A stretch of DNA of 29,036 bases from Clostridia bacterium (GCA_017621015.1 JAGAUC010000004.1:1-29036), one strand, 5' to 3'. Positions 1 through 29,036 are shown, counted from the stretch's first letter. The notes: generated by a model not told the origin, from the sequence alone. A program made the numbers and translations.

Positions 1-50
1 GGACCGACCGGTTATGAGCCGGTAGCTCTAACCAACTGAGCTAATGGCCC
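1..50 (-). tRNA. tRNA with CAU anticodon (probably Ile2/lysidine type), 5' part only; 3' end lies outside the window
   Basis: Reverse complement reads GGGCCATTAGCTCAGTTGGTTAGAGCTACCGGCTCATAACCGGTCGGTCC: D-arm AGCTCAGTTGGTTAGAGC and anticodon stem ACCGG-CTCATAA-CCGGT. Ile2 versus Met is assigned from resemblance to Firmicute Ile2 tRNAs only. Confidence 0.9.
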
Positions 51-69
51 GTATAAAAACGGCTTTATT

Positions 70-98
70 ATTATATAACGAACGGGCCGGAAAGTCAA
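70..98 (-). promoter_or_regulatory. sigmaA promoter for the tRNA
   Basis: Minus strand TTGACT-N17-TATAAT, 20 nt upstream of the tRNA 5' end. Confidence 0.8.
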
Positions 99-192
99 GA
101 GGTTTGACGAAATTTTGTTTGCCCGATGCAAAGCGGAATTTCTCACTTGGTCATTGCATATACATTAGCAAAGACATAAAAAGGGGGAGAAT

Positions 193-783
193 ATGAAAAT
201 CGGAAAATGGGGAATTGTCCTTTTGGCGGTCATAGCTTTGGTTTTCGGCTTTAAGCTTTTGGAGGGGGGAAAAGGAGAGGACGAGGCAAAGTCGGCTCTG
301 TATTATAAGGAGCGTACTGAGGCGCTTGAGAGCGAGCTTGCCGCCCTTAGGCGGGATCAATACGCCGTCCTTGCAACCTATCGGGAGCAGATGGAGGAGC
401 TGGAGGCGGAGCTTGCCAAAAGCAAGGGGGAATATCTTTATGTGGTAGAGGACGGCGAGGTCACGCTTACGGGGTACAGCGGCAAGGAGAAAAATGTCAC
501 ATTGCCGAGTGCAATCGACGGACTTCCCGTGACTGCGATCGGCAAGGAGGCCTTTAAAAATACAGCGGTTGAGAGCGTGATCCTTCCGAGTAGCATCCGA
601 AAGATCGATTGGTTTGCCTTCTACGGCTGCCGCAATCTCGGAAGCATTGCCATTCCCAAAAGCGTGGAGAAGATCGAATACGGTTGCTTTGACGGCTGCT
701 CCTCGCTTTCCGTCTACTGTGAAAAGGGAAACTTTGCCGAGCAATACGCCAAAAGCTATGGCCTTAGAGTTGTCAGCGAATAA
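193..783 (+). CDS. Membrane-anchored BspA-type leucine-rich repeat protein with coiled coil
   Basis: SD GGGGGAG; N-terminal hydrophobic helix; heptad-rich segment; LRR_5-like repeats (VTAIGKEAF, IRKIDWFAFYGC, VEKIEYGCFDGC). Confidence 0.85.
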   Translation: MKIGKWGIVLLAVIALVFGFKLLEGGKGEDEAKSALYYKERTEALESELAALRRDQYAVLATYREQMEELEAELAKSKGEYLYVVEDGEVTLTGYSGKEKNVTLPSAIDGLPVTAIGKEAFKNTAVESVILPSSIRKIDWFAFYGCRNLGSIAIPKSVEKIEYGCFDGCSSLSVYCEKGNFAEQYAKSYGLRVVSE

Positions 784-811
784 AAGGCCTAGGCTTTCCC
801 TGACCAAAAAC

Positions 812-846
812 AAAGGAGTACGGACATTTTTGTTCGTACTCCTTTT
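812..846. terminator. Bidirectional intrinsic terminator between convergent genes
   Basis: AAAGGAGTACGGAC...GTTCGTACTCCTTTT hairpin with A/T tracts on both sides. Confidence 0.7.
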
Positions 847-872
847 CATATTCCGAATCGCTCGGAAAAATA

Positions 873-1484
873 TTAGATCTGCCGCGGAGAAAACAATTTA
901 AATGCGGCTTCAGACATAACGTAAATATCCGTCTTGTTTTTGCGTTCGCCCCTGCTTGAAACAAATCCGTTCTCATCAAGCCCCGTAATCACTGCCGGCT
1001 TTCCCTTGATCAACACGATCACAATCTCGTCGGTGCTTTTGTGAGGCTTGATTAAAAGTTTTTTTTCGGATGTGGTGGCAACGGTTCCTATGGCATAAAA
1101 AAACTCCCAATATACACCGCCATCGTTTTCACAATGAATGTGAGTTGATTTGTTTGCCGCTTGGTTTGATTGATAGACCTTGTATTTTTGATTTGCCAGA
1201 GTGAATTGAACGGTCTTAACCATCTCGCCCTTGGCGACACATTCGCCATATTTTTTGTAGGTGCCATATACCGAGAGTCGCTCCTCGCTGGCACATTCCA
1301 TAATGTCACCCACATCGCAGTTCAGAGCAAAGCATATTCTGGCTATCGTATCGGTGGTAACCGTTTCATTCTTGGATAATTTTGCTAAGACTCTTGAGCT
1401 GATTCCGGTAATTTCCATCAAATCGGTCTTGCTCATACTCTTGTCAACAAGCAGCTTCCATAGTTTGCTGTAATCCATATACAT
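873..1484 (-). CDS. XRE/Cro-C1 HTH regulator fused to an unrecognised C-terminal domain
   Basis: MYMDYSKLWKLLVDKSMSKTDL...ICFALNCDVGDIME is a typical HTH_26-type domain; start moved to ATG 1484 because SD AAGGCGGTGA precedes it. Confidence 0.8.
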   Translation of the reverse strand: MYMDYSKLWKLLVDKSMSKTDLMEITGISSRVLAKLSKNETVTTDTIARICFALNCDVGDIMECASEERLSVYGTYKKYGECVAKGEMVKTVQFTLANQKYKVYQSNQAANKSTHIHCENDGGVYWEFFYAIGTVATTSEKKLLIKPHKSTDEIVIVLIKGKPAVITGLDENGFVSSRGERKNKTDIYVMSEAAFKLFSPRQI

Positions 1485-1507
1485 ACATTCACCGCCTTTC
1501 CGATAAC

Positions 1508-1536
1508 AGTATATCACAAAACGGTCATGGTGTCAA
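1508..1536 (-). promoter_or_regulatory. sigmaA promoter of the XRE gene
   Basis: Minus strand TTGACA-N17-TATACT with TG extension. Confidence 0.75.
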
Positions 1537-1598
1537 TATAAATTTACGATAGTAAATGTTTTCTTGCTTATCGGCTTCTTTCTGCAGGCAAATATAAC

Positions 1599-1628
1599 TG
1601 TGGCACCTGCTTTACGGCAGGTGCCACA
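1599..1628 (-). terminator. Hairpin downstream of murA (probable terminator)
   Basis: Perfect 12-bp stem TGTGGCACCTGC/GCAGGTGCCACA; U-tract weak. Confidence 0.55.
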
Positions 1629-1644
1629 AGTGGTCCTTTTGTGC

Positions 1645-2922
1645 TTATTGAATATCCGCGCCGAGATCTCTCAGCTTTCCGACGACATTGTAGTAGCCGC
1701 GGCGTATCACGTCAACGCCGGTGATCTCGGAAACCCCCTCGGCCGCCAAAGCAGCGATCATAACAGCGGCACCACCGCGAAGGTCAACTGCCTTGACACG
1801 CGCACCGGTCATCTGATGCTTGCCGATGTACGTGGCGGTCTTGCCGTTAACGATGATGTTCGCGCCCATCTTGCCAAGCTCCTCGGTATAGCGGAAGCGG
1901 CTTTCCCAGATACCCTCGGTGATAATACCTGTGCCCTCGGCAAAGCAAAGCGCCGCGCCAAACTGCGGGTGCATATCGGTCGGAAAGCCGGGATAGGGAA
2001 GGGTCTTTATATTCACGCTTTTCAAATTTCCGTCGGATATAACGGTGATGGCGTCGTCGTGCTCCTCGATCTGAACGCCCATTTCGATCAGCTTGGTCGA
2101 AACGGTCTCCATGTGCTTAGGGATGATGTTGGTCACGCGCACGCGGCCGCCCGTTGTGGCCGCCGCCACCATAAAGGTGCCGGCCTCGATCATATCGGGG
2201 ATGATGGTGTAGGTACAGCCGTGAAGCTTTTTGACACCGCGCACCTTGATGACGCTGGTTCCCGCACCCGTGATATTGGCGCCGCAGGTGTTGAAGAAGT
2301 TGGCAAGGTCAACGATGTGGGGCTCACGCGCCGCGTTTTCGATGACGGTCATACCCTCGGCAAGAACCGAGGCAAGCATTACGTTTACGGTCGCGCCGAC
2401 TGACGTAACGTCAAAATATACGCTGTTTCCAAAAAGACCGTGCTCGGCCACCGCGTTGATGTATCCGTTTTCCATCCAAACCTTAGCACCAAGTGCCTCG
2501 AAGCCCTTAATGTGCTGGTCGATGGGACGGACGCCGAAATCACAGCCGCCGGGGAAATTGACGTTTGCAACACCGAAACGGCCAAGCTCTGCACCCAAAA
2601 GGTATGTAGAGCCGCGCATTTTGCTGACAAGGTCAAAGGGCGCCTGGCCTTGACGGAAGCTTTCGGTGTCAACCTCGACCGTGGTCGGGGTAAGGTAATG
2701 GACTAAGGCACCCATCTCCTGCAAAATTTCAAGAGATTGGGTAACGTCGCTGACTGCGGGCAAATTTTCGATCACGCATTTGCTCTTGGTCAGAATGGTG
2801 GCAAACAGAATGGGCAGAGCCGCATTCTTCATGCCGCTGATATCCACGCTGCCGAAGAGGCGGTTACCGCCTTTTATGATGATCTTATCTGTATCTTGTA
2901 AGGTTGTAGAATTGTTTATCAA
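1645..2922 (-). CDS. murA: UDP-N-acetylglucosamine 1-carboxyvinyltransferase
   Basis: SGMKNAALPIL, FPGGCDFGVRP (catalytic Cys loop retained), PDMIEAGT, YPGFPTD, DLRGGAA motifs. Confidence 0.97.
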   Translation of the reverse strand: MINNSTTLQDTDKIIIKGGNRLFGSVDISGMKNAALPILFATILTKSKCVIENLPAVSDVTQSLEILQEMGALVHYLTPTTVEVDTESFRQGQAPFDLVSKMRGSTYLLGAELGRFGVANVNFPGGCDFGVRPIDQHIKGFEALGAKVWMENGYINAVAEHGLFGNSVYFDVTSVGATVNVMLASVLAEGMTVIENAAREPHIVDLANFFNTCGANITGAGTSVIKVRGVKKLHGCTYTIIPDMIEAGTFMVAAATTGGRVRVTNIIPKHMETVSTKLIEMGVQIEEHDDAITVISDGNLKSVNIKTLPYPGFPTDMHPQFGAALCFAEGTGIITEGIWESRFRYTEELGKMGANIIVNGKTATYIGKHQMTGARVKAVDLRGGAAVMIAALAAEGVSEITGVDVIRRGYYNVVGKLRDLGADIQ

Positions 2923-3125
2923 GTCACATACTCCTTTGCAGAGTCGTTTTTACTGGAGTAATATATATTATATCACATTTTGTCAAAAAAGAAAAGGTTT
3001 TTTTGGATATTTTTTGTGCTTTTTTTCATAAAAATTCAAAAAAGAGCAAAAATTTGCATAAAAAACAGCTTCTCTATTACAGTATATAAAAAAATCGGTC
3101 TTTTGACAGTCCGTCCGTGGGACGA

Positions 3126-4277
3126 TTATCTGTTTTTGTAGTAAGAGACGGCGAGATTGACCACAAGACCGTAGCTTTTCTCGCCCTCCTCGGTACCGTT
3201 GGCCTTAAGATAGCTGTCATTGACCGCGCCCGAGATCTCGGAAATGGCCGTGTCACGGTATTTGTCAAAGAAGACCGAGTAGGCCACCAGTTCGCCCCAC
3301 GCCCGCTCGTCCAGGGCGTCTATGACCCCATGGTACAGAACCTTGCCCTCTGAGGTATCCGCCTCGTAAAGCGCCGAGGCCACATACTCAAACAAATTCA
3401 AAAAGCCGCAATAGCGGATATAATCATTCTCCGAATGGACACACGCGAGAAAGGCCATAAAATTGGCCTCATTTTCTCTTGCAATGCCGCGAGAGTGAGC
3501 CAGCTCATGGGCGGCGGTAAAGGGAAGCGTGTACGCGGGAAAGTCCACATTAAGGTTTGCCTCACCGGTAAAGAAGGTGTAAAAGCCGGTAAAATGCGCG
3601 TAGGACATCGGCACACTGAGAAGCACCGGCTTGATGCGACTTCGATGCGCATGAATAAAGGGATACTGCCCCGCCAGCGTTTTATAAGAGGCGATAAGCT
3701 TTTGATTCATTTCCGCAAGTGAGTAGGGCATCACCGAGGCACCGCTCTCCGTATATCGAACGTCGGAAAGATAAGGCTCCATTTCCTCGATCAGCTTATG
3801 AGCGGTATCCACCAGCTCGTCGGCGGAGACCGCCTCGTCCGCCAGACAAAGGCGCTCGCTGAGCGTGGGGGTGTGATATCCCATGCCGCAGGCCCAGACA
3901 AATACCGAAAAAAACAGCGAGGCGACCGAGACCAGCGAAACGGTGTACGAAAGCACACAGCGCCAGTTTCTCGACTTATGCTTTACGGCGTAGCGGATCA
4001 GAAGCACTAAAAAAAGCGGAAGCATTAGAATCAGAAATTCCGCCAGAGAAAAGGGAAGCAGATTGGTAAGAAAAGCCAAAACGGCACGCAAGGCCGCACC
4101 GATACTCCGATTGCAGAGCTCGGCAAAGGCGGGGTGTTCGCGGCCGATCAGAAGAAGAACAAATGAAAGCAGTCCAAGCCCAAGCAGAACAAGGCTCCAT
4201 ACGGCAATCCTTTCGTCGGGCAATCGGATCTCTCTCGGTATTTTTTTTACAGGGCGTAATTTTGGGGTTTCTTTCAT
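3126..4277 (-). CDS. Membrane protein with zincin HExxH motif (DUF3810-like)
   Basis: Three N-terminal TM segments; PFTGEAN-like TFFTGEAN, AHELAH and ENEANF motifs. Confidence 0.75.
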   Translation of the reverse strand: MKETPKLRPVKKIPREIRLPDERIAVWSLVLLGLGLLSFVLLLIGREHPAFAELCNRSIGAALRAVLAFLTNLLPFSLAEFLILMLPLFLVLLIRYAVKHKSRNWRCVLSYTVSLVSVASLFFSVFVWACGMGYHTPTLSERLCLADEAVSADELVDTAHKLIEEMEPYLSDVRYTESGASVMPYSLAEMNQKLIASYKTLAGQYPFIHAHRSRIKPVLLSVPMSYAHFTGFYTFFTGEANLNVDFPAYTLPFTAAHELAHSRGIARENEANFMAFLACVHSENDYIRYCGFLNLFEYVASALYEADTSEGKVLYHGVIDALDERAWGELVAYSVFFDKYRDTAISEISGAVNDSYLKANGTEEGEKSYGLVVNLAVSYYKNR

Positions 4278-5221
4278 AGCTTTACCTTTTCCAGAAAATC
4301 ATCGGTTCCGAAAACCGTTTGACACAGTTTTGCCATATCGGGCGGAAGCGGTGCGCCAAAGGTGAGCCGCTTCTGCGTCATCGGGTGAGGAAAGGAGAGG
4401 CGGTGGGCGTGAAGAGCCTGCCTGCCAATGCATTCAAAGGGATAGCCGTAAAGGGTATCTCCACAAATGGGATGCCCCATGTCGGCAAAATGGAGACGAA
4501 GCTGATGTGTTCGTCCGGTGATCGGTGCGGCGACCACAAGCGAAAACATATCGTTTGCCTCGATGTATTTGTAGCGCGTCAGTGCAAGCATCGCGCCCTC
4601 GTCCTCCTCTCGGCAGATCTCGCGAAGCATTTTGCTGTCCGGCTTTCGCCGCATAAAGCCGCGAACCTCTCCGTTTTCGGGCGGGATGCGACCGCAAAGC
4701 ACAGCGAGGTAGCTTTTGTGGATCTGTCCTGCCTTCATAGCCTCAGACAGACGGAAGGCCGCCAGCTTGTTCTTGGCAACGAGTACAAGACCGCTTGTGT
4801 CCTTGTCCAGACTGTTGACCGGACGGAAAACAAAGGGACTGCCGATCACGCGGCAAAGATGTGCAAGGCCGTTGGCCAGCGTATCGTCTCTGTGGTCGTG
4901 TGAAGGGTGCGTTGGCATACCGAAGGGCTTGTTGACCAGGATGATGTCCTCATCCTGATAGATAATGTCAAAGTGAAGGTCGCTGGGGACGATCACATCC
5001 TTGTCAAAGGGCTGCTCGGCATCGGTGTAGTTGATGCACAGAGAATCGTTATATAGCACCTTGTTTCGGACGGTGGCGTGGACGCCGTTGAGCAGGATAC
5101 CGTCGGGCTTTTGCTTAAGAAAGGTGATGATCCTTCCGGATAAAGTCAGATCGTTTCTGAGAATCTGTCCGACCGTTTTTCCGTCCTGCTTTTTGCTGAT
5201 TATAATCTCTATTATTGCCAC
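4274..5221 (-). CDS. RluA/RluD-family pseudouridine synthase
   Basis: S4-like N-terminus, VNKPFGMPTHP, LDKDTSG (catalytic Asp), TGRTHQLRLH, QALHA motifs. Confidence 0.93.
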   Translation of the reverse strand: MAIIEIIISKKQDGKTVGQILRNDLTLSGRIITFLKQKPDGILLNGVHATVRNKVLYNDSLCINYTDAEQPFDKDVIVPSDLHFDIIYQDEDIILVNKPFGMPTHPSHDHRDDTLANGLAHLCRVIGSPFVFRPVNSLDKDTSGLVLVAKNKLAAFRLSEAMKAGQIHKSYLAVLCGRIPPENGEVRGFMRRKPDSKMLREICREEDEGAMLALTRYKYIEANDMFSLVVAAPITGRTHQLRLHFADMGHPICGDTLYGYPFECIGRQALHAHRLSFPHPMTQKRLTFGAPLPPDMAKLCQTVFGTDDFLEKVKL

Positions 5222-5378
5222 CCCCTTCTGTCCTATATTCTACCATAATTTTGGGTTAAAAGCAAGCCTCTGCGCCCTCTTTTTTCGGGAAAAGAAAGAG
5301 CAAATACGGCATAAAAGGACAGTAGCTCCGATATACTGTAGGGAAGAAGAATATTCTCACCCGAAAGGAGAAAAAGGT

Positions 5379-6677
5379 ATGAAATTCAAAAGAATTCTTC
5401 TAGGCGCATTGGTGCTTGGCCTTGCGGTCTTGATTGCACCGATGACGTCTGCTATGGAGCGTTCGGACTGTGTGTCCGCAGGACTTCACGTTCTGGCGGC
5501 GCAGACCGAGATGGTAAAGGCGGGACTTGTAAACAACGATATTGTATTTGAGGCAGAGGATTTTGAGCGCAATCTCAACGTCTCGTCTCTTACTTCCGTT
5601 ACTGTCACCTCGCTTCCATCGCGTGCCGACGGCGTGCTGTATCTGGGCAACGGTGAGGTCAGCGTGGGGCAGACCATCTCGCGTGAAAACCTTGGATATC
5701 TCAATTTTGTATTTGCCGGTGAGGAGATACGGGACAGCCGTTTTTGCTTCACGTCCAATCTTGGCGAGTATGAGATCTCCTGCAAGATGTGCTTGTTGGA
5801 AAAACCAAACAGCGCACCGATTGTATCTAGCGATACAAAAAGCTCGGTTTCTGTCGGAACATATCGGGATATTGCCGTATACGGTGAGCTGGAGGCGGTT
5901 GACGCGGAGGGAGACGATTTTGTGTTTGAGATCGTGAGCTATCCGGGGCACGGAACGCTCACACTTGAGGATGCGAGCGTCGGCAGCTATCGCTATTTGC
6001 CCGAGAGTGGATACAGCGGCACGGACAGCTTCCGCTTTGTTGCTGTGGACCGCTACGGAAATTATTCGGCGGCGGCCGAGGTTGCTCTCAGCGTAGGTGT
6101 TCAGAAAAATTATCTGATATATACGGATATGAAGGACAGCGCCTCGCACGCGCCGGCTATCGCCATGACTGAGCGCGGCATCATGAGTGCCTCGGTAATT
6201 GGTGACAATACCTATTTTTATCCCGACAAGACGGTAAGCCGGCTGGACTTTCTGGTGGCGGCTATGAAGTCGATTGGGTACGACGAGGTAGAGGATTGCT
6301 CGGTCACCGTCTTTGATGATGACAGTGAGATATCGGATGGACTTCGCGGATACGTTCGCTTGGCGCGGCAAAAGGGATATGTGAGCGGTAGGATCGACGG
6401 GGAGGGGCGTCTTGTATTTTCACCGGACGATACCATCACACGCGCTGAGGCGGCGGTCATTCTTTCGCGTATGCTTGGCAGATCTTCGTCGGGCGTGCGG
6501 CAGGTATTTGCCGATGCAAATGAGGTACCGGCCTGGGCAAGGGATTCGATCGATGTCCTCGCCTCCTACGGTATCATAGATACGAACAACGGGTACGTGG
6601 ATGCCGACGGAGCGCTGACACGAGGACAAACGGCATATATGCTTTATAAGCTCAGTGAGGTCAAGGGGGAAAGCTAA
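5379..6677 (+). CDS. Secreted S-layer homology (SLH) protein with Ig/cadherin-like domain
   Basis: SD AAAGGAG before ATG 5379; signal peptide; DAEGD...YPGHGTL...YLPESGYSGTDSF Ig-like motif; three SLH repeats (e.g. ITRAEAAVIL, LTRGQTAYML). Confidence 0.85.
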   Translation: MKFKRILLGALVLGLAVLIAPMTSAMERSDCVSAGLHVLAAQTEMVKAGLVNNDIVFEAEDFERNLNVSSLTSVTVTSLPSRADGVLYLGNGEVSVGQTISRENLGYLNFVFAGEEIRDSRFCFTSNLGEYEISCKMCLLEKPNSAPIVSSDTKSSVSVGTYRDIAVYGELEAVDAEGDDFVFEIVSYPGHGTLTLEDASVGSYRYLPESGYSGTDSFRFVAVDRYGNYSAAAEVALSVGVQKNYLIYTDMKDSASHAPAIAMTERGIMSASVIGDNTYFYPDKTVSRLDFLVAAMKSIGYDEVEDCSVTVFDDDSEISDGLRGYVRLARQKGYVSGRIDGEGRLVFSPDDTITRAEAAVILSRMLGRSSSGVRQVFADANEVPAWARDSIDVLASYGIIDTNNGYVDADGALTRGQTAYMLYKLSEVKGES

Positions 6678-6925
6678 TTCCGCTCCCTCTCGCGCATCGT
6701 GATATCCACCAGAAACGCGCCGATCACGGCAATGGTAATGTCCAGCATAATGTATTCCAGCATGGCGCGGTAGAGCTGTGTTGCATAAAGACGAGTGGGA
6801 TATCCCCCAAAAAAGAGCTGTAGTGTGATCAAAAAAAGCTCCGCGAGGATAACGGCGAAGCTGCTGCAAAGGAGGAGAAGCGCGTGACGGGACACCGACG
6901 CCTCGTTCCATTTATGTTTTTTCAT
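6674..6925 (-). CDS. Small two-TM membrane protein
   Basis: SD AGAAGG; two hydrophobic helices; 3' end overlaps the SLH gene stop. Confidence 0.65.
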   Translation of the reverse strand: MKKHKWNEASVSRHALLLLCSSFAVILAELFLITLQLFFGGYPTRLYATQLYRAMLEYIMLDITIAVIGAFLVDITMRERERN

Positions 6926-7153
6926 TCGTATGTAACCTTCTTTTCGGAAAAATTCTGCTTTTATTCTATCATTTGCGCGCTTTTTCGTCCACAGGAAATA
7001 TCGGTAAATCCGTCAAATAAAAGGGAAAAAGGTCGAAAAAACGGAAAGAAACGGCAAATTCGGCATAAATTTTAAAAATTTTTTCGTAAGATTTTTTGCT
7101 ATAATGATTTTTGCGGTTCGCCGTCATTGAAAATCAAAGGAGTGTAAATCAAC

Positions 7154-7465
7154 ATGAAACAGCTCAATGAGAAAACAGAAGAAAAGGAAGGCATTTTGGG
7201 CATGACCGAGATCGGGCGTGCTTCCCGTGAAACATTGTCGGGTTCGGTCGAATATCGCCTGTATCGTAAGGATGTCGAGAGCGAAAGCTTTTGGATAAGC
7301 ATACAGTGTGGGGAGTCGCTCGAGGAGGGATTCCTTGAGGGATGCCTCTCAGAGGTCGCGTTGCTCTTCGAGAAGACCGTAAGCGGTGAGATACCACCCT
7401 ACATTCTTTCCGAGGTTTTGGAGGATTATAGCAGGGAAAGGCTTTTATATTCTTCAAAAAATTGA
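7154..7465 (+). CDS. Small acidic hypothetical protein (DUF6514-like)
   Basis: SD AAGGAG; C-terminal 'IPPYILSEVLED' resembles DUF6514 from memory, not verified. Confidence 0.55.
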   Translation: MKQLNEKTEEKEGILGMTEIGRASRETLSGSVEYRLYRKDVESESFWISIQCGESLEEGFLEGCLSEVALLFEKTVSGEIPPYILSEVLEDYSRERLLYSSKN

Positions 7466-7549
7466 GGAAAGGTCTTTACAAACCAAGCTTTTTTTGCTAT
7501 AATAGGGACATATTTTTGGAAAGGAGACGCCCTTCGGCGTATTTACCAT

Positions 7550-7996
7550 ATGAAGTGTCCCGCTTGTGGTTATTTGGATTGTAAGGTGGTCGACTCCCGT
7601 CCGACCCCCGACGGCAGCATTCGCCGCCGCCGTGAGTGTCTTTCCTGCAAAAAGCGCTTTACCACCTATGAGGTCGTGGAAACGTTGCAGGTCTTTGTGT
7701 TGAAAAAGGACGGCAGCAAGGAGCCGTTTGATCGCGCCAAGCTCCTAACGGGTGTTCTTAAGGCCTGTCAGAAGCGCCCGGTCAATGCCGAGGACGTGGT
7801 AGCGGATATTGAGCTTGAGCTTCAGAATTCGCTCAACCAGGACGTAACGACCAAGGAAATCGGAGAGATGGTGCTCACGCGCCTGAAGAATCTGGACGAG
7901 GTAGCCTACATCCGCTTTGCCTCGGTTTATCGCGAATTTCAAGATCTGGAGACCTTCTTAGCCGAGCTTAAAAAGCTTCGCGGCAAGAAGAAATAA
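7550..7996 (+). CDS. nrdR: Transcriptional repressor NrdR
   Basis: MKCPAC zinc ribbon, RRRREC, ATP-cone, [11 protein letters not shown]. Confidence 0.97.
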
Positions 7997-8031
7997 GTGT
8001 TTTTCTCCCATTACCACAAATTACATACAAG

Positions 8032-8068
8032 CACCTGCCTGTCTTTCGTGAATAGGCAGGTGTTTTTT
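8032..8068 (+). terminator. Intrinsic terminator after nrdR
   Basis: CACCTGCCT...AGGCAGGTG stem followed by TTTTTT. Confidence 0.75.
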
Positions 8069-8109
8069 CCGTCAATACTTTTTTTGTAACACAAAACAGA
8101 GGTGGCGGA

Positions 8110-8883
8110 ATGTATTATAATAAGGTGCAAATATGCGGAGTCAACACAGCGGAGCTCAAGACGCTCAGCGACGAGGAAAAGCAGGAACTGCTTGTCAAAA
8201 GCCGCGGGGGTGATGAGAATGCCAGACAAAAGCTGATCTACGGAAATCTCCGCTTGGTTCTGAGCGTGATCCAGAGATTTACCGGTCGGAACGAAAATCT
8301 GGATGACCTATTTCAGGTTGGTTGCATTGGTCTTGTCAAGGCGGTGGACAATTTTGATGTCGAAATGAACGTCAAATTTTCAACCTATGCCGTCCCCATG
8401 ATCATCGGAGAGATCCGCCGATATCTCAGGGACAACAACGCCGTGCGTATCAGTCGCTCAGTGCGGGACACGGCGTACCGAGCGCTGAAGGCCAGGGAGG
8501 AGCTGATCCGCGAAAAGGAAAAGGAGCCCACGCTTGACGAGATCGCCAAAAAGCTTGGCGAGCCGCGCGAGAGTGTGCTTCGCGCGATGGAGGCCATCGT
8601 AGATCCCATCTCGCTCTACGAGCCGGTTTACAGCGACGGCGGTGATGCGCTCTATGTGATGGATCAGATCAGCGACAGCGACAGCAGCGACGAGAAGTGG
8701 CTGGAGAGCATAGCCTTAAAGGACGTGATGAAGACCTTAAATGACCGCGAGCGAAAGATCATACAGATGCGCTTTTACCACAACAAAACGCAGGTCGAGA
8801 TCGCGGAGGAGATCGGCATTTCGCAGGCACAGGTCTCGCGCCTGGAGAAGGGTGCGCTTGACAGAATACGAAAACAGATATGA
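8110..8883 (+). CDS. sigG: Forespore sporulation sigma factor SigG
   Basis: N-terminal NKVQICGVNT signature, DDLFQVGCIGLVKA, KFSTYAVPMIIGEIRRYLRD, SQAQVSRLEK. Confidence 0.92.
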   Translation: MYYNKVQICGVNTAELKTLSDEEKQELLVKSRGGDENARQKLIYGNLRLVLSVIQRFTGRNENLDDLFQVGCIGLVKAVDNFDVEMNVKFSTYAVPMIIGEIRRYLRDNNAVRISRSVRDTAYRALKAREELIREKEKEPTLDEIAKKLGEPRESVLRAMEAIVDPISLYEPVYSDGGDALYVMDQISDSDSSDEKWLESIALKDVMKTLNDRERKIIQMRFYHNKTQVEIAEEIGISQAQVSRLEKGALDRIRKQI

Positions 8884-8887
8884 CAAA

Positions 8888-8919
8888 TACGCCGACGGGA
8901 GACCGTCGGCGTTTACTTA
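8888..8919 (+). terminator. Intrinsic terminator after sigG
   Basis: ACGCCGACGG-GAGA-CCGTCGGCGT then TTACTTATTT. Confidence 0.75.
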
Positions 8920-8940
8920 TTTTGAAAATTGTGGTATAAT
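8912..8940 (+). promoter_or_regulatory. sigmaA promoter for the ECF fusion gene
   Basis: TTTACT-N17-TATAAT with TG extension. Confidence 0.6.
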
Positions 8941-9034
8941 TTTAAAAAAGCCCCAACCTTTTTTCTCGCATTTGTGTCTAAAGGACAAGCGCTTAAAAAT
9001 GGGAGATCCCAAAATCCACGAAAGGAGAGTGCAT

Positions 9035-12000
9035 ATGTATCATCAGAACGAAACGGACGAAACCCTGGTCATGCTCACGCTCGCAGGCGAGCAGACAGCA
9101 TACGAGGTCCTGGTGAAGCGGTATCAGAGTGCTGTCATTTCCTCGGCAATTTCGGTTACCAAAAGCCGCTTTATGGCAGAGGACGCCGCACAGGATGCCT
9201 TTGTCACGGCGTGGATGAAGCTCAACACGCTCGCAGAGCCGAAAAAGTACGGCGCGTGGGTGTGTCGCATCGCCAAAAACTGTGCCATCAATATGATCAG
9301 CCGATACCGTAGCTTTCTTCCACTTGACGTTGTGGACAATCTGAATCTTACCGACGGCGGTGCCGAAAATCCTGCGGAGCTGTATGCGCTGTCCGAGGAG
9401 CAGGATGAGGTAAACAAAAGCATGGAGCTGCTGCCCGAACGCGTGCGGCAGATTATCCATCTGCATTATTTTGAGGATCTTTCCATCGCGGAGATCGCCG
9501 ACCGCATGCGCCTTTCCGAGGGCACGGTCAAGTGGCAGCTTCACGATGGAAGGAAGCGAATACGAAAGGAGCTTTGCGCGATGAACGAAAAGTACAGCGA
9601 TACGCTTGTTGAGCGCGTTATGAAAAAGGTTGAGGAGCTGAAGCTGTGGCAGCTCAAAAACGATAAGAGCGGCTTTGAAAAGGTATATAAGGAGGTGCTC
9701 CGCGAGGTAGAGGAGCTTCCCGAATGCACGAAAAAGAAGCACGCGCTGGCTGACGTGCTGATGCGCGGCTGGTGGTGGCTTCCGGGGGCCAAGAACGATG
9801 CTCTCTTTGCCCGTATTGCCGACGCCGCTACCGACGGCAAAAACGAGGAGGTTATGACCTTTATCGTTACCCGTGAGGATTCCAAGGTCTACGGCGGAGC
9901 CAAGATCGATTTTATCCGCGACAAGCAGATCCCGCGCCTGGAAAAGATGGGCTTTGTAAAGACCCTCGGCCGCGGATGGTTTTGGCTTGGCTATCATCTG
10001 CTTCAAGAGGGAAAAGCCGAGGAAGGGAACGCGGCCTTTCACAAGGTGGAAGAGATCCTTGCGAAGGAGGATGCCTACCGCCTTCTTGTGCCTTATGTGA
10101 GAAAAATGCAAGACGAACTGTCCGCCCGTTATAAGGGAACAGTGAAGGAACACTATCGCATTGGCGGAACTGCGGAGGAATACCGATGGATCGACGGAAG
10201 GCTTCGCTATTGGTCAAACAAGGGATTTGGTGAAGGATGGCTTGGTTCGATCAATTTCCGCAGTGCAGATATTTTCCAAAACGCTTCAAGCTGTGACGGA
10301 TACTTCTTTGCCGATGTGTCGCTTGGAGAAAGCTTTGTCGGATCGGACGGCAGCACGCTTACCTATGTGGCCGATAACGTGGCGGTGGATACGCCGGCCG
10401 GAAGATTTGAGGACTGTGCCGTTTGGGAGATCCGACGCTGGACGGAAGACGAAAAAATTGTATGTCGAACCTATTATAAGGATGGCGTGGGCATTGTCCG
10501 CCAGGATCACACGAATGACGGAGTAACCGATATCCATACGCTCTGCCAATATGAGATCAAGGGTGGAAACGGACTTCTTCCCATGTTTATGGGCAACTCC
10601 TGGGAGTATGCTTCGGATTATTCTCCCGACGTGATATCGCAGGAGCTTACGTTCACGGTTTCCGTTGCCGACGGGGAGCAGATCATCCTTTGCTCATGGG
10701 AAAATACCGAGCGGCGCGGCTATGACCAAAGCTCCTGGGCGGATACGGTACAGGAGATCGCCAACGAATACTGTCACTCGAAAGCCAACGGTAACGAGGA
10801 GATATGTGACGTATATCCTGCCATCGAGCGTGCCGAGCGGTTGGCGAAAACGCCGATGGAAAGGGCGCACACAAAGGCGGCGGCCTCGGTGGCAAGAAGG
10901 ATCCTGGAAACCGATGCGACCTTCAATCCCGACCATACCGCCACGGGACATTGGAACTTCTTTTGCAGAAATTACATTCGCAAGAAAAAAGACTCGTTGT
11001 GTCTCACGGGGTACAATCATCGATGGTCTTTTGAGTGGAAGAGCACCGGAAGCATTGGCTCTGCAGGAAACCCAATTTTGTATAACGACGTTCTGGATAT
11101 TTTGCAGGATGCCGCAAATTGCATTTGGTCGGACGAGTGGCGTGTAGGTGCGTCTCCGCTTGTAGAATATTCGATGTATGACAGTACGGTCAAAACGCAG
11201 ATCGTCTGCGAGGACGGCGGAACGGTTACCACCAAAGCAGGTACTTTTGAGAATTGTCTTAAGCTTTGTTTGGATATTGGCGGAATGACAGACGGCGTTT
11301 CCTATCGCGGAGGCAAGAAGGTCTACTATTTTGCCGAGGGTATCGGCATCGTCCGTACCGAAAACGAATATTGCGGCGGTGCGAAAATCGGTGTTTACGA
11401 GCTGACGTCCTATGAGGGCACGGGCGAAGGTTTTATGCCTGCCGCAGACGGCCTTGTGCGCCGCTACGATGCCATTGGGCTTACCGACGGTTATGTGGGG
11501 GCGGTAGAATACACCTACGTGGCCGACGAGGACGGAGATATCGTAGTATTTGCCGATCGCACAGGTATTCGCGTTCTTCCACCACCCATAACCCAATACA
11601 GCTCGATTCACGGTGAAACCGTGGAGGAGCGCTTGTGGGAGGAGGGCAAATGGAAGGAATCCCATGCAAGAAACGGGGCAAACAACTTCCAGCTGATCCT
11701 GCATCTTCTCGCGCGTCCGAGCCGCAATCGCCAAAACGCCAAGCGGTCGATCGAGATCAACGGCTTTGATCTGGATCTGATCGGGATCCTCAGCGAAAAC
11801 GGAGAGATTCCCCCTGCTTTTTATGGCCTTTATGCCTGGAGAGCCGCAATCAAGGCGGCGGGATTGTTTGGTGACAAGCAAAACGAGGAGGGATATGCTT
11901 GCCTTGAGACGGCGGTAAGTACCTGCGAGAAAATAGCCGCGTTTCAAAAGGGCGACCTTCTGGATACGGGTAAGAAGGAGCTTTTTGGCGGTGTTACGTA

Positions 12001-12202
12001 TGAATACGGCAAGGGCGTGATCCGACTTTCCGACGGCTCCCGAGAGCCGATCGATTATGAATGGGAAATGGATTATAACGCAAGTAAGCTTTTGTATTCA
12101 TTGACCGCCCCCCGCGGCTGGGAATGGTTCAATTCCGTGCGGAATGAGGATCGATTCAAGCAATACGTGGAACGCGTACGAAAAATGACCGATAAGAAAT
12201 AA
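9035..12202 (+). CDS. ECF sigma factor with ~870-aa soluble C-terminal extension (helical repeats plus duplicated beta domain)
   Basis: SD AAAGGAG before ATG 9035; sigma2 (AEDAAQDAFVTAW, YGAWVCRIAKN) and sigma4 (LHYFEDLSIAEIA...GTVKWQLHDGR) in the first ~180 aa; no TM segment seen. Confidence 0.85.
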   Translation: MYHQNETDETLVMLTLAGEQTAYEVLVKRYQSAVISSAISVTKSRFMAEDAAQDAFVTAWMKLNTLAEPKKYGAWVCRIAKNCAINMISRYRSFLPLDVVDNLNLTDGGAENPAELYALSEEQDEVNKSMELLPERVRQIIHLHYFEDLSIAEIADRMRLSEGTVKWQLHDGRKRIRKELCAMNEKYSDTLVERVMKKVEELKLWQLKNDKSGFEKVYKEVLREVEELPECTKKKHALADVLMRGWWWLPGAKNDALFARIADAATDGKNEEVMTFIVTREDSKVYGGAKIDFIRDKQIPRLEKMGFVKTLGRGWFWLGYHLLQEGKAEEGNAAFHKVEEILAKEDAYRLLVPYVRKMQDELSARYKGTVKEHYRIGGTAEEYRWIDGRLRYWSNKGFGEGWLGSINFRSADIFQNASSCDGYFFADVSLGESFVGSDGSTLTYVADNVAVDTPAGRFEDCAVWEIRRWTEDEKIVCRTYYKDGVGIVRQDHTNDGVTDIHTLCQYEIKGGNGLLPMFMGNSWEYASDYSPDVISQELTFTVSVADGEQIILCSWENTERRGYDQSSWADTVQEIANEYCHSKANGNEEICDVYPAIERAERLAKTPMERAHTKAAASVARRILETDATFNPDHTATGHWNFFCRNYIRKKKDSLCLTGYNHRWSFEWKSTGSIGSAGNPILYNDVLDILQDAANCIWSDEWRVGASPLVEYSMYDSTVKTQIVCEDGGTVTTKAGTFENCLKLCLDIGGMTDGVSYRGGKKVYYFAEGIGIVRTENEYCGGAKIGVYELTSYEGTGEGFMPAADGLVRRYDAIGLTDGYVGAVEYTYVADEDGDIVVFADRTGIRVLPPPITQYSSIHGETVEERLWEEGKWKESHARNGANNFQLILHLLARPSRNRQNAKRSIEINGFDLDLIGILSENGEIPPAFYGLYAWRAAIKAAGLFGDKQNEEGYACLETAVSTCEKIAAFQKGDLLDTGKKELFGGVTYEYGKGVIRLSDGSREPIDYEWEMDYNASKLLYSLTAPRGWEWFNSVRNEDRFKQYVERVRKMTDKK

Positions 12203-12211
12203 CTCAAAACC

Positions 12212-12245
12212 GCCGAGGGCGGCCATTCGGCCGCCCTCGGCTTTT
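12212..12245 (+). terminator. Intrinsic terminator after the ECF gene
   Basis: 13-bp stem GCCGAGGGCGGCC-ATTC-GGCCGCCCTCGGC then TTTT. Confidence 0.85.
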
Positions 12246-12262
12246 GCGTCGACACAGGGGAC

Positions 12263-12291
12263 TTGACTTTCGTGTAAAAGTATAGTATAAT
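12263..12291 (+). promoter_or_regulatory. sigmaA promoter for the sugar kinase and topB
   Basis: TTGACT-N17-TATAAT. Confidence 0.8.
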
Positions 12292-12321
12292 AATTAGAGT
12301 TATCAGAAAGGATGGCTTTTT

Positions 12322-13341
12322 ATGGAATTCGTTTGCTTTGGAGAAATTATGGGACGGCTGAACCCGGCGGGCTACGGCCGCCTTGTGCAGTCAAGCGAGC
12401 TTGAGATCAGCTACGGCGGGGGCGAGGCTAACGTTGCCGTTTCGCTTGCCAATTTCGGAAAAAAGGCTGTATATGTCACCAAGGTTCCCGATAATGAGCT
12501 GTCCGGGTCGGCGCTGAACGCCCTTAAGGTACATAACGTGGATGTTTCACGTGTGGTATACGGCGGTGATCGCTTGGGACTGTATTTCATCGAAAAAGGC
12601 GCCTCACAGCGTCCCTCCAAGGTGATCTATGACCGCAAATATTCCTCGATCTCCATGGCGGAGAAGGAGGACTTTGACTGGCGAAAGATCTTTGCCAATG
12701 CTGAGTGGTTTCATTTTACAGGTATTACACCGGCGCTGAGCGACACCTGCGCGGAGATCTGCCTTGAGGCCTGCCGCGTAGCCAAGGAGCTTGGCATCAC
12801 CGTAAGCTGCGACCTCAATTTCCGCAAAAATCTCTGGGACAGCAAAAAGGCAGGACAGGTCATGTCTATGCTGATGCCGTACGTGGATGTGGCGATTGCC
12901 AACGAGGAGGATTGCGAGAAGGTGTTTGGTATTCAGGCTGAGGATACCGATGTAGAGGGCGGCGCGCTTTCGATGGAAGGATATAAGGCGGTTGCCAAAA
13001 CGCTTTCCGAGCGCTTTGCCATTCCCACGGTCGCTATCACTCTAAGAGAAAGCCTTTCGGCCAACGACAACCTTTGGGCGGCCATGCTTTACAATCACGG
13101 AGAATACTTCTTCTCCAAAAAATACACGCTTCACATCGTGGATCGCGTCGGCGGTGGCGATAGCTTTGGCGGCGGTTTGATTTACGCTCTTTCTGAGGGA
13201 AAGGGCAACCAGTATGCCATTGATTTTGCGGTGGCATCCTCGGCGCTCAAGCACACGGTGGAGTACGATTTCAACGAGGTTTCGATTGCCGAGATCGAGG
13301 CGCTGATGGGCGGCGACGGCTCGGGCAGAGTACAAAGATAA
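12322..13341 (+). CDS. kdgK: PfkB-family sugar kinase, 2-keto-3-deoxygluconate kinase-like
   Basis: GGGEANVAVSLA, VIYDRKYS, CDLNFR, IVDRVGGGDSFGGG, VSGRVQR-like C-terminus (GSGRVQR). Confidence 0.85.
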   Translation: MEFVCFGEIMGRLNPAGYGRLVQSSELEISYGGGEANVAVSLANFGKKAVYVTKVPDNELSGSALNALKVHNVDVSRVVYGGDRLGLYFIEKGASQRPSKVIYDRKYSSISMAEKEDFDWRKIFANAEWFHFTGITPALSDTCAEICLEACRVAKELGITVSCDLNFRKNLWDSKKAGQVMSMLMPYVDVAIANEEDCEKVFGIQAEDTDVEGGALSMEGYKAVAKTLSERFAIPTVAITLRESLSANDNLWAAMLYNHGEYFFSKKYTLHIVDRVGGGDSFGGGLIYALSEGKGNQYAIDFAVASSALKHTVEYDFNEVSIAEIEALMGGDGSGRVQR

Positions 13342-13416
13342 CAGAGAGCGGCGCGCTTGCGATTTTGGGAGCAAGATGCGCCGTCTGTCTCATAAGATAC
13401 ATTTTGTGGAGAAGAT

Positions 13417-15663
13417 ATGATTTTAATTGTAGCGGAAAAGCCGAGTCTCGGTCGCAACATTGCCGGAAGCATTGGCAATATGACCGCAAGGAGCGGCTAT
13501 ATGGAGGGAAACGGATATATCGTAACGTGGGCGTTTGGTCACCTTTTTTCGCTTGCCGATATTGAGGAATACAGCCCCTCGCCGCGCGAGGATCGGCGTT
13601 GGACCATGGACAACCTGCCGTGCTTCCCGAAGGAGTTCCGCTTTGAGCTGCGAAAGGGAAGTGACAAAAAGGTGGACAGCGGCGTGGTCAAGCAGTTTGA
13701 ACTCATCCGCACGCTTTGCAACCGCGACGACGTGGACACCATTGTCAACGCAGGAGACGCCGACCGTGAGGGGGAGATCATTGTTCGCCTTTGTGTCAAG
13801 CACGCGCTGAAGGAGCAAAAGGCCTTCAAGCGGCTTTGGTTGCCCGACCAGACCCCAGAGACCATTCGCAAGGCACTTTCCGAAATGAAGGACGAGAGCG
13901 AGTATGAGAGCCTTGCCAACGAAGGCTTGGCGCGCACGTATATCGACTGGCTTTACGGTGTCAACCTGACACGTTATGCCACGCTCAAAACCGGCACGCT
14001 TTTGCGTGTGGGACGTGTCATCATTCCCATTGTGAAGGCCATTTATGATCGCGATATGGCCATCCGCTATTTTGTGCCCGGGAAATATTACGCCATCATC
14101 AGCCGCGCCGAAACCGGCGGCGAGGTGGTGGAGCTGGTCAGCAAGACGCGCTTTGACAGCGATAAATACGAGCAGGCGCTTGCCTTCTGTAACCGATATA
14201 ACGGCGAGCAGGCCGTTGTAACGTCCATCAAAAAGAAAAAGGACAAGCTGGCACCCGGCAAGCTGTATTCGCTGTCCAAGCTTCAGAACGTGCTGGGTAA
14301 GAAGTATAAGATGTCGATGGCGGAAAGCCTTGAGATCGTGCAAAAGCTTTACGAGGCAGGGTATCTGACCTATCCGCGTACCAACTCCGAGTATCTGGCA
14401 ACGGCGGAAAAGGACAAGATGAAGATCATCATTGCCAACTGCAAAAAGCTGGGCTATCCGGTGGAGTTCAAGGATAAAAAGACCATTTTTGATGACTCCA
14501 AGATCGAGTCGCACTCGGCGCTGACGCCGACCTACAAGATCCCCGACAAGAGCCGCCTGAGCGAGCGTGAGATGCAAGTGTATTCCACGGTGTTCCGCCG
14601 CTTTATCGCGGTGTTCTGCGCCGAGGAATGCGTGGTGGAGAGATCCGAGATCACCATTTCGGTGGGCGAGCTTGAGGAGTTCCTTTTGAAGGGAACGGTG
14701 ATCGTGGAGCCGGGCTGGACAAGGTTTGACGACAACGCGCAAAAGGACAAGCTCCTGCCAAAGCTAAACAAGGGCGACATTGTTAATACCGACTTTAAGC
14801 CGGTGGAAAAGGAGACCACACCGCCCAAGCATTACACCATCGAAACGCTCAACAATTATCTGAAAAACCCCTTCCGCGAGGAAAAAAAGAAGGCCGAAGA
14901 AAAGGGAGCGGACGAGAACACCGAGGTGGATGACACCGAGGACTACAAGGCCATTTTCGAGGGTCTTGAGCTTGGCACCGAGGCTACGCGTACCGGCATC
15001 ATTGACAACGCCCGAAAGAGCGAGTACATTGAACTGAAAAAGGACGTGTATACCATTCTTCCGCGCGGCGAATTTCTCATTGAATCACTCTCGCGCCTGA
15101 AGATCAATATGGACAAGTATAAGACCTCGGAGCTGGGTCAGGCACTCAAAAAGGTTTACCGCGGAGCCATCACGGTTGAGGACAGCGTGCAGCTGGCACA
15201 GGCCGAGATTCAAACGGTTTTTGATAAAAAGAATGTATCTATTGAGACAGACGATGATACGGGATGCTTCGGAGACCTTATCGGAAAATGTCCGCTTTGC
15301 GGCAAGGACGTCGTGCGCGGCCGCTTTTCCTATGGCTGCCGTGGCTATAAGGAGGGGTGCGACTTCAAGGTCAATCTCTACATTTGCGAGCGCGCAATTT
15401 CGGTTGCCAATATGAGATCGCTTTTGGAAAAGGGAAGCACCGATAAGATCGTGGGCTTTCGCTCCAAGCGAACGGGAAAGACCTTTGACGCAAGCCTGAG
15501 GCTGGAGGACGGCAAGGCGAATTTTGTATTTGAGGATTCGCCCAACCGCGGACAAGGTCGCGGCGGCGCGCCTTTCGGCTACATGGAAGCACCGCCCGAA
15601 ATGGCACCGCTTCCCGAAGACCCGCCACCCGCTGTCGCGCACAAGCCGGTACCGCTCGCGTGA
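13417..15663 (+). CDS. topB: Type IA DNA topoisomerase (topoisomerase III-like) with C-terminal Zn-ribbon; last ~13 codons of foreign origin
   Basis: TOPRIM LIVAEKPS and DADREG; active-site GYLTYPRT; GTEATR; CPLCG...C...C domain. Confidence 0.9.
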   Translation: MILIVAEKPSLGRNIAGSIGNMTARSGYMEGNGYIVTWAFGHLFSLADIEEYSPSPREDRRWTMDNLPCFPKEFRFELRKGSDKKVDSGVVKQFELIRTLCNRDDVDTIVNAGDADREGEIIVRLCVKHALKEQKAFKRLWLPDQTPETIRKALSEMKDESEYESLANEGLARTYIDWLYGVNLTRYATLKTGTLLRVGRVIIPIVKAIYDRDMAIRYFVPGKYYAIISRAETGGEVVELVSKTRFDSDKYEQALAFCNRYNGEQAVVTSIKKKKDKLAPGKLYSLSKLQNVLGKKYKMSMAESLEIVQKLYEAGYLTYPRTNSEYLATAEKDKMKIIIANCKKLGYPVEFKDKKTIFDDSKIESHSALTPTYKIPDKSRLSEREMQVYSTVFRRFIAVFCAEECVVERSEITISVGELEEFLLKGTVIVEPGWTRFDDNAQKDKLLPKLNKGDIVNTDFKPVEKETTPPKHYTIETLNNYLKNPFREEKKKAEEKGADENTEVDDTEDYKAIFEGLELGTEATRTGIIDNARKSEYIELKKDVYTILPRGEFLIESLSRLKINMDKYKTSELGQALKKVYRGAITVEDSVQLAQAEIQTVFDKKNVSIETDDDTGCFGDLIGKCPLCGKDVVRGRFSYGCRGYKEGCDFKVNLYICERAISVANMRSLLEKGSTDKIVGFRSKRTGKTFDASLRLEDGKANFVFEDSPNRGQGRGGAPFGYMEAPPEMAPLPEDPPPAVAHKPVPLA

Positions 15664-15699
15664 CCGCGCCGCCGCCAAAAAGTCCATTTTTTCTTTCAT
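15622..15699 (-). pseudogene. 5' remnant (~26 codons) of an ImmA/IrrE metallopeptidase gene
   Basis: MKEKMDFLAAARSRERYRLVRDSGWR versus MKDKNQNSAEAVQSRERYKLVRDNAWR at 21595; 14 identical nt GCTTGTGCGCGACA; SD GGAGGTGA retained. Confidence 0.85.
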
Positions 15700-15704
15700 A
15701 ATAA

Positions 15705-15749
15705 TCACCTCCGTGGTTCTATCCTAACAGACCACGGCGGTTTATACAA
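15705..15749 (-). promoter_or_regulatory. immA-type promoter with palindrome, copy A
   Basis: TTGTAT-N17-TAGGAT (TG extension); arms 15707-15717 and 15731-15741; SD at 15705-15712. Confidence 0.7.
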
Positions 15750-15825
15750 TATTTTTTCCAAAGGGAAGAAAACAACACCCCACAAATAAAGCCAAAAGCA
15801 TACCGCGAAAGGAAGCATAAACTTT

Positions 15826-16374
15826 ATGAGAACAAGCATCTCAAGATCTCTTGTGGCACTGGCCCTTGCATTTTCCTTGTTGCCACTGTCCGCTTGTACC
15901 AAAGAACCTATCACGCCGCCCGAACAGGAGAAGGAAGAGGAAATCACACTGGCAGCATCTAATGCGAGAGATTATATAGGTGTAAATTTTTCCTTCGGAG
16001 AACTTTCAAAAATGAGTAGTGAAAGTTCAGAAAAGGAAAGAATTTCTTGTATTGCTTATATAGAGGTTTTTCCTATCGGCGAATATCGATTCAAATCTAC
16101 AAAAGTTGTTCTTACCATGGAGCAGTCTTTTTTAGGAGATTACACATTGATGAGGGGGTTGGAGTGGCTCCCGGAAGAAAAGAGGGTGACATTAACTCTT
16201 GACAAAAATGGTTACGGAAGTGCTTGTTTATATTTGCACCGTGAATACTCAAAAAACGAGGAAGATGTATTTGACCCTTTTATGTTTCCAAAACGACTTC
16301 GCCATCCATCTGAAGCGGGCACGTGGTCGGTCAAGATCAGCGCAGCTTCTGGAACGGTTATAGAAAACAAGTGA
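15826..16374 (+). CDS. Lipoprotein of unknown function (prophage cargo)
   Basis: Signal peptide II with lipobox LSAC (Cys24); body visibly more AT-rich than host genes. Confidence 0.75.
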   Translation: MRTSISRSLVALALAFSLLPLSACTKEPITPPEQEKEEEITLAASNARDYIGVNFSFGELSKMSSESSEKERISCIAYIEVFPIGEYRFKSTKVVLTMEQSFLGDYTLMRGLEWLPEEKRVTLTLDKNGYGSACLYLHREYSKNEEDVFDPFMFPKRLRHPSEAGTWSVKISAASGTVIENK

Positions 16375-17717
16375 AAACGACATTTATCTTTCGCAAGTAC
16401 ATTTCTTTCCTTTTTGTCCTTCTCGGCATTTTTCTCCTCACCCCTCCAGCAAACGCCCACGCCGGTAAGACCGACGCAAGCGGCGGACATTACGATCAAG
16501 ACAGCGGTACGTACCACTACCACCATGGCTACCCGGCACATCAGCACATAGGTGGGCAATGCCCCTATGATTTTGATGATAAAACAGGGCAATCCTCCGG
16601 CTCGCCAAGCACAGCCACCAAGGAGACCACCACTTTCACGCCAACGCCAATCGCTCCGCCAAGTTCGGTCGAAACCCTCCCGGACGACGAAGCCTTTTTA
16701 GACAGCGAAACCTCTCAGATCAGCGAGAGTGCTTTAGCTACGCGCCCCTCGAGCCCTGGCGGTTATTCCGGAAATAGCGGCTCCGGCGGCGGATATTCGG
16801 GAAGTCATTTCTCACCAAGCCGCACCGGCTCCGACGATTTTTCCGAGGCTTTCACGTGGTTGTTTATCCTTGCCATTGTCATCGGAGTGATCGCCATGAT
16901 CGCATCCTCCGTCAAGAACCAAGCGGAAGCTGAGGAGCGCCGCGCACGAGAGCAGGCACAAATTGCACAAGCAGAAAAAGCCCGAATGGAGAAGCAAAAA
17001 GCCCTTCGAGAGGAACAAGAAAGACGCCAAAGGGAAGCCGCCGCCCGTGCAGAGCGAGAGCAAGAGGAGAAGATCCGCGAGTTGCATAACGCGTACGACG
17101 GCAAACACATTCTCCATTTTGTAGACATCCCCAAGGGCTCGGAAATGAACCTTGACGGTCTGCCGCGTGAGATCGGTGCCGCTTCAGAATGGGGTGACAA
17201 GTACACCTTCTATGTCACCAAGGACGGAACAAGCTTTCACACAAAAAGCTGCTATTATGCCCGTTACGGGCGTGCAACTCACGCCCTCCGCGTCGGTACA
17301 GACCGCCACCCCTGCAAGCTATGCGGGGCAACGCTCCCGCCGCTTGAATGGGCAATCGAATACCGAAGGATTCAAAGCCTCGCCGCTGCATATGACCTTA
17401 ACGTGGATTTCACACCGCCGCCGACCTGGTACCCGCCCTTCGTTATACGCGCCGACCGTACGGTTCTCTCAAAAGGCTTTATTACAAGCCTCGATCCCGC
17501 CCGCGTAAAACGCGCGACTGAGGAGATTTTCACAATAACCGAGCACTCAGACGGTAGAAGTGCCGACGTGTCGCCCAAGGACAAGATGGATAGCTACACA
17601 ACAACACTCACCCGGTGCGCGTGCCCGGACAATTCGATCCGCCACGCCACCTGCAAGCACATGATCGCTCTTGCTATTCACCGAGGCTTACTTGAGATCA
17701 AGCAAAGCAAGCTCTAA
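16371..17717 (+). CDS. Single-pass membrane protein: YHYH domain, TM, coiled coil, Ada-like Zn ribbon and SWIM Zn finger
   Basis: GTG 16371 overlaps the upstream TGA; signal peptide; HAGKTDASGGH...YHYHHG; TM WLFILAIVIGVIAMIA; FHTKSC...PCKLCG; CACPD-x7-CKH. Confidence 0.75.
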   Translation: MKTTFIFRKYISFLFVLLGIFLLTPPANAHAGKTDASGGHYDQDSGTYHYHHGYPAHQHIGGQCPYDFDDKTGQSSGSPSTATKETTTFTPTPIAPPSSVETLPDDEAFLDSETSQISESALATRPSSPGGYSGNSGSGGGYSGSHFSPSRTGSDDFSEAFTWLFILAIVIGVIAMIASSVKNQAEAEERRAREQAQIAQAEKARMEKQKALREEQERRQREAAARAEREQEEKIRELHNAYDGKHILHFVDIPKGSEMNLDGLPREIGAASEWGDKYTFYVTKDGTSFHTKSCYYARYGRATHALRVGTDRHPCKLCGATLPPLEWAIEYRRIQSLAAAYDLNVDFTPPPTWYPPFVIRADRTVLSKGFITSLDPARVKRATEEIFTITEHSDGRSADVSPKDKMDSYTTTLTRCACPDNSIRHATCKHMIALAIHRGLLEIKQSKL

Positions 17718-17742
17718 AACCAATCCGTAGAAAGGACCCCAC

Positions 17743-18895
17743 ATGACCGAATTCTACATCTCTTCAAATAAATATAGCCTGGTCGAGCGCAAGACCAAGC
17801 ACAACGGCACGGTGTATGACGTCATGTTCCGCGTGGTCACACTTGACGGCATCGAGCGCCAGAAGAGGCTTTCGGGCTTCAAGAACAAAACGCTTGCCAA
17901 GCAAGCCTACCTCGACTTTGTCACCGAAAAATGCGAGCTCGTCAAAAATAACCCTCTCAAAAAACATAAGCCCGATAAACAGGTTCCCACCGTCGGTGAG
18001 CTCCACCGCTCCTACACGCCGCTCTCGGCGGCCAGTGCAAGGAGGCTTCCTTGTATAGCAAGCAGAGCACCTACGATCTTTTTGTAAAACCAAAATTCGA
18101 GGATCGTAAGATCACCGATCTCAACAAGCAGGAGTTGCTCCTTTGGCAAGACGCCCTCTGGAGCACAAGAAACCCGAAGACCAAAAAGCCGTATTCCTAT
18201 AACTACCTTTCAAAAATTCGCGCCTCCTTTTCCACCTTTCTATCCTGGGTGGAGGAGCGCTACGAGTACAGAAACGCTACGAGTACAGAAACGAATTCAA
18301 GGGCGTGAAGGCGCCAAAGCGACGCACCGCACCCACCAAGATGCAGATCCGGACAAGGGAAGAGTTCGAGCGGTTTATAGAAAAGGTAGACGATCCCGCC
18401 TACCACGCCTTTTTTACACTTTTGTTCTTCACCGGCCGCCGCAAGGGCGAGATCCTCGCATTAAAGCCGGAGAAGGTGAACCTTAAAAAGAAAACGATCA
18501 CCTTCGACGCCTTGATCACGCGTCACACCATCGACAGCGCCGCCTACCGCGAGACAACAACCAAGGCAGAGAAGGTGCAGACCGTCCCGATTTGCGACGT
18601 TGTCACGCGCGAATTGACGGCCTATAAAGGACAAGCTCCTTATTATTTCGGCGGTGAGCGACCGCTCGCTCACACCACCCTCACCCGATACTTACAGAAG
18701 AAGTGCGAGGAAGCAGGGGTGAAGATCATCCGCATCCACGACCTGCGCCACTCCTTTGTTTCCATGCCGATTCACCTGGGCACCAATTATATGGTTGTCG
18801 TCGATCTCATCGGCGACACCGTCGAGCAGGTCCTCAAAACCTACGCCCATCTTTACGAATCCGACAAGCTTGATATTATCTCGGAAATTAAATAA
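17743..18895 (+). pseudogene. Tyrosine integrase pseudogene with two frameshifts
   Basis: Arm-binding N-terminus, core-binding segment and catalytic segment (FTGRRKGEI, HDLRHS, KTYAH) lie in three frames; 1-nt loss near 18016 and 17-nt tandem duplication at 18258-18291. Confidence 0.88.
18258..18293 (+). repeat. 17-bp perfect tandem duplication
   Basis: CGCTACGAGTACAGAAA x2 followed by CG. Confidence 0.95.
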
Positions 18896-18940
18896 CCCCC
18901 CTTTTGTTTGCAACTCGCTTTCTGTTGCACAAAACAAAAA

Positions 18941-18998
18941 AGTAACATTTTTTAGTAACAAAATGACCTAAAATAGCCCAAAATAGCCCAAAATGAGC
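18941..18998. repeat. Putative arm-type and accessory-factor sites left of the att core
   Basis: AGTAACA at 18941 and 18954; four AAAAT-led 10-mers at 18960, 18970, 18980 and 18990 (AAAATAGCCC twice). Confidence 0.55.
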
Positions 18999-19004
18999 AA
19001 AAAG

Positions 19005-19040
19005 AAAACCCTTGAAACCTAACAATTTCAAGGGCTTTCA
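19005..19040 (-). terminator. Hairpin immediately 3' of the tRNA fragment
   Basis: AAACCCTTGAAA...TTTCAAGGGCTTT inverted repeat. Confidence 0.6.
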
Positions 19041-19045
19041 AAATA

Positions 19046-19070
19046 TGGAGCGGATAACGGGAATCGAACC
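19046..19070 (-). other. att core: displaced 3' end of a tRNA-Gly
   Basis: Minus strand GGTTCGATTCCCGTTATCCGCTCCA = T-loop, T-stem, acceptor strand, U73 and CCA; the 5' T-stem is non-complementary, so this is only a fragment. Confidence 0.85.
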
Positions 19071-19120
19071 TGGCAAAAGTGGTCAAAAAAGTGTTTAAAA
19101 TAAAGGGGTTTATGAAAATT

Positions 19121-19140
19121 GTGTGGAATTTCGTGTGGAA
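19121..19140. repeat. Putative arm-type integrase sites right of the att core
   Basis: GTGTGGAA direct repeat at 19121 and 19133, preceded by phased A-tracts. Confidence 0.55.
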
Positions 19141-19243
19141 AATGTTATTGTTGGGAGCCGGTTTGGCGTGAGGTGGTTGCGAAGAGATTAAAAATGGGGT
19201 GCCCCAAAAAAGGGGGCTTTTTTTATTTTTCAAATCTTTATGG

Positions 19244-20323
19244 TCACATCATCTCGGCGAAGTAGTCATTCAGGCGGTCGGTGAAACCGGTTTTTTTACC
19301 CTTCATAATGTGGCCGTAGACTTGGTTGATCATATTCTCGGAGTTATGTCCGACGTAGTCGGCGATATACATCTTCGGGACGTTCAGAAGGAGCATAACC
19401 GAGACGGTGTAGTGTCTGAGGCTATGAAAGCGGTAACGCTTGATTCCGCATTGCTTGAGGAGGGCTACATATCTATTGTAGACAGTGTTCGGGGAAAGGC
19501 TTGTGACAAACTCCTCGTCTGAATGCTCCTTTCGGATACGTGCGAGCGCCTTCTCGACGACCGGGATCATGGGGATTGTTCGCGTGCTTGCCATAGTCTT
19601 GGTCGTCTTCATTACAAGCTTGTCGTTCTCATCGTAGACAAGGGCGCCCTTTATGGTGATGGTGTTCTTATTAAAGTCTACATCGGACCAGCGCAGTGCG
19701 CAGATCTCGCTTCTTCGCATACCGCAGCAGGCGGCAAGGTAAAGCGGAGCCTCAATGGGAAGGCCCTTAGATTTGTCGAGAAGCGTCTTGACCTCCTCAT
19801 CGGTGGGAATCTCGATCTCGGTCTTTTCCTTTTGCGGAAGGGTGGTTTTCAGCGGCATATCGGGGCGGTAGATGGAGAGCACTGCCGAGATCAGGCCGTG
19901 GATATTACGTACGGTCTTGGCGCTATGATCGGCCGCTTCGATGTTGATGGCCACCTGAATGTCCTGTTGTCTGAGTTTATTTACGGGGATGTGCATAAGC
20001 GAGGGGAGGCACTTCTTCCGCATTCTCTTGTACTCACGGATGGTGGAAGGGGAGAGAACTGCCGATTTGGATTCGATGTATTTATCGAGCGCCTCGCCGA
20101 AGGTCATCTTTGATGGATTGGTTTTTATGTCGGTGCCTTCGTCGCGGTCGCGCAAACGGTCGATTGCCCAATGCACGACGGTGTTGTAATCCTTATCCGT
20201 GAAGCTGTCGTTCAGTTTCTTTCCCGTGGCGGGATCTTTACCTATATAGATCTGCACGCGATATGAGCCGCTTGGGAGCTGACTGATGGCAGGGATCTTA
20301 TCTTTCTTTTTGGTGCGGGGCAT
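19244..20323 (-). CDS. Phage tyrosine integrase (intact)
   Basis: Arm-binding N-terminus; CGMRRSEI, FHSLRH, VGHN and VYGH catalytic residues; transcribed toward att. Confidence 0.95.
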   Translation of the reverse strand: MPRTKKKDKIPAISQLPSGSYRVQIYIGKDPATGKKLNDSFTDKDYNTVVHWAIDRLRDRDEGTDIKTNPSKMTFGEALDKYIESKSAVLSPSTIREYKRMRKKCLPSLMHIPVNKLRQQDIQVAINIEAADHSAKTVRNIHGLISAVLSIYRPDMPLKTTLPQKEKTEIEIPTDEEVKTLLDKSKGLPIEAPLYLAACCGMRRSEICALRWSDVDFNKNTITIKGALVYDENDKLVMKTTKTMASTRTIPMIPVVEKALARIRKEHSDEEFVTSLSPNTVYNRYVALLKQCGIKRYRFHSLRHYTVSVMLLLNVPKMYIADYVGHNSENMINQVYGHIMKGKKTGFTDRLNDYFAEMM

Positions 20324-20353
20324 ATCTTTTCCTTTCTTTGGAGTACGAGATTA

Positions 20354-21475
20354 TTATGTGTTTCTTCCTTTGCAGAATGTCACGATTCCGGCTATAATGA
20401 GCAGAATGTTTGCCAGTATTGCATCGTTGCGTGTTAAATTGTCAATTAGAAAGACAATATTAAGAAGGATCAAAAGCAATCCCGTGAACATAAATGTGAA
20501 TTTTTGAGTTTCAATTTTCTTTAAGATGCGACTTACCGTTTCTTTAAGAACAAAGTATGCAATAGTCACACCGGCACACATAGCAAACATATCAGGAGTG
20601 TTTTCGCCCATTCGCATTGTCCACTCTACGAGGATATTCAAAATTGGAATGTAGGATATCAGTAAAAAAATAAGGGATACAATTAAAACAATTATTACGT
20701 CAACAATATAAAATTCTAACAATCCCAAAACAGACAAAGGAAGGGAGACAAGCACGCTTTTTGCTATATTTGTTTTTTTGATGTTCTGTCTTAAGGGGGA
20801 GAGAGGGATTGTCTCGCTCAAAGCTTTTAATTCGTCCTCTGTTTTCCTAAGTGAGCTTTCAATCTCAGATGTTTTTCTATATGAATCATTTACATCGTCA
20901 ATAAAAAGAGCATATAATTTTCGAAGTTTAGAATGATCACTATCTTCATATAAGGCAAAATCAATCATCACATAAAATTGTTGTATAGCAATTGCTAACT
21001 TTTTAGATATTTGATTGCTTTTGTTTTTTTGAGTAAAACTTTCGACCAATGTTTTGAACTTGTCGATGATATAGTTGATTGAAAGTCCATTATTTTCAAT
21101 GATGGTAAATTCGTCTTTGCCGACTTCGTGGTGTATGGCAACAAGAATATTATAAAATTTTAATAGTTGTTTTGCGGTTAAATTGAATACATCTATATCT
21201 GAAAGTGCGTTGTTAAGTTGAAATAGTTTGTTAGATAAAGTGTAATCATTTCCGTCATATGCGCACGCTATATCACCAAAATGAAAATCAACAGCTGTTA
21301 TCTCATAAGTAAAATACTCAAAATTACAGAAATACGGATACCGTTTTTCAAGTTGTTTGTTGAACTTGCTATAAAGGCAATCAATTTTTTTGTGAATCAG
21401 ACTAAGCTGTTTTTCTAAGCGTTTCTTTTGTTTTGAGAGTTTAGATATTTCGGTCAGGGATGATCTTTGACTCAT
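20354..21475 (-). CDS. AT-rich coiled-coil protein with about four C-terminal TM helices (lysogeny cargo)
   Basis: 373-aa ORF; one 60-nt line counted at 15/60 G+C; C-terminal hydrophobic helices. Confidence 0.75.
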   Translation of the reverse strand: MSQRSSLTEISKLSKQKKRLEKQLSLIHKKIDCLYSKFNKQLEKRYPYFCNFEYFTYEITAVDFHFGDIACAYDGNDYTLSNKLFQLNNALSDIDVFNLTAKQLLKFYNILVAIHHEVGKDEFTIIENNGLSINYIIDKFKTLVESFTQKNKSNQISKKLAIAIQQFYVMIDFALYEDSDHSKLRKLYALFIDDVNDSYRKTSEIESSLRKTEDELKALSETIPLSPLRQNIKKTNIAKSVLVSLPLSVLGLLEFYIVDVIIVLIVSLIFLLISYIPILNILVEWTMRMGENTPDMFAMCAGVTIAYFVLKETVSRILKKIETQKFTFMFTGLLLILLNIVFLIDNLTRNDAILANILLIIAGIVTFCKGRNT

Positions 21476-21542
21476 TTTTTGTCCACCTTTTTTTTTATGT
21501 TTGATTTTGGCAGTATCGTTCCCGGCGAGGCGGAGAAGGATA

Positions 21543-21587
21543 TTGCATAGACCTTCGCAATCTGATAGGATAGAATTGCGGAGGTGA
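21543..21587 (+). promoter_or_regulatory. immA promoter with palindrome, copy B
   Basis: TTGCAT-N17-TAGGAT (TG extension); arms 21551-21561 and 21575-21585; SD GGAGGTGA. Confidence 0.7.
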
Positions 21588-21594
21588 TATAGTA

Positions 21595-22266
21595 ATGAAA
21601 GACAAAAATCAGAATTCGGCGGAAGCGGTGCAATCGCGTGAGAGGTACAAGCTTGTGCGCGACAACGCGTGGCGAATGCTTCTGAAGCATCGAGTGCGCA
21701 CGCTTCCTGTGGACGTGTTCGATGTCTGTCGGCGCGAGGGAATCCGTGTGATGAGTTATCGCGCGGCGGCGGAGCGCGGGCTCCTTGAGGTGCTCGGTGG
21801 TGTGACCGACGGGAAGGACGGCTTTGCCCTAGTCGTTCGCGGCAAGAAGCTGATCTTCTACGATGACACGCTCTCGATCGGGCGGCAGCGGTTTACCGTG
21901 GCACACGAGCTGGGGCATTTTGCAATGGGCGACGTGGGCGCGGAGCCGACGGCGCGGAACGTAGAGCCGAGTGATAAGGACTCAGATACCGAGAGGCTCG
22001 CCAATATGTTTGCGGCGCGGCTTCTTTCACCGGCTTGTGTTCTTTGGGGGCTTGGCGTGCGCTCTGCTGAGGAGATCGCGGAAATCTGCGGTCTCTCGCG
22101 TGCGGCGTCGGAGTGGCGCTTTCGGCGTCTCTTGGAGCTCTACGAGCGCGAGCGAGGGTGGCTTGCTCAGCGTGGGCGGAGCTGTTTCCTTTCCTCGACG
22201 CTTGAAGCCAAGGTCTATTCGCGGTTTGAGCGGTTTATCAAGACTCAGAATCGCCGATCTGATTGA
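21595..22266 (+). CDS. ImmA/IrrE-family metallopeptidase (anti-repressor)
   Basis: RQRFTVAHELGH and ERLANMFAARLL motifs; adjacent to a repressor lacking an S24 domain. Confidence 0.9.
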   Translation: MKDKNQNSAEAVQSRERYKLVRDNAWRMLLKHRVRTLPVDVFDVCRREGIRVMSYRAAAERGLLEVLGGVTDGKDGFALVVRGKKLIFYDDTLSIGRQRFTVAHELGHFAMGDVGAEPTARNVEPSDKDSDTERLANMFAARLLSPACVLWGLGVRSAEEIAEICGLSRAASEWRFRRLLELYERERGWLAQRGRSCFLSSTLEAKVYSRFERFIKTQNRRSD

Positions 22267-22609
22267 GGATCGCTTCGATGGCGTCAAGCTGCTCCTTAGT
22301 ATATCTTCTGACGATGGCCTTGCCGTCGCGGTGGACGATGACAACGTCCTCCTCAAAGCTCTCTCCTTCGGGGGAGGGCTTTTCTTTTTCGGCAAATAAT
22401 TGAAGATCGATTTCCCACCCCATCAAATAGGAGGGGGTTACATCTAAAAGCCGAGACAAGGTTTCCACTTTGTCTGTTGGTATATTGGTGACAATGTCAT
22501 TTTCATATTTATATATCGCTTGTTTTGTTGTGCCAAGCGCATTGGCAAGCGTCTCTTGTGACAACCCCTTCTTAAGTCGAGCCGCTTTAATTCTTGATCC
22601 TATGGTCAT
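22238..22609 (-). CDS. CI/ImmR-like XRE repressor
   Basis: SD AAGGAGGTGA before ATG 22609; HTH (LSQETLANALGTTKQAIYKYE), VTPSYLMGW; divergent from cro. Confidence 0.9.
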   Translation of the reverse strand: MTIGSRIKAARLKKGLSQETLANALGTTKQAIYKYENDIVTNIPTDKVETLSRLLDVTPSYLMGWEIDLQLFAEKEKPSPEGESFEEDVVIVHRDGKAIVRRYTKEQLDAIEAILNQIGDSES

Positions 22610-22632
22610 ATAGATCACCTCCTTGTGTTGAT

Positions 22633-22736
22633 ATATTATCACATAACTTGAAAGTTGTCAAGTTTTTCGGAAAAAAATTCAAAAATGACTTGACAAGTTA
22701 CAAAAATTGTGGTATCATATGGTAAACTTATAAGTT
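22633..22736. promoter_or_regulatory. Divergent cI/cro promoters with operator palindromes
   Basis: P-cI minus strand TTGACA(22661-22656)-N17-TAATAT; P-cro TTGACA(22690)-N17-TATCAT; (A/G)ACTT-N2/3-AAGTT at 22645, 22687 and 22725. Confidence 0.75.
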
Positions 22737-22761
22737 ACTTTGTGCGATAGGAGGTGAAAAT

Positions 22762-22968
22762 ATGTTGAACAAAAACGCATTAAGGGCAGAGATGGTTAGA
22801 CATGGACTTACTCAAAAGCAAGTTGCAAAAGCTATTGGTGTCAGTGAAAAAACCTTTTTTTTAAGGATGAAATCCGGGGTTTTTGGCACAGATGAGGTGG
22901 CAAAGCTGATTGAACTTTTGGAGATAAAAGATCCGATGTCTATTTTTTTTGCCAACGAAGTAACTTGA
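22762..22968 (+). CDS. Cro-like XRE protein
   Basis: SD AGGAGGTGA; 68 aa; LTQKQVAKAIGVSEKTF...IFFA. Confidence 0.9.
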   Translation: MLNKNALRAEMVRHGLTQKQVAKAIGVSEKTFFLRMKSGVFGTDEVAKLIELLEIKDPMSIFFANEVT

Positions 22969-22994
22969 AAAGTTACCACGCCTCGGATTGTGAT

Positions 22995-23094
22995 AAAAAA
23001 AGACCGCCGCGCTCGGCGAAGCGCAACGGTCAAGAGAGTGCAGATATGATATCAACTGCACTCCTATTCTATCACAAAATTTAAGAAAAATCAA
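22995..23094 (-). ncRNA. Putative ~65-nt antisense small RNA with its own sigmaA promoter and terminator
   Basis: Minus strand TTGATT-N17-TAGAAT (TG extension) at 23094-23066; stem GAGTGCAG/CTGCACTC; terminator GACCG..GCGCT/AGCGC..CGGTC plus U7. Confidence 0.55.
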
Positions 23095-23112
23095 TAGGAG
23101 GAGATCAATTTA

Positions 23113-23577
23113 ATGAAAGAAAATAATACGTTCGGTGCCAGGCTAAAAGAACTTCGTTCCAAGGCCAAAATTTCACAACAAGAATTGTCAAAAATATTAG
23201 GCATTTCAAAAAGCAGCATAAATATGTATGAGCGTGATGAGCGAGAGCCCGGCATCGAAACCATAAAAGCATTTGCCGATTACTTTAATGTGTCAACGGA
23301 TTACCTTTTGGGACAAAATGCCCCCCAAAAAAGTATCAAAGAAGTAAAAAAATACGGATTAACGGACGAGCAAGTGGAGGCGGAGATCGCTCGGCTAAAT
23401 GCCTCCGAGGCGGTGGCTTTGGCAAGGCACGAGCAAAGGCTTAAATTTCGCCGCAGGCAATATCTGTATCAGCTCAGAGACTATGAGAAGAAGGGAAAGG
23501 CTCTTCTTGCGGCAGGTATGACAAGAGAGGTGCTTGATGCGCTCTATAGGGGCGAAACCGAGTCTGAATTGAATTAG
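23113..23577 (+). CDS. XRE HTH protein with helical C-terminal domain
   Basis: SD AGGAGG; FGARLKELR...ISQQELSKILGISKSSINMYER...VSTDYLLG. Confidence 0.85.
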   Translation: MKENNTFGARLKELRSKAKISQQELSKILGISKSSINMYERDEREPGIETIKAFADYFNVSTDYLLGQNAPQKSIKEVKKYGLTDEQVEAEIARLNASEAVALARHEQRLKFRRRQYLYQLRDYEKKGKALLAAGMTREVLDALYRGETESELN

Positions 23578-23587
23578 GAGGGCTACT

Positions 23588-23713
23588 ATGTCAATCGAAC
23601 AAATGAGAGCCGAGGTGGCGAAGCTCTATCCCGGTTATGCGTGGAAGATGCGTGTTCAGGCTATGTCGGACGCGCAGATCCTGGCAATCTACAACAAACA
23701 GATAAGGAGGTAG
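23588..23713 (+). CDS. 41-aa phage protein, below the ORF-track cutoff
   Basis: SD AGGAGGG; MSIEQMRAEVAKLYPGYAWKMRVQAMSDAQILAIYNKQIRR fills the gap between flanking genes. Confidence 0.7.
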   Translation: MSIEQMRAEVAKLYPGYAWKMRVQAMSDAQILAIYNKQIRR

Positions 23714-23716
23714 CGT

Positions 23717-23959
23717 ATGGCAAGGCTATCGGCAGATATGCGGCGGCGGGAAGCCAAGCGCATCGGGGACAACATCGCGTGGCACATGGTCACGGGTGGC
23801 ATCACCAAGAAGCGTGTGGCGGAGTATCTTGGCTATTCGCTTCCGACCGTTTATCTTAAATGTAAGGACGCGAGGCTTTGGACGCTCGATGAGCTGTTCA
23901 GCCTCTGCAATCTATTCAACTGTGAGCTCACTAAGCTCGTGGGAAAGGAAAGTGTATGA
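23717..23959 (+). CDS. Small HTH DNA-binding protein
   Basis: SD AAGGAGG; ITKKRVAEYLGYSLPTVY...WTLDELFSLCNLF. Confidence 0.75.
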   Translation: MARLSADMRRREAKRIGDNIAWHMVTGGITKKRVAEYLGYSLPTVYLKCKDARLWTLDELFSLCNLFNCELTKLVGKESV

Positions 23960-24126
23960 AAAGAAAATTACTTAAAATCTTAGAAGCGATCGCGCTTCCG
24001 TTTATCAGTGTGGCGGTGATGATCGACGAGAGCAAGCGGCTGAATGAAGACGGCTCGTGGGACAAATACCACGCGCGGAGGAACAAAAGGCTTATGAAAA
24101 AAGCAGAAAGGAAGGCAAATAAATGA
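23956..24126 (+). CDS. 56-aa phage protein with N-terminal hydrophobic stretch, below the cutoff
   Basis: MKRKLLKILEAIALPFISVAVMIDESK...RKANK; ATGA overlaps at both ends indicate translational coupling. Confidence 0.65.
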   Translation: MKRKLLKILEAIALPFISVAVMIDESKRLNEDGSWDKYHARRNKRLMKKAERKANK

Positions 24127-26060
24127 AAAATATCAGAATCAAGACCCTGCGTCTTGAAAATTTCAAATGTCACAAGAGTCTGGTGCTTGACTTTAATGGC
24201 GGCGACGCTTCGATCTACGGTGACAACGCGACGGGCAAGACCAGCATTTACGATGCTCTCACCTGGCTTCTTTTTGGCAAGGACAGCAAGGGAAACGGCG
24301 AAAAGAACATTGAGATCAAGCCCCTGGGGGCAGACGGTGAGGTCCTTGACCATTTGGCCGAGACAGCGGTGGAGGCCGTGCTTCTCGTTGATGGGGAGGA
24401 GATCACCCTGCGCCGCACCCAAAAAGAGGTATGGTCGACCAAGCGCGGAAGCACCGAGGCGGTCTTTGACGGGAACACGAGCGAATTCTACATCGACGGC
24501 GTGCCGTGTAAGAAATACGTTTTTACCGAAAAGATCGACGAGCTTGTCAATGAGGATACTTTCCGTCTTCTGACAAGTGTATCGCATTTTGCGGACGGTA
24601 TCTCCTGGCAGGATCGGCGTGCGGTGCTTTTTCAGGTGGCGGCGGTTGCCGATGACGAGACGATCCTTGCGAGTGACGAGCGTTTTCGGCCGCTTATCGA
24701 CGGCAAGGGCAGACTTTCCATTGACGATTATAAAAAGAAGCTTGTCGCGGAAAAGCGCGGCTTTGTGGGGGCAAAGACCGAGATCCCCGCGCGCATCAAC
24801 GAATGTCAGAAGACCATTGAGGACGTGCAGGCGCTTGATTTCGACGCGGCCCGTGCCTCGCTGGAGATGCTGAATGCTAAGAGCGAGAGGCTGAGAGCCG
24901 ATCTGCTTGCCATTGAACACGATACGGCCAGCGAAAAGAAGCGTATGGAGATCGATGCCGCGGGGCTGGATCTTGAGCGGCTTGAAGGAGAAAACAGGCT
25001 TTTCCGCTCTCAGCAGACGGCGAATGCGCCCGATATGGAAGGAATGAAGCGCAGGCTCTCCTATCTGCAGGCACAGCACAGCTCCAAGAGCCTTCAGATG
25101 AAGGCGGCGGCCGGTGCTATAGAAACCTGCGACAAGGAGATCGCCGCCTCCCGTGAGCGTTGGATCTCGACCAACGCCGAGATCTTTTCCTCGGGTACCT
25201 GTCTCTCTTGCGGACAACCTCTTCCTGCGGCGCAGCTTGCGGTTGCGCGGGACAATTTTGAAGCGCAAAAGGCAAGACGTCTCCGCGAGATCGAGCAAAC
25301 GGCGAATGCCCACAAGGAGTCAAGAGCCGGGCAGGAGGCTCGTCTTGGGGAGCTCACCGAGGAAAGCGCCGCACTTGAGAGCGAGATCACCAAGATCGCC
25401 GGGGAGCTCACGGCGGCCGAGAAATGTGCGGTGGAGCCCGTAGATATGGAAGGATACGCCGAGAAGAAGGCGGAAATGCAGGAAAAGATCCGTGCCCTGC
25501 AAAGTGAGCTTGCGGATATGGCGCAGGGAAGCGCGAGCGTGAAGGCCGAGATCCAGCGACAGATCGAAGAAGCCAAGAGCGAATCGGACAAGCAGAGGGA
25601 TATCATCAGCAAGGAGGCCCTGCTTGCCTATTCACAAAAGCGCATCGAGGAGCTTCGGGAGGACGCGGCGAATGCCGCTGCTTGTCTTGATGCCATTGAG
25701 AGTATGCTGTTCCTTATCGACGAGTATTCGAGATATAAGACGCGGTACGTTGAGGACAGCATCAACGGTATGTTCCGCATTGCCCGTTTCCGTCTTTTCC
25801 GAGAGCAGGCGAACGGCGGCGTTGAGGACCGTTGCGACGTGGTGCTTGATGGCATTCCCTATATCAATCTCAACAGCGGCGCAAAGATCAATGTTGGGAT
25901 CGACATCATAAATGCGCTCTCTGCCGCCTATGGCGTGAGTGTTCCTCTGTTTGTGGACAACGCGGAGAGTGTGACAAGACTTGAAGAATCAAAGGCACAG
26001 ATCATTCGGTTGGTCGTGGCCGAAAAAGAAAAGGAGATCAAAGTAAGCTATGAAAATTAA
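24123..26060 (+). CDS. SMC/Rad50-like (AAA_23) phage ATPase
   Basis: Walker A GDNATGKT, long coiled coil with central CLSCGQ hook, signature LNSGAK, Walker B LFVDNAES. Confidence 0.88.
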   Translation: MKNIRIKTLRLENFKCHKSLVLDFNGGDASIYGDNATGKTSIYDALTWLLFGKDSKGNGEKNIEIKPLGADGEVLDHLAETAVEAVLLVDGEEITLRRTQKEVWSTKRGSTEAVFDGNTSEFYIDGVPCKKYVFTEKIDELVNEDTFRLLTSVSHFADGISWQDRRAVLFQVAAVADDETILASDERFRPLIDGKGRLSIDDYKKKLVAEKRGFVGAKTEIPARINECQKTIEDVQALDFDAARASLEMLNAKSERLRADLLAIEHDTASEKKRMEIDAAGLDLERLEGENRLFRSQQTANAPDMEGMKRRLSYLQAQHSSKSLQMKAAAGAIETCDKEIAASRERWISTNAEIFSSGTCLSCGQPLPAAQLAVARDNFEAQKARRLREIEQTANAHKESRAGQEARLGELTEESAALESEITKIAGELTAAEKCAVEPVDMEGYAEKKAEMQEKIRALQSELADMAQGSASVKAEIQRQIEEAKSESDKQRDIISKEALLAYSQKRIEELREDAANAAACLDAIESMLFLIDEYSRYKTRYVEDSINGMFRIARFRLFREQANGGVEDRCDVVLDGIPYINLNSGAKINVGIDIINALSAAYGVSVPLFVDNAESVTRLEESKAQIIRLVVAEKEKEIKVSYEN

Positions 26061-26637
26061 GGACAGAGCAAAACCGAAGATCCCGCCCGTTGCGGAGGGA
26101 GTATATATGGCCATTTGTGTCGGGATCATCGATCTCGGCGAGCAGTATTCCGAAATGTTTAAAAGCTATTCCAACAAGGTCAAGGTCGTTTGGGAGCTGA
26201 TGGGCGAGACCGTGGAGGTGGACGGTGAGCAAAAGCCGAGACAGCTTTCAAGGGATTTCACGATCTCCTCCTCCCAAAAGGCAAAGCTTCGTGAATTCAT
26301 CTCGACCTGGGTGACCAAGACCTTTTCCGACGAGGAATTTGCGGAATTTGACCTCTTTGATCTCTTGGGCAGGGCTTGTCAGGTGTCGGTCGTACATAAC
26401 GAAACGCACGAATATGCGAACGTTAACAGCGTGATGGCGATCCCCAAGGGCTTTCCCGTGCCGACCACAACCACCGAGCTTATCAAGTGGGATATGCAGG
26501 CGTGGGATGATGAAGCCTTTGCCAAGCTGCCCGAATGGTATCAGGAGCAGATCAAGAAATCCACCGAGTATCAGAAGGATCACGCGCCCGAGACCACGGT
26601 AGAGGTCAAGGCTGAGGAAAAGGAGTGTCCGATATGA
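26050..26637 (+). CDS. Phage DNA-metabolism protein, probably SSB-like (resembles the NGO0469 family)
   Basis: PPVAEGVYMAICVGIIDLGEQ motif, beta-rich core, acidic tail; family assignment from memory. Confidence 0.55.
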   Translation: MKIKDRAKPKIPPVAEGVYMAICVGIIDLGEQYSEMFKSYSNKVKVVWELMGETVEVDGEQKPRQLSRDFTISSSQKAKLREFISTWVTKTFSDEEFAEFDLFDLLGRACQVSVVHNETHEYANVNSVMAIPKGFPVPTTTTELIKWDMQAWDDEAFAKLPEWYQEQIKKSTEYQKDHAPETTVEVKAEEKECPI

Positions 26638-27331
26638 AATTTGAATCGTTAGCTTCTTCCTCTCACGGAAACGCCTACATCGTAAGCGACAGAGATACCC
26701 GCATTCTTCTTGAGTGCGGGATCTCCTACAAGCAACTGCAGAAGCTCTCTGGCTTCTCACTCTCGGAGTTTAAGGCCTGCATCGTATCTCACGAGCACAA
26801 GGACCACGCCAAGAGCGTGGAGGATCTTATTGGGCGCGGTATGGAGGTCTATATGAGCTACGGCACGGCGCAGGCGCTTGAGGTCGATTCGGCAAGCCTT
26901 ATTGAGAGTATGGAGCAATTCAACGTTGGCAGCTTTGACATCGTGCCTTTTGCCACTTTTCACGATGCGTCAGAGCCGCTCGGTTTTCTTATCAAGAGCC
27001 GTGCGGACGGGGAAGTGCTTGCCTTTGCGACCGATACGGTAAATCTGCGGTACAAATTCCCGGGGCTTACCATTCTTGCCATCGAGGCGAACTATGACAA
27101 AACGTGCTGGATCGTTGCGAGAAGCTTCCCGACAAGGTGCGGCACCGTATCACCAACGCCCACATGGAGATCAATACCCTGTGTGATTATTTGCGCTCGC
27201 TTGATTTATCGGAGTGCCGCGAGATCCATCTTTTACATCTGTCCGATGCAACCAGCCGAGAGGCCGAATTTGTGACCAAGGTGGCAAATACGGTGCCTGC
27301 CGGAATCCATATTAATGCTTGTAAGAAATGA
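26634..27331 (+). pseudogene. Phage MBL-fold metallo-hydrolase with a 1-nt frameshift
   Basis: LASSSHGNAY, SHEHKDH, HDA and IEANYD in one frame; H(M)E...HLLHLSD in another; adding one A to AAAA at 27099-27102 restores DKNVLDRC. Confidence 0.8.
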
Positions 27332-27341
27332 GGAGGTAGTT

Positions 27342-27947
27342 ATGAAAATTAAAAAAATCGTTGATTTATGCCGTCGCAACGGTGTTGCGCAAATTTATAA
27401 AGACAAAACAGATACACAGTGGCTTGGCGATGGCTATGCTTTGTATCCCCTGTATGGTATTCCAAATCTTAACGAGGACGAGTTCTTTACTACATTCGAT
27501 TTCACGGCAAAGCAAAGAAACAAAATGCTTTTTGCGGAAAGAAAATTTCCCGAGGTGTATTGTTCCTCTGATTTCTGTGCCGATGAAGAACGTTGTCAGG
27601 AACACACACTTAAGATTCCTTTTGGCGCCCGTTTGCTCATACCTTACACGACCCGAGACGGCATCAAGTTTCTTGACAGTGCATACGTCGCACCCTTTGA
27701 GGGGGAAGATTCGGAAATTGAGGTATATGAGCGCAAATCGGAAAGCGGTGAAATGTACTTTGCTATCAAGGTGGGTATGATCCTTCGTGCTATCGTTATG
27801 CCTTTTAACGCTATCAACGAATCCTTTGTTGACAAGATCAAGGAGATTTATCTGCTCTGCGAGGTCTCCCTTCAGAACAAAAACAACGGTATTCCTACGG
27901 CGAAGCAGCTTGGAGTTTTTGACGATAAGAATTCAGAAGAGGAGTGA
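27342..27947 (+). CDS. Hypothetical phage protein
   Basis: SD GAGGAGG before ATG 27342; QWLGDGYALYP...LRAIVMPF. Confidence 0.75.
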   Translation: MKIKKIVDLCRRNGVAQIYKDKTDTQWLGDGYALYPLYGIPNLNEDEFFTTFDFTAKQRNKMLFAERKFPEVYCSSDFCADEERCQEHTLKIPFGARLLIPYTTRDGIKFLDSAYVAPFEGEDSEIEVYERKSESGEMYFAIKVGMILRAIVMPFNAINESFVDKIKEIYLLCEVSLQNKNNGIPTAKQLGVFDDKNSEEE

Positions 27948-27955
27948 GGTAAGCC

Positions 27956-28705
27956 ATGGCAGAGACCGAGTGGATCAAGCTCTACTTAAAAACCTTTCGG
28001 ACAAGCCGCAAGATCAGCGCGATCGAGCGCATGAAGAACGGTGACACGTTTATCGTGATTTGGTTCAAGCTGCTTTGTCTTGCCGGCGAGATCAACGACG
28101 GCGGTGCCATCTACATTACTCCGAAAATTCCGTTTGATTTTGTTTCTCTTGCGGACGAGCTTAAGAAGCCGCGCGCCATTGTGGAGACGGCCGTGGGAGT
28201 CTTTATTGATCATGATATGCTTACCCGGGACGGCAAAGGCTTTATGCGGATCACGAATTGGGAGAGGTATCAAAACGTTGAGGGGCTTGATAAAATCCGA
28301 GAACAGACGAGAGTGCGAGTGGCACGGTGTCGGGCAAATAAAGGTAACGCCGATGTAACGCCGTGTAACGTTACAGGTAACGCCGATGTAACGCGATGTA
28401 ACGCTATAGAAGAAGAAGGAGAAGAAGATAAAGAAAATTCACTCATTCATTCTATATCGCGCGCGAAAAACGAGGAAACGGAAACGTCATGTCGCCAAAG
28501 ATGCGGCGGCGAGCTTTTTGGCGGCGTGGTGTTTCTGAGTGACGATCAGATCAAAGATCTTCTTGACCGGCTGACACGTGACGAATTCGATCATTACGTT
28601 GGGGTCATTCGCGATCAGGAGCTGAGCGGCAGGCATTACAAGAAAAAAACACACTATCAAGCCATATTGGATATGGCTATGAAGGACAGAAGGCTTAAAA
28701 AGTAA
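27956..28705 (+). CDS. Phage replisome organiser (replication initiator)
   Basis: N-terminal WIKL...IWFKLLCLAGEINDGG...ITNWERYQN typical of Phage_rep_org_N; internal iterons. Confidence 0.88.
   Translation: MAETEWIKLYLKTFRTSRKISAIERMKNGDTFIVIWFKLLCLAGEINDGGAIYITPKIPFDFVSLADELKKPRAIVETAVGVFIDHDMLTRDGKGFMRITNWERYQNVEGLDKIREQTRVRVARCRANKGNADVTPCNVTGNADVTRCNAIEEEGEEDKENSLIHSISRAKNEETETSCRQRCGGELFGGVVFLSDDQIKDLLDRLTRDEFDHYVGVIRDQELSGRHYKKKTHYQAILDMAMKDRRLKK
28344..28403 (+). repeat. Iteron-like array (putative phage origin)
   Basis: GTAACG at 28344, 28355, 28365, 28377, 28388 and 28398; includes the palindrome GTAACGTTAC. Confidence 0.75.
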
Positions 28706-28727
28706 GCCATACAAAAGGAGAGTGCAT

Positions 28728-28832
28728 ATGTATCAAGAAAATTTCTTTAATGAGCTGATTGTTGACAATTTTGCGGGCGGTGGCGGCGCCTCGGTCGGCA
28801 TTGAGCTTGAGAGAGCGATTCAGGGGGCGTGA
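28728..28832 (+). pseudogene. 34-codon stub of a DNA cytosine methyltransferase
   Basis: SD AAGGAG; MYQENFFNELIVDNFAGGGGASVGIEL matches C5-MTase motif I (FxGxGG), then stops. Confidence 0.75.
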
Positions 28833-28834
28833 GT

Positions 28835-29036
28835 ATGGAAAAGCAAATAACCATTTTCGGGGACGCCGTGAGGGAAGAACCGTGCGAGAATTGCTACTGT
28901 TGCCGTCATTTTGCCGAGTTTAAGGAGCCGAGGACGTTCACAGAACGAGGCGGAGAATTCACCGTGTTTGGAATGTGCGGCAAGAGTGTCGGCAAGAACG
29001 GCTCGTACAACTTTTATCCCGTGTATGTCCCCGGAG
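28835..29036 (+). CDS. Cys-rich small phage protein, truncated by the window end
   Basis: MEKQITIFGDAVREEPCENCYCCRHF...MCGK; open to the end of the window. Confidence 0.6.
   Translation, partial: MEKQITIFGDAVREEPCENCYCCRHFAEFKEPRTFTERGGEFTVFGMCGKSVGKNGSYNFYPVYVPG

Follow-up and report, generated by a model that had tools for sequence, protein, structure and literature searches.

In front of an immA gene in a stretch of DNA of 29,036 nt from a Clostridia bacterium (the window, which is the whole contig of a 66%-complete MAG), a 35-nt inverted repeat is wrapped around a -10-like hexamer and the Shine-Dalgarno (SD) sequence of the gene, and this arrangement raises the question of what the pairing between its arms is maintained for. 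A sequence-only reading of the window had proposed that selection acts on pairing or symmetry, and had offered three models: a promoter-choice switch, in which mRNA from an upstream start folds and hides the SD whilst mRNA from a nested promoter, being without the 5' arm, is translated; a phage-specific DNA operator or cruciform over the promoter; and a structure on the opposite transcript that covers cI, cargo and int. DNA runs that contain the sequence are gut, faecal or bovine metagenomes.

The inverted repeat in front of immA

The repeat that directly precedes immA, termed copy B, is made up of the following parts:

21543-21548, plus strand: -35-like hexamer of the predicted immA promoter, reading TTGCAT
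21551-21561, plus strand: 5' arm (anti-SD), ACCTTCGCAAT, within the promoter spacer, two bases past TTGCAT
21562-21574, plus strand: centre or loop, CTGATAGGATAGA, with TG-n-TAGGAT at 21563-21571 and the -10 hexamer at 21566-21571
21575-21585, plus strand: 3' arm, ATTGCGGAGGT, with the SD sequence GGAGG at 21580-21584
21595, plus strand: ATG of immA, nine bases after the 3' arm

Both 35-nt copies described in the sequence-only reading, copy B and a related copy A on the minus strand (see below), were found with the letters and at the coordinates quoted there, copy B extending over 21551-21585. The centre is indeed identical between the copies at 12 of 13 positions, TG-n-TAGGAT stands 17 nt from the first hexamer in both, GGAGGT lies inside the 3' arm, and the three adjacent double compensatory changes between copies A and B (C-G/T-A, A-T/G-C and A-T/G-C) are real. 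Both stems have a flaw opposite the SD, a single U.G pair in copy B and a single G x A mismatch in copy A. As sense RNA, copy B (21540-21610) folds at -20.8 kcal/mol (z -5.4), a value reached by 0/200 shuffles; for copy A the fold has -19.7 kcal/mol (z -4.4). The SD in the 3' arm is fully paired in these folds, and a 3' arm over the ribosome-binding site also characterises the fold-back class of elements discussed below.

A reading of the stem as an intrinsic terminator was also considered and is ruled out: there is no T-run after the copy B stem on either strand, hence no U-tract in the RNA, and the terminator scanner gives no call. Rfam, which the sequence-only reading had suggested consulting, was searched and no family matched: none of the covariance models reached its gathering score in the window, and in 21440-21660 there was no match at E<=10.

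The prophage module and its decayed sister

The repeat and immA belong to a prophage module with the following genes:

19244-20323, minus strand: tyrosine integrase at the prophage end (Pfam Phage_integrase, E 3.3e-20)
20354-21475, minus strand: variable cargo gene, 373 aa, no Pfam match, divergent from immA
21595-22266, plus strand: immA, ImmA/IrrE-type M78 metalloprotease, 223 aa (Pfam Peptidase_M78, E 3e-11)
22238-22642, minus strand: cI-like HTH repressor gene (Pfam HTH_3, E 3.7e-14)

The cI-like gene is convergent with immA, overlaps its 3' end by 29 nt and is followed by a cro-like gene. ImmA combines its Peptidase_M78 membership with an HExxH motif: HELGH (H104, E105, L106, G107 and H108) is invariant in alignment A2, and 304 homologues of immA were found at E<=1e-10. 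The slot taken by the cargo gene holds other genes in relatives, and the hairpin is not at the tip of the prophage but 2-3.5 kb further in.

Copy A is read from the minus strand:

15749-15744, minus strand: -35-like hexamer TTGTAT, 17 nt from TAGGAT (15726-15721)
15741-15731, minus strand: 5' arm, ACCGCCGTGGT
15730-15718, minus strand: loop, CTGTTAGGATAGA
15717-15707, minus strand: 3' arm, ACCACGGAGGT
15605-15699, minus strand: immA stub downstream of copy A, about the first 30 codons, with its ATG at 15699

Similarity to immA at the DNA level stops approximately 95 nt past the ATG in copy A as compared with copy B; the frame that follows copy A is 204 aa long, has no Pfam match and runs antisense to a topoisomerase gene (13417-15663). 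Divergent from copy A lie genes for a protein of 182 aa and for one with a SWIM domain, both corresponding to the cargo in L037, a relative that is intact (L labels denote homologue loci of relatives), and downstream of these neighbours the recognisable integrase consists of a C-terminal fragment only. Since immA is a stub, the cargo is like that of L037 and the integrase is reduced to a fragment, copy A is part of a decayed sister prophage. The earlier claim that the element is conserved in two phages therefore stands for the hairpin, which is present in two copies, but not for an intact immA gene after copy A, where a stub of ~30 codons gives way to sequence antisense to the topoisomerase gene.

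In window positions 17743-18895, the match to Phage_integrase is confined to 18305-18895 and to the C-terminal part of the domain, and the two short ORFs that precede this match have none; the stretch is probably the broken integrase of the decayed sister prophage to which copy A belongs. Rfam also showed part of a tRNA at positions 1-50, truncated by the window start, and ARAGORN found no tRNA in the window.

Covariation of the arms among close relatives

Ten proteins show 68-90% identity to ImmA, and the contigs of nine could be traced. All nine relatives have one module, with int and variable cargo pointing leftward, immA rightward, the HTH repressor leftward and a cro-like gene rightward; the arrangement of immA and a convergent repressor seen in the window is also found in L035, L037, L038, L094, L096 and L099. 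Together with the two copies of the window, this close clade provides nine distinct upstream sequences with approximately seven distinct hairpin variants. The SD and the hexamers TTGnAT and TA(G/A)GAT, at a constant distance of 17 nt, do not vary in this clade, and changes in one arm are accompanied by changes in the other: the loop is fixed as TA(G/A)GATAG despite the varying arms, and the flanks further upstream diverge.

In alignment A3, which holds the nine distinct close-clade sequences, 95.4% of cells pair between columns 20-30 and 44-54, whilst sliding the partner by 1-3 columns as a control reduces pairing to 32-68%. Three adjacent pairs are changed on both sides in this alignment and three more vary only via G.U; one stem column reads U-A in L038, U.G in L096 and C-G in L098, which is a compensatory path of the RNA type. 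The DNA metagenome runs over the region contributed no new hairpin variants. A metagenome contig (L097:3001-4288) carries int, cargo and immA followed directly by the gene for ribosomal protein S20, with no repressor gene in between; the immA hairpin is still present in what is left of this truncated prophage.

Burial of the SD across the wider ImmA clade

Genome searches at the level of family and order added approximately 50 further loci with 31-51% protein identity. Many of these distant loci exhibit an inverted repeat of unrelated sequence, in which the SD forms the 3' arm and CCTCC or a near variant is part of the 5' arm: the arm sequences are unrelated between families, and the SD is always in the 3' arm. 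Burial was measured as the free energy required to open the SD within the 60 nt that precede the gene, with a threshold of 7 kcal/mol. SD opening costs at least 7 kcal/mol in 30/47 distinct immA upstream regions (64%; median 7.9), as compared with 5.4% of 700 genes of the own genome with an equally good SD (median 2.3) and 5.1% of 78 neighbouring genes of the same loci; the Mann-Whitney p value of 3e-13 for this difference overstates independence, given that the homologues are related. When the upstream regions were grouped at 70% identity, 36 families resulted, 20 of which keep a burial of at least 7 kcal/mol. Because these families retain SD burial against a background of ~5%, SD pairing is conserved as a trait across this ImmA clade rather than being peculiar to the two copies of the window. 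The earlier proposal of selection on pairing is thus borne out, by covariation in the close clade and by SD burial in the 47 upstream regions.

Viral contigs gave no match to the exact pattern of loop plus SD. Scans with a single protein returned two distant genome loci and no viral loci; alignment-based scans returned three distant loci from metagenomes and 49 distant viral M78 genes, the starts of which were mostly not placeable. No SD stem was found in the four remote viral M78 genes with placeable starts (L047, L048, L049 and L055).

RNA or DNA, and which strand

A transition in a Watson-Crick pair is equally likely to leave a mismatch of G.T type or of A.C type, so that a DNA palindrome predicts equal counts of both; selection on a sense RNA predicts the G.U type only, and on an antisense RNA the A.C type only. 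When 26 distinct hairpins were read on the immA sense strand, their internal non-Watson-Crick positions comprised 17 of G.U type, 4 of A.C type and 15 others. The binomial p value of 0.0036 for the 17:4 bias is optimistic, since several events are shared by descent, although the direction is consistent. The sense fold is stronger than the antisense fold in 21/26 hairpins, with a mean of 2.8 kcal/mol. The clear hairpins have loops of about 4 to 19 nt and some looser stems have longer ones, and such variability does not fit a fixed protein-binding geometry.

The cI-cro intergenic region of the window (22643-22761) contains three copies of the palindrome AACTTnnAAGTT, which are likely the operators of this phage. 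L035 exhibits the same set in its cI-cro region as the window, L037 has GCGTGCTAATATT, and other repeats are present in L038, L094, L096 and L099. Comparison of the arms with the cI-cro operators revealed no common half-site: beyond the SD, there was one 7- or 8-mer of chance size in the phage of copy B and in L099. In case of L093, the arms are exactly those of copy B in the window, whereas its repressor is 38% identical to that of the window and 82% identical to that of L096; despite the latter value, the arms of L096 differ from those of L093. L037 in turn combines the arms of the window with different operators. Arm sequence is associated with the 5' end of immA and not with the specificity of the repressor. 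The mosaicism at the junction of immA and repressor in L093 points to a recombination event close to where these convergent genes overlap by 29 nt.

These results bear on three explanations that differ from sequestration of the SD in the sense RNA. The arms could be half-sites for a dimeric protein that covers the -10 box and represses the immA promoter, with arm sequences that are specific to each phage. A classical operator layout has its inverted repeat centred on a -10 box, the arms vary between phages as immunity specificities do, and the SD is so near the -10 box that any repeat centred there overlaps it. We nevertheless regard such an operator as clearly improbable: no half-site is common to the arms and the cI-cro repeats of the same phage, copy B arms are found with a different repressor in L093 and with different operators in L037, the arm spacing varies among relatives (~4-19 nt), and a bias of G.U over A.C is unexpected for DNA symmetry. 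For cI and Cro, the model of a phage-specific operator or cruciform is thus unsupported, as the arms share no half-site with the operators and ignore repressor identity; a putative regulator other than cI or Cro could still act on the repeat. A hairpin for processing or stabilisation on the opposite-strand transcript, reaching from cI through antisense immA to cargo and int, is very improbable. Read-through from cI is plausible because the cargo gene on the minus strand has no consensus promoter before it, and the antisense RNA of copy B does fold (-12.2 kcal/mol, z -2.2). Yet the antisense fold is on average the weaker one, the wobbles favour the sense strand, the immA SD is invariably covered by the stem although it means nothing on the other strand, and operonic relatives without the antisense layout have the same hairpin: the third model is disfavoured by its weaker fold in 21/26 hairpins and by the rarity of A.C-type positions. 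That the repeat is a chance palindrome without function, inherited by related phages, is scarcely credible. The two copies of the window are related and one precedes a dead stub, as this explanation would have it, but it is at odds with the 20/36 families that bury the SD by unrelated arms against a background of 5%, and with the compensatory changes within the close clade.

A predicted nested promoter and start of transcription

The consensus promoter scanner makes no call for TTGCAT-17-TAGGAT, which has 3/6 and 4/6 matches to the consensus (7/12 in total); in copy B only, it calls an overlapping TAGACC-17-TAGAAT, in which TAGAAT is not conserved. As the scanner does not call the conserved hexamers, the prediction of a promoter is based on conservation and not on consensus strength: -35, 17-nt spacing and -10 are fixed in the close clade, and the spacer between them covaries with the SD region. 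In order to be counted as -10-like, a hexamer had to have A at position 2, T at position 6 and at least 4/6 matches. Such a hexamer ends 2-12 nt before the SD in 35/47 immA regions as compared with 19/78 neighbouring genes (p 4e-8), and 201/726 genes of the own genome have one at that position. This position relative to the SD replaced an earlier test on minimum-free-energy loops, which was noisy (p ~0.03) because the fold extends pairs into the loop.

With the -10 hexamer at 21566-21571, the transcription start is inferred near 21578, inside the 3' arm. RNA from this predicted start, from which the 5' arm is absent, is no more structured than shuffles (z 0.24). Elsewhere in the own genome, strings like TAGGAT or GGATAGAA are found in loops before an SD on contigs C116 (near 3747), C128 (near 9857) and C330 (near 1853), and TAGGAT-type -10 boxes may be common in this organism.

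Possible upstream transcripts and a proposed choice of promoter

In the arrangement that these data suggest, the -35 hexamer of a nested promoter would stand just before the 5' arm, the 5' arm itself would form the promoter spacer and the -10 hexamer would lie in the loop. A transcript initiated anywhere before the 5' arm would have its SD paired with the anti-SD, and ImmA would not be translated from it; RNA from the nested promoter would start inside the 3' arm (~21578), leave its SD free because the 5' arm is absent from it, and be translated. ImmA would then be made only from its dedicated promoter, and not from transcription that enters from the prophage end, from cargo antisense transcription or, in operonic relatives, from the repressor mRNA. 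Bose and Grossman reportedly found in 2011 that excess ImmA derepresses ICEBs1 and triggers induction. Silencing of stray transcripts would prevent accidental induction, because ImmA cleaves the repressor and an excess of it reportedly derepresses ICEBs1. This fold-back sequestration of the SD in RNAs started upstream, with translation of the RNA from the nested promoter, appears to be the best reading of the locus, and we assign it a probability of approximately 0.55. Of the three models of the sequence-only reading, promoter choice is accordingly the one that fits best, with an SD in the 3' arm, a G.U bias in the sense strand, a variable loop length, a -10-like hexamer in the loop and the hairpin present in immR-immA operons.

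Relatives with such an operon (L002, L020, L107 and L034) have the HTH repressor 42-51 nt upstream of immA on the same strand; as the hairpin lies in the gap between the two genes, the repressor mRNA must carry both arms. The loop contains a -10-like hexamer in two of these four relatives, and L020 is without one. A strong stem is present in 24/30 regions of divergent layout, which is the commoner one, as compared with 4/15 co-directional regions. In the divergent layout there is nothing coding on the immA strand upstream of the hairpin, and for this reason it is a matter of conjecture there where an RNA to be silenced would originate: possible sources of a long RNA are transcription from the prophage end, antisense promoters within the cargo gene or an unrecognised promoter further upstream.

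On the antisense strand of the cargo gene, promoter-like sites directed toward immA lie at 20369-20398, 20889-20918 and 21288-21315 (plus strand), the best of them being TTTACA-18-TATAAT at 20889 (11/12 match); in this AT-rich strand, promoter-like sites are no more frequent than in shuffles. Terminator-like sites toward immA are found at 19201-19217 and 21452-21472 (plus strand) and may stop part, perhaps much, of the read-through. An A/U-rich hairpin, AAAACCAAAAG ... GTTTTGGTTTT, with a T-rich tract stands ~40 nt above the -35 hexamer on the immA strand in three relatives (L096:1238-1270, L099:2904-2932 and L037:3881-3905); it may be a weak terminator of incoming transcription, but its stability does not differ significantly from that of shuffles (z -0.4 to -1.8), and no argument is built on it here.

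The main rival to promoter choice, which we judge unlikely, places the true start of transcription above the 5' arm, so that every immA mRNA has the hairpin in its 5'-UTR: translation of ImmA would be constitutively low, or conditional on heat or on an RNA or protein that opens the stem, and the -10-like loop would be incidental or a minor promoter. The evidence from pairing, covariation and G.U positions applies equally to this explanation, the predicted promoter matches the consensus at only 7/12 positions, and in the operonic relative L020, where the loop is without a -10-like hexamer, the hairpin must act in this manner. What speaks for promoter choice instead is the comparative evidence for the nested promoter: the -10-like hexamer before the SD is strongly enriched (35/47 vs 19/78), and the close clade keeps -35 and -10 unchanged and 17 nt apart whereas the remaining intergenic sequence diverges. 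In addition, no conserved alternative promoter is visible upstream, and loops of 9-13 nt exceed what a purely structural hairpin needs.

Relation to known systems

In the fold-back inhibition of IS10 and IS50, the distal arm lies over the translation start and the element's own promoter starts between the arms; RNA that comes from outside folds and is untranslatable, which protects a dangerous mobile-element gene from fortuitous activation. Two papers, PMC13181058 and bioRxiv 10.1101/2025.01.24.634351, describe secondary structure as sequestering the translation signals of tnp (citing Davis, Simons and Kleckner 1985, PMID 2416461). The immA repeat resembles IS10 (Tn10) and IS50 (Tn5) in that its SD lies in the 3' arm; a start of its own between the arms would follow from the positions of the conserved -35 and -10 hexamers, the consensus match of which is weak. 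It differs in its gene, which encodes a prophage anti-repressor protease and not a transposase; in its geometry, with a 5' arm that is the promoter spacer itself and a -10 hexamer in the loop; and in its location, 2-3.5 kb inside a prophage, with the stem also found within immR-immA operons. Terminator T1 of Tn916, near the element end, insulates the genes of the element from host or outside transcription and needs the antiterminator canT (PMC11658703). Like T1, the immA repeat would be a cis element that keeps outside transcription from expressing genes that are harmful while integrated; T1, however, acts by termination, whereas the immA stem is without a U-tract and would act on translation. 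As gene, element and geometry differ, the immA element is not a member of either system, although by analogy it would work like the fold-back class of IS10 and IS50.

Closest in gene content is immR-immA-int of ICEBs1, in which an ImmA-type metalloprotease is paired with an HTH repressor beside an integrase and the amounts of ImmA are controlled by ClpP (PMC5812530). There, immA is co-transcribed downstream of immR; in the clade of the window, immA usually has its own predicted promoter and is divergent from int and cargo and convergent with the repressor. The leader of IS200 tnpA (PMC4513863) and RNA thermometers likewise have a stem that buries the SD and limits translation, but this stem is part of every transcript, whereas the geometry at immA predicts a transcript of its own without the 5' arm.

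A full-text search of the literature for immA together with Shine-Dalgarno, hairpin, prophage and repressor found no description of an SD hairpin at immA. The statement in the sequence-only reading that this is not a described element thus holds for the immA literature searched and for Rfam, but not for the principle, which is known as IS10/IS50 fold-back inhibition. We see about an even chance that the repeat represents a widespread and undescribed design in prophages of gut Clostridia: the immA promoter would have an anti-SD as its spacer, translation would be set by the promoter from which the RNA originates, and the design would have been kept by compensatory evolution in dozens of unrelated families. 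If true, it would form a safety catch on prophage induction that responds to promoter of origin, a logic known since 1985 whose application at immA is apparently undescribed. ImmA-type proteases decide the exit of many Gram-positive prophages and conjugative elements, and little is understood of how their dosage is kept safe; if the reading were confirmed, a large clade of gut prophages would guard its induction switch at translation, by the trick of the IS10/IS50 transposases. The element would also be a clean natural case in which a promoter and an RNA structure overlap and covariation can be measured, a compact part (~45 nt) that makes expression depend on the start position of the transcript, and a landmark by which the annotation of metagenomic prophages could place the true start of immA genes and their promoter.

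Further motifs upstream of immA

Two other sequence features were seen in subsets of the homologue loci. In L009, L012, L101, L119, L006, L015, L016 and L017, the 60 nt upstream of immA contain direct repeats TCGACA ... TTCGAC that are ~10 nt apart in the presumed promoter spacer; they directly precede a TATAAT-like box and partly double as anti-SD, and they may be a putative binding site for a regulator. The motif TTAC(C/T)TGTA is present ~45-60 nt upstream of immA, above the hairpin, in the distant homologues L007, L010, L012-L015, L023 and L117.
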